The translations under genes and the position numbers were made by a program. This document shows positions 1 through 64,000 of a stretch of DNA of 64,000 nucleotides, piece after piece. This DNA comes from Spirochaetia bacterium. Lineage in GTDB: Bacteria > Spirochaetota > Spirochaetia > DSM-2461. Under the pieces are notes generated by a model. That model worked only from the letters and a program-made list of their open reading frames with translations, was not told the origin of the DNA and did no database searches. Numbering within the stretch: the first letter of the stretch is position 1; each line of letters starts with the position of its first letter. The DNA is taken from positions 3,072,001 through 3,136,000 of the forward strand of contig OY764216.1 in the NCBI GenBank assembly GCA_963668315.1. The letters are read 5' to 3'.

Positions 1-787
1 GCTTTTCGGGTTCGTATCGTGCGGGAATGATCCGTTCGATGAGTACGAGTCCCTGGAAAAAGATATGAAAACTCTGGAAAAAACCGTCAAGGATTTAAGC
101 GGCAGGAATCTGACATCGGAGGAAATCCTTGAGGGGCTTGGCGAGGGAGACCGTCTGGTTAAGAATCTGCAGGGCGGCCGTGATGAAATGGCCCGGGAGA
201 GGGAGAAACTCATTTCCGAATCCTATGAGCTGAACGGCAAGCGTATTGAAGCGCTGGAAAAAGGACGGTTCTCCCTCTATGAAGGAATGGATGATTTTCT
301 TGTGTGCTCCTATCGGATCTATGATGAAATCAAGAAAAACATGTATTACCACGAAAGGGAGTTGCTGAGCGGTACGCTGGAAAACGTTCAGAGGAATATC
401 ATATCCCTCATCCAGAGAGATCCGCCCCATAGCGCCAAATCCTCTTTCAGCTATTATAAGAATATTCCGAGTATCACCAGTCAGACAGCCGACGATGAGG
501 GTAACTGGTATTACACGATCAAAGTAAATATCGGATATAATTTTAATGAAAAAGATACTCAGACAATTTTAAATGCCAGCAAAGCAGCCCTGGGGGGGCT
601 GATACGCTCTTATTTCAGTTCCATGACGAAAGAGGAGTCTCTGACCCGGGATGAGGCTCATATTAAGGCAGGGCTGGTCATGGTTCTGAATGAGTATCTC
701 ATACAGTTTTCCCGATTCAAGGATAAAAAAATGGAAGGGGTCAAGCTGGTGACTTTCGACATGATTCAGTATTATGAATTTCAATAA
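1..787 (+). CDS. Lipoprotein with C-terminal FliL-like domain (5' truncated by window edge)
   Basis: Frame is open upstream of ATG 65 and reads LFGFVSCGNDPF (lipobox-like FVS|C). C-terminus IKVNIGY...LIRSYFSS...IK...LNEYL...F resembles FliL C-domains. Confidence 0.5.
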   Translation, partial: LFGFVSCGNDPFDEYESLEKDMKTLEKTVKDLSGRNLTSEEILEGLGEGDRLVKNLQGGRDEMAREREKLISESYELNGKRIEALEKGRFSLYEGMDDFLVCSYRIYDEIKKNMYYHERELLSGTLENVQRNIISLIQRDPPHSAKSSFSYYKNIPSITSQTADDEGNWYYTIKVNIGYNFNEKDTQTILNASKAALGGLIRSYFSSMTKEESLTRDEAHIKAGLVMVLNEYLIQFSRFKDKKMEGVKLVTFDMIQYYEFQ

Positions 788-830
788 AACGGCGGATTCG
801 AAGCAAGCTGCATAAATCTTCGGCAATCAC

Positions 831-859
831 TTGACTTTTTTGCTGCGGCAAGGTATTAT
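831..859 (+). promoter_or_regulatory. Sigma70-type promoter of rimP-nusA-infB operon
   Basis: TTGACT (831-836), 17 bp, TATTAT (854-859). Confidence 0.7.
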
Positions 860-886
860 CTAATTACAATTTAAGCACCGGAGAAG

Positions 887-914
887 AAGAGCCCTGCAAA
901 AGGCTCTTTTTTTT
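887..914 (+). terminator. Intrinsic terminator/attenuator in the rimP leader
   Basis: AAGAGCC-ctgcaaaa-GGCTCTT followed by a T run, between the promoter and the rimP ATG. Confidence 0.7.
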
Positions 915-946
915 ATGGTTTTATTTTTTATCATCCCTGCGATGGA

Positions 947-1414
947 ATGGAACGTGTTATGACCCTTGATGAACTGGAAAAAAATGAAGTGTTGCCTCTT
1001 CTCGAGAAAATGGGGTATTCTCTTGTGGAATTATCTCAGTCTTCCCGGAAAGGAAGCCTTACTCTTCATATCGTTGTTTATAAGCAGGACGGCGTATCCA
1101 TTGACGATTGTACCAAAATTCACAGAGCCCTTACTCCTCGGCTGGAAATGGTAATGGCTCCCGCCGATCTCTATATTGAGATCAGTTCTCCCGGATTAAG
1201 CCGGAAATTCAAGTCCGAGAAAGAGTATGCCGCCTTTAAGGGAAGGGCTGTCAAAGTCCTTCGGGACGGCATGAATGAATGGGACCGGGGTGTTATATCC
1301 GAGGTCGATGATAAAAGTGTAACCCTGACTCTTCCGGAGGGAGAGACGTTGAATATAGCCTTTAGTACGATAAAAAAGGGGAAATTTGATTATGAAAGAG
1401 AGAACCGGAAATGA
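947..1414 (+). CDS. rimP: Ribosome maturation factor RimP
   Basis: GVSIDDC and IEISSPGLSR motifs; directly upstream of nusA. Confidence 0.93.
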   Translation: MERVMTLDELEKNEVLPLLEKMGYSLVELSQSSRKGSLTLHIVVYKQDGVSIDDCTKIHRALTPRLEMVMAPADLYIEISSPGLSRKFKSEKEYAAFKGRAVKVLRDGMNEWDRGVISEVDDKSVTLTLPEGETLNIAFSTIKKGKFDYERENRK

Positions 1415-2934
1415 TTTCTGATTTTGCCGATGCTATCAGAGGATTGCAGGACGAGCGCGGAATCTCCGAGGAATTGGTCCTTAAGACCGTAGAGGAATTT
1501 CTGCTGGCCGCTTACAAGCGCAAATTCGGCACTGATGAAAATGCCGTTGTCAAGTTTGATCTGGAGAATACCGGTGTAGCCATATATGCGAAGAAGCGGA
1601 TTGTCGATGAGGATGACTTCTATGATCCGGTCTCCGAAATCGTTCTTGAGGAGGCTCTGGAACTCAGTGAAGAGTGTGAACTCGGCGATGAGCTCCTTAT
1701 CGAAATCGACACCAGCGAATTCGATCGTGTCGCCGTTCAGAGCGCCAAGCAGAAAGCCCGTCAGAATCTCCGGGAGATTCAGAAGGATACTCTTTATTCA
1801 GAGTTCAAGGATAAAGAGGGTGAAATGATTATCGGTTATTATCAGAGGGAGAAAAACGGAAATATTTTCGTTGACCTCGGTAAGACGGAAGGTATTCTTC
1901 CCCGTAAGTATCAGTCCCCCCGTGAAGAGTATACCCAGGGAGACAGAATCAAAGCGTATATCTTTGAAGTGAACAAGACTCAGAGCGGTCTTCAGATCGT
2001 TCTTTCCAGAACTCATACGGAATTTGTCCGCTGTCTCTTTGAACTGGAAGTGCCTGAGATCTATGACAATACGGTTGAAGTTCATAAAATTGTACGGGAG
2101 CCGGGATACAGGACGAAAATCGCTGTTTATTCCAATCGGGATGAAGTTGATCCCATTGGCGCCTGCGTCGGCCTTAAGGGAGTGAGAATCCAGTCCATCG
2201 TAAGAGAGCTTGAAGGGGAAAAGATCGATATTCTCCGTTATGATCCGGAACCGACGGTTTTTATCAAAAATGCTCTGTCTCCGGCAAGGGTTCTCGATGT
2301 AATTGTCCTCAGCGGTTCCAAGAGACAGGCGCTCGCCATTGTTCCCGATGATCAGCTTTCCCTGGCAATCGGAAAGCAGGGGCTCAATGTCAGACTGGCG
2401 AACAGGCTGGCTGACTGGAACATAGATGTGAAAACCGAAGAGCAGTTCTCCGAGATGGAATATTCTCAGGAAATCAGCCGCGAAGCATCCTCTCTCTTTG
2501 AAGATATGGATGAAGAGGGTGAGGAAATCACCCGCATTTCCGAGCTGCCCGGTCTTTCTCCGAGATTGGGTTCCATACTGGTTGAAAACGGCATTGAGAT
2601 GATTGAGTCTCTCGTGGCTCAGAACTTGGATGAGCTATCCTCCATACAGGGTATAACCGATGAGGATATCGATGAAATCCGCGGTATCATTGAAGAGACT
2701 GTGGAGATCGTCGAGGAAGAGGGTGCCTATGAGGAAAACATGGAATCCGAAGACGTCGAAGCCGAAGAGGACGATGTCTACGAAGAGGAAGGCGATGAGT
2801 ATGAATGTCCCGAATGCGGCGGCGTGATTACTCTCGATATGGAGGTTTGTCCCAACTGCGGTGTGGGATTAAGCTTCGAGATTGAAGACGAAGAAAACGA
2901 AACATTAGATGATGAGGGAGAAGATGAGGAATAG
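1411..2934 (+). CDS. nusA: Transcription termination factor NusA with acidic C-terminal Zn ribbon
   Basis: S1 and KH motifs (REPGYRTKIAV, GACVG, AIGKQGLNVRLA); tail CPECG..CPNCG; ATGA overlap with rimP. Confidence 0.97.
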   Translation: MISDFADAIRGLQDERGISEELVLKTVEEFLLAAYKRKFGTDENAVVKFDLENTGVAIYAKKRIVDEDDFYDPVSEIVLEEALELSEECELGDELLIEIDTSEFDRVAVQSAKQKARQNLREIQKDTLYSEFKDKEGEMIIGYYQREKNGNIFVDLGKTEGILPRKYQSPREEYTQGDRIKAYIFEVNKTQSGLQIVLSRTHTEFVRCLFELEVPEIYDNTVEVHKIVREPGYRTKIAVYSNRDEVDPIGACVGLKGVRIQSIVRELEGEKIDILRYDPEPTVFIKNALSPARVLDVIVLSGSKRQALAIVPDDQLSLAIGKQGLNVRLANRLADWNIDVKTEEQFSEMEYSQEISREASSLFEDMDEEGEEITRISELPGLSPRLGSILVENGIEMIESLVAQNLDELSSIQGITDEDIDEIRGIIEETVEIVEEEGAYEENMESEDVEAEEDDVYEEEGDEYECPECGGVITLDMEVCPNCGVGLSFEIEDEENETLDDEGEDEE

Positions 2935-2982
2935 GTCCGCCGGATTATCTCCCGTCGGAAACCGGCCTTAAATCAGGGGTAT

Positions 2983-5793
2983 ATGTCAGAAGAACAGGAT
3001 AAGAAAAAAACAAAAGTAACATTGATTAAGCATCAGCACCAGAAACCGGAAGCGGCCGCCGCCAGCGAATCGCCCACGGAAAAGAAGAAGGTGGTTGTTG
3101 TCAAGAAAAAGGTAGTTGTGAAGAAATCTTCCAAGCCTTCTCCTAAAGTAACAGAATCGCCCCAGGGCGAAGCTTCTCAGGAAAAAAAAGCCAAGGAGTA
3201 CAGGGAGGAAAAGGTGTCTTCTGACTCTACCGAAAAAAAACAAACCCGCAATCAGGGTGATGAAAACATCAAGGAAAAACCCTCTTCTGACGGTGCCCCG
3301 TCCCATTCTCGCAGCAGAACGTCCGATTCCGCTCCCAGAACGACGGCTCCCCGCTCAGCCGGCAGAACCGGCGCGCCCCGGTCCGCAGGCCGCGTAGGCG
3401 GTCCCCGTTCGGCAGGACGTGTAGGGGGAGCTCCCCGGGAACGTTCCGGCGGGTATAACGATAACCGCTCTGGCGGTTACAACGACAACCGTTCCGGCGG
3501 GTACAGCGATAATCGTTCCGGCGGTTACAACGACAACCGTTCCGGCGGGTACAATGACAACCGTTCCGGCGGGTATAACGGAAATCGTTCCGGCGGCTAT
3601 AACAGCCGTCCCGGCGGGTATAACAGCAACAGAACCGGCGGCGGGTACAATAATAACCGTCCCGGCGGCTACAATAACAATAGGCCCGGCGGTGGTTTTA
3701 ATAATAACCGTCCCGGCGGCTACAACAACAATAGACCCGGCGGCTTTAACAACAACAGACCCGGTGGCGGTTATAATAACAACCGACCCGGTGGCGGCGG
3801 TTTCAACAATAACCGGACAGGCGGTCCCAGGCCCGGCGGTTTCAACCGTCCCGGCGGCGGAAGCGGAGGCGGTGCTTCTCCCATTCCCGAGAACCAGGGA
3901 AAGAGCAGCGGGTCTAAGAAATTTTTCAAATCCAAGAAGAAGGATTACCATAAGAAAAAAGACGAATCTTCCGAAAAGATACTCCAGTATAAGAAGAAAG
4001 CCGTCAATCAGACCAATCCTGTTCCCAAAGAGATTGATATTATGGAGGTCATTACCGTCTCGGAACTGGCCAGAAAGCTGAATCTCAAAGCTTCCGATCT
4101 CATTTCCAAGCTCATGGGCATGGGAATGATGGTTACCATAAATCAGCAGATCGATGCGGAAACAGCCACGATCCTGGCGGACGAATTCGGCTGTAAGGTC
4201 AATATTGTTTCTCTTTATGAAGAGACGATTATCGAAAGCGTGGAAGACAAGGAAGAGGATCTCACCCCCCGTCCCCCCATTGTAACCGTAATGGGACACG
4301 TCGACCATGGTAAGACGAAACTTCTCGATGCCATACGTACCACTAATGTGGTGGCAGGAGAGTTCGGCGGTATCACGCAGCATATCGGAGCATATAAGGT
4401 TCACACCAGCCGTGGTGAGATCACTTTCCTCGATACTCCCGGTCATGCGGCATTTACTCTCATGAGAGCCCGGGGAGCGCAGATCACCGATATTGTCATC
4501 CTCGTGGTAGCGGCCAATGACGGTGTTATGCCCCAGACAAGAGAAGCAATCAATCACGCCAAGGAAGCCGGTGTACCCATCATTGTTGCGGTAAATAAGA
4601 TGGATCTCCCCGATGCAAATCCCGACAAGATCAAACAGCAGCTTTCTGAATATGAGATTCTGTCTGAAGACTGGGGCGGAAGCAATCAGTTCTGTTATAT
4701 CTCCGCTCTTAAGAGAGAAGGTATCGGTGAACTGCTCGATACGGTTCTTCTGGAATCGGAAATGCTCGATCTCAGAGCCAACTGGAACTGCCGTGCCGAA
4801 GGTAAGGTTATTGAGTCCCGTGTTGATCAGGGTAGGGGTACCGTCTCCACCGTGCTTATTGAAAAGGGTGTCCTGAGAGTAGGGGATTCTTTCGTCGCCG
4901 GTATTTTCGCCGGTAAGGTCCGGGCCATGTTCGATGATCACGGCCAGCGGGTAGATGAGGCGACTCCTTCCACTCCTGTCGAGATTATCGGTATCACGGG
5001 AGTTCCCGATTCGGGCGATCCCTTCCAGGTTACGGAAAACGACAGGGAAGCAAAGTCCTATGCCCAGAAGCGTCAGGAGCTCAAGAAAGTAGAAGAAGCG
5101 AAGAATGTCAAGAAAATCACTCTGGACAATCTTTATGACTCTATTCAGGATGGAGAGGTTCAGGAACTTAAGGTCATCATCAAGGGTGACGTTCACGGTT
5201 CCGTGGAAGCCCTTAAGGCAACCCTCGAGAAACTTTCCACCAAGGAAATCCGGCTGGTATGTATCCATGCCGCTGCCGGTGCCATTATTGAAAGTGATGT
5301 AACCCTGGCGGCCGCTTCCAATGCGATTATTATCGGTTTTCATGTCCGACCCACGGCAAAGGCTCAGGCTGTCGCCGAGCAGGAAAAGGTTGAAATCCGC
5401 AAGTATAACATCATTTATGATGCCGAGCAGGATATCAAGAGCGCCATGGAAGGAATGCTGGCTCCCGAACTTTCCGAGGAAGTCGTCGGACGTGTTCAGG
5501 TACGTGAAGTCTTCAAGGTGCCCAAGGTTGGTCTTGTCGCCGGTTGTATGGTTCTTTCCGGTACCGTTTCCAGAAAGAGCAATATCCATCTCATCCGAGA
5601 GGAGATTGAGATACATACGGGCGTCGTAAGTCAGCTCAAGCGCTTTAAGGATGATGCCAAGGAAGTCCGTGAAGGATTCGAATGTGGTATTTCTCTGGAG
5701 AACTTCCAGGATATCCAGGTCGGAGACGAGATGGAGGTTTTCGAAATGAAGGAAACCGCACGTAAACTGGGAGAGCCTACCGCGAATGAATGA
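2983..5793 (+). CDS. infB: Translation initiation factor IF-2
   Basis: [13 protein letters not shown] and NKMD GTPase motifs; C-terminal [16 protein letters not shown]. Confidence 0.98.
3442..3860 (+). repeat. In-frame coding tandem repeats: about 6-7 x 24 bp RSGGYNDN, then RPGG(G)Y/FNNN units
   Basis: Units such as cgttccggcgggtataacgataac at 3442, 3466, 3490, 3514, 3538, 3562; directly adjacent, no spacers. Confidence 0.9.
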
Positions 5794-6163
5794 GGTAAGA
5801 CGCAAGAGGGTGGAAAGCCTGATCAGAGATCTGGTAAGTCAGCTCATCGTGACCGGTGAGATCAAAGATCCCCGGGTTTCCACTTTTATCTCCATAACAA
5901 GGGTTGAAACGGCCAAGGACGTGACAACAGCCCGAATTTACGTCTCTTCCATAGAGAGTGAAGACGCTCTGAATAGAGCGGTGAAGGGGTTGAATAATGC
6001 GGCCGGCTTCATTCAGAACACCATAGGTAAGGGGTTGAGGATGAGATCCACCCCCCGGTTGAAGTTTTATCCTGATTTTTCCCTTAAGGAGGGATTTGAG
6101 ATAAGCAGAAAGCTGGACGAATTGAATATAGAGAGCAAGGAAGAGAATGGGGACAATCCCTGA
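5786..6163 (+). CDS. rbfA: Ribosome-binding factor A
   Basis: IKDPR, AAGFIQ and TPRLKFYPD motifs; follows infB. Confidence 0.95.
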   Translation: MNEVRRKRVESLIRDLVSQLIVTGEIKDPRVSTFISITRVETAKDVTTARIYVSSIESEDALNRAVKGLNNAAGFIQNTIGKGLRMRSTPRLKFYPDFSLKEGFEISRKLDELNIESKEENGDNP

Positions 6164-7049
6164 ATCAGAAAATCCCCGGGAAAATACTCCCCGGGGTATA
6201 CTTCTAATGAACAAGCCCGCCGGGAGAACATCGTTTCAATCCCTGGGGGCCGTTAAAAAAGTTTTCCGCACAAGGAAAGTCGGACATACGGGTACGCTGG
6301 ATAAATTCGCCAGCGGCCTTATGATTGTTCTTGTCGGAAAATATACCAAGCTTAATGCCATATTTACCGGTATGGATAAGACCTATGAGGCCATCATCCG
6401 TTTCGGTGCCGAGACGGATACTCTTGATCCGGAAGGCGAGATTGTCGCTGAGGCTCCCGTTCCGGATTTTTCGGATATTGAATCTGCCTTAAGCGGTTTT
6501 CTCGGAAATCAGAATCAGATCCCTCCCCGTTATTCCGCCATTCATATTAATGGAAAACGTTCCTGGAAACTGGCCCGGGAAGGGGTGGAAGTTGAGATGA
6601 AAAGCCGCCCTGTGCGGATTGATTCCCTTGAGATTCTTAACTGGGATGGTTCCGAACTGGGTCTGAGAGTCAGTTGTTCCAGCGGTACTTATATCCGTTC
6701 TCTCGCCAGAGACCTGGCTCTGTCCTGCGGAAGCAGGGCGTATCTGACGGGGCTGGTAAGAACCAGGGTCGGACAGTTCACCCTGGCCGAAGCCTGCGAT
6801 ATTGATGGTGAGGCCGATCCTCCCGGTCTCTTTTCCCTTGCCGATACGGCCGATCGAATGCCTTTTGCCGGAAAAGTGGTTCTTGACGGGACGCAGAAAG
6901 CTCTGGTCGGCTACGGTGTTCCGGTGGATAGATTTCTCGCCCCTGTCGATTATCATGAAGGCCTCTATCCTCTTTTCGGTGAAGAGGGAGATCTGCTTGC
7001 CCTAATGGAAAAGCGGGAGAACAGGCTGAAATATCGTTTCGTCATGTAG
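6147..7049 (+). CDS. truB: tRNA pseudouridine(55) synthase
   Basis: KVGHTGTLD, QIPPRYSA, CSSGTYIRSLARDL. Confidence 0.96.
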   Translation: MGTIPESENPRENTPRGILLMNKPAGRTSFQSLGAVKKVFRTRKVGHTGTLDKFASGLMIVLVGKYTKLNAIFTGMDKTYEAIIRFGAETDTLDPEGEIVAEAPVPDFSDIESALSGFLGNQNQIPPRYSAIHINGKRSWKLAREGVEVEMKSRPVRIDSLEILNWDGSELGLRVSCSSGTYIRSLARDLALSCGSRAYLTGLVRTRVGQFTLAEACDIDGEADPPGLFSLADTADRMPFAGKVVLDGTQKALVGYGVPVDRFLAPVDYHEGLYPLFGEEGDLLALMEKRENRLKYRFVM

Positions 7050-7114
7050 GTAATTGGTTTCTTAAGTCTTATTGTTCCTTGACTTAATGGGGCCATTGAT
7101 ATAAATTGAATCAA

Positions 7115-7251
7115 ATGCTTTTTTCGGACTTCTGTTTTCCTGGAAGGTGTTACTTTCCTTTTAAACGGTATGGATCGGGAAAAGGCCGGATTTACCTTGT
7201 CCGCAAATCAAAATTTACGTAAAGGGATGAAAATATCCCGAGGAGACACAC
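7115..7251 (+). promoter_or_regulatory. Structured rpsO leader, candidate S15 autoregulatory RNA
   Basis: Pairings 7117-7125 with 7178-7186, ctgttt with aaacgg, and a GGAAGG/CTTTCC hairpin; TTGACT at 7079 upstream. Confidence 0.4.
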
Positions 7252-7518
7252 ATGTTGACAGTTGAAGACAAAAAAAATATTGTTGCCGAATTCGGCAAGG
7301 ATGCAAATGATACGGGATCTGCAGAAGTACAGATCGCCCTTCTGACTAAGAGAATCGAAGATCTCACCGATCACTTTAAGGAGCACAAGAAAGACCATGC
7401 TTCCAGAAGAGGACTTCTGAAAATGGTAGGTCAGAGAAGAAGACTTCTCCGCTACCTCAAGAAGAAAGACCTTGATGGTTACCGTGCCCTCATCGGCAAA
7501 CTCGGACTCAGAAAGTAA
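7252..7518 (+). CDS. rpsO: 30S ribosomal protein S15
   Basis: [13 protein letters not shown]...[22 protein letters not shown]. Confidence 0.98.
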
Positions 7519-7533
7519 GACAAAGGAAGTTAA

Positions 7534-9660
7534 ATGGAAACTGCTCGATTAAAAATTGGAGAGGAAGAGTTAATCCTCGAAACTGGAAAAATTGCAAAGC
7601 AGGCTAATGGTGCTGTTATGGCACGCTACGGCGGCTCGGTGGTTAATGCCACCGTTTGCTGCAGTTCCGAACCCCGGGAAGGGCTGGATTTCGTTCCCCT
7701 TTCCGTGGATTACAATGAAAGGTACTACGCTGCCGGTAAAATCCCCGGCGGATTTCTTAAAAGAGAGGCCAGGCCCAAGGATAAGGAAATCCTCGTTTCC
7801 CGTCTGATAGACAGACCGATGAGACCCCTTTTCTACAAGGCTTTCGGCCGTGAAATCCAGGTTGTTCCCATGACGGTTTCAACCGACCAGATCAATCCCC
7901 CCGACATGGTGGGTATGATCGCCGCCTTTGCGGCTGTCATGGTTTCCGACATTCCCTTCAACGGACCTGTCGCTGCTGTAAGAGTGGGACTGGTTGACGG
8001 GGAGTACCTGATTAATCCTACCTTCGAACAGATCGAAAAAGCCGATCTCGACATAGTCGTGGCTGGTACGAACGAAGGTATCTGCATGGTAGAAGGCGGC
8101 GCTCACGAAGTATCGGAAGCGCAGATGCTCGAGGCCATCAACAAGGCTGAGGTTTCCATTAAGGAAATCTGTGCGTTCCTTGAAGATTTCGCTTCCCGCT
8201 GCGGCAAGGAAAAACTTCCCCTCGTGGAAGTGACAACCGTGCTGGAAAAGAAGGATGAGATCTGGAATGAAGCCTTTGAACCCATGAAGAAGGCTCTTTT
8301 TCTTGATGACAAGCTCCTGAGACATCAGGGCGTCAGAGAGATCAAAGCCGGCTTGAGAGTCAAATATTCCGAATACATCACCGATGAAAACGGAATGCTT
8401 TTTGACGGGATATTCGAAGATATCGAAAGAGAGATCATAAGAAAATCCATTCTGGAGAATAATAAGCGGTGCGACGGTAGAAAAACCGACGAAATCCGGC
8501 CTATTACCTGTGAGAATGATATTCTTCCCCGTGCTCACGGATCGGCTCTCTTTACCCGGGGCGAAACCCAGTCTCTTGGTGTGACAACCCTCGGTACCGT
8601 AATGGATGAGCAGATCATGGATGATATTGATGGAGACAGAAGAACAAACTTTATGCTCCATTATAACTTTCCTCCCTACTCCGTAGGCGAGACGGGAAGG
8701 CTTTCTACAGGACGCCGGGAGATCGGACACGGTCACCTTGCCCAGAGAGCCCTGGAACCTATCCTTCCTCCCAAGGAAAGTTTTCCCTATACCATCCGGG
8801 TCGTCTCCGAGATTATGGAATCAAACGGTTCCTCTTCTCAAGCAACGATCTGTTCGGGAACATTGTCACTGCTCGATGCCGGTGTACCCATCAAGGCTCC
8901 CGTTGCGGGAATCGCCATGGGGCTTATCTCTGAAAGTGACGATAAATATGCCGTTCTGTCCGATATTCTCGGTGAAGAGGATCATATGGGCGACATGGAT
9001 TTCAAGGTAGCCGGAACGGAAAAGGGTATTACCGCTTTCCAGATGGATATCAAGATCTCCCATGTAACCGTTGATCTTATGAAGAATGCCATGGAGCAGG
9101 CCCGTCTGGGCAGACTCCACATCCTCGGGGAAATGGCCAAGTGCCTGTCCGTACCCAGTGAGAATGTCTCCATGTACGCTCCGAAGATTATCAGCCTTAA
9201 GGTTGAGGAAGACAAAATCGGCGCCGTTATCGGACCGGGTGGAAAAATCATTAAAGGTATTTCCGAAAAAACCGGAGCCAAAGTCAATATTGACGACGAC
9301 GGTACGGTTACCATCTCTGCCAAAGAGAGACTGGGAGCCGAAGAAGCCGAAAAAATGGTTCGCGCCATTGTGGAAGAACCGGAAGTGGGTACGATTTACC
9401 ATGGAACTGTTAAAAGAATCATGGATTTCGGAGCCTTTATTGAGATCCTTCCCGGTAAGGAAGGCCTCTGCCATATCTCACGCATATCGAAAGATCGCGT
9501 AGAAAAGGTAACCGATGTTCTTCAGGAAAATCAGGAAGTGGAAGTCAGACTTATCGAAGTCGATAGGGTCGGACGTCTGAACTTGAGTATTGTAGATGCT
9601 CAGAATCCCGATTGGAAACCCCGGGGAGGCGGTCGTCCTTCCAGCGGTGGAAGACGCTGA
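7534..9660 (+). CDS. pnp: Polyribonucleotide nucleotidyltransferase
   Basis: Two RNase PH domains ([22 protein letters not shown]) plus KH and S1. Confidence 0.98.
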
Positions 9661-9676
9661 ACACCTTTAGGTAAAG

Positions 9677-9703
9677 AAGTCCCCTGACGGGGGCTTTTTT
9701 TTT
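9677..9703 (+). terminator. Intrinsic terminator after pnp
   Basis: AAGTCCCC-tgac-GGGGGCTT followed by a T run. Confidence 0.8.
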
Positions 9704-9748
9704 GCCCATAATTGTCAGAATCGGACAATGCTGATAAAATAGGGTTTA

Positions 9749-10189
9749 ATGATGAATGAAGTGAAAATATACTATACAGGAGAGGGCATAACTCCCCCCC
9801 ATTATCAATCCCACGGTGCGGCAGGGGCAGATGTTTATGCCCATCTTAATGAACCGGTAATCGTAAAGCCCATGGAAAGGGTAATGATCCCCACCGGTAT
9901 GTCCATTGCTCTGCCCGAAGGCTATGAAGCGCAGATACGTCCCCGTTCGGGATTGGCCTGGAAACAGGGACTGACTGTTTTGAACAGCCCCGGGACGATT
10001 GATTGTGATTACAGGGGCGAAGTGAGAATCCTCCTTATCAATCTGGGAGACAAGGAAGTCCTGATTTCCCATGGAGACCGCATCGCCCAGATGGTTATTG
10101 CACCCTATATACAGGGAAAATTCATTCAGACTGACTCTTTGGACGAAACAGATAGAGGAGAGGGAGGATTCGGTTCCACCGGTGTATAA
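9749..10189 (+). CDS. dut: dUTP diphosphatase
   Basis: AAGAD, RPRSGLA, NSPGTIDCDYRGE, RGEGGFGSTG. Confidence 0.96.
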   Translation: MMNEVKIYYTGEGITPPHYQSHGAAGADVYAHLNEPVIVKPMERVMIPTGMSIALPEGYEAQIRPRSGLAWKQGLTVLNSPGTIDCDYRGEVRILLINLGDKEVLISHGDRIAQMVIAPYIQGKFIQTDSLDETDRGEGGFGSTGV

Positions 10190-11423
10190 ATATCTTGCGA
10201 TTTTCCTATTGATTCTCCTTTTTGCAGGATGCCGTACGTGGGCCCCTCCGGGGGATTCAAACCGACTGACCGCAGATGCCGGTTACGAAGGGGAGGGACA
10301 GTCGGATGAGGCTGATCCCCCTTCCTCCTTTGATGGGGGCCGGGACGAAGACCTGGGGCCCGACTGGCTGATCCTGGCTCAGGAAGCCTGGTTTACTCTT
10401 CATGACAGGGATCAGACCGATTACTGCCTGGACCGTGTCGATAAAATGAGTCTGGAAATTGACGACCGCCGCATGCTTTATCAGCTGCTCTGCCGCCTGG
10501 TTTATACCTCAATGATTCCCTTGGATGAGCTGGGGTTTCCCGACCGGAATATCTCCGCTCTCTATGTCGACGGGGACGATCTCTGGATGGGGACATGGAC
10601 AGGAGGAATCGCCCGCTATTCCATCCCCCTGGAAGAAATCACCGTTTTAAGGGATTCGACCGAAAGTCTGCGGGTCGAGAAAATCTCTGATTTTGAGAAA
10701 AGGGACGGTGATCTCCTTATCGCCGGTTATTCCGATTTATACCGCTATGAAAAACGCTCTTCCCTGTTTGAACGATCTTTTCCCGAAGAGATGGAACGGG
10801 TTAATAACCTGGCTCGGTTCAAGGGAAAGCTCTATGCCTCCACCGTCAACAAAGGCCTGTGGGTGGAGAACGGCAGAGGCGGCTGGAGCCGCGTAGGAAC
10901 AAATATTCCCGGTTTGAACCGCATCAATACGCTTATGGCGGATAATCGGAACTGTCTTCTTATCGGGACGGCTTCCGACGGGGTCCTCAGTTTTGACGGC
11001 CGCAATTTTACCAATCTCAGGACTTTATACCCCTCCTTTACGGGCCGGAACATAACTTCTCTCTCCGAGGAGGATGATATTCTTCTGGCGGGAACTTACG
11101 GCGAAGGGTGCTATGTGCTGGACCGTTCCCGCGGTGATCTGCGGTATTCTTCGGTGGACGGGGGGGACTTCTCCTCCAACTACGTTCTCTGCACCTACAT
11201 CGGCGGAAGGTGGCTCTTTGCCGGTACACTGGGCGGTGGACTATATGCTCTGGACCGGAGCAACTGGGGCCGGGACGCGGAATGGATCCCCCTGGGACTG
11301 GGGGAGGGCCTGAAATCTCTGGACGCCGCTGCCCTGACGGTTTTTGGAAACTACCTCTATGTGTCTCTCCTGGGGCAGGGGATATTACTGATAGATGAGG
11401 AAATCATTGAAAAGGCGATATAA
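10182..11423 (+). CDS. Beta-propeller lipoprotein (start revised to GTG 10182)
   Basis: Signal VYKYLAIFLLILLFAG|C; repeated LWMGTWTGG / LLIGTASDG / LLAGTYGEG / LFAGTLGGG blades. Confidence 0.7.
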   Translation: MYKYLAIFLLILLFAGCRTWAPPGDSNRLTADAGYEGEGQSDEADPPSSFDGGRDEDLGPDWLILAQEAWFTLHDRDQTDYCLDRVDKMSLEIDDRRMLYQLLCRLVYTSMIPLDELGFPDRNISALYVDGDDLWMGTWTGGIARYSIPLEEITVLRDSTESLRVEKISDFEKRDGDLLIAGYSDLYRYEKRSSLFERSFPEEMERVNNLARFKGKLYASTVNKGLWVENGRGGWSRVGTNIPGLNRINTLMADNRNCLLIGTASDGVLSFDGRNFTNLRTLYPSFTGRNITSLSEEDDILLAGTYGEGCYVLDRSRGDLRYSSVDGGDFSSNYVLCTYIGGRWLFAGTLGGGLYALDRSNWGRDAEWIPLGLGEGLKSLDAAALTVFGNYLYVSLLGQGILLIDEEIIEKAI

Positions 11424-12687
11424 AACCATCTATCTCTATCTAACCAGGGAATTCCTTTTTTCCTTCCTGGTCTCCTTCCTCTTTTTCTTTATCATTTTTT
11501 TCGTTAACCAGATTCTTCTTCTGGCGGAGAGAATCCTCTCAAACCGAATTCCGATCAAGTATGTACTGCAGCTTATCGTCTGTACTTTTCCGTCTATTCT
11601 TGCCCTCTCCTTTCCCTTCGCCACCCTGGTGGGGGCCCTTATGGCGCTGGGCAGCCTCTCTTCCCAGAAGGAAATCCTTGCCATGGAATGCGCGGGCATT
11701 TCGATGAAAACCCTGTCGCGGCCCCTGATCGCCGTGGGAATCGTTTTCTGTTTCATCTCTTTCTACATCAACGATTATCTCCTGCCTCTCGGGGCTGTCC
11801 ATTACCGACGGATCAGCCGGGAAATCTTTACGGTCATGCCCTCTCTGGAACTCGAACCCTATTCCGTCAAATTTATTGATAATAAAATCGTGGTCACTTC
11901 CGAGGTGAAGGACAATCATTTCGGCCCGATACTCATCATTGAAAACGGCCGGCAGAATGAAAGGACGCTTATACTCTCACCGTCGGGATATTTTGAGAAT
12001 CATCCGGAGAAACTGGGGAATTTTTCCATTATTATGGACGATGTGGAAGAGCATAGTGTTGATAACAGAGATCGAATGACTCAGACATATACCAGAGCCG
12101 ATCATCTTTCCATGAATTTCCTATTCAGTTCTCTCGGCGGATTGTCCACCCTCTCTCCCCAGGAGATTCGGTCGGTCGACCTTCTGAAGCAGATCAGGGA
12201 GAAGCAGGAAGTGTTCGATGGGGAAGTCAGCCGATGGCAGGAACGGCTGACCAGAGCCGAAAAGGATCTGGAGGATGCCGTGACGGCCCGGGAGGAGATG
12301 ACGGAACCGAGCGAAAAGGAAAAAAGTGATTCCGATAAAAGGATAGAGAATCTCAGTTCCAATCTGGAATCCGTCAGGGAGTCACGTCCGAGAGACCGGA
12401 CGCTTGACCAGTGGAAAATGGAATTTTTTCAGAAATTCGCGATTCCCTTTTCCTGTTTTCCCTTCATGCTTATCGCCTTTCCCCTGGGTGTCGTCTCTCG
12501 GAGAAGCGGACGGGCCGTGGGGTTCATTCTCGGGCTGATTCTTGCTTTTCTCTACTGGGCTTTTCTGATCATAGGGCGGAATCTGACAATGCGGTCCGGT
12601 GTTTCTCCCTTTTTCTCCATCTGGTCGGCCAATATTCTTTTAACAGCTGTCGGTCTGATTCTATTTCGAAGGAAAACGAGAGGATAG
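11395..12687 (+). CDS. LptF/LptG (YjgP/YjgQ) family permease
   Basis: 3 TM + periplasmic domain + 3 TM; LSSQKEILAMECAGIS motif; tandem with a paralog. Confidence 0.85.
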   Translation: MRKSLKRRYKTIYLYLTREFLFSFLVSFLFFFIIFFVNQILLLAERILSNRIPIKYVLQLIVCTFPSILALSFPFATLVGALMALGSLSSQKEILAMECAGISMKTLSRPLIAVGIVFCFISFYINDYLLPLGAVHYRRISREIFTVMPSLELEPYSVKFIDNKIVVTSEVKDNHFGPILIIENGRQNERTLILSPSGYFENHPEKLGNFSIIMDDVEEHSVDNRDRMTQTYTRADHLSMNFLFSSLGGLSTLSPQEIRSVDLLKQIREKQEVFDGEVSRWQERLTRAEKDLEDAVTAREEMTEPSEKEKSDSDKRIENLSSNLESVRESRPRDRTLDQWKMEFFQKFAIPFSCFPFMLIAFPLGVVSRRSGRAVGFILGLILAFLYWAFLIIGRNLTMRSGVSPFFSIWSANILLTAVGLILFRRKTRG

Positions 12688-12691
12688 ACCT

Positions 12692-13771
12692 ATGAGAACA
12701 TTAACAAAAATGATATTCAAAGACCTCATCCCCGTTTTTCTGGTGGCACTGGTATTTTTTGTCATGGTTCTTCAGCTTCTTGATATTTTCAACAATTTGT
12801 GGAAATTTCTGAATAATGAAGTACCTCTGGCAACGGTATTCCGCATCTCCCTTCTCTATGTGCCCAAATGCGTCTCCTATGTCCTGCCCGTATCCATCCT
12901 TTTCTCCGTAACCTATACCCTGGGCAACTACTATGCCAATAACGAACTTATCGCTATTCTGAACAGCGGCATCTCTCTTTTCCGTCTCTCCCTGCCCGTA
13001 CTGCTCCTGGGGTTGTTCGTTAGTCTGGGCTCATTCCTCTTTGACCAGTATGTGGTCATAGAAACCTTCCGCCAGAAAAACGAGATGACCAGCGAACTCA
13101 CCGGAAGCCGGGTCAACTACAATAACAGCCAGGTAACCATCATGACCGAGAGGGGTGACCGCATTTATCATGCCGTATTCTACAACGATACCTCCCGGGA
13201 GCTGAGCCGTCCCATGGTGCTTGAGCGCGACGGCAGCGGAATGCTTGTAAGACGGATTGAAGCGGACAGGGCAGTCTGGGAAGGGGAGGGCTGGAAATTT
13301 CTCAATGTAAGAATATATGAGGATTTTAACGGCGAAAAGGGGCCGAAGCTCACCCAGGTGAAGGATTATACCGATCCGCTCCTGGCCGAACCTCCCGAAA
13401 CCTTCCGCAGGGACCTCCGTAACGTGGAGGAGATGACGCTGCGCGATGCCCGGGAGTGGATCCAGTCACAGATGAGGGCGGGTCTGCCCTACAAGGAGTC
13501 TTTGACCGACTATTACCGCCGTTTCTCCTTTGCCATGACCAGTTTTATCGTCACCCTCATCTCCTGCGCCCTGGGAAGCCGGTTCAAGAAGAATATCCTC
13601 CTTATGAGTCTCCTCACAAGTCTGGGACTGTCCGTAGGGTATTATATTATGCAGATGATTACCGCCCTGATGGCGACATACGGGACGGTGACACCCCTTA
13701 TGGGGGCCTGGCTGGGGTTTATTTTATTTTTTCTGGGAGGTATAATCCTCTTTCGCCATGCTCCCACCTGA
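12692..13771 (+). CDS. LptF/LptG (YjgP/YjgQ) family permease
   Basis: NNELIAILNSGIS motif; same 6-TM architecture. Confidence 0.85.
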   Translation: MRTLTKMIFKDLIPVFLVALVFFVMVLQLLDIFNNLWKFLNNEVPLATVFRISLLYVPKCVSYVLPVSILFSVTYTLGNYYANNELIAILNSGISLFRLSLPVLLLGLFVSLGSFLFDQYVVIETFRQKNEMTSELTGSRVNYNNSQVTIMTERGDRIYHAVFYNDTSRELSRPMVLERDGSGMLVRRIEADRAVWEGEGWKFLNVRIYEDFNGEKGPKLTQVKDYTDPLLAEPPETFRRDLRNVEEMTLRDAREWIQSQMRAGLPYKESLTDYYRRFSFAMTSFIVTLISCALGSRFKKNILLMSLLTSLGLSVGYYIMQMITALMATYGTVTPLMGAWLGFILFFLGGIILFRHAPT

Positions 13772-13800
13772 TGGGACTTCATCCTGCTAAGGAGAATTAA

Positions 13801-14922
<1,122 letters not shown>

Positions 14923-14923
14923 C

Positions 14924-16483
14924 TTGAAAGAGACCAGCAGGAAGGAGAGCCTCGCTTCGACCTATATCGTCATGTTCTGTACTCTGGGTACCCGTATCCT
15001 GGGATTTGTCAGGGAGGCTCTGGTTAATGCCATCTTCGGCGCCGGGAGCGAAGCGGATGTTCTGCGTACGGTTTTCCGCATCCCCAACAATATGCGCAAG
15101 CTTCTGGCCGAAGGAGCTCTTTCGTCGGCGTTCATCCCCGAACTTTCCCGTCAGCTCATCGAGGATGAATCGGGGGATAAGGCGAGAAAACTCACCGCGA
15201 GCATAATGGGGCTGCTTCTCCTCATCGTGATTCCCCTGACCCTCCTTTTTATTATTTTCCCCGGAGCGGCCATAAACCTTCTGACCCGTTTTGATGATCC
15301 GGATCAGACGGCGCTGGCGGTGAATCTGCTTCCCTATCTTATCACCTATATCCTGTTTGTCAGTATCAGCGCCCTTCTCATGGGGGTTTTGAATTCCCAT
15401 AACCGCTTTTTCGTTCCTGCCGCGACGCCCTTTCTTTTTTCCGTGGCCGTCATCAGCTCCATCCTGCTTTTTCATAAGTCTCTGGGGATATTCGCCATGG
15501 CCGTCGGCGTCATCGCCGGGGGGATCGGCCAGATCCTCTTCCAGGTGGGAACCTTCCGGAAGCTGGGCTACTCCTTGAAGCCTTCCCTGGATTTTTCCTC
15601 TCCCGAGTTCCGCCGGGTCATGAAGAAATGGGGGCCGATTCTTCTGACCTCTTCCATTTTTTCGGTAAATCAGTTTATCGCGGGATATTTTGCCACCATG
15701 CTGCCCGAGGGAAGTGTTTCCGCCCTGGATAATGCCATCGTTTTCTGGCAGCTTCCCTTCGGACTTTTCGTCAATTCCATTATCACCGTTACCTATCCGA
15801 AAATGAGCCGACAAGCAGCGAAGGGGGAGTATGACGGATTAAGGGAGACTCTCTATTACGGCTGGAACGGCCTCATGGCTCTTCTGATTCCTTCGGCGGC
15901 CGGTCTCATGCTGCTGGGAGCCCCGGTCATCTCGGTGGCTATGCAGAGGGGGGCCTTTGAAGCGGCCAATACCATCCTCGCTTCCCGCGTCCTTTTCGCC
16001 TATGGAACAGGACTTCTTTTCGTGGGCGCTTATAACTACACCCAGCGGGTCTATTATGCCCTGGGCGACTATAAAACCCCCATCATGGCTTCGCTCATCG
16101 TTGTCTCCATTGATATACTCTTTACGGTTCTCTTCCTTTTCCTCTGGCACAGGGGAGTGGAAGGATTGGCCTATGCCAACTCCCTGGCCTATCTGACAGG
16201 GATCATATTCTATATCTTTTTTCTGGCCCGCCGTATTCCCCTTAAGGGGGGGATCTCCTTAGCAAAATCGGCGGGGAAGATCGTGGTTTCCCTTGTTCCG
16301 GCCCTGCTGTGGGTACTGCTGCTGAACCGTTTTATGGGATCGGACTGGTGGATGGGGGGTAGCTCTCTTGCCGCCCTCGGAAAGCTTCTCCTTTACGGAG
16401 CGGGATTTGTCCTCATCGTTCTGGTATGCTATACTTTAACCGGTGTGGAATTTCTGTCGATAATAAGAAGAGGGAAAAAATAG
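14924..16483 (+). CDS. murJ: Lipid II flippase MurJ (MviN)
   Basis: RILGFVRE, FRIPNNMRKLLAEGALSSAFIP, QRGAF; multi-TM. Confidence 0.93.
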   Translation: MKETSRKESLASTYIVMFCTLGTRILGFVREALVNAIFGAGSEADVLRTVFRIPNNMRKLLAEGALSSAFIPELSRQLIEDESGDKARKLTASIMGLLLLIVIPLTLLFIIFPGAAINLLTRFDDPDQTALAVNLLPYLITYILFVSISALLMGVLNSHNRFFVPAATPFLFSVAVISSILLFHKSLGIFAMAVGVIAGGIGQILFQVGTFRKLGYSLKPSLDFSSPEFRRVMKKWGPILLTSSIFSVNQFIAGYFATMLPEGSVSALDNAIVFWQLPFGLFVNSIITVTYPKMSRQAAKGEYDGLRETLYYGWNGLMALLIPSAAGLMLLGAPVISVAMQRGAFEAANTILASRVLFAYGTGLLFVGAYNYTQRVYYALGDYKTPIMASLIVVSIDILFTVLFLFLWHRGVEGLAYANSLAYLTGIIFYIFFLARRIPLKGGISLAKSAGKIVVSLVPALLWVLLLNRFMGSDWWMGGSSLAALGKLLLYGAGFVLIVLVCYTLTGVEFLSIIRRGKK

Positions 16484-16499
16484 TTCCCCCGGAGTCGCC

Positions 16500-17912
16500 A
16501 TGAGAAGATTGTCCTTTCTTTTTTCTATATTTTATCTGTCTATTCTCTGTCTCACAGCTCAGGAAAAGGATCCCTATGATACAAGCGGCGCTGCCTTTGT
16601 GGGGGATAATCTCGGAAAGGATAAGGAAGAGGAAGTCCGTTCCATCCGGGATGATAGAAAGGAGATTCTTTTATACGGCATTGAATCGGAGGTGACGGAA
16701 GTCATCGGGCAGATCACCAGGGAGAAGGACGACTCCTATAATGAGGAGCTTATGTCGATTCTGGGAGAGACGGAAAATCCCAATCTTTCGGAAAGCATCT
16801 ACGGCCTTCTTTCTTCCTTCGAAGACAGCCGGGCCGAGGAGATGGCCATTAACGAACTGGAAGCCGTGCTCGATGATTACCGCTATCAGGAAAAGAGAAT
16901 TCTAGCGGCGATAACCTATCTGGGGGATATAAAAAGCGAAAAAGCCGTGGATGTCCTCTATGATCTGGCGAAAAAAGATGAACCGGGGCTGACCGGACGT
17001 GTCATCCTCAATCTGGGGAAGATTGGAGATTCCTCCCGGGCCGGAGAATTGGAAGACCTTTACGAAACCTACCAGGGGGACAGCTCGAACGATATCTCCA
17101 TGAATATCATCTCTGCCTGGGGAGATATGGCGTTCGGTCCCGCCCTGGATACGCTTCTGGAGATTATTGAGGACTCTTCCGCCTCGAATACGGAGCGGGA
17201 ATACGCCGCCGTGGCCCTGGGGAAACTGGGTGACCCTGTCGCCCTTGAACCGCTGATCACCCTCTATAACGATGAGGGCGGTGACAGCATGGTACGGGCT
17301 TTCGCCATATCCGGTCTGATGTATTTTGAAGATGACAGTGTGGAGGATCTGCTGCTCCAGGCATTAAAGAGAGACTCCTACTGGAAAATCCGTGTCACGG
17401 CCTGCGAGGGGCTGGCCCGTATGAAATCTGAGAAAGCCGTGGAAATCCTGGATTTCAAATTGCGCCGCGATTCGGAGAACAATGTGAGAAAAGCCGCCGC
17501 CAGGGCCCTGGGGGAGTACGGAGGCGGGCCGGCGGGAGAAATCCTCATCGACTATTTCCAGAATGAGAGCAATTCCGCTGAAATCCGCCTGGAAGTCCTC
17601 AAGGTTCTGCTGAATAAAAAAATCGACCGGACCGTGAATGCTCTGGAGGAGGTCATGGCTCTTCACTGGGATAAGAAGGATGCACAGCTTGAGTTTATGA
17701 AACGATGCTGTCAGGAGGCTTCCGTGACGGAGTGGTCCGATCTTTCCCGGCTTTTCAGGAGAATGCTGAGCCATGGGGACAACTACATACAGATATACGG
17801 AATTCGGGGGATACGTCTTAACGGTCTGGATTCCCTTTACGGCGATGTGAAGAATCTTGACAGGGACGAAGTGAACGGACTGGTCAGGAGGGAAGCAAAA
17901 TCTCTGGAATAA
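16500..17912 (+). CDS. Secreted HEAT/PBS-lyase repeat protein
   Basis: Signal peptide; repeats REYAAVALGKLGD, VRKAAARALGE, IRVTACEGLA. Confidence 0.8.
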   Translation: MRRLSFLFSIFYLSILCLTAQEKDPYDTSGAAFVGDNLGKDKEEEVRSIRDDRKEILLYGIESEVTEVIGQITREKDDSYNEELMSILGETENPNLSESIYGLLSSFEDSRAEEMAINELEAVLDDYRYQEKRILAAITYLGDIKSEKAVDVLYDLAKKDEPGLTGRVILNLGKIGDSSRAGELEDLYETYQGDSSNDISMNIISAWGDMAFGPALDTLLEIIEDSSASNTEREYAAVALGKLGDPVALEPLITLYNDEGGDSMVRAFAISGLMYFEDDSVEDLLLQALKRDSYWKIRVTACEGLARMKSEKAVEILDFKLRRDSENNVRKAAARALGEYGGGPAGEILIDYFQNESNSAEIRLEVLKVLLNKKIDRTVNALEEVMALHWDKKDAQLEFMKRCCQEASVTEWSDLSRLFRRMLSHGDNYIQIYGIRGIRLNGLDSLYGDVKNLDRDEVNGLVRREAKSLE

Positions 17913-19252
17913 TAACAGCCGGCGACAGACCGCGGGCTCTTCTGATCAATCCGCCTATCTATGATTTTGCCTATTATGATCTCTTTTCCAAACCTTTGGG
18001 GCTGCTCCGTCTGGGGGCCTGGCTGAAGAAGGGCGGATGGGAAACGGTTCATGTAAATGCCCTTGATCCCCATGACAGGGACTCGGTGGAGACCCTGGGA
18101 CCGGTGAAAAGGAAAGCGAACGGTACGGGAAAGATTTTCCGTCAGACCCGGAAATGGCCCGAAGAACGGATCCCTTTGGGAAGCAGACGCTATGCCCGCT
18201 ACGGCATTACCGAGGATTCCCTGTCCAGAAAAATCGCCTCAACCAGGCCGGATCTTATTCTGATCACTTCGGGAATGACATACTGGTATGAAGGAGTCAG
18301 GGAGTCGGTTGAACACTGCCGCCGTATTCATCCGGGCGTTCCCATCGCCGTGGGGGGAATTTATGCGACTCTGATGGAAGAGCATTGCCGCAGAGTCTGT
18401 CAGCCCGATTATGTGCTGACCGGGGAAGGGGAGCAGGCCGTGAGGACCTCTCTGGGGGCACTTTTCCCCCTGCCGGAGGCGCCCCTGACCTGCGAGGCGG
18501 ACTGGGATGATCCCGTCTGGAAGGACAGCGCCGTTATCAGGCTGAACCGTGGGTGTCCGATGAAATGCGAGTACTGTGCATCCCGTCTTCTTGAACCGAG
18601 ATTTCTGCCAGGCGATCCTGATGCCGCCTTCCAGCAGGTTAAATACCTTTATGAAAAGTGGGGAACGGGTAGTTTCGCTTTTTATGATGATGCGCTGCTC
18701 GTACACAGTGACCGGCTGATTAAGCCTTTTCTGGAGAAGATTCTCAACTGGGGGGGGCAGGTCTCTTTTTTTCTTCCCAATGCCGTTCATGCCCGATTCA
18801 TTGACGGGGAGCTTCTGGAATTGATGGCCCGTACGGGCTTTCGCGAAATACGGATGGGTTATGAAAGCTCTTCCGATGATTTTCATGCCCGCCATGACGG
18901 GAAAATCGACCGGGATGTCTTTGAACACACCATAGAACGAATCAAAAAATCCACCTTTCCCCTGGAAAACTGTGCCGCCTACGTGCTGGCCGGATTGCCC
19001 GGCCAGAGATGGGAAGACGTGGATAAGTCCGTGCGTATAGGCTCTTCCTACGGGATCCGCTGCCGTATCGCCCAGTATTCCCCCGTGCCGGGTTCGGCCC
19101 TCTGGAAGGACAGCCTGGCCTTCAGTTCCCTCCCCCTGGAGGAGGAGCCGGTCTATCATAACAGCACCTTTTTTTCCATGGAATGGGAGAAGTTTACAAG
19201 GGAAGACCTGGAAAGAATAAAAAGGCTGTCACGAGAGCTCTCTCCTTGCTGA
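17909..19252 (+). CDS. B12-binding-domain radical SAM protein (probable non-canonical start)
   Basis: GCPMKCEYC (CxxxCxxC); conserved-looking LLINPPIYDFAYYDLFSKPLGLL begins upstream of the first TTG at 17996. Confidence 0.8.
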   Translation: MITAGDRPRALLINPPIYDFAYYDLFSKPLGLLRLGAWLKKGGWETVHVNALDPHDRDSVETLGPVKRKANGTGKIFRQTRKWPEERIPLGSRRYARYGITEDSLSRKIASTRPDLILITSGMTYWYEGVRESVEHCRRIHPGVPIAVGGIYATLMEEHCRRVCQPDYVLTGEGEQAVRTSLGALFPLPEAPLTCEADWDDPVWKDSAVIRLNRGCPMKCEYCASRLLEPRFLPGDPDAAFQQVKYLYEKWGTGSFAFYDDALLVHSDRLIKPFLEKILNWGGQVSFFLPNAVHARFIDGELLELMARTGFREIRMGYESSSDDFHARHDGKIDRDVFEHTIERIKKSTFPLENCAAYVLAGLPGQRWEDVDKSVRIGSSYGIRCRIAQYSPVPGSALWKDSLAFSSLPLEEEPVYHNSTFFSMEWEKFTREDLERIKRLSRELSPC

Positions 19253-19297
19253 TTTAGCATTGTTTCTTCTTTCCAAACGTGGTAAAGTAAGGCAGAT

Positions 19298-20416
19298 ATG
19301 AGAATACGTTACGGTAGGAATGAGAAGGGAAAGCTTATCCGTCAGGCAGAGATTTATTCCCTTGATGAACATAACATATCCCGGGAACAGATTGACCGGG
19401 ATGCCAGGAAAATAATATCCCGTTTGCATTCTGTCGGCTATGAGGCCTATCTGGTCGGAGGAGCCGTTCGGGATCTTCTTCTGAATAGAAAACCTAAGGA
19501 TTTTGACATCGCCACCGATGCTACCCCCAATCAGATAAAGAGGGTATTCCGTAATTCGCGGATCATCGGGAGACGTTTTCGTCTTGTCCATATTTATTTT
19601 GCCAATGATAAGATAATCGAAGTGGCGACTTTCCGCTCCATCGATTCGGGAGAGAGGGATGAGCAGATCTTCGGAACGGTGGAAGAAGACGCTCTGAGAC
19701 GTGATTTTTCTCTGAACGCTCTTTTTTACGATCCCGATAACGAAGAGATCCTCGACTTCGTCGGCGGTGTCAAGGACATCAGGAAAGGCATCCTCAGAAG
19801 TGTCGTCCCTTTGAATGTCACCTTTGAGGAAGATCCCGTCCGGATGATCAGGGCGGTTAAGTATTCGGTCGGTACGGGAGCACGCATCCCCTATCGGTTA
19901 AAAAGAAAAATCAGGAAATCGGCGGCTCTGCTGCATGACTGTTCCATCTCCCGGATGTCCGAGGAATTGTTTAAGATCCTCAAGTCCGGTACAGCCGAGG
20001 AGTGTTTCAGGACTTTTCGTGAACTGAACCTTTTTGAAACCGTACTTCCCCAGTATTCCATTCTCATGGATGAGAAGGGCCATGATTACGAAACGAAGTT
20101 TTTCAAAGCCATGGAGGCCCTGGACAAGCAGGTGAAAGGGGGAGAGAAGAGACGCTATCACATGCTCTACCTTCTTCTGGACTCCTATCTTGAGGAAACC
20201 GGAGCATTCGACAGGGGTAAACAGACATCCTTCAAGGAAGTTATCAAGCTTTCAAAGGGCGCCTTGAAACCGCTTATCGCTCCCAACCGGGAAATTGACG
20301 AAGCGGTCAAGCAGATCCTTCGTCAAAGAAAAATCTGGAATAATCAGAAGACGACGAGAACCCGAAGCCGGAGAAGAAAGGGAAAGCAGAATACGCCTAA
20401 TCAAGAAGGCGGCTGA
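19298..20416 (+). CDS. pcnB: Poly(A) polymerase PcnB family
   Basis: VGGAVRDLL, KDFDIAT, IIGRRFRLVHI (PAP signature), RRDFSLNAL, EDPVRMIRA. Confidence 0.88.
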   Translation: MRIRYGRNEKGKLIRQAEIYSLDEHNISREQIDRDARKIISRLHSVGYEAYLVGGAVRDLLLNRKPKDFDIATDATPNQIKRVFRNSRIIGRRFRLVHIYFANDKIIEVATFRSIDSGERDEQIFGTVEEDALRRDFSLNALFYDPDNEEILDFVGGVKDIRKGILRSVVPLNVTFEEDPVRMIRAVKYSVGTGARIPYRLKRKIRKSAALLHDCSISRMSEELFKILKSGTAEECFRTFRELNLFETVLPQYSILMDEKGHDYETKFFKAMEALDKQVKGGEKRRYHMLYLLLDSYLEETGAFDRGKQTSFKEVIKLSKGALKPLIAPNREIDEAVKQILRQRKIWNNQKTTRTRSRRRKGKQNTPNQEGG

Positions 20417-21509
20417 GCTCTTCGGGTATGATTCCCTCTTTGAGGGTTTCCGCTTTTTTCAGAAGCCTTTCCGCTTCGCTCCTTTCTCCCAGCTGCCAGA
20501 GACAGAGCCCCCGGGAAAACCAGACATCCGCTTGGGGAGCCCCGGCTTCCTCGGCTTTAATAAAGTCTGAAAGGCTTTCGGTGAATAGACCGCGGTCGTA
20601 ATGGATGAGCCCGGTGTAATAATAACCGAGCCATGATTCGTTTAGATCCCTTTCATAAAGGTAGCTCAGCACCCCGTCCCGGTCGCCCTTGTCATAGAGC
20701 GACTTCAACGCGGAGTCGTCACTTTCAGGTTTAATGACGCCAGCCATGAAGGTTACGATATTCCCGTCCAAGTCCTGATCCACCGAATTGATCCATTCAC
20801 CTTTCCGTCCCGTTCTGATCATGGAGATCGTTTCCCAGAGAAGACGGCTTTCCTGTCCCGGAGCTTGAATCAGATAATTGACAAGGGCCCAGGACGATGT
20901 CTGAAAGGATCTGTTATCTACGGCTTCCTCTTCAGGAAGATTCAGGAGAGTTTCTGCAGGTATAACCTGTTCATTCCCGAGAGCCGTCCAGTCCTCATAG
21001 GCACTCCAGTTGAAGGGTATATCGGCGGTATCCCTCTCCTGGGAGGCAAATGTCTCAAAATACCTTGACAGACCGCTTTTGATCCAGAAAGGAGACTCGC
21101 TGTTGCAGGCTTCCAGATACTGGAAGAGGGCCAGCTGTATAAGAGCGACCATCGTTCTCTCCCTGTCCCCGTCATAAAAAACAATTTCCCCCTGGCCCGA
21201 CTCACCCTGTCTTACCAGAGAGTAGCAGTTCCGCTCGTCCCGGGGAGAAATCCCCAGAAAATCGCTCCATTCACCGGAAGATGAGAGTTCGGTAACATAA
21301 AGGGCCGGGAGATTTACGGAAGGCTCACCGGTGAAACGGGTGAACCGGGAATAGAGTTCTTCCATTAAAAGGCCCAGCTGTGCCGTATACTGGGGAGAGT
21401 AGGATGTCCTGATGTGATAATGCTCCGTACTGGATTCATTCAGATCTGCAGGAAATACCAGAAAGGGGAGGACTGAAAGAAAAAAGCAGAGGAGGAAGGA
21501 TTTTCTCAT
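20397..21509 (-). CDS. Secreted TPR protein with degenerate peptidase MA-like domain
   Basis: Signal peptide; PFWIKSGLSRYFE motif without an intact HExxH; C-terminal TPRs. Confidence 0.6.
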   Translation of the reverse strand: MRKSFLLCFFLSVLPFLVFPADLNESSTEHYHIRTSYSPQYTAQLGLLMEELYSRFTRFTGEPSVNLPALYVTELSSSGEWSDFLGISPRDERNCYSLVRQGESGQGEIVFYDGDRERTMVALIQLALFQYLEACNSESPFWIKSGLSRYFETFASQERDTADIPFNWSAYEDWTALGNEQVIPAETLLNLPEEEAVDNRSFQTSSWALVNYLIQAPGQESRLLWETISMIRTGRKGEWINSVDQDLDGNIVTFMAGVIKPESDDSALKSLYDKGDRDGVLSYLYERDLNESWLGYYYTGLIHYDRGLFTESLSDFIKAEEAGAPQADVWFSRGLCLWQLGERSEAERLLKKAETLKEGIIPEELSRLLD

Positions 21510-22414
21510 TTCTCTTTTTTCCTGTTTGATACGGAGTCTATGGAAAGGGACACTTCATTCAGAATGATGCCGGAGAAACGTTCGATTTTTTCGGCTATAT
21601 ACTTTCTGAGTTTGTATAACTCTTCTGTTATATTATCGCCGTAGAAAGTTTCAATATATACTTTGATATTGTAGGCACCGTTATGGTGGCGGACCTTGAT
21701 TTTTCTTACTTTGATTTCACAGTTGAATTCATCGATGCAATGAAGAATCATCTGTGTCAGGGCGGCTTCGGTGATAGTGACGGTGCCTCTTTTTCCGTTG
21801 GAGTCGAAGTCGGGCTGTACGACGGATTTCTCATAGATGGTGGATTTTTTCTTTTTTCCAAAATTCTTTTTAAACAGAACTTTTATGGAGTCGAGGAAGA
21901 TCCGGGAATAGTCCTTTTCTATCTCTATGCTGGGAACGGGAATGACGTGCTTTCCCTCTTTCCTGGACTTGATGGCCCTTTCTATCTCCTCTTCGCTGGA
22001 AATCTCTTCTATTTTAATGAATTTGGAGACAGGGGGAAGTTCAAGCCGAACGGCGACCTTCTGAACCATCTTCTCCGATGTGCCTATGAGGAGTATGCGG
22101 GGTGACTTCTCTTTTTTTATGGCTTCAAGAACCTCTTGCCTATGGGGAATATCATCAAAAAGAGCCGTTTTGATAGCTCCGACATAATTAGGTTCTTTTT
22201 TGGCAGATCGACCGGCGATGATCATCGTATCTCTAATGAGAAGCCCGTCATCAACCATAAGGGAAATATTATAGTGCTCCGCAACCAGGCGTGCTCTAAA
22301 GCTCTTCCCGGTTCCGCTTTTTCCAACCAGAGCAAAAACTTTTGTACCCGCCATGGACCACTTAATACTGTTTACCGTATTTTTAAGCAATCCTGTTATT
22401 TTCTGTTTATTCAT
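21506..22414 (-). CDS. P-loop protein with C-terminal Asp23/Gls24-like domain
   Basis: ALVGKSGTGKS, DDGLLI, HVIPVP. Confidence 0.6.
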   Translation of the reverse strand: MNKQKITGLLKNTVNSIKWSMAGTKVFALVGKSGTGKSFRARLVAEHYNISLMVDDGLLIRDTMIIAGRSAKKEPNYVGAIKTALFDDIPHRQEVLEAIKKEKSPRILLIGTSEKMVQKVAVRLELPPVSKFIKIEEISSEEEIERAIKSRKEGKHVIPVPSIEIEKDYSRIFLDSIKVLFKKNFGKKKKSTIYEKSVVQPDFDSNGKRGTVTITEAALTQMILHCIDEFNCEIKVRKIKVRHHNGAYNIKVYIETFYGDNITEELYKLRKYIAEKIERFSGIILNEVSLSIDSVSNRKKEK

Positions 22415-22498
22415 TCATATCTAATATAATACAAAAACAGAAAAAAAGGGAAGTTTCTTTTCCTTTTGGCTGAATAATTCGGACCGGGAAATAAATTC

Positions 22499-22741
22499 TT
22501 AGCGGGGTCTTGCCTGGTTGACTTTGAGGTTTCTTCCTTTGAGCAAGCTGCCGTCCAAGGCTTCAATTGCTTTTTCGCCTTCGTCGTCGTTTCCCATTTC
22601 CACGAAACCAAAACCCTTGGAACGACCGGAGTCTCTGTCCATGATAATTTTAGCACTAATGACTTCTCCGAATTCGGAAAAGGCCTGACTCAATTCTTCC
22701 TCTGTCAAAGCATAGGAAAGATTTCCAGCATAGATATTCAT
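22499..22741 (-). CDS. RRM (RNP-1) RNA-binding protein
   Basis: IYAGNL (RNP2) and KGFGFVEM (RNP1). Confidence 0.93.
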   Translation of the reverse strand: MNIYAGNLSYALTEEELSQAFSEFGEVISAKIIMDRDSGRSKGFGFVEMGNDDEGEKAIEALDGSLLKGRNLKVNQARPR

Positions 22742-22828
22742 AAAGATCCTTTAAAACACGTGTACGTTTAATAAGACTCCACCGAAAAATAAAACGTACA
22801 AACTCATCGACAGAGGTCTGATGTAGAA

Positions 22829-22857
22829 AATGTATCTCTTTTCCTCTCATTTTACAA
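22829..22857 (-). promoter_or_regulatory. Promoter of RRM gene
   Basis: Minus strand TTGTAA, 17 bp, TACATT. Confidence 0.55.
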
Positions 22858-22930
22858 GCACTTTCAGGGGAAAATCGGTTTAAACATTGCCTAATTACAA
22901 GGTGAAAGTGTATAATTCCCCAAAGATATC

Positions 22931-22970
22931 TTGACATTACCCTGAATAAATACTAGTAAAATAGTAGTAT
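22931..22970 (+). promoter_or_regulatory. Promoter and candidate Rrf2 operator
   Basis: TTGACA at 22931; inverted repeat ATACTA-N9-TAGTAT (22950-22970) over the -10 region. Confidence 0.55.
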
Positions 22971-22997
22971 ATTGCAGGAAAGGTAAGGTTTGTTAAT

Positions 22998-23432
22998 ATG
23001 AAACTATCCACTAAATCCCGTTATGCATCCCGGCTTATGATACGCCTGGCAATGGATAGCAGCCTTGATCCCTTGCAGCTTAATGAGATTTCCAGGAAGG
23101 AAAATATTTCCGAGAAATATCTCAGCCAGATCGTTATTCCCCTGAGAAAAGCGGGACTGATTGAGTCGGTCCGAGGCGCCAGGGGAGGGTATAAGCTGAG
23201 TAGAAGCATAAAGGAAATTTCTCTTCTGGATGTCGTTAATGCCATGGAAGGCGGGGTGGAGATAGTTCACTGTCTCAAGGACGACAAATTGTGTGATAGG
23301 ACTTCATCCTGTACAACCTACCGGGTTTGGGATGATGTAACGAAAGCCATGGAGATGACCCTGGCCCGTTATACATTGGATGTTCTTCTGGATATGATCA
23401 GCTCTTCGGATGATCCGATGAGCGAAATCTGA
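22998..23432 (+). CDS. Rrf2-family regulator (IscR/CymR-like)
   Basis: MKLSTKSRYA, ISEKYLSQI, SVRGARGGY; three Cys in the C-terminal loop. Confidence 0.9.
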   Translation: MKLSTKSRYASRLMIRLAMDSSLDPLQLNEISRKENISEKYLSQIVIPLRKAGLIESVRGARGGYKLSRSIKEISLLDVVNAMEGGVEIVHCLKDDKLCDRTSSCTTYRVWDDVTKAMEMTLARYTLDVLLDMISSSDDPMSEI

Positions 23433-23439
23433 GGTACCT

Positions 23440-24357
23440 ATGAATATTGCCGAGAATATAACAGAACTGGTCGGCCGGACGCCCATGGTCCGGTTGAACC
23501 GCATCGGGAAAGAGGGAGAGATTCTTCTTAAGCTGGAGTATTTCAATCCCCTGGGAAGCGTGAAGGACCGTATCGGAAAATCCATGATAGAAGGGGCGGA
23601 GAAAAGCGGTCTCCTGACCGGAAAAACCACCCTCATAGAACCGACAAGCGGCAACACGGGAATCGCCCTGGCTTTTATCTGTGCTCAGAGGGGATACCGG
23701 CTTATTCTCACCATGCCCGAATCCATGAGTATAGAAAGAAGAAAGTTACTGAGCCATCTGGGAGCTGAGCTTGTTCTCACTCCTGCCGGCAAGGGAATGC
23801 AGGGCGCCATAGACAAGGCCGTGGATCTGTCCCAGTCGATACCGGACAGCCTGATTCTTCAGCAGTTCGCCAATAAGGATAATCCCGCCGCCCACAAGAG
23901 GACGACGGCCCCTGAGATCTGGGATGATACGGAAGGACAGTTCGATATTTTTCTCGCCGCCGTGGGAACGGGGGGGACGGTAACGGGTAACGGAGAATTT
24001 TTCAAGGGAAAGAACTCCTCCATCCAGGTTTATGCCGTCGAGCCCGCCGGCTCGCCGGTCCTCTCCGGAGGAAAACCGGGGCCCCATAAAATCCAGGGAA
24101 TAGGGGCCGGTTTCATCCCGGATGTCTTGAACCGTGAGATTCTGGATGGGGTATTGACCGTTTCGGCAGAGGAAGCCGGTGCCATGGCCCGGCGACTCGC
24201 CAAAGAGGAAGGCATTCTTGTGGGAATATCGGCAGGAGCCAATGTGAGAGCTGCTGAAATGCTGCTTGAGAGACCGGAAAACAGGGGGAAACGAATTGTG
24301 ACCATAGCCTGTGATACGGGGGAACGCTATCTGAGCACCTGGCTCTTTGAGAAATGA
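23440..24357 (+). CDS. cysK: Cysteine synthase A
   Basis: NPLGSVKDR, EPTSGNTG, GTGGT, HKIQGIGAG. Confidence 0.96.
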   Translation: MNIAENITELVGRTPMVRLNRIGKEGEILLKLEYFNPLGSVKDRIGKSMIEGAEKSGLLTGKTTLIEPTSGNTGIALAFICAQRGYRLILTMPESMSIERRKLLSHLGAELVLTPAGKGMQGAIDKAVDLSQSIPDSLILQQFANKDNPAAHKRTTAPEIWDDTEGQFDIFLAAVGTGGTVTGNGEFFKGKNSSIQVYAVEPAGSPVLSGGKPGPHKIQGIGAGFIPDVLNREILDGVLTVSAEEAGAMARRLAKEEGILVGISAGANVRAAEMLLERPENRGKRIVTIACDTGERYLSTWLFEK

Positions 24358-24367
24358 GGTATAAATT

Positions 24368-25636
24368 ATGAAATTTGAAACAATAGCATTACATGCGGGA
24401 CAGACTGTGGACGGAACCAAGTCCAGAGGGGTCCCCCTTTACAGAACTTCGGCCTACCTTTTTGATTCGGCCCAGCATGCCCAGGATCTCTTCGGTCTGA
24501 AGGAACTGGGAAATATCTACACCCGTCTGGGAAATCCCACGCAGGATGTACTCGAACAGAGACTGGCTCAGCTGGAGGGAGGTAAGGCCGCCCTGGCCCT
24601 GGCGTCAGGAACAAATGCCATTTTCTATACGATGATCAATATCTGCGACAAGGGAGATGAAATCGTCTCCTCCGCAGGGCTTTACGGCGGCACCTATACC
24701 ATGTTTGATGCTATTCTCCCCCAGTTCGGCATAACCACCAGGTTCGGTGATGTGAATGATCCCGACAGTTTCCGCCGGCTCATCAATGAGAAGACCCGCG
24801 TCCTTTATGTCGAGTCGGTGGGGAATCCCGCCCTGGATGTGGCCGATCTGGAGGCTTTCGCCTCCATCGCCCGGGAGTATGGAATCCCCCTGGTCGTGGA
24901 TGCCACTTTCACCACTCCCTATCTTCTGAGGCCCCTGGAATACGGTGCCGACATCGTTATCCACTCCCTGACAAAGTGGATCGGCGGTCACGGTACGGCT
25001 CTGGGAGGTATCGTGGTCGACGGAGGGAATTTTGACTGGACCGACGAAAAGTTCACCCTCTATAACAAGCCGGACAAGGGTTATCATGACCTGAGGTTCG
25101 CCCATGATCTGGGTGAGCTGAATCCCCTGGCTTTTATCATGAGGATGAGGACGGTCCCCTTGAGAAACCTGGGGGGGTGTATCTCTCCCGATAACAGCTG
25201 GATGTTCCTGCAGGGATTGGAAACTCTGGCCTTGAGAATGGAAAGGCATTCGGAAAATGCTCTGAAGGTGGCACGCTATCTGTCCTCCCATGACCAGGTG
25301 GAGTGGGTGCGTTATCCCGGCCTGGAAGGGGACAGCCAGTATGAGAAAAATAAGAAGTATCTGCCCCTGGGAGCGGGAGGCATGGTCGTCTTCGGCATCC
25401 GCGGCGGACGGGAAAAGGGGAGGCAGTTTATTGAGAGCCTTGAACTTTTCTCCCATGTGGCCAACGTGGGCGATGCCAAGAGTCTGGCTATCCACCCCGC
25501 TTCCACCACCCATTCCCAGCTCTCGCCCGAAGCGCTGAAGAGCGGAGGCATCGGGGAGGAATTTATCCGCCTTTCCATTGGGATTGAGAATATCGACGAT
25601 ATCCTGGCCGATCTGGATCAAGCCCTGAAAAGCTGA
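24368..25636 (+). CDS. metY: O-acetylhomoserine aminocarboxypropyltransferase (MetY-type)
   Basis: IYTRLGNPT, HSLTKWIGGHG, ANVGDAKSLAIHPASTTHSQL. Confidence 0.9.
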   Translation: MKFETIALHAGQTVDGTKSRGVPLYRTSAYLFDSAQHAQDLFGLKELGNIYTRLGNPTQDVLEQRLAQLEGGKAALALASGTNAIFYTMINICDKGDEIVSSAGLYGGTYTMFDAILPQFGITTRFGDVNDPDSFRRLINEKTRVLYVESVGNPALDVADLEAFASIAREYGIPLVVDATFTTPYLLRPLEYGADIVIHSLTKWIGGHGTALGGIVVDGGNFDWTDEKFTLYNKPDKGYHDLRFAHDLGELNPLAFIMRMRTVPLRNLGGCISPDNSWMFLQGLETLALRMERHSENALKVARYLSSHDQVEWVRYPGLEGDSQYEKNKKYLPLGAGGMVVFGIRGGREKGRQFIESLELFSHVANVGDAKSLAIHPASTTHSQLSPEALKSGGIGEEFIRLSIGIENIDDILADLDQALKS

Positions 25637-25697
25637 TTGAGAAGAAATATGCCTTACCTCTTTACGAGAATATATTAATAATGTATATTTATACGTA

Positions 25698-26366
25698 ATG
25701 GAAAATAGAGGCATAAAAAGTTATGTAATTAGAAAAGGGCGGATGAGTCCGGCCCAGCAGCAGGCCTACAGGGAACTTAGGGAGAGATGGTCTCTTCCCT
25801 ATGAGGAGAGCCTGCTGGATTTTCCTACTCTTTTTCCCGGCAAGGATAAGGTCGTCCTCGAAATAGGCTTCGGGATGGGCGATGCGACCCATCAGATAGC
25901 CTCGGAAAATCCCGATGCGGCCTATATCGGTGTGGAAGTTCATAAACCCGGTGTGGGAAAGCTTCTCGATAGAATAGACAAGAGAGAACTTACCAACGTC
26001 AGGATTATCGAGCATGATGCCTGTGAGGTTATCAGGGAAATGATTCCCCCCGAATCTCTGGGGGGAATACATATTTTCTTTCCCGACCCCTGGCCTAAAA
26101 AGAAACATCATAAGCGTAGACTCATACAGGAGCCTTTTGTGACGGAACTGTCGAAAAGGCTCGTTAAGGGCGGTTATCTTTATGCCGCAACCGATTGGGA
26201 AGAGTATGCCGAACAGATGTTAGCCGTTCTTTCTGCCAATAGTCTGCTGGAAAATGGCTATGAGGGTTTCGCCGCCCATCAGGAGTGGCGTCCATTAACC
26301 AATTTCGAGCAGAAGGGACTGAAGAAATCTCATGAAATTCATGAGGTTTATTTCGTAAAAAAATAA
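25698..26366 (+). CDS. trmB: tRNA (guanine-N7)-methyltransferase
   Basis: LEIGFGMG, FFPDPWPKKKHHKRRL, ATDW, TNFE. Confidence 0.95.
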   Translation: MENRGIKSYVIRKGRMSPAQQQAYRELRERWSLPYEESLLDFPTLFPGKDKVVLEIGFGMGDATHQIASENPDAAYIGVEVHKPGVGKLLDRIDKRELTNVRIIEHDACEVIREMIPPESLGGIHIFFPDPWPKKKHHKRRLIQEPFVTELSKRLVKGGYLYAATDWEEYAEQMLAVLSANSLLENGYEGFAAHQEWRPLTNFEQKGLKKSHEIHEVYFVKK

Positions 26367-26421
26367 AGTTTCTTTGTATAAATATTCATATTGATTTCTC
26401 ATCGGAACCTAAGGAGGTAAT

Positions 26422-27774
26422 ATGTCCAAATTGACTGATCAGTTTTTCGAGAAGTATACTGCCGTGCTGGATAAAAGCCGTATCGGGATGGAACTCTATA
26501 ACAAATATAATGTTAAAAGAGGTCTCCGAAACTCAAACGGCACGGGTGTTCTTGTCGGTCTGACGGAAATCGGCGGCGTCTACGGCTATATTCAGGATGA
26601 CGAAGAGAAAAAACCTGTCGAAGGTAAACTCAGTTATCGTGGGATAGATGTCAGGGACCTGGTTCACGGATGCCAGAAAGACCGCCGGTTCGGTTTTGAG
26701 GAAACGGCCTTTCTCCTTCTCTTCGGTTATCTTCCCAATGAGGAAGAGCTGGCCTCCTTCAATACGACCCTCGGGGAACTCAGAAGACTGCCCCCCAATT
26801 TTACGGAGGATTCCATTTTAAAGAGTCCCAGTAAGAACATTATGAATAAGCTGGGCCGCTCTGTCCTTGTATCCTACTCCTACGATAAAAATCCCGATGA
26901 TACGTCGGTGGAGAATAACCTGCGCCAGTGCGTCGAGCTGATCGCCCGTTTCCCCACTATGGTGGCTTACGGCTTTCAGGCCAAGAAACACTATTACGAC
27001 GGAGAAAGCCTCTTCCTTCACAGCCCGGTGGAGGATCTGAGTACGTCGGAAAACTTCCTTCTCATGACCCGGCTGAATAAGGAGTATACCCAGCTTGAGG
27101 CGGAAATCCTCGATCTGATCCTGATTCTTCATGCCGAACACGGCGGTGGTAACAACTCTGCCTTCACTACCCATGTCGTTTCCTCTTCCGGAACGGACAT
27201 TTATGCGGCGATTTCCGCCGCCGTCGGATCTCTCAAGGGACCCCTGCACGGCGGTGCCAATGTCATGGTCCACAAGATGATGGAAGACATCAAGCGCAAT
27301 GTCAAAAACTGGGAAGACAGACAGGAAGTGTCCTCCTACCTCGAGAAGATACTCAGGAAGGAGGCCTTTGACGGGAAGGGATTGATTTACGGTATGGGCC
27401 ATGCCGTTTACACCCTCTCCGACCCCCGTGCGGTGCTGCTGAAGGAAAAAGCCGAAAAGGCGGCCGAGGCGACGGGAAGGCAGAAAGAATACGCCCTTTC
27501 CTGCCTTGTGGAAGAACTGACCCCGGAGATTTTCGCCCGGGTCAAGAATAACGACAAGCCCCTCTGTGCCAATGTGGATTTCTATTCGGGATTTGTCTAT
27601 ACCGCCCTGAATATCGACCCCGAACTGTTTACCCCCCTCTTCGCCGTTTCCCGTATCGCCGGATGGTGCGCCCACCGGATGGAGGAGCTTGTTTCGGGCG
27701 GAAGGATCATGAGGCCGGCTTACAAAAGCGTCAGCCGCGTCTGCGAATATACTCCCCTGGGGGATAGAAAATAA
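26422..27774 (+). CDS. Citrate/2-methylcitrate synthase
   Basis: LHAEHGGGNNS, GPLHGGAN, GMGHAVY..SDPRA, ANVDFYSG. Confidence 0.92.
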   Translation: MSKLTDQFFEKYTAVLDKSRIGMELYNKYNVKRGLRNSNGTGVLVGLTEIGGVYGYIQDDEEKKPVEGKLSYRGIDVRDLVHGCQKDRRFGFEETAFLLLFGYLPNEEELASFNTTLGELRRLPPNFTEDSILKSPSKNIMNKLGRSVLVSYSYDKNPDDTSVENNLRQCVELIARFPTMVAYGFQAKKHYYDGESLFLHSPVEDLSTSENFLLMTRLNKEYTQLEAEILDLILILHAEHGGGNNSAFTTHVVSSSGTDIYAAISAAVGSLKGPLHGGANVMVHKMMEDIKRNVKNWEDRQEVSSYLEKILRKEAFDGKGLIYGMGHAVYTLSDPRAVLLKEKAEKAAEATGRQKEYALSCLVEELTPEIFARVKNNDKPLCANVDFYSGFVYTALNIDPELFTPLFAVSRIAGWCAHRMEELVSGGRIMRPAYKSVSRVCEYTPLGDRK

Positions 27775-27825
27775 AGGGAAGAGGGGCGCTCTTCACCAAG
27801 ACCGGGTAATATGCTAACATGGCCT

Positions 27826-29112
27826 ATGTATTTTCGCCGGGCCGGTATCGGCTTATTGTTACAGCTTTTTGCCGGAGTTATTACCCTGGCGCCCCTCTTC
27901 GCCGGTACAAGTGAATTTACTCTGGGAAGGGACCGCCTTTTCAGCGAACGCTTCGACCTCGTGGAGGGAAAGCGCATCGGTTTTTTCGGTAACCGGACCA
28001 CCCGGGATACGCTGGACCGCCTGATCGATGATTCCCGCGTGGAAGTGGTCAAGGTTTTCGTCCCCGAGCATGGACTGGAGGGAACGGTTAAGGCCGGCGT
28101 CTCCGTAAAGGACGATTTCTACCGGAATATCCCCGTTATCAGCGCCTACGCCCCGGGCAGGAGAAAAATCGATGTCCGGGATCTATCCGATCTGGACTGT
28201 CTCGTCTTTGAGATACAGGATATCGGCAACCGCCATTATACCTATCTTACCTCCCTCTACCTGCAGATGACGGCCTGTGCCCAGGCGGGCATTCCCTTCA
28301 TCCTTCTGGATCGGCCCAATGCGGGAGGAGATATGGTGGAAGGTCCCCTTCTGGAGGGAGAATACCAGAGCTACATCGGCCTTTTCGGTCCCAACGCCCA
28401 CGGTATGACCCAGGGAGAACTGGCGAAGATGTTTCTCTCGGAGCCGGAGCTTCTTGACGGGGGCCGCTATGACAGGAAGGGGGAGTACTCCATTATAGCC
28501 GATCTGAATCTTCAGGTTGTGGAGATGGTGAACTACGACCGGAGAAAGGGGTTCTGGCAGCCCGGGGTGACTTCGGGGGAGTGGATCTCCACTTCGCCCA
28601 ATATCCCCACGCCCCAGGCGGCTCTCTGCTACAAGGGAAATGGTCTGTTCGACGGGTATGAGATAAGAGAGATTGTCAGTGATTACCGCAATCTGGGGCT
28701 GGTTCAGTTTCAGGACATCCAGCTCCCCCGCATCCGTGATAAGGATGAGATTCTCTATTTCATTGACCGCTGTTATGAGAACTGGGATTTCCCCGGCCTT
28801 CAGCTTGTTCCCTTGAAGAACGGCGATACGGGGCGGTGGGATATCCTCCATTTTCAGATAACAAGCATGGAAGATTTCCATTCCACCCTGTCGACTCTGG
28901 CCATTATCTATACCTGGGAGGAGCTCTATCATCGGGGAAGTGATGCCGGTTTTACCGACAGGGCGAGGTTTGACAAGGCTATCGGGAACAGCTGGGTCAG
29001 CGATATTTTTCTTTCCGAAGAGCTGGCTCCCTTTGCTGATCTTGAGAGGAGAGTCCGGAGCGATGAGGACGCATTTCGTCTGGTTCGGGCGAACTATCTG
29101 ATTTACCATTAA
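27826..29112 (+). CDS. DUF1343 exo-beta-N-acetylmuramidase NamZ-like secreted protein
   Basis: PEHG, EIQDIG.R.YTY, LDRPN, HGMT.GELA, TSPNIPT; signal peptide. Confidence 0.82.
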   Translation: MYFRRAGIGLLLQLFAGVITLAPLFAGTSEFTLGRDRLFSERFDLVEGKRIGFFGNRTTRDTLDRLIDDSRVEVVKVFVPEHGLEGTVKAGVSVKDDFYRNIPVISAYAPGRRKIDVRDLSDLDCLVFEIQDIGNRHYTYLTSLYLQMTACAQAGIPFILLDRPNAGGDMVEGPLLEGEYQSYIGLFGPNAHGMTQGELAKMFLSEPELLDGGRYDRKGEYSIIADLNLQVVEMVNYDRRKGFWQPGVTSGEWISTSPNIPTPQAALCYKGNGLFDGYEIREIVSDYRNLGLVQFQDIQLPRIRDKDEILYFIDRCYENWDFPGLQLVPLKNGDTGRWDILHFQITSMEDFHSTLSTLAIIYTWEELYHRGSDAGFTDRARFDKAIGNSWVSDIFLSEELAPFADLERRVRSDEDAFRLVRANYLIYH

Positions 29113-29131
29113 GGAACGGTGCGATAAACAT

Positions 29132-29944
29132 ATGAAAAAAAACATTTTCCCTATCCTGATTATTCTGCTTTCCCTTATTTTCTTTTCCTGCCGGACTGTG
29201 CCGGTCAATGAAGGGGCAGCCTACTATCTTCCCGATGACGGGGACCGCACCCTTTATCTGGACGGCTCAAAGGCGGAGGCCTTTCTCAGGCCCATGACGG
29301 AATCCTTCGGCGTTGATGATTATGAGTCGATAGAGCCTCTTCTGAAAGCCACGGAACGTATTTATCTGGTCACCCGGGGAGAAGCCCTTTTCATTCAGGG
29401 GCAAGGTGATTATAATACGGGTTTTATCAGCTTTGTCCTGAGGACGAACCGGGATTGGAAGAAGGAGAAGATCGGACCCTTCAAGACCTATTATTCGCAG
29501 AGCACGTCTCTGCAGCTGGCCTTTCCGGACAGCCGGACTTTTTTCATAAGCCAGGGAAATCTTTCCGATCTTCTGGAAGCCTATCACGGCGGGGGGAGTG
29601 TGCATTACCCCTTTACTCCCGAGAGGGAGAAGAGCGAGTCCCTTCTGCTCCGCCTCTCCCTGGACAAGGGCGATCTCCTTCCCATGCAGGAGCTTCTGAA
29701 AATCCCCTTTAAATCGGCAGAGATGGCCCTTTCTCCCGGTGAGGATGATTTGCTTCTCATGGATGTGTCTCTGCGGGGCGAAGAGAACAGCGGCCGGGTT
29801 ATGGGCACGGCGTTAAAACTGTTCCTGCTGGCTTCGGTAGGGCGGAGCGTTATGAATTCTCCCATGGAGACGGGAAACGATTTTGCTTCCATTTCCGATG
29901 TTTCGGTGGATTTGGATTTCTTATTGGATATGATTGGTATTTAG
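29132..29944 (+). CDS. Hypothetical lipoprotein
   Basis: MKKNIFPILIILLSLIFFS|C lipobox. Confidence 0.7.
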   Translation: MKKNIFPILIILLSLIFFSCRTVPVNEGAAYYLPDDGDRTLYLDGSKAEAFLRPMTESFGVDDYESIEPLLKATERIYLVTRGEALFIQGQGDYNTGFISFVLRTNRDWKKEKIGPFKTYYSQSTSLQLAFPDSRTFFISQGNLSDLLEAYHGGGSVHYPFTPEREKSESLLLRLSLDKGDLLPMQELLKIPFKSAEMALSPGEDDLLLMDVSLRGEENSGRVMGTALKLFLLASVGRSVMNSPMETGNDFASISDVSVDLDFLLDMIGI

Positions 29945-29950
29945 GGGGAA

Positions 29951-30553
29951 ATGGTGATTGGCGTAGTGGATTATGATGCGGGAAACCTGACAAGTGTTTC
30001 ATCGGCTCTGAGATTTCTTAAGGCGGATTTTTTCGTCACGAAAGATCCCCATGAGCTCTCCAGGGCGGATAAGGTTATTTTCCCCGGGGTGGGAGAAGCG
30101 GTTCAGGCCATGGGGCATCTGAACGGTTCCGGCATGGCCGACGCCCTGAGGGAATACGCCTCCGGGGGAAACCCCTTTCTGGGTATCTGCCTGGGAAGCC
30201 AGATCCTTTTTGATCATTCCGAGGAGAGGGATGTGGACTGTCTGGGAATCCTTCCCGGTAATGTCGTCCGCTTTCCCTCTGATATGGGCATGAAAATTCC
30301 CCAGATCGGGTGGAACACGGTGGAATTCCGCGACGATCCTCTGGTGGAAGGCCTCTCCGCGGAGGACTCTTTCTATTTTGTCCACTCCTATTATGTCTCT
30401 CCCGCTTCGGAGGATCTGGTGCTGGGAAAGAGCGAATACGGCATCAGTTTCACCGCGGCCGTCAGGAAGGATAATGTCTGGGCTACCCAGTTTCATCCCG
30501 AGAAGAGCGGAAAACCGGGCTTGAAAATCCTCCGTAACTTCATAAACTTATAG
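29951..30553 (+). CDS. hisH: Imidazole glycerol phosphate synthase glutaminase subunit
   Basis: PGVG, LGICLG, FYFVHSY, QFHPEKSG. Confidence 0.95.
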   Translation: MVIGVVDYDAGNLTSVSSALRFLKADFFVTKDPHELSRADKVIFPGVGEAVQAMGHLNGSGMADALREYASGGNPFLGICLGSQILFDHSEERDVDCLGILPGNVVRFPSDMGMKIPQIGWNTVEFRDDPLVEGLSAEDSFYFVHSYYVSPASEDLVLGKSEYGISFTAAVRKDNVWATQFHPEKSGKPGLKILRNFINL

Positions 30554-30563
30554 GAAGGTCAGC

Positions 30564-31334
30564 ATGTTTCAGAAAAGGGTAGTCGTCTGTCTTGACGTGA
30601 GAGACGGCAAAACCACAAAGGGAATAAAATTCAAGGGTAATGTGGATATAGGTGATCCGGTGGAAATGGCGGCCCGCTATTACGAGCAGGGCGTCGATGA
30701 ACTGGTTTTTTACGATATCACCGCCAGTGCGGAAAAACGGGGTATCATGATCGACGTGGTCGCCCGGGTGGCGGAAACGATTTTCATCCCCTTCTGCGTG
30801 GGCGGCGGAATAAGGACTCTTTCCGATATGAAGGATGTGATCAACGCGGGGGCTGAAAAAATCAGCATAAACTCCGCCGCCGTGAGGAATCCGTCCCTGA
30901 TCGAAGAGGGCGCTTCCCACTTCGGTGCCCAGTGTATCGTGCTGGGAATGGACGCCGCGGCCGACCCGGCCATGCCTTCCGGTTACCGCGTCGTTATTGA
31001 CGGAGGAAGAAAACCGACCGAGTGGGATATGCTCGTGTGGGCCAGGGAAGCCGTTAAACTCGGAGCGGGGGAAATCGTTCTGAATTCCATCGATACCGAC
31101 GGAGTGAGGGAAGGCTATGAGATTAACGCCACCCGCCTGGTCTCCGAAGCGGTTTCCGTTCCTGTGGTGGCCTCAGGTGGAGCCGGAGTTCCCAAGCATC
31201 TGGCCGAAGTTTTCAAAGTGGGTAAGGCCGATGCCGCCCTGGTCGCCAGCATGGTTCACTATGGCGATTATACGATTAACGATATAAAAAAACATCTGGA
31301 TAAGGAAGGGGTTCCCGTAAGGAAAACCTGGTAG
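30564..31334 (+). CDS. hisF: Imidazole glycerol phosphate synthase cyclase subunit
   Basis: CLDV, DELVFYDITAS, VGGGIR, GAGEI.LNSID, ASGGAG. Confidence 0.95.
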   Translation: MFQKRVVVCLDVRDGKTTKGIKFKGNVDIGDPVEMAARYYEQGVDELVFYDITASAEKRGIMIDVVARVAETIFIPFCVGGGIRTLSDMKDVINAGAEKISINSAAVRNPSLIEEGASHFGAQCIVLGMDAAADPAMPSGYRVVIDGGRKPTEWDMLVWAREAVKLGAGEIVLNSIDTDGVREGYEINATRLVSEAVSVPVVASGGAGVPKHLAEVFKVGKADAALVASMVHYGDYTINDIKKHLDKEGVPVRKTW

Positions 31335-31340
31335 AATATT

Positions 31341-31577
31341 ATGGCAAAAACGATAAATCTTGATAAGGCCGGTCTGGGGATTGTTACCGGAGCCGGCGTA
31401 GAACTGAACCTTGAGCTGGACGAGCAGAACAGAATCGTCATCCATATGGAATCCATGGAGGGGGGGCACCGGATCATGGTGGGCAAGCACGAAGACGATC
31501 CCAAGGCGATTGTCTGCTATCTGGATGATGTTCCGCCTCCCCAGGAGGAGTACACCGGACCCCGTCTTGTCAAATGA
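31341..31577 (+). CDS. Small hypothetical protein
   Basis: Fills the gap after hisF; ATGA overlap with the next gene. Confidence 0.55.
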   Translation: MAKTINLDKAGLGIVTGAGVELNLELDEQNRIVIHMESMEGGHRIMVGKHEDDPKAIVCYLDDVPPPQEEYTGPRLVK

Positions 31578-32647
31578 CGGATTTTCTGGGGATACTCGAA
31601 TCCTGCCTTAAAAGGACCCGTCTTTTTCCCGGGGAGGACCTGATGATTGAGGTTTTCCTGAATCCGGCAGCCGGACTTCTGGGAGATAAGAAGCGTCTGG
31701 ACGCCCTGTTGGCTTCCTGGGAAAAAAATCCCCCCCTTCAGATCGATGAAAGCCCGGAGAGAACCGTCTCCGTAGAGATTCATCGTACGGGGAGCCGGGA
31801 AGAGAATTTACGTGAAATAGTCCGAGGAGTAGGGAAACTGGAACAATTTTCCCGGGAGACAGAAGGGGGGAAATCCCACCGTTCTTTGCTTCTTACCGCA
31901 GGGGGCGACGGTTTCCACAAGGATTGCGTCACCCATCTTCTTAAGGAGATGCCCCTTGCCTTCAGGAACATTACTCTTTTTCGTCTTCCCCTCGGGACGG
32001 GAAATGATACTCCCCTTGTCCCCGATCCGCTTAATGCTCTGAACCTAATAAGGGAAGGTGTTCAGCCCGTCGCCGATAGCTATATCAGAACGGAGACAGC
32101 CCGCGGAGAGGTGGATTACGCCTTAAATGTGGTCAGCTTCGGTCTCGACGCCTATGTCTGTCTCCTCCTGGAAAGATGGAAGGGTAAGGTCAAAGGGGAT
32201 ATCTACAAAGTCATGGTTGACCTTTCCACTCTGCTCTATGATTTCTATCACCGCACCAGAGTCTCCCGGCTGACTTTGTTCGTCAGGGAAGGGGATTCCG
32301 GGGACGTCCATCCCGTGAGGATTGAGAAAAGGATACTTATCAATGTATTCGGCCGCCGGGGGCTGACGACCTACGGGGGAGGGAAGAAAATTCTGCCCGG
32401 TCCGGAAAATCATCTTGTAACAGGCATGTTGCGCCTGCCCGGAAGGATTATGCTGAAGGGGCTTTTTATGAAAGGGCGGCACTGGCCGGGAGGAAGGCGG
32501 GTCAGTTTTTTCAGGACCGAGAAGATGGTTCTCGATTACCCCGCCCCTCTGCTCATGGAACTGGACGGGGAAGTCGTCTATTTGCAAAAGAATGATTTTC
32601 CCATAACCCTTACCATCGTTGAAGGGGAGATCCACGTTCTGAACTGA
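31574..32647 (+). CDS. Diacylglycerol/lipid kinase family protein
   Basis: LNPAAG, AGGDG, LPLGTGND, ELDGE. Confidence 0.8.
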   Translation: MTDFLGILESCLKRTRLFPGEDLMIEVFLNPAAGLLGDKKRLDALLASWEKNPPLQIDESPERTVSVEIHRTGSREENLREIVRGVGKLEQFSRETEGGKSHRSLLLTAGGDGFHKDCVTHLLKEMPLAFRNITLFRLPLGTGNDTPLVPDPLNALNLIREGVQPVADSYIRTETARGEVDYALNVVSFGLDAYVCLLLERWKGKVKGDIYKVMVDLSTLLYDFYHRTRVSRLTLFVREGDSGDVHPVRIEKRILINVFGRRGLTTYGGGKKILPGPENHLVTGMLRLPGRIMLKGLFMKGRHWPGGRRVSFFRTEKMVLDYPAPLLMELDGEVVYLQKNDFPITLTIVEGEIHVLN

Positions 32648-32659
32648 TCAGATATTTCC

Positions 32660-33301
32660 TTATTCCGTTGGCGTTTGACTGTCTATCCTGTAGGAAGAGA
32701 GATAGTTTTTCAGTAATCTTTCAACAAGATCTCGGATATTGAAATCCCCGTCGGAAACACACCACTCATAAATGCAGCCCTTCTCTATGGTGCATAAGTC
32801 ATCGGCCAGCCGCTGAGCCGGGATCGTGTCGGCGAGAATCCCCCGTTTTTGTGCTTCAAGGATATAATTTATCGCAACGGCCATGGAGGGGAGGCTGGAT
32901 TTTCCCTCGTGATCGATCAGTTGCCTCATATCCATACTTCTGTTGAAGGGGGTATAGAAATTTCTAATAAAATCCAGACCCTGCTCCTGACAGAATTCCG
33001 AGTAGAGGACAAAGAAAAGCAGAATATTGTCCAGAATATTCTCCTTCGGCGTCAATTTCCCTTCCTGAGAGAATTTCCTGTATGCTTCGAAGAAAAAATT
33101 GGACATAAGATCATCTTTGCTTTTAAAGTAATGGTAAAAGCTTCCCGTCGAGACGTCTGCAAGTTTGCATATATTTTTTACCGTGATGTATTCATAGCCG
33201 TACTCTTTGAGTAGATCCATGGCTGCGTTATATATGGACTCTTTTATCTGTTGACTTCTGATGGAACGCGGTACAGAAACTGACTTATTGTTTGATGACA
33301 T
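32660..33301 (-). CDS. TetR/AcrR family regulator
   Basis: ITVKNICKLADVSTGSFYHYFKSKDDL HTH. Confidence 0.93.
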   Translation of the reverse strand: MSSNNKSVSVPRSIRSQQIKESIYNAAMDLLKEYGYEYITVKNICKLADVSTGSFYHYFKSKDDLMSNFFFEAYRKFSQEGKLTPKENILDNILLFFVLYSEFCQEQGLDFIRNFYTPFNRSMDMRQLIDHEGKSSLPSMAVAINYILEAQKRGILADTIPAQRLADDLCTIEKGCIYEWCVSDGDFNIRDLVERLLKNYLSSYRIDSQTPTE

Positions 33302-33327
33302 GTATTTCCCAGCTTACTTTTATCAAA

Positions 33328-33387
33328 ATCATAACTGATAAATCGAATGAAGTCAATTTGAGATAAAACTAGAACGCGTTCTAGAAT
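33328..33387. promoter_or_regulatory. Divergent promoters with perfect 16-bp palindrome (candidate TetR operator)
   Basis: CTAGAACGCGTTCTAG at 33369-33384 within TTGAGA-18-TAGAAT (+); TTGACT-17-TATGAT (-) at 33356-33328. Confidence 0.7.
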
Positions 33388-33470
33388 GTATACGTAATAG
33401 TAATAGAAAGGTATTGACATTAATTAGATAAAAGATTATTGATTTTAAAAAAAAGTTCAGGAGAAAACTC

Positions 33471-35243
33471 ATGAAAAAATTTTTCGCTCTATTGGCTCTT
33501 CTGGCCATTCTGTCCGGCTTTGGTTCGTGCCGTTCGGATAAGGCCATGATACCCGGGACATACAGCTCTACTGTCTCATCTATGAAAGGCGACATGACCG
33601 TCCATGTCACAGTAGATGAAAACTCGATCACCGGGATTGAGATTGACACGGTCGATACGGTTCAGGTTGTGCAAGCGGTCATAGATCATCTGATTCCGGA
33701 GATTATTGAGAAACAGAGCATTGCTGTTGATTCCGTTACCGGTGCGACCGTCTCCAGTTCTGTCCTGAAATGGGGGGTGGAAAAATGCCTGGAGCAGGCG
33801 GGTGCCGATACCGAGGCATATAAAAAGGTCTTTCCTGTGGAGAGGACTACGGGGTATCAGGAAGAAAAGACCGTAGTCGTTGTCGGCTCGGGAGCTGCAG
33901 GATTGTCCACGGCCATTCAGCTGGCAAAAGACGGTGTTGAGGATGTTGTCCTTTTGGAAAAGCTCGGATATTTCGGGGGCACATCGGCCCATTCATCCGG
34001 GGGCGCCTGGGTTGTCGGGGGAAGCGAATTCAATAAAATGACGGGATTTGACTACAACCCCGATGAACTTGTCGCGCATATGTACGCGACGACAGGGGCG
34101 GAACCGGGGACATTGAATGAAGAGCTGATTCGGAATGTTGCGGAAGTGTCCGCCGATGTCTTCTCCGATTATGTGGATATGGGAGCTCCCTGGGATCTGA
34201 CGAGATACACATTCGGCGACAATCTGAATGAAATGCCCGTCTGCTGGGTCAAATCGTTTTATGATACACCCTGGGAATCGGGTGCGGGAAGAACTCTGAC
34301 CGATTTCCTTATCGATAGGGCGAAGGAGTACGGGGTGGAGCTCCGACTGAATTCAAAGGCGACAGAGCTTGTGTATTCCGACGGTAAAGTCAGCGGTGTT
34401 GTTGTGGAAGACAGGGACAAGGAGTACAGCATCAAGGCTCAAAAAGTCGTCCTGGCAACGGGCGGTTTTCAGCGTAACTCCCAGCTGGTGGAGGAACTGG
34501 CAGGGGAGTATACAGAGATGGTCCCCTTTACCGGAGCCGGAAGTACCGGAGACGGAATTCTCATGGCCAGGGAACTCGGCGCGGAAACGGTCGGTTATGG
34601 TATCGGCGGTGCCAGGGGGCTGGATGAAAGATTCGGCTATCAGGGACATCTGGGCGTTCTTGTATGGCTTGTGGGGCCCCTTGTCAATAAAAACGGCGTG
34701 AGATTTGCCGCAGAAACGGATCATTACTCCTATAGCCCCGCTCAGCTTGTCTCTCAGCCCGATGCAATCAGTTTTGGGATAACCGACAGCCGCAACGCTA
34801 TGATTGATTCTCTGGAAGAAGCGGTGGAACTCAACTATGTGGTCAAGGCCGATACGCTGGAAGAGCTGGCGGATAAGCTGGGAATTGATACGAAGACCTT
34901 TACGGATACCATAGCAAGATACAATGCCGCCGCCGAATCGGGAGAAGATGATCCTGATTTTGGAGTTGTGAACAACGCCCTTGTCCCGGTTGTAGAAGCC
35001 CCTTTCTATGCGGTCAAGACGAAAGCCGTGACTTCCTTCAGTCTTGCCGGACTGAAAACGGATGGATTCTGCCGTATCCTCAACAAGGAGGGGCAGCCCA
35101 TACCTAATCTTTACGGAGCGGGTGAGCTAATTAGCGGAAACATGTTTTACGGAACCTATTCCGGCTCCGGCTCGCAGGTGGGAAGTGCTATCTATGAAGG
35201 GAAAATAATCGCCGATTCCATTACTGAAGAATTAGGTCTTTAG
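33471..35243 (+). CDS. Flavocytochrome c-like FAD oxidoreductase lipoprotein with FMN-binding domain
   Basis: Lipobox GFGS|C; DSVTGAT flavinylation motif; GSGAAG, LATGGF, GQPIPNLYGAGE. Confidence 0.85.
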   Translation: MKKFFALLALLAILSGFGSCRSDKAMIPGTYSSTVSSMKGDMTVHVTVDENSITGIEIDTVDTVQVVQAVIDHLIPEIIEKQSIAVDSVTGATVSSSVLKWGVEKCLEQAGADTEAYKKVFPVERTTGYQEEKTVVVVGSGAAGLSTAIQLAKDGVEDVVLLEKLGYFGGTSAHSSGGAWVVGGSEFNKMTGFDYNPDELVAHMYATTGAEPGTLNEELIRNVAEVSADVFSDYVDMGAPWDLTRYTFGDNLNEMPVCWVKSFYDTPWESGAGRTLTDFLIDRAKEYGVELRLNSKATELVYSDGKVSGVVVEDRDKEYSIKAQKVVLATGGFQRNSQLVEELAGEYTEMVPFTGAGSTGDGILMARELGAETVGYGIGGARGLDERFGYQGHLGVLVWLVGPLVNKNGVRFAAETDHYSYSPAQLVSQPDAISFGITDSRNAMIDSLEEAVELNYVVKADTLEELADKLGIDTKTFTDTIARYNAAAESGEDDPDFGVVNNALVPVVEAPFYAVKTKAVTSFSLAGLKTDGFCRILNKEGQPIPNLYGAGELISGNMFYGTYSGSGSQVGSAIYEGKIIADSITEELGL

Positions 35244-35268
35244 TAAGTTTTAAGATAATCCATAAAAT

Positions 35269-35308
35269 AAAAAACCGACGGACAGGCATCCCCTCCGTCG
35301 GTTTTTTT
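35269..35308. terminator. Bidirectional intrinsic terminator
   Basis: AAAAAACCGACGGA...TCCGTCGGTTTTTTT between convergent genes. Confidence 0.85.
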
Positions 35309-35329
35309 ATTCCCGTCTTATGGGGATTC

Positions 35330-36337
35330 TCAATCCACCATCTCATTGCCCACTTTGCGGGCTCTGACCGGTTTATCCAGATTGATGTTAAGGGCCAGGC
35401 CGATCTCCACAAGGAGATTCCATCCGGCAGCCAGCTCGATATAGGGGTTCAGATCTCCTCCCTCGGGAAGGATCAGGGTGGGGAAGAGCGTTTCTTTTCT
35501 CGACAGGGCGATGATGGGAAGTCCCACTCCCTGTTTCAATACCTCTTCGAACTTCTTTTCCTCTTCCTCGAAGGGAGATACAGCGATCAGGGCCTCTCTG
35601 TCGGACATGACTTCTTCGATGCCGTGGGCGGCGTAGGTCCCTTCCAGAAAATCCGATTTTTTCCGGGTGATCTCATTGGTTTTAAGCCTGAGCTCTTCGG
35701 CGGCGCCGTTGTTTCTGCCCGCCCAGTAGAGGAGTTCCGCCTTGCAGAGCGTGTCGGTGATCTCCCCGGGAACGGGAAGGGAGAGGGCTTCTTCCAGAAG
35801 ATCGGCCAGTCTGGCGAGGTCGGGCAGGGGAAGACCGTTTTTATGGCGGAAGAGAATATCATAGTAGAGAGCCTGTTCCACCACCGATTTCGTGGCGGCT
35901 ACCGCTTCTTCCTTGCCGCAGGTCAGGAGATAGCCGAAATCCGCTTCGCCAATGATGGGAGTTCCCGCACCGGCAACGATACCGCCGATGTTCCGGTGTC
36001 CCTTTTCACGCTGCGTACGGAGAAGGCGGACTCCTTCCTTGGTCCTTCCCGAGTTGGACGCTACAAACACGGTATGATCTGCCAGTTTGTATTCCAGAGC
36101 CTGGGTGGAGCCTTCCGTTACGATTCTCTGGGAGTAGCCCAGGCGCAGACTGTTGTAGATCGTATTCTTGGCGGGGAAAATCCGTGAAGAACCTTCTCCG
36201 GAAAGCAGAACCTTGTCTTTGACTTTGTCCCCGTCGGCCATGATGGGGTTCATATCCAGATTTTTAACCACATCGATGGTTTCCCACATCTCCCGGCAAA
36301 GGGCGTAATCGGTATATTTTGTATCCTTGTTATTCAT
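35330..36337 (-). CDS. Double SIS-domain sugar-phosphate isomerase/deaminase (GlmS C-terminal-like)
   Basis: GEGSS, SNSGRTKE, VAATKS, ELRLKTNE; no glutaminase domain. Confidence 0.8.
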   Translation of the reverse strand: MNNKDTKYTDYALCREMWETIDVVKNLDMNPIMADGDKVKDKVLLSGEGSSRIFPAKNTIYNSLRLGYSQRIVTEGSTQALEYKLADHTVFVASNSGRTKEGVRLLRTQREKGHRNIGGIVAGAGTPIIGEADFGYLLTCGKEEAVAATKSVVEQALYYDILFRHKNGLPLPDLARLADLLEEALSLPVPGEITDTLCKAELLYWAGRNNGAAEELRLKTNEITRKKSDFLEGTYAAHGIEEVMSDREALIAVSPFEEEEKKFEEVLKQGVGLPIIALSRKETLFPTLILPEGGDLNPYIELAAGWNLLVEIGLALNINLDKPVRARKVGNEMVD

Positions 36338-37112
36338 TTATCTCTCCTCTGTTATCGATAATATAGTCCTTAAGAAGTTCCTGTATGAGGGGGGTGTTCT
36401 TGAATCCCCCGCCCAGATGCTGCCAGTAGAGCTCGGCGAAGGGAACGCCCGCCTCTTTTCCTATCTCCCGGTTATATTCACGGCAGTATTCGAAGAAATT
36501 ATCCATCCCATGCATCTTTTTCATCAGGTCGATTTGCGATTGGTGATGGGTGAGCATCGCCATTTTGCTCTCCATGACATCCGTAATGTTCAGGTAGAAA
36601 TGGGGACGGGGCAGGGGAAAACCCAGCGTATCGGTCAGGGTCAGCGGCGCCGTCCTGTAGAACAGGGGGGTAATATCAAGGGCTTCCTCACCGCACTCCA
36701 CGTTGGGCAGGGTAGAAAGGAGGCAGGCCGTCTCGGTGATGGCCCCCGTCGTCCTGTGGTCCGAATGGTAGTCGAAGGGAACATGGGAAAGAACAATTCC
36801 CGGGCGTACCCTGCGGATCAGGGCGATGGTCTTCAGACGCATCTCTTCCGTATCGAAAAGGAAGCCGTCCGGTGCCCCCAGACAGTAAAAAACGCCACCC
36901 AGTTCGGCGGCTGCCCCCCTGGCCTCCTCAAAGCGGCAGGATGCCGTCTCGTCGGCGGTCATGCCTATACCCCCCTGACGGCCGTCCGTCATGGAAGCGA
37001 CCGTTACGGTGTATCCCTTTTTCTTCATAAGGGCCAGAAGTCCGGCGCACCACGATTCCGTGTCGTCCGGATGGGCCTGAATGCACAAGACGTGCTTATT
37101 GTATTTATCCAT
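36330..37112 (-). CDS. PIG-L/LmbE family N-deacetylase (start revised to 37112)
   Basis: AHPDD and HSDH metal motifs; SD GGGAGG before MDKYNK. Confidence 0.88.
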   Translation of the reverse strand: MDKYNKHVLCIQAHPDDTESWCAGLLALMKKKGYTVTVASMTDGRQGGIGMTADETASCRFEEARGAAAELGGVFYCLGAPDGFLFDTEEMRLKTIALIRRVRPGIVLSHVPFDYHSDHRTTGAITETACLLSTLPNVECGEEALDITPLFYRTAPLTLTDTLGFPLPRPHFYLNITDVMESKMAMLTHHQSQIDLMKKMHGMDNFFEYCREYNREIGKEAGVPFAELYWQHLGGGFKNTPLIQELLKDYIIDNRGEINE

Positions 37113-37113
37113 C

Positions 37114-38322
37114 TCAGTCCTCCCTGTGGAATACCGGTTCAAGCCGGGTAAAGCGGGGCAGATCCCCGATAAGGGGCCGCAGATAGGCGATGCACTCCTC
37201 AGTGACATCATTCCCCCGGTCGTTTATATAGGACGGGGGCATGGCTTTGGCCCGGACCGCCGTTTCGGAAAGGGGGACCTTGGTGTATTCGATTTCATAC
37301 TCCGCTCCCCCTTTTCTTTCCATGGAGACCATGTAGCCCGTTTCACCGGCGAGGGCCAGCTCCACCCCTTTAACACCGCATAGACGGGCTTCCTCCCGGT
37401 CCCTTTCGGTAACTCTGTCCACGGCGCTCATGGGAAGGGATTCGGTAATCTGGAATTCACCCCGCCAGCCGGTGGCTTCGGAAAGAATCTTATGAACATT
37501 GAGGCCTACGGAAGCGCCGCCCATGGCTCCGAACTCGGTATTGCTGAATTTATCCTGGGTGGAAGCCGCCGAAACGGGAGTCCCGTCTTCATAGAGCAGC
37601 CCTTCCGACACGACCACGGACACCCATCCGTACTTCTCTACGCACTTACGGGCATCCTCCAGAAACTCCTCCCTGTTGAAGGGCCGTTCGGGCATGTAGA
37701 TAAGATGGGGGGCGTCCCCTTCTTTATCCCTGGCCAGAGCGGCAGCCGCGGCAAGCCAGCCCGCTTCCCTTCCTATCGTCTGATACACGACGAACTGGTC
37801 TACCTTGAGCATATCCCGGGCCAGCTGTCCTGCTTCCTTGACGCAGAGAGCGTTATACCGGCCGGCCGAAGGGAAGCCGGGGGTGTGGTCGGTTCCGTAA
37901 AGGTCGTTATCCACCGTTTTGGGAATTCCGATTCCTCCCAATTCCCAGCCTTCCCGGCGGCAGTAGGCTTCCACCCTATGAATGGTGTCCATGGTGTCGT
38001 TTCCGCCGATGAGGAAAAAATACCTGATGTTATATTTCCTGAACAGCTCAAGAATACGGGGAAGATCATCATCTTTTACCTTATACCGGCAGGAACCGAG
38101 AGCCGACCCGGGAGTCGTGAGAAGACCTTCGACCGTCTCCCGGCTCTGGGCGGAAAGATCGTAAATCTTCTCTTCCAGGAACCCTTCGATTCCGTAATGC
38201 ATGCCGAGAATCTTTCCTATCTCATCGGCCTGGGATGCTCTTTCGATCAGTCCTGCCAATGAAGCGTTGATTACCGATGTCGGTCCGCCCGACTGCCCCA
38301 GAAGGGCGTTTCCCTTTATCAT
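37114..38322 (-). CDS. Phosphofructokinase family, probably PPi-dependent
   Basis: GQSGGPTSVIN, GGNDTMDT (Asp) and PKTVDNDL (Lys), both PPi-type residues. Confidence 0.88.
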   Translation of the reverse strand: MIKGNALLGQSGGPTSVINASLAGLIERASQADEIGKILGMHYGIEGFLEEKIYDLSAQSRETVEGLLTTPGSALGSCRYKVKDDDLPRILELFRKYNIRYFFLIGGNDTMDTIHRVEAYCRREGWELGGIGIPKTVDNDLYGTDHTPGFPSAGRYNALCVKEAGQLARDMLKVDQFVVYQTIGREAGWLAAAAALARDKEGDAPHLIYMPERPFNREEFLEDARKCVEKYGWVSVVVSEGLLYEDGTPVSAASTQDKFSNTEFGAMGGASVGLNVHKILSEATGWRGEFQITESLPMSAVDRVTERDREEARLCGVKGVELALAGETGYMVSMERKGGAEYEIEYTKVPLSETAVRAKAMPPSYINDRGNDVTEECIAYLRPLIGDLPRFTRLEPVFHRED

Positions 38323-39407
38323 CTATTATCCTCCCGGGAATCCGCACCAGGCAGATTATCCCATTTGATGGTTTCCAAGTGGTTATTTTCACATCCCGGC
38401 GGGGCCGGGGCGTATAACTGGTCTAAAAAAAGAAGGGCACTGCCCCGGGCCGCTTCATAGGGGCTGTCATGACTGAACCGGATGAGACAGTCCGGAGGAG
38501 CGAAGCGGTTGATGGCTTCGTTATCTCTTTCAAGGGTGGCGAGTTCTCCCCCGATATGGAAAATCTCCGGATCAAGGAGATACAGGGTATTCTCAAAGGA
38601 GGCCAGAAGGGCGTTCAGATAGTCCTTCTCCTCATCTCTGGTAAGGAGAGCCAGGGATTTTCCGTAAAAGGGAGTGCCTCCCGGCTCCCCTGCAATACAG
38701 TGGCTTCCGTAATAGACCGAACCGTTGAGAATAAGTCCGGAACCGATATCGTCCCGGGCGGTCAACCCCTTTTTTCCGTAGCGGTGGCTGTCACCCCAGA
38801 GGCACAGCATGTTCTTCACTTCCCGGTAGGCATCGCTGTGCAGGAGGGAACGGGCATAGCAGTTGGCATCGTTATCCGCCAGGAGGGGGAGTCCTGCGAT
38901 ATGCCCCGGGAGGGAGATATTCTTCAGGTCCATGGGGGGGGAATCGATAAGAACCGACTGAAAGGGATCGACTGTTCCGGGCAGTGCCAGGGATATGCCG
39001 AGCAAAGGAGGGTAGGAGGAAAAATCCCTGTCTTCAAGGTACCGGCTAACAAATTCCCCCGGCAGGCAATTCTCCTGCCCGTTGACCCTTTCTGTCATCA
39101 GTACCTTTCCGGAAGTATCCAGGAGGGACAAACGGGCTAATCCCGGCTGTATCTCCATGCCCAGTACGGAACCGTAGCTGCCGTTCAGGGAGAGGCAGAC
39201 CGGCCTGCGCCCGCTGTTTTTCGGAGATACCCCCCGCTCCTCCCTGATAATGTTCTTGCTCAGAAGATCATTGATCACGTGGGTGATGGTGGATCTGTCC
39301 ATGGAGAGGGCCCGGGAAATCTCAATGCGGCTCGCCTCTTTTTTCTCACGGATGACCTGAAGGACCCGTGTCTGAGTAATGGCTGATTGTATCTGACCCC
39401 GTTTCAT
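38319..39407 (-). CDS. ROK family transcriptional regulator
   Basis: N-terminal wHTH (SRIEISRALSMDRSTIT), GRRP, LPG.VD, DNDANC, G..CIAGE. Confidence 0.87.
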   Translation of the reverse strand: MKRGQIQSAITQTRVLQVIREKKEASRIEISRALSMDRSTITHVINDLLSKNIIREERGVSPKNSGRRPVCLSLNGSYGSVLGMEIQPGLARLSLLDTSGKVLMTERVNGQENCLPGEFVSRYLEDRDFSSYPPLLGISLALPGTVDPFQSVLIDSPPMDLKNISLPGHIAGLPLLADNDANCYARSLLHSDAYREVKNMLCLWGDSHRYGKKGLTARDDIGSGLILNGSVYYGSHCIAGEPGGTPFYGKSLALLTRDEEKDYLNALLASFENTLYLLDPEIFHIGGELATLERDNEAINRFAPPDCLIRFSHDSPYEAARGSALLFLDQLYAPAPPGCENNHLETIKWDNLPGADSREDNR

Positions 39408-39470
39408 ATTATCCCTTATGTTGAATCATTCAACATAAGGGATAATAAAATCCTCAAGCCCCTTTGTCAA
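39407..39470 (-). promoter_or_regulatory. Promoter with perfect 41-bp palindrome (candidate ROK operator)
   Basis: TTGACA (39470-39465), 17 bp, TATTAT (39447-39442); 20-bp arms at 39407-39426 and 39428-39447. Confidence 0.75.
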
Positions 39471-39517
39471 TCAATAATCCGTCGATTTACAAAGATGGAA
39501 GAGGATTTTTGGGGAAA

Positions 39518-39886
39518 TTATTTCTGAAAGGACAGTTTGGTTTCGTAATGAATACCGTTATCCCTGTCTATGATCATTTCAAGATCAAGATTGGAAACCC
39601 CTTTCACAAATTTATATTTGCGCCCCGTTTCGTCGCAGGAGAAGGTGAGTTCCACGCCGGAAAGGCTGCCGCCCACGTTGAAATCTTCCACCTTGCCGTC
39701 AAAATCAAAGACGAGTGAACCGTCGGTCATATAGAGCTGAATATTTCCCGTGGAGAAGGTCCATACGGCATTGTACTGTTCGTCGATCCATTTTCCCACG
39801 GGAAAATTTCCCAGATCGATATCTTCCGCCGCAGCAAAAGTGAGGGCGAAAAACGTAAGGGCAAGAAACATGATCAGTTTTTTCAT
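39518..39886 (-). CDS. Secreted hypothetical protein
   Basis: Signal peptide MKKLIMFLALTFFALTFAAA; SD AGGAGA. Confidence 0.75.
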   Translation of the reverse strand: MKKLIMFLALTFFALTFAAAEDIDLGNFPVGKWIDEQYNAVWTFSTGNIQLYMTDGSLVFDFDGKVEDFNVGGSLSGVELTFSCDETGRKYKFVKGVSNLDLEMIIDRDNGIHYETKLSFQK

Positions 39887-39996
39887 TTTATCTCCTAATT
39901 GTTCTTTATGTTTCTTTATTCTAATTCACCCGCCCTCCTATTGCCAGTAAACAGAGCATAATTGAATAATTATGTCCGATTCATTACAATCGGACT

Positions 39997-40632
39997 ATGA
40001 AAGATTATGAAACATATCTGTTTGATATTGACGGAACGCTTCTAGATACGATGGATCTGATATATACCACATACAGGGAAACCCTGCGCCGTTATTCCGG
40101 CCCGTCTCTGACCCGTGAGGAAATCCTGTCGAAGGTCGGAATTCCCCTTCCCGTGCAGATGGGGCTTTTCTTCACAGAACAGGAGGAGAGGCTTCCCGAG
40201 ATTATCCAATATTACCGAGATTATCAGGAAGAGATATACAGGGATGTTCTGAAGACCTTTCCCCGGGTTCCCGAGGTCCTGAAAGAACTGAAGGACAGGG
40301 GAAAAACTCTGGGTGTCGTTACTTCGAGAACTCTGGGATCGTTGACAAAATATTTACGCCACTGTGAGCTGGAAGAGTATTTCCACATTCTCATTACACC
40401 GGAAAAAACATCCCGCCACAAACCCCATCCCGAACCGGTGCTCTGCGCCCTGGAAGAACTGGGATGCGACGGGAAGAAGACTCTCTTTACAGGGGATGCT
40501 TCGGTTGATATGGAAAGCGGCCATGGCGCCGGAACGGATACGGCTTTTGCTCTTTGGGGACCGAATGATCCGGAAAGTCTGAACGTCAAACCGACATGGC
40601 TGCTCTCTTCCATGGATGACCTGTTGGTATAA
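39997..40632 (+). CDS. HAD-IA hydrolase (PpaX-like)
   Basis: FDIDGTLLDT, VVTS, HKPHPEP, GDASVD. Confidence 0.88.
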   Translation: MKDYETYLFDIDGTLLDTMDLIYTTYRETLRRYSGPSLTREEILSKVGIPLPVQMGLFFTEQEERLPEIIQYYRDYQEEIYRDVLKTFPRVPEVLKELKDRGKTLGVVTSRTLGSLTKYLRHCELEEYFHILITPEKTSRHKPHPEPVLCALEELGCDGKKTLFTGDASVDMESGHGAGTDTAFALWGPNDPESLNVKPTWLLSSMDDLLV

Positions 40633-40711
40633 AAAAAATATAAATAAAGAATCCCTTGAAGGGGAGCCTCCTTTTGATGAAAATTATATCAGATAAGAAA
40701 AGGAGGCGTAT

Positions 40712-40747
40712 ATGTTCGATTTTTGCATCAGGGGTGTCCTGTTTTAA
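40712..40747 (+). CDS. Candidate leader peptide MFDFCIRGVLF
   Basis: Strong SD AAAGGAGG 5 nt upstream; coding part is the 5' arm of a long hairpin ahead of the RNHCP gene. Confidence 0.55.
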   Translation: MFDFCIRGVLF

Positions 40748-40832
40748 GGATATCCGCCGGTTGACCCGGCTTCCTGATAGGGCAGGACATCCTCATCCGC
40801 TGTTTAAAGAAACACTAATTCAGAGGAAAAAA

Positions 40833-41249
40833 ATGTCCAGAAAAACGATTATCAGAAATAATCCCGGGGAGAGCTTTGTCTGCGGTTCATGCGGCAGGAC
40901 GGTGCTGCCCCTTACATGGGGAGGGAGTCACCGCAATCACTGTCCCCATTGTCTTTCCAGTCTACATGTCGATATTCTTACGGGAGACCGGCGTTCAGGC
41001 TGCCGCGGTCTCATGATACCCATCGGAATATGGATCAAGTCCGACAGGGAAGGAGTTCTTATTCATCGCTGTGAAAAGTGCGGCATGATCAGGACAAACC
41101 GCATCGCTGCCGACGATAATGAGGTCATGCTCATCACGCTTGCCATGGAACCGCTGACGCGGCTGCCCTTTCCGTCCGGAAAGGCGATGGACAAACTTAG
41201 ACAATTAAGCGCAACAGGGGAGGTGCCGAATGGGTCTCTGGGGAAATAG
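40833..41249 (+). CDS. RNHCP domain protein (start revised to 40833)
   Basis: FVCGSC, HRNHCPHC, CRGLM, HRCEKCG, NRIAADDN; SD AGAGGA. Confidence 0.88.
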   Translation: MSRKTIIRNNPGESFVCGSCGRTVLPLTWGGSHRNHCPHCLSSLHVDILTGDRRSGCRGLMIPIGIWIKSDREGVLIHRCEKCGMIRTNRIAADDNEVMLITLAMEPLTRLPFPSGKAMDKLRQLSATGEVPNGSLGK

Positions 41250-42276
41250 TGAAGAAATAGCCCGGGACGGGATATCCCGCGCCCGCATTGTCGGGGTGAA
41301 CAGAGAAATATATCATCTGGGATGGGAAGACTCCGATGTCCCCATCAGGGGGGAACTGACCGGAAAACTGAGGTTTCAAAGCCGGCAGGGAGAGCTCCCC
41401 GTGGTCGGGGACTGGGTGTGCTGCGTCAGGAATGAGCAGTTCTGTCTTATCGAGGAAGTCCTGCCCCGCCGGACCGTTATCAGCCGCAAAAGCGCCGGCG
41501 TGGTCACGGAGGAGCAGCCGCTGGCAGCCAATATCGATCTGGTGGCCATCGTTCAGGGATTGGACGGGGGGAGGAATTTTTCTCTCCGCGGTATAGAGAG
41601 ATACCTGACTCTGGCCTGGAATTCCGGCGCCGTCCCCCTGATTATTCTCAATAAGGCCGACTTGAACGACGATGCCGATTCCTATATGAGGGAAGCGGAA
41701 TTTGCCGCTCCCGGAGCTGATGTGATAATTACGAGCGCCGAAAAGGGTACGGGTATCGATGCACTCCGAGAGCGGTTCAGAGATAAAACCGCCGTGCTGG
41801 TCGGCCCATCCGGAGTGGGGAAATCGGCCCTGTCCAACGCCCTGCTGGAAAGGGAGGCGCAGCAGACCGGGGCCAACAGGGAAGGGGATAAGAAGGGGAA
41901 GCATACGACGACCTCATCAAGGCTCTTCCTTCTGCCCGAAGGGGGCTGGCTTATCGATTCTCCAGGATTGAAAGAGATTCAGCTCTGGGGAGATGAACAG
42001 GGGGTGGAAGACACTTTCAGTGAGATCGATGAGCTGGCCGGCCGGTGCCGCTTCAGCGACTGCCGCCATGAAGGAGAGCCGGGGTGCGCCGTAATGGAGG
42101 CCTTGCGGGAGGGAGAACTTGATCAGAACCGCTATGCCAGTTATCTGGAACTGCGCAGGGAAATGGACTGGCTGGACTCCCGGCGCAGCGAGAAGGGCCG
42201 CCTGGATGAACGGAAAAAGGGCAAAACGCTGAGTAAAACCATCAAAAATATGGAAAAAGGGAAGCCGGTGTATTAG
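41230..42276 (+). CDS. rsgA: Ribosome small subunit-dependent GTPase A (RsgA family)
   Basis: Circularly permuted motifs NKAD, GPSGVGKS, HTTT, DSPG; Zn finger CRFSDCRHEGEPGC. Confidence 0.92.
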   Translation: MGLWGNSEEIARDGISRARIVGVNREIYHLGWEDSDVPIRGELTGKLRFQSRQGELPVVGDWVCCVRNEQFCLIEEVLPRRTVISRKSAGVVTEEQPLAANIDLVAIVQGLDGGRNFSLRGIERYLTLAWNSGAVPLIILNKADLNDDADSYMREAEFAAPGADVIITSAEKGTGIDALRERFRDKTAVLVGPSGVGKSALSNALLEREAQQTGANREGDKKGKHTTTSSRLFLLPEGGWLIDSPGLKEIQLWGDEQGVEDTFSEIDELAGRCRFSDCRHEGEPGCAVMEALREGELDQNRYASYLELRREMDWLDSRRSEKGRLDERKKGKTLSKTIKNMEKGKPVY

Positions 42277-42286
42277 GAAGTAAGGC

Positions 42287-42334
42287 TTTACCGGGAAAAA
42301 CGGCATTGCCATTTTCCCGGTAAATGTCTATATT
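42287..42334 (+). promoter_or_regulatory. 13-bp inverted repeat overlapping clpP promoter
   Basis: TTTACCGGGAAAA...TTTTCCCGGTAAA; TTGCCA (42306), 17 bp, TATATT (42329). Confidence 0.55.
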
Positions 42335-42369
42335 TATGTCTTGGAACCATACTCACTTAAGGAGCTATC

Positions 42370-42954
42370 ATGGCCGAAAAGGATGAAAAGAAAAAAAACG
42401 AGCAGGAGACTCCCGACCTGACGCAGAAAATGCTTCAGACAAGGACTATTCTTCTGACCGGAGAGATAAATAAGGAATTAGCCGAAAAAGTTATACGACA
42501 GCTTCTGCTGCTGGAGGCCGATTCGGATAAGCCCATCAAGATCTTCATCGATTCCCCCGGCGGGGACGCTGATGCGGGATTTGCCATTTATGATATGATC
42601 CGTTTTATCAATGCTCCGGTATATTGTATCGGCATGGGACTGGTTGCCAGCGCCGCCAGCATCATACTTATTGCCGTTCCCAATGAGAGAAGAATTGCTC
42701 TTCCCAACTCCCACTACCTTATTCACCAGCCCCTGAGCGGGATCAGAGGCGTGGCCACGGAAATCGAGATCCACGCCAATGAGCTTGAAAAGCTGAGAAT
42801 TAAAATCAACAAGCTTATCGCTTCTGAAACGGGAAAAACGGAGGAGCAGGTCTCCAAGGATACCGATAGGGATTACTGGATGATCGCCGAAGAAGCCAAA
42901 TCCTACGGTCTCGTTTCCAAAATCATTTCCAAGAGAAGTGAGCTGGAAGATTAA
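42370..42954 (+). CDS. clpP: ATP-dependent Clp protease proteolytic subunit
   Basis: IDSPGG, ASAAS (Ser), IHQP (His), DRD (Asp). Confidence 0.95.
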   Translation: MAEKDEKKKNEQETPDLTQKMLQTRTILLTGEINKELAEKVIRQLLLLEADSDKPIKIFIDSPGGDADAGFAIYDMIRFINAPVYCIGMGLVASAASIILIAVPNERRIALPNSHYLIHQPLSGIRGVATEIEIHANELEKLRIKINKLIASETGKTEEQVSKDTDRDYWMIAEEAKSYGLVSKIISKRSELED

Positions 42955-42957
42955 ATC

Positions 42958-44181
42958 CTAAGATTGCTGTTCCGCGGTTCCTTCTTCCTGGAAGGAACCG
43001 TTGGAATAGGGGTAATGACGGCTGACGATATATTCCAGCTGGTCATAGATCCCCAGCATAACGTCAGGCAGATAGGGAGATATCCTTTCAATGAAAGGGG
43101 CATCTTCCGGATGAAGTTCCGCAATCCTGTTGAATCGCCATACGAAATAACCCGCCACTTCCTTTCGGCTCAGCTGAAGGGTGTATCCCAGCATTTCATT
43201 ATACATGAGGACCTCATCCCGGGGGTCGTAAAAATTATTCTTCATGAAAAAACGCCAGATTTCACGGTAATCCTCCGGCATGCCGAGCCAGTACCGGCGA
43301 ATGGATTCCCTGAGATCCTCGTCGGTAAAGAAGAGTCCGTGCAGAGTTTCATGGGTAATGAACCTCTGGCGTAGTACGGGCGATGATTCCCTCGTAATGG
43401 ATACAATCGCCCCCTCTCCCACGGTATACTCACTGCCGTTGAAACTGAGAATGCCCTGGGTCAGAAGTATCTGGCGCAGTTCATACTCCTCGTCGTTCAG
43501 GGTAAAATCCGATTCATTCGCCAGGTTGTAGAACGAGGCAAGCCCTTCCCGGCTGTAATCATGGGCATTCCAGCCGTGGAGTCCTTCCATCTCCTCGTTG
43601 GTCATAAGCGTCCCGCGGTATCCCGGCTTCTCCATAAAGAAGGCCAGCCTTTTCAGGTAACGGTCCTGCACTTCGTAATCGCGGAAATCGAAAATCAGGA
43701 TATTGTTACCCCTATCCCACCGGTAGAGGAGATACTCCTTCTCATCGGGATATTCGGAAGACAGAATCCTTTCGTGGGACGCGGTTTGGGCCTGGTCGGT
43801 GTAATCCTTCTTCTGGGTAAGGAAGAGGGAGAAGGGGACCGGTTTCCCCCGGCTGTCCCTGAGGCTGACTGAAAAAAGGGGGAACGAGGGGCGGTAAGCA
43901 GGTGTCACCCGGGTGGAGTAGGGCCGCCTTCCGTCCAGGGGGGGGAGTTCTGCCGTTTCTACTTCGGTTTTCCCCCTCAGGGTCAGGCGGCAGCTTGTAT
44001 CGGACAAGTAGGAAAATGTCAGATAGGAGTCACTCAGATCCAGGGGGTAGGGGAAGACAAAGTTTTCCCGGGCTCTTTCGTCAAAACGGCCGAATTCAGG
44101 TTGATAGAGCAGTCCGTCCCCTGCCGTGAGAGGCAGAGTCGCAAGGAGAGCAAAGGCAAGGGGAAGGAGAGATCTCTTCAT
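42958..44181 (-). CDS. Secreted hypothetical protein with HExxH motif
   Basis: Signal peptide; ITHETLHG and a downstream NE. Confidence 0.65.
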   Translation of the reverse strand: MKRSLLPLAFALLATLPLTAGDGLLYQPEFGRFDERARENFVFPYPLDLSDSYLTFSYLSDTSCRLTLRGKTEVETAELPPLDGRRPYSTRVTPAYRPSFPLFSVSLRDSRGKPVPFSLFLTQKKDYTDQAQTASHERILSSEYPDEKEYLLYRWDRGNNILIFDFRDYEVQDRYLKRLAFFMEKPGYRGTLMTNEEMEGLHGWNAHDYSREGLASFYNLANESDFTLNDEEYELRQILLTQGILSFNGSEYTVGEGAIVSITRESSPVLRQRFITHETLHGLFFTDEDLRESIRRYWLGMPEDYREIWRFFMKNNFYDPRDEVLMYNEMLGYTLQLSRKEVAGYFVWRFNRIAELHPEDAPFIERISPYLPDVMLGIYDQLEYIVSRHYPYSNGSFQEEGTAEQQS

Positions 44182-44183
44182 TG

Positions 44184-45272
44184 CTATTTGACGAGTCCCA
44201 GGGGAGCCAGGGCGTCCAGGATATCCTGCTTCGGTGATTCGGACCTCGAGAGGGGGGCTCCGGTTATTTTTTCCGCCAGCCCCACATAGAGCCGGCTGAC
44301 ATCCATCATCTGCTCGTCCTTGAGGCGGAATTCCCCGGCAAGGGCTTTTCTTTCCTCCATACGGTTCTTATTGACCAGCACGTCACGGTCGGGAACGCTG
44401 TTCAGGAGAATCTCCCTGAAGTACTCTTTGGACTCTTCCCTGATCTCTCCCTTATTATAAAGCTCTATGTCCCAGTAGCGGGAAGAGTCGGGTGTGCCGA
44501 TCTCATCGATATAGATCAGGCGGGAATCCTCCCCCTGTCCGATATAGCCGAACTCGAATTTGGTATCCACGAAGACTTTGCCGATTTTTTCCAGTTCTCC
44601 GGTTATGAGCTGAAAACCCTGTGTCAGGAGCTTCTCATACTGACTTACATCCCCGGCGGAACGGAATTTGAAGGCATCGAGATTGTTGATAATCTGATCG
44701 CGGGTGATATCCACGTCGTCCATTTCGGGCACGCCTTCCACGCCTTTGATGATTCCCTTGGTGGAAGGGGTGATGAGAAGTGAATCCAGCTTCTGGTTCT
44801 TCTTCAGTCCTTCGGGAAGGGATATGCCGCAGATAGTGCGGTTGCCCTTTTCGTAGGAGCGCCACATGCTTCCCGTAATATACTGACGGGCGATCGCTTC
44901 CACCATGACCGGACGGGCTTTCCTGACCAGCCAGACCAGAGGATGGGGTACATCCACTATATGGTTTCCCGCCACTCCCTCTTCCTCGAAGCGGGTGAAC
45001 CAGTACCGGGAAATGGCGTTGAGGGCGGCTCCCTTGCCGGGGATTCCCTTAAGACCGCCTTCGCTCTGCCAGATGCATTCGTAGGCGGAAATCCTGTCGC
45101 TGATGATCATAAGGGCCAGTTCTTCGCCCTGAATACCATACTTTTCATTCAGCCTGGCGTTGTCCTCGTCTTTAAGCCAGTAAACGGAACGGACCTTGCC
45201 GCTGTGTATATCCCCTTTGTGACGGATAGGGAAATCATCCGTTCTAACCAGGGCCTTGTCTGTCATTGCCAT
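44184..45272 (-). CDS. purC: SAICAR synthase, long type (start revised to 45272)
   Basis: HSGKVRSVY, SDRISAY, TPSTK, VDTKFEFG, DEIGTPDSSRYW; SD GGAGAG; promoter TTGACC-18-TAGAAT. Confidence 0.93.
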   Translation of the reverse strand: MAMTDKALVRTDDFPIRHKGDIHSGKVRSVYWLKDEDNARLNEKYGIQGEELALMIISDRISAYECIWQSEGGLKGIPGKGAALNAISRYWFTRFEEEGVAGNHIVDVPHPLVWLVRKARPVMVEAIARQYITGSMWRSYEKGNRTICGISLPEGLKKNQKLDSLLITPSTKGIIKGVEGVPEMDDVDITRDQIINNLDAFKFRSAGDVSQYEKLLTQGFQLITGELEKIGKVFVDTKFEFGYIGQGEDSRLIYIDEIGTPDSSRYWDIELYNKGEIREESKEYFREILLNSVPDRDVLVNKNRMEERKALAGEFRLKDEQMMDVSRLYVGLAEKITGAPLSRSESPKQDILDALAPLGLVK

Positions 45273-45389
45273 ATTCACTCTCCCGCACCGGACAGGACGT
45301 CCGTGACTTTGCGTTATTTTGATAAAGGAAGCTAATTCTATATTCATAAAGGGATAAGGGTCAAGAGAAAATCGGAAGAAATGGCAGGG

Positions 45390-45405
45390 TATTCCATATG
45401 GAATA
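45390..45405. promoter_or_regulatory. Perfect 16-bp palindrome between purC and the NrpR-like gene
   Basis: TATTCCATATGGAATA. Confidence 0.5.
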
Positions 45406-45434
45406 GTTTCCTGAATAATGTTAAAATAGGAATA

Positions 45435-46457
45435 ATGAAAGAAAGAGCCGAACGTAAACGACTGATGACACTCCAGATATTGAAAGAATCGACCGAACCC
45501 ATCTCCAGCCATAAAATCCAGGAACTCCTGGCGGAAAGGGGACTGGAAATCAGTGAGAGAACGGTGCGTTTTCATCTGCAGGCCCTGGATAATATGGGGT
45601 TTACCGCCTATAAAGAGAAAAAAGGGCGCTACATTACGCCCAAGGGGCTCCTGGAACTATCCCGCAGTCATGTCTACGAAAAAGTCGGATTTCTCTCTTC
45701 CAAAATCGATGATATGACCTACCGCATGTCCTATAATTATCATACGGGCGAAGGGAAGGTCCTGGTGAACATCAGCCTTGTTCATTACGATGATCTCCTC
45801 GCATCGGTAGACATGCTGGTCCCCTACCTGAAAACGCGTTTCGCCACAGGAGAGATGATCGCCCTCTTCCGGGAGGGGGAAAACCTGGGCGAGACCGTCA
45901 TCCCCAAGGGCTATGTGGGCATAGGAACGGTATGCTCCATCACGCTTAACGGGATTCTTCTGTCCTCCGGTGTTCCGGTGGTTTCCATCTTCGGCGGTCT
46001 CCTTGAGGTGGACAACGGCAAGGCGGAGCGGTTTACGGCCATTATTAAATACGAGGGAACCAGCCTCGATCCTCTGGAAATTTATATAAAAAGCGGCATG
46101 ACCAACTGCACGGGTATCGTGGAAGAGGGGAGCGGCCAGGTGGGCGCCAGCTTCCGGGAGATACCCGCTAGCAGCCGGGAGTATGTTGTCTCCATCAACG
46201 AGGAACTGAAGAAAATCGGCATGGGGGGGATCATCGAAATCGGTTTTCCCGGCCAGAGCCTTCTGGATATTCCCGTTGCCCATGAGAGGTGCGGACTTAT
46301 CGTGGCCGGAGGTTTGAATTCCGTTTCCGTGGCCCATGAGGGAGGCATAGAAGTTATATCCAAGGCTCTTTCCGGTCTTGTCGAGTTTGACCGTCTGCTC
46401 CACTATTCCCAATTGAGAGCAAAGGCGGAAGAGCTGATTAATTCTTCAAAGGGGTAG
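45435..46457 (+). CDS. NrpR-family regulator (wHTH plus DUF128 domain)
   Basis: ISERTVRFHL..LD..GFT, ITPKG, TVCSITLNG, GTSLDPLE, AGGLN. Confidence 0.8.
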   Translation: MKERAERKRLMTLQILKESTEPISSHKIQELLAERGLEISERTVRFHLQALDNMGFTAYKEKKGRYITPKGLLELSRSHVYEKVGFLSSKIDDMTYRMSYNYHTGEGKVLVNISLVHYDDLLASVDMLVPYLKTRFATGEMIALFREGENLGETVIPKGYVGIGTVCSITLNGILLSSGVPVVSIFGGLLEVDNGKAERFTAIIKYEGTSLDPLEIYIKSGMTNCTGIVEEGSGQVGASFREIPASSREYVVSINEELKKIGMGGIIEIGFPGQSLLDIPVAHERCGLIVAGGLNSVSVAHEGGIEVISKALSGLVEFDRLLHYSQLRAKAEELINSSKG

Positions 46458-46501
46458 GGAAACTTGTCCTTATCTCTTTCTCTGTGATATAATCCGTCGT
46501 C

Positions 46502-48787
46502 ATGGGTAAAAAATTCGGAACATTTCGAGGGGTTTTCGTCCCCTCTACGGAAGCTATTCTGGGAACAGTGCTATTTCTTCTGCTCCCTCTCCTGACCGCG
46601 GATTTGGGCTTTCTGCCCATGGTCATCATCATACTGCTTTCACATACGGTAACGCTGTCCACCGCTTTTTCTCTGGCCGACTGCGCCACCAACCTGAATA
46701 AAATCGAGGGGGGCGGTATGTATGCCCTCTCCAAGAAGTCTCTGGGTAAAGCCATGGGGGGCTCCATCGGTATCCCTCTTTATCTGGCCCAGGCCGCCAG
46801 CGTGGGGTTCTACTGCATCGGTTTTGCCGAACCGCTCCATCCCATTCTGGCTCCCTATCTTGATTTTATCCCCCTTTTCACTCTGCATACTCCCGAAGCG
46901 CTTCTGATGCAGAAGCAGCTGCTGGCATCCTTTTTTCTTGTTCTTTTCTTTTTTGTGGTTATGGCGGGGGCTGATTTTACCCTGAAAATACAATCGGCCA
47001 TTCTGGTCATTCTTATTCTCAGTGTACTTTCCATTTTCTTCTCTCCCTTTCTGGGGATAGAGTACGGCGGCAAACCCCTTTTTACCGGCGGTATCACCAT
47101 GTTCAGCGCCCGGCCGCTGACGATGGCTATCTTTTTTCTCTCCTTTACCCAGTTTTTTCCCGCCGTCACGGGAATCAGTACGGGAATCGGCATGAGCGGG
47201 GATTTGAAAACGCCCCGGAAAAGTATCGTGAAAGGAACTTTCTACGCTATCCTTTTGACGATGGGCGTGTATCTGGTCGTCGCCCTGATTTTCTCCGGAA
47301 TGGACAGAAGCATCCTTATCAAGGGCTACGAAGGGGGCATCCCCTACGGTGTCCTGCTGACGGAGCTCCTCGGGTGGGGAAAGCCTTTTCCCCAGAATAT
47401 CCCGGGGTTTCTTATCCTTCTGGGAGTTCTCTTCGCCACAAGCTCGTCGGCTCTCAGCGTCTTCATGACAGGTCCCCGGACCGTACAGTTCCTGGCCCGG
47501 GACAATATCCTGCCCGCCTCTTTGAACTTTCTGGAGAAGGATTTCAAACCCGAAGGGGATGAGCCCCGCTTCGCGGTCATTGTGACTTTTTTCTTCGGCC
47601 TGGCCATTATCTGGATGGGAAGCATCAATCTGGCGGCCACCGTTGTCGGTATTCTGTTTCTGGTCGTATACGGCTGGGTCAATCTGGCCGCCTTTCTGGA
47701 AAGGTTCAGCCGGAACCCCTCCTTCCGCCCGACGTTCAAGGGACACTGGACCGTATCCCTCTACGGATTCCTCGCCTGCTTTGTCACAATATGTCTTTTC
47801 AACTGGATGGTGGGCCTCATCATAGTCGTCTCCCAATATCTCATGTTTCTTCTCATCCTCCGTTTTAAATCGGAAGGGAAAATGGAAGGTGTCTGGTGGG
47901 GTGTACTTTTTACCCTTATCACCGGGTCTCTCAAGAAAATCCGTTCCATCGTACAGGGCTCCAGGAACTGGCGCCCCGTGGTTGTTTCCATCTCCTACGG
48001 TACGGAAAAACAGTGGTGGAAGGAGATGGACGAAATTGTGGGGAGCATTTCCTCCTATCAGGGCCTTGTCAGCCGCAATATCCTTATCTCTTCCAAGAAA
48101 TTTGATGTTCCGCCCCGGCCGGAGGAGCTGGAAGAGAACACATCTGTCATAAGCACATCCAATCCGACGGAAGCCGTGTCCGCCATCATACAGTCTTCGG
48201 AGATAACCGGGCTGGAATCCAACACCATCCTTCTTGAATACAGCGAAAAGGTGGATTCCGTACAGCTGCTGAATGTCATCTCCGAGAAGAATAAAAATAT
48301 CCTTCTCTATAAGGGTTTCAGCGAGAAAGTAGACAGCCGGCTGGTAAAAGTCAGGAATAAAAGACTGGATATTTGGTGGAGAGGAGAAAGAAACGGGAAT
48401 TTTATGGCCCTTTTGGCTTATATTATAAACGAGGGGATAAAGGAAAAGGAATCAAGATACGATATAAGAATCCTTCGCATGGTAGGGCAGGGGGAGAATG
48501 TGGAAAAATCCGAGATGGAATTGAAAGAGCTGTTCTCAAAGGCCAGAATCAACGGGGACGTGAAAATCCTCCCCCATCAGGATATCCCCTTCACGGATAT
48601 TCTGTCCGCCGAATCGGCCGATGCCTCCCTCATTATGATGGGTATCCCCGGGAATTATGTGGAACAGAACCGTTCCCTTTTCCGTATGAATGAATTCTTT
48701 TTCAATAAGGAGATAGGGCGATATAACCAGCTGCCCCCGATCCTCTTTATTCGCAGCGTGCGGGCGATAAGCCTGACGGAGGATTGA
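46502..48787 (+). CDS. Cation-chloride cotransporter-like (SLC12/APC) permease
   Basis: FGTFRGVFVP, GGGMY, FFPAVTGI, MSGDLK.P.KSI.KGT, NWRP, LDIWW. Confidence 0.82.
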   Translation: MGKKFGTFRGVFVPSTEAILGTVLFLLLPLLTADLGFLPMVIIILLSHTVTLSTAFSLADCATNLNKIEGGGMYALSKKSLGKAMGGSIGIPLYLAQAASVGFYCIGFAEPLHPILAPYLDFIPLFTLHTPEALLMQKQLLASFFLVLFFFVVMAGADFTLKIQSAILVILILSVLSIFFSPFLGIEYGGKPLFTGGITMFSARPLTMAIFFLSFTQFFPAVTGISTGIGMSGDLKTPRKSIVKGTFYAILLTMGVYLVVALIFSGMDRSILIKGYEGGIPYGVLLTELLGWGKPFPQNIPGFLILLGVLFATSSSALSVFMTGPRTVQFLARDNILPASLNFLEKDFKPEGDEPRFAVIVTFFFGLAIIWMGSINLAATVVGILFLVVYGWVNLAAFLERFSRNPSFRPTFKGHWTVSLYGFLACFVTICLFNWMVGLIIVVSQYLMFLLILRFKSEGKMEGVWWGVLFTLITGSLKKIRSIVQGSRNWRPVVVSISYGTEKQWWKEMDEIVGSISSYQGLVSRNILISSKKFDVPPRPEELEENTSVISTSNPTEAVSAIIQSSEITGLESNTILLEYSEKVDSVQLLNVISEKNKNILLYKGFSEKVDSRLVKVRNKRLDIWWRGERNGNFMALLAYIINEGIKEKESRYDIRILRMVGQGENVEKSEMELKELFSKARINGDVKILPHQDIPFTDILSAESADASLIMMGIPGNYVEQNRSLFRMNEFFFNKEIGRYNQLPPILFIRSVRAISLTED

Positions 48788-50178
48788 TTCACGGGATGGA
48801 TGCAGAGTGGATTTCCCTTAATGACCTGTTTTCTCAATATCCCGGTCTTTTAGACGTGCTGGAAGATCAGGATATCATTCTCCATTGCCGGAATACACAA
48901 ACCGGAGCGGAGCGAAGTGCCCGCTTTTCCGCTCTCTTCAGAAACAACAGCCGTTTCTGGGAGGCGAAGAACTGGGATTTCTTTCTGTCGAGGGGAGATC
49001 GGGAAATTCTGATTGATCTCATGAACAAAAAGGCGAATAAAATCAGGGGGAAGATTGAGAAAATCCATATTCCGGAGAAGATGAATGAGGCTCTGCCGCC
49101 TTCCTTCGGTAAGGAGTATCAGGAAATCTCATCCATGTCCCTGGATGATCGGGAAAAGAGAATCGCCCATTCCATCGTATCCCTTGATGAAGCGCTGGGC
49201 CGTCCCCACGTGGCATCCCACGAACTGGCCGATATCATGACCGACGCGGCCATCTATTCCACCCTGATCAACAAGGTCAGTATGGAAGAGATGGAGGACC
49301 AGGAGGATCGCCTGGCCCAGAGGTATCTGATTCAGATCAATTCCAAAACGGAGGAGCTCATGGGCTCCTTTCTGAAGGCCCTTTCCGGCGATCATAAGCT
49401 GAATCATACGAATGAGTCGATAACCAATCAGACCAAGGGCGTCACCACGCGGCATATGACCCGGGTGTTTCTTCTGACCATACGTTTTCTGGACGATCTG
49501 CGCCATCAGTTTGAATATGCCGGCCTCTACCAGAGACTGCAGAGCCGGATGAGGTCCTATCTGCCCCTTTACGAGCCTCTGAGGAGCCGGTACCCCCTGA
49601 AAAAGTTCGATGCCTCCGTTGTCTTTCCCGTGTCTCCCCGTTTTTCCGATAATCTGATGGAAGAGATCATGCTGGGAATTCTGCTTCATGACCTGGGGAA
49701 GAACAAAAACCTCCTCTATTTCGACGGAGCGGAGGATTACGACAGGAAAATTATAGAGGGCCATGCCTTTGACGGGTACTTCATGCTGATGAAAAAATCG
49801 GCCTACCGTCAGCCCATCGCCTCCCTCGCCGGGCTGCATCATGAATATTACGGCCATCCCCAGGGGTACGGTGTCTTCAGGGATCTATATGAAGAACACC
49901 GGAAAAAACATTCCGGCCATCAGTTCGCCTGCATCATGTCCTGTCAGTATGAGGATCTGGTGAATTACCGCTCATTGGCCTATATGCCGGCGAAAATTCT
50001 GGAAATCGTGGATGTCTACGATGCCCTGATAGACAAGGACCGCCTGTACAAAGCGCCCATGTCGCCCTTGGAAGCCCTGAGTTTCATGAGAAAAACGATG
50101 ATCGATAACGATTTAAAACTTGATCCCATTTTCTTCGATTTATTTGTGAAATTTCTCAACAAGGCAAAACTTTTATGA
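48784..50178 (+). CDS. HD-domain (HD-GYP-like) phosphohydrolase
   Basis: LLHDLGK, HHE..G..QGYG, IVDVYDAL..R.YK. Confidence 0.78.
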   Translation: MIHGMDAEWISLNDLFSQYPGLLDVLEDQDIILHCRNTQTGAERSARFSALFRNNSRFWEAKNWDFFLSRGDREILIDLMNKKANKIRGKIEKIHIPEKMNEALPPSFGKEYQEISSMSLDDREKRIAHSIVSLDEALGRPHVASHELADIMTDAAIYSTLINKVSMEEMEDQEDRLAQRYLIQINSKTEELMGSFLKALSGDHKLNHTNESITNQTKGVTTRHMTRVFLLTIRFLDDLRHQFEYAGLYQRLQSRMRSYLPLYEPLRSRYPLKKFDASVVFPVSPRFSDNLMEEIMLGILLHDLGKNKNLLYFDGAEDYDRKIIEGHAFDGYFMLMKKSAYRQPIASLAGLHHEYYGHPQGYGVFRDLYEEHRKKHSGHQFACIMSCQYEDLVNYRSLAYMPAKILEIVDVYDALIDKDRLYKAPMSPLEALSFMRKTMIDNDLKLDPIFFDLFVKFLNKAKLL

Positions 50179-51590
50179 TCAGAAGGCCTCTTGTCTCCCT
50201 TGCCATTCTGCTCATGGCGGCAGGTTTACTCGTCTCTTTTTCGGAAAGAATGTCCCGGGGGGAAGAAAGCTACGTTTCCCTTCTGGTACCGGAGGAGAAA
50301 ACGGCAGAGGTGGAGGCTTATCTCGCCGGCAAGGGAGTCGGTCCTTTTTACGATGGGGAAAAGCCGGTGGTTTATTCCGATTTTACCGCCCTTACCGCAC
50401 TTCCCCTCAAAGATGTCCCCCGGAGATTTCTTGAGGAGGACCGCCGTTATGATCCCTATCTGAGGGAACTGGGCGATCTGTTTACGACATCCCGGGGAAA
50501 CCGAGTCTTTTTTCGGACCGATTTGTCTCAGTTATCCCTGCAGAGGATGCTTTTTCCCCTGAGACAAGAAGTCCTCTGGGAACAGGCCGTATCCCCCCTC
50601 TCGTTTATTCTGATTGCCGCTATGGCTTTGATTCTTCTCGGGGTGAATGTCTACCGCCACGGGAGCGCTTTTCTCTGGCCCCTCATGGTGCAGGTCCTTT
50701 GGATTCCCTTCTACTTTTATGAACCGGGTTATTCTCTGGCCGCCCTGCCGCTAATCGTTTTCTGGGAAGTTCTGATTATCGAATCCTGGGGGCAATGGGG
50801 GAGGGCGTTTCTCCTTTTTCTCCTGATTGCCGCCTCCGGGGCTGTTATGTTTTCCGGCGCCACACTTATGCTTTACTCTCTTATGTTGGCCTTAAGCTTC
50901 TCCGTAGGGTTATTTCTCAAACTCCGTTTTTTCCCCGACACACCGGAAAAGGGGAACGGGGAAGCCGGGAGAATCGTAATAAAAAAGAGGAGGTTCCCGT
51001 TCTTTTCCCGAAAGACGGAGCATGACCTTTTTGAACCGAAGTACTTCGGTATGGGTGTTCCTGCGGTCTCAAGCTCCCTGACTCCCGCGGCCACCTTGCG
51101 GGGAAAGCTTTTCATTCCGACTCTGCTTCTGTCCCTTCCTCTGCTGTTTGTTCCCCAGTCCTCTGAACATCATTCCCCCTTCACCTTTCCCGGTCCGGGC
51201 GATTTTTATGATCATGTGTATTATCAGCAGAATATTCTCTATTCTTCCCCCTGGGGATCCCGTGATCCGGTTTTTACCTCCGATTTCACCTGGGACAGCG
51301 ATACGGGCGCCATTCTCGAACAGAAAAAAAGGATCGCTTCCTTTAGCCCCGAATGGATGGCGGAGGTCAAATCGGAGTACGGGCAAGGATATGCCGATTC
51401 CTTTCTTCTTTCCCTGCCGACAGGCATGGAATCTATCCCAATTAATTTTACTTTACCCTTTTACAAATTTCGTATTTTTGTTATAATCATCATGTTTTTT
51501 CTCTCCGAGCTGGTCTCCTCCCAACGCAGGATTCCCGGTAAGGAAAAAAAATCACTTCAAATTATTAAAAGAGGTCGTGAAGTCGCATGA
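50175..51590 (+). CDS. Hypothetical membrane protein
   Basis: Several TM segments; ATGA overlaps on both sides. Confidence 0.65.
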   Translation: MIRRPLVSLAILLMAAGLLVSFSERMSRGEESYVSLLVPEEKTAEVEAYLAGKGVGPFYDGEKPVVYSDFTALTALPLKDVPRRFLEEDRRYDPYLRELGDLFTTSRGNRVFFRTDLSQLSLQRMLFPLRQEVLWEQAVSPLSFILIAAMALILLGVNVYRHGSAFLWPLMVQVLWIPFYFYEPGYSLAALPLIVFWEVLIIESWGQWGRAFLLFLLIAASGAVMFSGATLMLYSLMLALSFSVGLFLKLRFFPDTPEKGNGEAGRIVIKKRRFPFFSRKTEHDLFEPKYFGMGVPAVSSSLTPAATLRGKLFIPTLLLSLPLLFVPQSSEHHSPFTFPGPGDFYDHVYYQQNILYSSPWGSRDPVFTSDFTWDSDTGAILEQKKRIASFSPEWMAEVKSEYGQGYADSFLLSLPTGMESIPINFTLPFYKFRIFVIIIMFFLSELVSSQRRIPGKEKKSLQIIKRGREVA

Positions 51591-52912
51591 AATCACTAGC
51601 CACATTTCCCAGGGGTATACATCCGCCGGGGGGAAAAGGATTGACCGAATCGGAAGAAATACGGACCGCCGCTCTTCCTCCTGTCGCGGTTATACCCCTT
51701 TCGCAGCATATAGGAGCGCCGGCAGAATGTCTTGTTCAGCCCGGCGATACGGTAAAGGAAGAGGACCTTATCGGTAAAGCCTCCGGTTTTGTATCCGCCA
51801 ATATTCATTCATCCATACCGGGAACGGTAAGTGAGATCAAGGAAATCTATCTTCCGAACGGCATGAAGTCAAAGGCCGTGACCATAGAGCTTTCCGGTGA
51901 ATTCAGCCGCTTGGGCAAGGAATCGGTCAAAGAGGACTGGCGTGCCATGGAAAAGGACGTCATCAAGTCCCGGATCATGGACCGCGGTATTGTCGGCATG
52001 GGAGGAGCCACTTTTCCCACCCATGTGAAGATGTCACTGCCCGAAGGGAAGAGCTGCGAGTATTTTATCATTAATGCCGTAGAGTGCGAGCCCTTCCTGA
52101 CGTCCGACCATAAGCTTATGCTGACCCAGACCGACGAGATCCTGGAAGGGATTGAGATCATCAGGAAGCTTCTGAGCCCTGAAAAAGTCATCATCGGTAT
52201 AGAAGCGAATAAAATGGATGCGGCGCGTTTGCTGGAAGAGTACATCCGGAAGAAGGGCCTTGATATAGAAGTGGCCCCTCTGAAGGTCAAGTATCCCCAG
52301 GGCGCGGAAAAAAGCCTTATCAAAGCCATCACCGGCAGGGAAGTCCCTTCGGGAAAGCTCCCCCTGGAAGTGGGTGTTATCAATGCCAATGTGGGTACCT
52401 GTTTTGCCATTTATGAAGCGGTCGTCTACAATAAGCCTCTGGTAGAGCGCCTTGTCACCGTATCGGGAAGCGCCGTGAAAAATCCCGGCGTATTCAAAGT
52501 ACGGGTCGGCACCCCCATCCGCTCCCTTATCGAGGAGTGCGGCGGTTTTATCGAGGAGCCGGAAAAAATTATCTCCGGCGGCCCCATGATGGGATTCGCT
52601 TTCTTCGATCTGGATACTCCCGTTACCAAGGGGACTTCGGGCGTAGTGGCTCTGACGGCCAAGGATGTCAAGAAGAGCAGGATCACTCCCTGTCTGTCCT
52701 GCGGAAAGTGCGTTGCCGCCTGTCCCATGGGCCTGAATCCGACAAAGCTCTACAAATATCTGGATTTTGAAATGGTCGAAGAGGCCAGCGCTGAAAGGCT
52801 TATGGACTGCGTTGAATGCGGATCCTGCGCCTATGTTTGTCCGGCCCATCTGCCCATCGTACAGATGTTCCGCGTCGGAAAGGGAGAGATTAGAAAAAAT
52901 GCCAAAAAATAA
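51587..52912 (+). CDS. rnfC: Rnf electron transport complex subunit C
   Basis: QHIGAPA, GMGGATFPT, NAVECEP, YPQGAEK, two CxxCxxCxxxCP. Confidence 0.95.
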   Translation: MKSLATFPRGIHPPGGKGLTESEEIRTAALPPVAVIPLSQHIGAPAECLVQPGDTVKEEDLIGKASGFVSANIHSSIPGTVSEIKEIYLPNGMKSKAVTIELSGEFSRLGKESVKEDWRAMEKDVIKSRIMDRGIVGMGGATFPTHVKMSLPEGKSCEYFIINAVECEPFLTSDHKLMLTQTDEILEGIEIIRKLLSPEKVIIGIEANKMDAARLLEEYIRKKGLDIEVAPLKVKYPQGAEKSLIKAITGREVPSGKLPLEVGVINANVGTCFAIYEAVVYNKPLVERLVTVSGSAVKNPGVFKVRVGTPIRSLIEECGGFIEEPEKIISGGPMMGFAFFDLDTPVTKGTSGVVALTAKDVKKSRITPCLSCGKCVAACPMGLNPTKLYKYLDFEMVEEASAERLMDCVECGSCAYVCPAHLPIVQMFRVGKGEIRKNAKK

Positions 52913-53960
52913 TTTTCAGATAACCTCATCCCCCCAGTTTCATAGTGGTATGTCCACATCCTTTGTCATGGGACATGTCTCCCTGGCTCTGGTTCCGGCT
53001 TCCCTGTGGGGGATATATGTTTTCGGCTGGCGGGCCCTTCTGGTTCTGCTGGTCTCTATAGCCGCTGCGATGCTGACGGAGTTCGTTCTGGGTAAGATCA
53101 CCAACAGTGACAATACCCTTACCGACGGAAGCGCTCTGGTCACCGGTCTGCTCATCGGCATGAATATGCCTCCCGCCGTTCCTCTGTTTATCCCGATTAT
53201 CGCGTCTTTTTTCGCCATATTCGTGGTTAAATGGACTTTCGGCGGACTGGGTGCCAACTGGATGAACCCCGCCCTGGCCGGACGTGTCTTTGTTTTCATG
53301 TCCTGGACCGGCGGAATGACCACCTGGACCCTTCCCGGACGTCTGGGAAGCACGGGCGCCCTCGATGCCGTCACGGGCCCCACGCCCCTCGGTTCCCTTA
53401 AAACCGGTCTTCTTAACGGAGTGGACGGGATTCACGGTCCTCTCCAGCTTCTGGCTGGCGAAGGCGTTCCCGTGACCTATAAGGACCTCTTCATGGGAAA
53501 TGTTCCCGGTTGTATCGGTGAAGTCTCGGCTCTCCTGCTCCTGCTAGGCGGGTTGTACCTCCTTTTAAGAAAGATCATAAGCTGGCACATTCCGGTAAGC
53601 TACATCGCTTCCTTTTCCCTCCTTGTATGGATTTTCGGGGGAAACCGCTACGGTACCGGCTTTTTCTCCGGCGATGTCCTGTTCCACCTTCTGGCGGGCG
53701 GTTTTATGCTGGGCGCTCTGTTTATGGCAACCGACATGGCTACTTCTCCCGTAACGAAAAAGGGAAAGATTATTTACGGTGTGGGATGCGGTTTTATGAC
53801 CTTCCTTATCCGTTTCTTCGGTTCATTCCCTGAAGGCGTATCCCTGGCCATTATCTTTATGAATATTTTCGTGCCCCTCATCGATAGATTTATCAAACCG
53901 GTAACCTTCGGAGTCCCCCGGAAAAAGGAGAGCGCTAAATCCAAGGAGGCCGCCAGATGA
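52899..53960 (+). CDS. rnfD: Rnf subunit D (start revised to 52899)
   Basis: SSPQ, FGGLG.N.MNPAL.GR, DAVTGPTPL, GCIGEVS, FMATD..TSP. Confidence 0.95.
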   Translation: MPKNNFQITSSPQFHSGMSTSFVMGHVSLALVPASLWGIYVFGWRALLVLLVSIAAAMLTEFVLGKITNSDNTLTDGSALVTGLLIGMNMPPAVPLFIPIIASFFAIFVVKWTFGGLGANWMNPALAGRVFVFMSWTGGMTTWTLPGRLGSTGALDAVTGPTPLGSLKTGLLNGVDGIHGPLQLLAGEGVPVTYKDLFMGNVPGCIGEVSALLLLLGGLYLLLRKIISWHIPVSYIASFSLLVWIFGGNRYGTGFFSGDVLFHLLAGGFMLGALFMATDMATSPVTKKGKIIYGVGCGFMTFLIRFFGSFPEGVSLAIIFMNIFVPLIDRFIKPVTFGVPRKKESAKSKEAAR

Positions 53961-54502
53961 GCCCCATCGCAGACAGAACTATAAGACTGGCCGTTATCTG
54001 TAGTATCGCGGCCCTTTTTCTGGGTGTCATCAATTCCATGACAGCCCCCGTTATTGAAGAGCATAAAAGACAGGAACTCCAGAAAGCCCTTAATGAACTT
54101 GTTGTGACCGGCCAGGCCGGAGAGGTCCAGGAATTGGACGACTCTCTGGTGACACAGCTCTATCCCATTATGGACGGCGGAGAGAAAATCGGCTGTATTC
54201 TCACCCTCATGGGAAACGGTTACGGCGGAGAACTGAAGATTCTGGCTTCCTACTCTCTGGACGGAACGCTTTTAAAAGCGATTCTTATGGAGGACAGTGA
54301 AACTCCCGGACTGGGAAAGAAAGCGGAAAAACCCGAATATATGGAGAAATTCCTGGGTAAGGGAAAAACCGGCAGCCCCATTCCCACGATGAAATCGCAG
54401 CTTGAAAAGCCCGATGCCGTCGCCGGTTCCACCATTACTTTTACCGGAGTCTCCCGGGCGCTCGCCGCCGGATCCGACTATGTGCGGGAGGAGTTGAAAT
54501 GA
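53957..54502 (+). CDS. rnfG: Rnf subunit G
   Basis: GYGG, ETPGLG, DAVAGSTIT FMN-binding motif. Confidence 0.9.
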   Translation: MSPIADRTIRLAVICSIAALFLGVINSMTAPVIEEHKRQELQKALNELVVTGQAGEVQELDDSLVTQLYPIMDGGEKIGCILTLMGNGYGGELKILASYSLDGTLLKAILMEDSETPGLGKKAEKPEYMEKFLGKGKTGSPIPTMKSQLEKPDAVAGSTITFTGVSRALAAGSDYVREELK

Positions 54503-55119
54503 AAGAATTAACAAAAGGTATATACAGGGAAAACCCTATTTTCGTTCTGGTCCTGGGGCTCTGTCCCTCCCTGGCCGTTACCACTCAGGTCGTCAACGGC
54601 ATAGGAATGGGAGTAGGTACCATGTTTGTTCTCATCTGTTCGAACATCATGATCTCCCTTTTAAAAAATGTTATCCCCGATGAGATTCATATCCCGGCGT
54701 ATATCGTTATTATTGCCTCCTTCGTGACCATACTGGATATGATTATGCAGGCATACATTCCCGCCCTTTCCAGTTCTCTGGGGGTATTCGTACAGCTGAT
54801 CGTTGTAAACTGTATCATTCTGGGCCGGGCCGAAGCCTTTGCCAGCAGTCACGGCGTATGGGATTCCATTAAGGATGCCATTGGTATGGGTATCGGTTTT
54901 ACCCTGAGCCTTTGTCTTATCGCCCTGATCAGGGAAACTCTGGGTGCGGGTACCATTACCCTTTTCCCCATCGAATCTATCGGATTCAACGGCGAGATCA
55001 GCATTCCCGGTCTGGTCAATTCTCCTGCCCGGGTCATGACGCTGTCAGCCGGTGCATTGCTGGTGATGGGATACCTTAAGGCTATCATCAACACCATCAA
55101 CGAGAAGAAAGGAAAATAG
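54499..55119 (+). CDS. rnfE: Rnf subunit E
   Basis: LGLCPSLAVT, LIVVNCIILGRAEAFAS. Confidence 0.95.
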   Translation: MKELTKGIYRENPIFVLVLGLCPSLAVTTQVVNGIGMGVGTMFVLICSNIMISLLKNVIPDEIHIPAYIVIIASFVTILDMIMQAYIPALSSSLGVFVQLIVVNCIILGRAEAFASSHGVWDSIKDAIGMGIGFTLSLCLIALIRETLGAGTITLFPIESIGFNGEISIPGLVNSPARVMTLSAGALLVMGYLKAIINTINEKKGK

Positions 55120-55121
55120 CC

Positions 55122-55712
55122 ATGACTTATGTTGGAATTTTAATAACTTACGTTTTTATCAGCAACCTCATTTTAAGCCAGTTCCTGGGGCTTTGCCCCT
55201 TTATCGGAGTATCGAAAGACCTGGAATCGGCTTCAGGAATGGGTTTCGCCGTAACCTTTGTCATGACCATCGCTTCGCTGGTGACATGGATGGTTTACCA
55301 CTGGATACTTATTCCCCTGAATGTGGAATATCTCCAGACGGTGACCTTTATCCTTACCATCGCCTCTCTCGTGCAGCTGGTGGAGATGATTGTCCAGAAA
55401 TATTCTCCTGCTCTGTACAAAGCTCTGGGTATTTATCTTCCCCTTATCACTACAAACTGCGGTGTTCTGGGTATCGCCCTCATTAACATAAATGAAGGCT
55501 ACAACCTTATGGAAAGCTTTATCGCCGGTATGGCCGGCGGTCTGGGTTTCATGCTGGCCCTTATTCTGATGTCTTCCATCAGAGTCCAGATGAGAACCGA
55601 GCGGGTCCCCCGGGCATTCAGAGGCATACCCATTGCTTTTATCTCGGGCGGACTGATGGCACTGGCCTTTATGGCCTTTGACAAAGCCCTGCTGACGAAT
55701 CTTATAGGATAG
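55122..55712 (+). CDS. rnfA: Rnf subunit A
   Basis: QFLGLCPFIGVS, LPLITTNC. Confidence 0.95.
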   Translation: MTYVGILITYVFISNLILSQFLGLCPFIGVSKDLESASGMGFAVTFVMTIASLVTWMVYHWILIPLNVEYLQTVTFILTIASLVQLVEMIVQKYSPALYKALGIYLPLITTNCGVLGIALININEGYNLMESFIAGMAGGLGFMLALILMSSIRVQMRTERVPRAFRGIPIAFISGGLMALAFMAFDKALLTNLIG

Positions 55713-55720
55713 GAGAGAAT

Positions 55721-56532
55721 ATGGATATTTTGCGAATTGTACTTGGAATTCTTTTTACTCTCCTTTTCGGAGGGTTGCTCGGCATGGGACTGGCTGTCGC
55801 CTTCCGAAAATTCAGCATCGAAAAAGACAAGGTTGTGGAAGATCTGGAAAATGCCCTTCCCGGACTGAACTGCGGAAGCTGCGGTTATGCCGGCTGTTCC
55901 GGCTACGCCGAAGCGCTGGCCGACGGCAGCGATACGGATCTGACGAAGTGTAAACCGGGCGGACAGAGCTCTCTTGATGCTATCGGCGAGATTTTAGGTA
56001 TCGCCGTGGAAGCGGGCGGAACAAAGCTTGTCGCCATGCCCCATTGTATGGGAAATAACGAGAAAGCCCTCAAGAAGTACGAATATGCCGGTCTGCAGGA
56101 CTGCCGGGCGGCGATGAGTCAGTTTAAGGGATTCAAAGAGTGTGAATACGGTTGCCTCGGACTGGGATCTTGCGTGAAAGTATGTCCCGTGGGCGCCATC
56201 TCCAAAACCGGCGACGGCCTGGTCGTTGTGGACAGGGACCTCTGTATCTCCTGTGGAAATGTGTCGATATCTGTCCTACGGGTGTTATGAAAATGGTTCC
56301 CTTTGACGTGGATTACTATATCGCCTGTAATTCCAAGGATAAGGGTAAAACCACGAAAGCCAACTGTTCCGTCGGTTGTATCGGCTGTAAAATCTGTGAA
56401 AAGAAATTCCCCGAGGGAGCTTTTATTGTTCAAGACAACCTATGTGTGATAGACTATGCGAGTAAGGACAGGGAAGAGAGCAGAAGCGAAGCGGCAGAAA
56501 AGTGCCCTGCTAAATGCATCGTTAAAATGTAA
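55721..56532 (+). pseudogene. rnfB: Rnf subunit B, frameshifted (1-bp deletion or sequencing error)
   Basis: LPGLNCGSCGYAGC and CLGLGSCVKVCP in one frame, KCVDICP and CIGCKIC in another; adding one A at 56257-56259 gives CISCGKCVDICP. Confidence 0.88.
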
Positions 56533-56573
56533 TCTGAATTAATCTACCGTATAGGATAGTGATAGGATAGGGG

Positions 56574-58433
56574 ATGGGAAAGTTAAAACTGTTTATTGGT
56601 ATCTATAACTCATTTTCTCCCAGTTTGACTGAGGAGGAGATGAGTGATATATATGATAAGTCCTTAAAGCAGTATTTGACGAAATTGTATAATAAGAAAA
56701 GCGCCAAGCTTTATCTTTACTATAATGGCCGTCTTCTATCCTGGATCGAAAAAAAACATCCCGAATATATTACCGTCCTGGAAGAGCTCGTTCAGCGCCG
56801 ACAGGTGGAAATACTTAACGGGCCTTACTACGAGCCCATGCTGCCCGTCATTCCCGTATCCGACCGGTTGGGGCAGCTGGAAAAAACGACGACCTATCTG
56901 AGAAAGCTTTTCAAAAAACGGTTCAGGGGCTGCTGGCTTCCCGGTTTCATCTGGGAGCCTTCCCTTGCGTCCAATCTCTCCGGTGCGGGTATCAATTATA
57001 CCTTTCTGGAAGTGGAGCAGTTTGAGAAGTCCGGAATCAAGTCTTTGTATGAACCGGTCCTTACCGACGACCAGGGCAGGGAAGTGGCCATTTTTCCCCT
57101 CCACAGGGTTCTTTCCGAATCGGCCATCAATGCTCCGGCTCCCAACATAATCGGTACTCTGAAGAAAATATCCAATGAAAGCCATGAGGACAGGCTGGTT
57201 AACCTTGTTTTCCCCGGGGAGTTTCTCGCCGATGAAAGGAAAATGGAGTGGCTGGACCTCTTTCTCGATCTGGTGGCGGACAATCAGGAATGGATCGACT
57301 GCGAAATTCCCAATCAGTATATGAAAAACTGTGAAAACAGCTGGAACCGGGTTTACTTCAACAGTTCCACATACGGGGACCTTAAGAGATATTTCCATGA
57401 TAAAACGGATTTTCTACCCGATGTGAATCCTCCCGGCGAGAACGATCCCTACCGAGCCATTCTCAGAACGAATCAGCAGCAGGCCTTCTATTACGGTCGG
57501 CTTAACTACGTGACTCTTCTCATAAATTCTATCCGCGGCGACAAGGCCAGGAAAAAAAGCGCCAGGGAAAACCTCTGGAAAGCCCAGAACCTTTACAGTT
57601 TCTGGTCCGGCGATACGGCCCTCAAGACAAAAAGAGCCGGTTATATGAGCCTGATTGATGCCGAGAAGACGACGAGGGAGAAGGGAATATTCAACAGCTC
57701 CATCATCGAAATCGATTATGATCTGAACGGTCAGAGCGAATTCGTTTTCCAGGGCCTTATCTATAACGGATGCGTCCATCTGGAAGGGGGAACTCTTTAT
57801 GAGCTGGATTACCTTCCTACCTGCTGGAATTACAGTTTCAACCGGGCGGGACGGAAGAGTTTTATCGACTGTTTCCTGCCCGAGGGATTCAACGAAGATA
57901 ACTATTTTGAACGCAGGGCGACGTTGAACGGAGCCGGCGTTTACTCCTATCGGCTTAAAGATGCCTCGCGGGACGAAAAGCAGATAATTCTCAAGGGTGA
58001 GATAGACGTTAATGATAAAAAGAACGAACCCTGTACCGTGCGCATTACGAAAAAGTATCTCTTCAAACGCAACTGGTTTGTCGTGTCCTACATCATTGAA
58101 AATGTTACGGAACAGAGCCGGGAATATCAGTTCGGAACGGAAATCAACCTGTCCCTGATCGGTTCAGAGCCCGATAACGGCGAGCTCTCCTTTGTCACAT
58201 CAAAGGATAAAAGTGATATAGGTAAAAAGAGTGTTGCCCACTGTTCCTCGGTCATGCTTCTCGATAAAGTTAATAATACCGATATTCAGCTGGATTTCGG
58301 AGAGGATATGGACCTCTGGTATCGGATGGATCAGAATACGACGACCCTTGTCCCCTGGCAGGATTTTATTCTCTACCCGTTGGAAAAGAAGGAGATCACC
58401 ATCTCCCTTAAACTGGGCCGTCACAAAAGCTGA
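56574..58433 (+). CDS. GH57-family (4-alpha-glucanotransferase-like) protein, probably non-catalytic
   Basis: VEIL.GPYYEP.LP.IP..DR.GQL, GCWLPG, DYDLNGQ.E, GG.LYELD. Confidence 0.75.
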   Translation: MGKLKLFIGIYNSFSPSLTEEEMSDIYDKSLKQYLTKLYNKKSAKLYLYYNGRLLSWIEKKHPEYITVLEELVQRRQVEILNGPYYEPMLPVIPVSDRLGQLEKTTTYLRKLFKKRFRGCWLPGFIWEPSLASNLSGAGINYTFLEVEQFEKSGIKSLYEPVLTDDQGREVAIFPLHRVLSESAINAPAPNIIGTLKKISNESHEDRLVNLVFPGEFLADERKMEWLDLFLDLVADNQEWIDCEIPNQYMKNCENSWNRVYFNSSTYGDLKRYFHDKTDFLPDVNPPGENDPYRAILRTNQQQAFYYGRLNYVTLLINSIRGDKARKKSARENLWKAQNLYSFWSGDTALKTKRAGYMSLIDAEKTTREKGIFNSSIIEIDYDLNGQSEFVFQGLIYNGCVHLEGGTLYELDYLPTCWNYSFNRAGRKSFIDCFLPEGFNEDNYFERRATLNGAGVYSYRLKDASRDEKQIILKGEIDVNDKKNEPCTVRITKKYLFKRNWFVVSYIIENVTEQSREYQFGTEINLSLIGSEPDNGELSFVTSKDKSDIGKKSVAHCSSVMLLDKVNNTDIQLDFGEDMDLWYRMDQNTTTLVPWQDFILYPLEKKEITISLKLGRHKS

Positions 58434-59635
58434 TCCAGGCTCTTCTCCATCCATTCATTGGATGCCTGATAATAACCGTCACGGCTCAGGAGAAATTCCA
58501 GATAGGCCGATTCATATTTTTCCTGAAAGTAAAAGCACTGCCCCCTATAGAAGTGAATGCGCTCCTTGAGTTGATTATCTTCCACCTCATCAAGAAGGAT
58601 AAGCATCGCCCTTTCGGCATGGGCCCATCGGTTTTTCAGGAAATATTCACCGAGTATTTTTTTCAATTTTGATTCCAGCAGAGTGGCGCCTTTCGTGTCT
58701 TCTTCTTCAGGAAGGATCTGCGGCTCCACCGTAACGGATCGTTCATCGTCTGGGCGGGAAAGGAAAGCCTTCAGTCTTCTCTCCAATGTCTGGCTGAGAG
58801 TCTGTTGGGGAGGAAAGACAACGTCAAGGGGAGGAAGACCGGTATAGTATTTTTCCAGCTGGAGAGTCGGCAAGGGGGCTTTTCTCACGGGAAGAGCTGA
58901 CCGGGGATTATCCAGAAATTGCGACAGGGGCAGCTCAACGGAATCTACCGTATGGTTCCCCGTATATAGCAGTGCTTCATCGTCGCCGAAGGAGAGCAGC
59001 TCCCTGTCGACAGCGGCGTAATAATAGGGGATTCCCGGGATGGGATTATCACTCCATGAGTGTTGATCCCTTTCCAGCACGGATATGAGAAGGGAATCTT
59101 TCAATTGGTCCATACTGGTTATAGGAGAGGTCGACCGGTAGAGGGATACGGCTCTGAGATTATTATCACGGTTGAAGGTAATATGAATTTCTCCCTCTGC
59201 CGGTCGGGCGGAAAGATTGGTAACCGTTACCGCTTCTGTGAGAGAGACGGCTTTTCTGTCGATTTTTATACCCCGGACCGTAGCATTGGCATAGGGGATG
59301 ATTATGGGAAAATAGGACCGGTTATCCTCAATCGTAATAAGGTAATACCAGTCAATATCGGCGGGAGGGGAATCTCGGTATAATTCCACCCCTTCCTGCA
59401 CCGTATCGATCAGGGATGCTTCACTCAGGTTATTGCGGGTTATGGGAACCCTGTGTCTGTGAATATGGTAAACTTCCCCCGAAAGGCTTTCCGAATCTTT
59501 CCATGAGAGGATTACTTCACTTCCAGCTGTCCGGGCAGAGATCTCTGTGGGAAAATTGGCCGTCCCCCTCTCCTGGGAAAAAAGAAAGGGGAAGATCAGG
59601 ATAAGATGTATAAGAAAAAAAGCCTTCTTCATCAC
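58421..59635 (-). CDS. Secreted hypothetical protein (Fn3-like repeats plus TPR-like end)
   Basis: Signal peptide; two similar modules (LSW..YHIHR..PIT / ITF..LYRS..PIT); FYRGQCFYF. Confidence 0.65.
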   Translation of the reverse strand: MMKKAFFLIHLILIFPFLFSQERGTANFPTEISARTAGSEVILSWKDSESLSGEVYHIHRHRVPITRNNLSEASLIDTVQEGVELYRDSPPADIDWYYLITIEDNRSYFPIIIPYANATVRGIKIDRKAVSLTEAVTVTNLSARPAEGEIHITFNRDNNLRAVSLYRSTSPITSMDQLKDSLLISVLERDQHSWSDNPIPGIPYYYAAVDRELLSFGDDEALLYTGNHTVDSVELPLSQFLDNPRSALPVRKAPLPTLQLEKYYTGLPPLDVVFPPQQTLSQTLERRLKAFLSRPDDERSVTVEPQILPEEEDTKGATLLESKLKKILGEYFLKNRWAHAERAMLILLDEVEDNQLKERIHFYRGQCFYFQEKYESAYLEFLLSRDGYYQASNEWMEKSLDQLL

Positions 59636-59674
59636 TTCTCTTATCGGACGGCAACTCTTTAAACTTTATAAAAA

Positions 59675-60841
59675 TCAGGAAAAAATATGACTTTCCCTGG
59701 ATGCACAGGCCGTTTTGAGAAGTTCATCCAGATTTGCGAGCTCTCTATGCTGGGATGAAATGGTCTCAAAATCCGGTCTTATCAGAGGGTGTTCCGGTGA
59801 GAACAGGGTACAGCAGTCATCAAAGGGCCGGGTTGAGGTCTCAAAAAGCTCAAGGCGCCGGGATATCAGAATAATCTCCTCCTTATCCATGCCAATACAT
59901 GGACGGAGAACGGGCAGATCTACAACACTGCCGGTAAATCTCAGGCTCTCCATGGTCTGACTGGCAACCTGGCTTAAGGCTTCTCCCGTGATAAGAGCAC
60001 CGGCTTTCTCCTCTTCGGCAATCATCTGGGATATACGCATCATGGCGGCTCTCGTATGAAGAGTCGTTGCTTCGGGAGGTACCGATCTGTTGATCTCCAT
60101 CTGTATCTCCGTAAAATTCACTACCCAGAGACGTAACCCCCCCGACCAGGGAGCCAGGCCTGCGGCCAGATCTTTAACCTTCGTCATCGCATCTTCCGAA
60201 GTGTAGGGAGGGGTATGGAAATATACCGCGCTGAGTTTTACTCCCCTTTTTCCGATCAGATACCCGGCCACCGGTGAATCTATTCCTCCGGAAAGGAGAA
60301 GCACCGCCTTTCCCGCAGTGCCCACGGGAAGTCCGCCGGCGCCCCTTTCTCCATACCCATAGACATAGCCCTGTTCACGAAGCTCAACATGGACGATCCA
60401 ATCGGGATTTTTCACATCAACCACGAGGGAGGGGAAACGGTCCAGCAGAGCTCCGCCTATTTCCGAAGAGTAAGCATAACTGTCCAGGGGAAGGCTTTTA
60501 TCGATTCGTCGGGTTTCAACCTTGAACTTTACACCCCTTTGCGCATTAAGGTTTGATTCGGCAACGAGTACCGCCTTCTCGAGTACTTCTTCGAGAGATT
60601 TACCGCAGTGATGGGTTTTATAGAATGCCACGATTCCGAAAGTCGTTCCAAGATTCCGGGAGACAATTTCGTCGGGGCAGTCTTCCACCTCAAGGTAGTA
60701 CCGTCCCGATCTTATGATGACTTTATTTTTGTAGCCGCGGAACTTTGCTTTTATATTCTCTTTGAGCACCCGCTCAAACATTTTTTTATTACCCTTCTTC
60801 AGGGTAATTTCACCTATCTTTATAAGATACATTTCACTCAT
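59675..60841 (-). CDS. thiI: tRNA 4-thiouridine synthase ThiI
   Basis: THUMP domain; GGLPVGT, LLSGGIDSPVA, QVASQT, DCC. Confidence 0.95.
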   Translation of the reverse strand: MSEMYLIKIGEITLKKGNKKMFERVLKENIKAKFRGYKNKVIIRSGRYYLEVEDCPDEIVSRNLGTTFGIVAFYKTHHCGKSLEEVLEKAVLVAESNLNAQRGVKFKVETRRIDKSLPLDSYAYSSEIGGALLDRFPSLVVDVKNPDWIVHVELREQGYVYGYGERGAGGLPVGTAGKAVLLLSGGIDSPVAGYLIGKRGVKLSAVYFHTPPYTSEDAMTKVKDLAAGLAPWSGGLRLWVVNFTEIQMEINRSVPPEATTLHTRAAMMRISQMIAEEEKAGALITGEALSQVASQTMESLRFTGSVVDLPVLRPCIGMDKEEIILISRRLELFETSTRPFDDCCTLFSPEHPLIRPDFETISSQHRELANLDELLKTACASRESHIFS

Positions 60842-60902
60842 GATATCATTTTATACTGATAGGGGTATTTTTCCAAGAGTTTGAACGGAATGGGGGGTAT
60901 TA

Positions 60903-61283
60903 TTACCTGACATCCCATAGTTTTTGCAGATCCCGTGGCAGATCTCTATAATCGATGGTTTTCTTGCGGAAAGTTGTTTTATTCTTAAGATAATTTTCAA
61001 TCTTCAAAGCCTCACTATCGGTCAGACTGCGCTTATGACCGTCTTTCCAGAAAATAACATATTCCTGATCGATTAATTCCAGCTGTTTGATATCCGGGAG
61101 GAGGAGCCAGTTTAACTCCTTGGGAAGGGAAGAAATCGTCCACTCATCGATACAGGGATTCTTTAGTTCCGGCACATATTTCAGAATATGCTCAATCTCC
61201 CACCGGGAAAGATTTTTTTCTATATGAGGCCTGACTGACTTGAAGGACATGTTATCCCTGGATTTGGTAAATTTAAACATCAT
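60903..61283 (-). CDS. Hypothetical protein
   Basis: 126-aa ORF filling the gap; no recognised motif. Confidence 0.55.
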   Translation of the reverse strand: MMFKFTKSRDNMSFKSVRPHIEKNLSRWEIEHILKYVPELKNPCIDEWTISSLPKELNWLLLPDIKQLELIDQEYVIFWKDGHKRSLTDSEALKIENYLKNKTTFRKKTIDYRDLPRDLQKLWDVR

Positions 61284-61419
61284 AATTCGGTTCTTTCATC
61301 CAAAGAAAAGAAATATATCGCATATTGTAAATAAAACAAAGAAAATTGGGGATAAATCTGTCATAGCATGGAAGCGGGTCTCTTTTGAAAAAAGATGAAA
61401 GACGCTCTATAATACTCCT

Positions 61420-62055
61420 ATGAATAAAAGAACTCTCTACCTTGCGGTTATATTAGGCTTGACGGTAATAACTTTAGCGGCAGAAACATATAGAATCAAT
61501 GTGCCCTTCTACAAACAGGGAAAAGACGCTCCCTGGGCAGAGGATAAACTGGGCAATAAATCGGAATTAACCATTCGCACCCACGGCTGTGCGTTAACAT
61601 GTATCTCCATGGTCATATCCCATTTCAGTGAAGATCCGAGAACTCCCTCGGATATGAACGCCTGGCTGAAAAGAAACGGCGGATTTGAAGACGGATGGGA
61701 GGGTAGTCAATATCTGGGAGAAGTCGTTCTCAACTGGCCCGCATTGGCATCCTACGGTTCAGGATATGTTTATACCCGTTTTGACTGGCAGGCCCAGCCG
61801 GCGGATCTCCTGCTTATCCAGTACTATCTTGGTAAAGGAGTTCCGGTCATTGCCGAAGTAAAATATCGCGGAGCTCCTCACTATGTGGTCCTGACCGGTT
61901 ATGAGGGGGGGGATTTTCTGATGAATGATCCGGAAATCCCCGATCAGCACTCCTTTAACGGCTACTATAATATAGCCGATGAGTGGGGCTCCGGTCCGGG
62001 GCGGAATATTTATGGAATACGGGTGATTTATCCTGCAGGACTCATGGCGGAATGA
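61420..62055 (+). CDS. Secreted C39-like peptidase
   Basis: VPFYKQ, GCALTC.SM, HYVVLTG, NDP. Confidence 0.82.
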   Translation: MNKRTLYLAVILGLTVITLAAETYRINVPFYKQGKDAPWAEDKLGNKSELTIRTHGCALTCISMVISHFSEDPRTPSDMNAWLKRNGGFEDGWEGSQYLGEVVLNWPALASYGSGYVYTRFDWQAQPADLLLIQYYLGKGVPVIAEVKYRGAPHYVVLTGYEGGDFLMNDPEIPDQHSFNGYYNIADEWGSGPGRNIYGIRVIYPAGLMAE

Positions 62056-62144
62056 GCGGTATCCGGTTGGGGTATTTTCCAGGGAACTAAGAGAGTGTGA
62101 ACGGGTATTAAATCGATTCTATTTATCTCGGGAATAAAGTGGGA

Positions 62145-63380
62145 TTATATTGAAAACTGTTTATCTATAGGACTGATAACGCTTAGTGATCTTCTTTGGG
62201 CAACATGGGTATAGATCATCGTCGTATTAACATCGTTATGACCCAATAATTCCTGTATGGTTCTGATATCATATCCCGCTTCCACCAGATGGGTCGCAAA
62301 ACTATGACGGAGAGTATGAATCGTTGCTTTTTTTGTGATTCCGCTCTCCTTAAGGGATCTATGGAAATCCCGTTGTAAGCCCGATGGATGCTGATGATAT
62401 CGGCATGGCCTCTGAAAATTATCGTCTATGATGACTCGCGATGAGGGGAAAAGCCAGAACCAATTCCATTCTTTGCAGGCATTTGGATATTTTTTGTGAA
62501 TTCTGTCAGGAAGCCATACGCCGGGCTTGTCATACAGCCTGTCTTCCTTATAGAGCTTTTCCGCTTCTGCCATGGCTTTCTTTAAATCGGAATTCAATGT
62601 TTCGGGGAGAACGGTGAATCTTTCTTTGTTTCCCTTGGCTCCATAGAGATGAATCACGTTTTTATTCAGATCCATATCTTTAATTCGTAAGCTTAGACAT
62701 TCGTTAAGACGTAAGCCCGATCCATAGATCAATCTGCCCATGAATCTATAATTATCTTTCATGAGGGAAAAGATCTGTTTTATTTCTTCAATCGTCAGAA
62801 CTACGGGCAGTTTCGGAGGAATATGACTCCTGACGGGCATATTCATTTTGGTTGTATCCCTGTGTAATATATAGCGAAACAGGAAGAGAAGCGCATGATA
62901 AGCCTGGTTCTGAGTTGACTGACTGACCATTTCTACAACGGCTAGATTGGTGATGAAATGTTCATAGTCGTTTATATCAACTTTGTCCGCCTCCTTTTGG
63001 GTATACACTTTAAACCGATTCAGCCAGAAGCAGTAGCTTTCGATGGTCTGTCGGGCTCGTCTCATTAAAAACATTTTTTCCCGTAATGTTTTCTCCATAA
63101 ATTCCCATGTTGTAATTGGGGTATCAGTATCTTCAGTAGGGGTCTTCTTTTCACTGATAAGGAACAAATTAATCGCTTCCGCAGCTTGTTTTACCTGCCA
63201 GTCAGGTTGTGAGAGTTCCAGAAAAGATAGAAACTTCTGCAATGCCTTAGTTGAATGATCACCTGTCTTTAGAAAAGTCAGATACCGTTCGGTCCACATG
63301 ATGTAGTATTTAATTTTTTCAGCTGGTATATGATTGAGAGACTTTAAATAGTGAATATATTCATCAAAGCGTGATTCCAT
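62145..63380 (-). CDS. intI: Integron integrase (tyrosine recombinase) with N-terminal extension
   Basis: STQNQAY.AL, YGSGLR, KG.KER, IntI-specific insertion VWLP..I.KKYPNA..EW.W.WLFPS, HTLRHSFATHL, QELLGH, TTMIYTHV. Confidence 0.92.
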   Translation of the reverse strand: MESRFDEYIHYLKSLNHIPAEKIKYYIMWTERYLTFLKTGDHSTKALQKFLSFLELSQPDWQVKQAAEAINLFLISEKKTPTEDTDTPITTWEFMEKTLREKMFLMRRARQTIESYCFWLNRFKVYTQKEADKVDINDYEHFITNLAVVEMVSQSTQNQAYHALLFLFRYILHRDTTKMNMPVRSHIPPKLPVVLTIEEIKQIFSLMKDNYRFMGRLIYGSGLRLNECLSLRIKDMDLNKNVIHLYGAKGNKERFTVLPETLNSDLKKAMAEAEKLYKEDRLYDKPGVWLPDRIHKKYPNACKEWNWFWLFPSSRVIIDDNFQRPCRYHQHPSGLQRDFHRSLKESGITKKATIHTLRHSFATHLVEAGYDIRTIQELLGHNDVNTTMIYTHVAQRRSLSVISPIDKQFSI

Positions 63381-63622
63381 AGCTTATTTATCCCCTTATA
63401 TTGAAACTATCTAATAGTTAATAGGAGGGATAAATTGTCAAAAAATGGAATTGGGGTTAATATGTTTCATATATTCTCTGTTTATTTTATGAATTATGGG
63501 GAAAATAAGTCAAGGAATAAGTTATCTTTACAAAAGGTAACAACCATAGACCAACCCTACAAATAGAGAAGGACATCGCTTACAATTAATAGACATATTA
63601 GGATTCCGATTAGGAGGATAAT

Positions 63623-64000
63623 ATGTCACTTATGGAGATAACGATTATGGATCAGAAGAAGGAATTCATTTTGTTATGGCTCTCAGGGAAGCAAAGCTTC
63701 AGTAAGCTCTGTAGGGATTTCAACATTGCCCGTACCACCGGCTATCATTATGTTGAGAAATACAAGAAATGGGGAATGGACGGGCTTGCCAATCGCTCTA
63801 CCAGGCCCCATACATCACCAACACAAACGCCCCAACAAATAGTCGATAGAATCATCCAAATTAGGACAACGGGCCATACGAAAGGTTGGGGTGGTAAGAA
63901 GATCCTCTGGCAGCTTGAGCAGGATGGCGTGTATAAAGATCTGCCTGCCGTTTCTACTATAAATCTTATTCTCAGACGAAATGATCTCATCCCTGAAAGA
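63623..64000 (+). mobile_element. IS481-family transposase, N-terminal part (runs off window; absent from ORF track)
   Basis: SD AGGAGG at 63612; translation MSLMEITIMDQKKEFI...SFSKLCRDFNIARTTGY...GMDGLANRSTRPHTSP...WGGKKI...LPAVSTINLILRRN. Confidence 0.85.

Follow-up and report, generated by a model that had tools for sequence, protein, structure and literature searches.

Gene content and organization of the locus

The analysed DNA (the window) is a stretch of 64,000 nt from the 5.6 Mb genome of a Spirochaetia bacterium (GCA_963668315.1, contig OY764216.1, positions 3,072,001–3,136,000 of the forward strand). The homologous loci nearest to that of the window came from spirochaetes. As shown in Table 1, a gene encoding an RNHCP-domain protein and a gene encoding a second RsgA, a GTPase of ribosome assembly, follow a leader with a short upstream open reading frame (uORF), in the order HAD hydrolase–leader–RNHCP–rsgA–clpP. 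RNHCP and rsgA overlap by 20 bp, as had been noted originally. A junction in which the stop of RNHCP overlaps the start of rsgA was present at 46 of 59 spirochaete loci and suggests translational coupling. A sigma-70 match of good quality is located downstream of rsgA (42306–42334, TTGCCA-17-TATATT); clpP is probably outside the operon because it has this likely promoter of its own.

Table 1. Features of the leader and of the RNHCP–rsgA genes (window positions).
Feature	Position	Strand	Remarks
Candidate sigma-70 promoter (TTGAAG, 17 nt, GAAAAT)	40656..40684	+	Likely, from sequence match; 27 nt 5' of uORF start
GCCTCCTTTT, complement of leader Shine-Dalgarno (SD)	40666..40675	+	Probably incidental: promoter spacer and tail of terminator-like hairpin after HAD gene
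uORF SD AAAGGAGG	40699..40706	+	Duplex -11.8 kcal/mol; median -11.1 over 59 loci
uORF, 11 codons, MFDFCIRGVLF	40712..40747	+	Translation predicted
Arm A (uORF nt +20 to +35)	40731..40746	+	Predicted to pair with B2 (ON) or B1 (OFF)
Segment B1	40747..40755	+	Predicted partner TCCT 40772–40775 (ON fold) or arm A as local hairpin (OFF fold)
Inner hairpin GCCGG/CCGGC	40756..40770	+	Present in both predicted folds
Arm B2	40778..40794	+	Carries GGACAT (complement of RNHCP start) and CCTC (anti-SD)
Segment C, RNHCP SD (GAGGA) and start (ATGTCC)	40823..40838	+	Proposed regulated initiation site
RNHCP-domain protein, 138 aa	40833..41249	+	PF12647, E 1e-34, 118 bits against a cut-off of 24
Accessory RsgA GTPase (second copy), 348 aa	41230..42276	+	PF03193 (E 2e-48) and TIGR00157, above cut-off

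The SD, the uORF and its peptide were located exactly where the original prediction had placed them. The helix it had described between 40731–40746 and 40778–40793 consists of 16 bp, 5 of which are G-U, and the AGGA/TCCT and GCCGG/CCGGC inner stems were both present. The alternative pairing it had claimed between the 3' arm and the RNHCP SD also involves features at the right places. Two further features of the leader had been missed: GGACAT at 40785–40790 pairs with the RNHCP start ATGTCC at 40833–40838, and a local hairpin (40732–40740/40747–40755) competes for the 5' arm, A. The fold of the window leader alone was mildly unusual (z -2.0; 8 of 200 shuffles were equally stable). No further copy of the leader was found in the host genome, where only the RNHCP–rsgA locus scored. 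Rfam 15 at gathering score gave no family in the window and none in the leaders of 16 homologous loci; below threshold, six weak matches fell within 40600–40900.

A rival promoter candidate at 40624–40652 scored equal to the one at 40656–40684, and neither was among the calls of a promoter scan of the window. The homologs carried a TTG-type hexamer pair with a spacing of 16–18 nt at a median of 31 nt upstream of the uORF ATG, and three relatives of the same genus had TTGAC/T-17-GA[AG]AAT 29–32 nt ahead of it. A terminator-like site is located at 40652–40665, downstream of the HAD gene. The upstream anti-SD GCCTCCTTTT does exist where it had been reported, but its proposed place as a conserved part of the switch was given up, as it was absent from the spacers of the three same-genus relatives and probably lies within the promoter spacer. 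It was predicted to pair with the leader SD (p 0.96) only if transcribed. A local role is possible, because 40666–40675 would be part of any transcript made from the 40624–40652 candidate or continuing from the HAD gene.

The RNHCP protein and the accessory RsgA

Among 57 RNHCP sequences, seven Cys and three His were invariant and one further Cys was nearly so; these conserved residues are likely zinc ligands, judging from their pattern. The structure model of the protein had a pLDDT of 81.5. No clear structural relative emerged: no PDB sequence match was found below E 0.25 and no Foldseek match at E 0.001, and the best VIA Z was 3.1. An N-terminal extension from 40656 or 40677 was considered and rejected; the frame is open, yet the homologs begin at MSR. 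The host genome carries one RNHCP copy. Matches to RNHCP were found in 18 of 38 genomes of the host's order and in 72 of 301 genomes of the class, and a literature search found no biological paper on RNHCP.

The RsgA encoded downstream has the circularly permuted G4-G1-G2-G3 order intact (NKAD, GPSGVGKS, HTTT and DSPG). Its C-terminal zinc site, CxxxxCxHxxxxxC, aligns with that of solved RsgA, with C273, C278, H280 and C286 invariant in 55 sequences. A second, housekeeping rsgA, for which the original prediction had proposed to look, is present after murI elsewhere in the genome, and the two proteins are 35% identical. The view of the window's gene as an accessory copy held up: it is not the standard copy of the lineage and falls outside the housekeeping rows. 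In a quick tree of 52 proteins, a branch with SH-aLRT 99 separated 48 accessory RsgAs, which came from several phyla, from two housekeeping rows and two fusion proteins.

Two RsgA matches were found in 30 of the 38 genomes of the order. They were present in 17 of its 18 RNHCP genomes, and in the exception a contig end truncates the second copy. RNHCP loci were found in many phyla (508 in all); of the best 80, rsgA was directly downstream in 52, an RsgA–RNHCP fusion was encoded in 12, and the flank of the remaining 16 contained no rsgA match. RsgA–RNHCP fusions were recorded at 13 loci; it is suggested that fusion arose more than once, because two of these (L082 and L109) use an RsgA from outside the accessory clade.

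We also compared 15 rsgA loci from genomes without RNHCP, of which one housekeeping copy and one locus with only 62 nt upstream were set aside. Nine of the remaining 13 had a leader of this type (one of them degenerate) and four did not. By this distribution, the leader is taken to belong to rsgA. Three loci (L162, L163 and L171) keep the leader and a short apparent remnant of the RNHCP start before rsgA after decay of RNHCP.

Neighbouring proteins were scanned (n = 49; 27 of 27 downstream and 22 of 43 upstream). Ten were GNATs, including one that has an APH domain, two were glyoxalase-like and six were TetR proteins. An O6-methylguanine methyltransferase gene is located ahead of one of the RNHCP loci (L065:2114-2740). 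The gene downstream of SCO6149 in Streptomyces coelicolor is annotated as Ada-like, a parallel that may be due to chance.

Conservation of the leader in spirochaetes

To the 88 spirochaete loci collected, the following filters were applied: 9 duplicates, 1 near-duplicate, 9 loci with rsgA first, 9 without rsgA and 1 fusion were removed. The 59 RNHCP-then-rsgA loci that remained, including the window, were thus selected by gene order, the leader being ignored. The uORF with the best SD was chosen at each locus; two choices were then revised manually, and the four uORFs without an SD were assigned manually.

This comparison, which the original prediction had called for, found a conserved uORF and a covarying helix in the spirochaete RNHCP–rsgA loci. 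A strict uORF (GGAGG, 4–8 nt, ATG, 5–25 codons) was found at 48 of 59 loci when searched to 480 nt. In the host genome, 741 long ORFs with free DNA upstream were searched over the shorter span of 200 nt, and 5 of them had such a uORF. The mean energy of helix A:B was -20.4 kcal/mol, compared with -13.2 kcal/mol for shuffled A, and the native arm was better at 58 of 59 loci; the shuffled control was scanned more coarsely and the search window for A opened at +17. Covariation was assessed on an alignment of 32 leaders, drawn from the 35 in which B is no more than 60 nt from the start. Both sides had changed in 7 of 12 A:B pairs, and 0 of 500 shuffles scored as high. These shuffle, permutation and covariation counts are overstated because the loci are kin. 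The local hairpin A:B1 beat shuffles at 45 of 59 loci, and the primary sequence of arms A and B is well conserved.

A CCTGTT-type helix core was present at 45 loci, and at 38 of them it was located at +27 or +28, counted from the start of the uORF. The core was read in one frame at 21 of these 38 loci and in a second frame at 17, and uORF length ranged from 6 to 18 codons over the 59 loci. Because the position of the core is fixed while frames and lengths differ, we infer selection on the spacing but not on the peptide encoded over the helix. Judged from the alignment, the conserved quantity is a distance, such that the helix would start just past a ribosome on the start codon. The original reading of the leader as a leader-peptide switch thus stood in its conserved uORF with alternative helices, but not in the importance it gave to the peptide sequence. 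No conserved pairing partner was found for uORF codons 1–6; their pairing with the loop was dropped as a candidate, since it was better than shuffles in 16 of 56 cases.

Four related loci (L128, L132, L133 and L137) have lost the SD and have a -10 box 8–9 nt upstream of the ATG, with A in its usual place. The missing SD and the short distance of the -10 box suggest leaderless translation of the uORF. At these loci the uORF has 6–7 codons and is located about 160–171 nt before RNHCP. The insert at the position of the inner hairpin differed among homologs, from 4 to about 170 nt, and the distance from B to the start reached 185 nt. The shortest leaders (L102 and L007) retain the uORF, A, B and C alone. 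Five loci have a pyrimidine-then-purine motif (TCC[TC]CAC AGAA[AG]ATCTC type) in the A:B loop, upstream of B, for which no partner was assigned. Together, these results give good support to the leader as a real conserved element.

Predicted pairing of arm B with the RNHCP start

When B plus 16 nt was paired with the initiation region of its own locus, the energy was -14.9, compared with -11.5 for permuted partners, and 0 of 2000 permutations were as low. The own partner of B had a median rank of 8th among the 59. Relative to coding windows of the same locus, B:C was within the best 5% at 25 of 59 loci with B fixed and at 30 of 59 with C fixed. RNHCP codon 2 was TCC at 49 of 59 loci, compared with 94 of 476 Ser codons in the bodies of RNHCP genes. 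Lineage-specific B:C matches were found at three loci (L096, L098 and L146). No covariation was detected in the fixed 6-bp GGACAT:ATGTCC register (0 of 6 pairs), several loci are without a good B:C helix, and B:C was weak (-3.9 to -11.6) at six RNHCP-less loci. Pairing of B with the RNHCP start is supported by the energy tests, as a predicted interaction.

Predicted direction of the switch

To model translation of the uORF, the ribosome was represented as an unpaired mask in the folding. Of the 59 leaders, 47 gave A:B a probability higher than 0.5 when naked, 45 with a ribosome at codon 1, 40 at codon 3 and 5 at codon 5; at codon 8 the mask allows no value but zero. The mean cost of opening the RNHCP start was 8.8 kcal/mol with the ribosome at codon 1 and 9.9 kcal/mol with the ribosome at codon 7 or at the stop. 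From codon 1 to the stop, this cost rose by more than 1 kcal/mol at 26 of 55 loci and fell at 4. The mean predicted gain in occlusion is thus about 1 kcal/mol, and many loci were unchanged. As for the window, the cost rose from 5.3 to about 7.3–7.6, and the explicit ON and OFF folds had energies of -34.7 and -32.6. The probability of A:B2 in the window ranged from 0.08 to 0.91 over naked to codon-3 states, varying with boundaries and footprint. Equilibrium folds of the naked RNA favour A:B at 47 of 59 loci, and the window is near balance.

The original prediction had held that the direction of the switch could not be read from sequence. On the contrary, the homolog comparison, through folding and opening costs, favours the ON state when the uORF is not elongated. 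According to the accessible text of PMC12121999, a ribosome stalled at the start codon has its 3' edge at +16 to +18, which falls just short of arm A. We propose, with a probability of about 0.6, that the leader is a translational switch, one that senses ribosome traffic on a short uORF and not a specific peptide, and that it is ON if ribosomes fail to pass beyond about codon 4. Ribosomes elongating or terminating on the uORF would melt A:B2; B2 could then capture the RNHCP start, giving the OFF state, which the local hairpin A:B1 would preserve between ribosomes. With rare initiation, or with arrest at the start or first codons, A:B2 would persist and the RNHCP start would be freer (ON). The output, an accessory 30S GTPase and a zinc-binding partner, may help restore working small subunits under drug stress or other translation stress.

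The strongest alternative, which we consider rather unlikely, is an attenuator of the erm, vmlR or toiL type. Here the naked RNA would be trapped in the OFF state, since A:B1 and B2:C would form first during transcription, and ON would need a ribosome stalled at the start or at a particular codon. The conservation of A:B1, which would indeed form first, fits this explanation, as does the window, where the ON and OFF folds differ by about 2 kcal/mol. Drug-specific arrest could be favoured by residues that recur in the uORF: codon 2 encodes Ser/Thr at 30 of 59 loci, codon 3 Ala at 23 and codon 5 Val at 31. Induction of toiL also requires uORF translation, according to the accessible text of PMC12121999. 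However, a ribosome stalled on codons 1–6 would have no conserved partner to displace, A:B is favoured in most naked leaders, and the frame and length of the peptide differ among loci.

It is improbable that the helices act chiefly on transcription or RNA stability, for example through Rho-dependent termination after blocked RNHCP translation or through an exposed pyrimidine-rich loop. Such an effect would suit the large inserts in A:B and the long distances from B to the start, and in toiL translational repression is coupled to Rho termination (PMC12121999, accessible text). On the other hand, no terminator-like site or intrinsic terminator was found on the + strand of the window between uORF and RNHCP (40747–40833), and the shortest leaders are reduced to uORF, A, B and C.

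Autoregulation, with the leader as a binding site for RNHCP or the second RsgA and the uORF secondary, seems more doubtful still. In its favour are the conserved Cys/His and basic residues of RNHCP and the well-conserved primary sequence of A and B; nevertheless, the leader outlasts loss of RNHCP at 9 of 13 loci, and the ribosome is implicated both by the leaderless variants and by the constant distance to the uORF start. Least probable of all is a static structure without switching, in which the uORF merely recruits ribosomes or shields the 5' end: the small predicted energy effect and the lack of covariation in the fixed B:C register agree with it, but B fits its own C better than the C of other loci, RNHCP codon 2 is biased toward TCC, and arm A would be unable to stay paired during translation because it lies inside a strongly initiated uORF.

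Leaders in other lineages

A leader of unrelated sequence, with a uORF of 17–18 codons and an anti-SD hairpin, was found at 16 Bacillota loci, which include many near-copies from Acetobacterium. This uORF ends near a RE[AV]C motif, the anti-SD is held in a GGGAGG/CCTCC hairpin, and most of these leaders are located about 100–110 nt before RNHCP. A third type was observed at 11 loci of Verrucomicrobia/Kiritimatiellota, with a uORF of 19–20 codons that begins with MRA and, at five of the loci, a weak SD. The gene pair is kept at the Vibrio, Bacteroidota and Marinimicrobia loci, where an SD-led uORF was looked for and none was seen. At six Vibrio and Bacteroidota loci a TetR gene is located upstream of RNHCP–rsgA, and one copy is on a Vibrio plasmid. 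Horizontal transfer is hinted at because the Vibrio and Bacteroidota RsgAs group with the window's copy in the quick tree.

Comparison with known systems

The inducible ribosome-protection genes known so far (erm, ABC-F and HflXr) act mostly on the large subunit. Leader-peptide attenuators such as ermC, cat and cmlA use alternative pairing of four segments to hide or free a downstream initiation site. As in the erm/cat type, the SD-led uORF of the leader described here overlaps a helix for which an anti-SD helix is the alternative. It differs in having no conserved stalling peptide, since frame, residues and length over the helix differ.

As far as the accessible text of PMC10274678 goes, efficient translation of the whiB7 uORF turns the gene off, and expression rises when the uORF is poorly translated or has lost its start codon. 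The predicted behaviour resembles that of whiB7/wblC of actinobacteria, in which uORF translation keeps the gene off and the output protects translation; for the present leader, a rise in expression upon loss of uORF translation is predicted from folding. In the same source, whiB7 uses a terminator/antiterminator and a long amino-acid-sensing uORF, whereas here the downstream SD and start are targeted, the uORF has 6–18 codons and no terminator lies in between. By analogy, the logic is probably that of whiB7, acting on translation initiation instead of termination.

Like toiL, vmlR, cplR and vga(A), as described in the accessible part of PMC12121999, the leader has a short uORF on which ribosomes would be arrested at or near the start, and a downstream SD that could be masked (as in toiL). 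Induction of toiL depends on uORF translation, and it is the stalled ribosome that unmasks the SD (same source, same part). Here, in contrast, the helix begins beyond the footprint of a ribosome on the start codon, and the genes are predicted to come on when the uORF is no longer translated. The hflX uORFC-6-1 motif (PMC8632094, accessible text) likewise has a uORF and a covarying structure ahead of a ribosome-associated GTPase; it has a conserved RLR macrolide-arrest peptide and a GTPase acting on the 50S subunit, whereas no RLR-type motif was present here and the GTPase belongs to the 30S RsgA family.

SCO6149 is an RsgA paralog of S. coelicolor that is bound by WblC and, under tetracycline, was 68-fold higher in the wild type than in the wblC mutant (PMC7157823, accessible text). 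Like SCO6149, the window's gene encodes a second RsgA beside the housekeeping copy, which we tie to translation-targeting antibiotics by inference. According to the same text, SCO6149 is under transcription-factor control with no function shown; it is likened here as an RsgA paralog that may or may not belong to the same clade. With this WblC-activated paralog as the best outside support (PMC7157823, in the part accessible), a role of the window's genes in ribosome repair or antibiotic tolerance, as originally proposed, may be suggested by analogy.

The accessible text of PMC11109978 and PMC7278804 contains nothing on the RNHCP–rsgA leader. The literature search found no description of it; subscription journals, bioRxiv supplements and the supplements of PMC8632094 and PMC11109978, where it may be listed, lay outside its reach. 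A uORF switch before an accessory RsgA, usually with RNHCP, is thus apparently unpublished.

More tentatively, the leader could be a peptide-independent gauge of the supply of competent ribosomes in a feedback loop. Scarce small subunits would call up a dedicated RsgA clade and its zinc-binding cofactor RNHCP, which would repair or recycle damaged or drug-bound 30S subunits. Such a system would possibly be the equivalent of HflXr for the small subunit, distributed over several phyla and evolved anew in Bacillota with an unrelated leader. The prediction of the leader model that separates the mechanisms is that a uORF start mutant would be constitutively on. If the model is true, a widespread inducible second RsgA would point to a small-subunit stress response, and the switch would be an undescribed response to translation stress. 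It would also account for the two RsgA genes in many genomes and give RNHCP a testable role.
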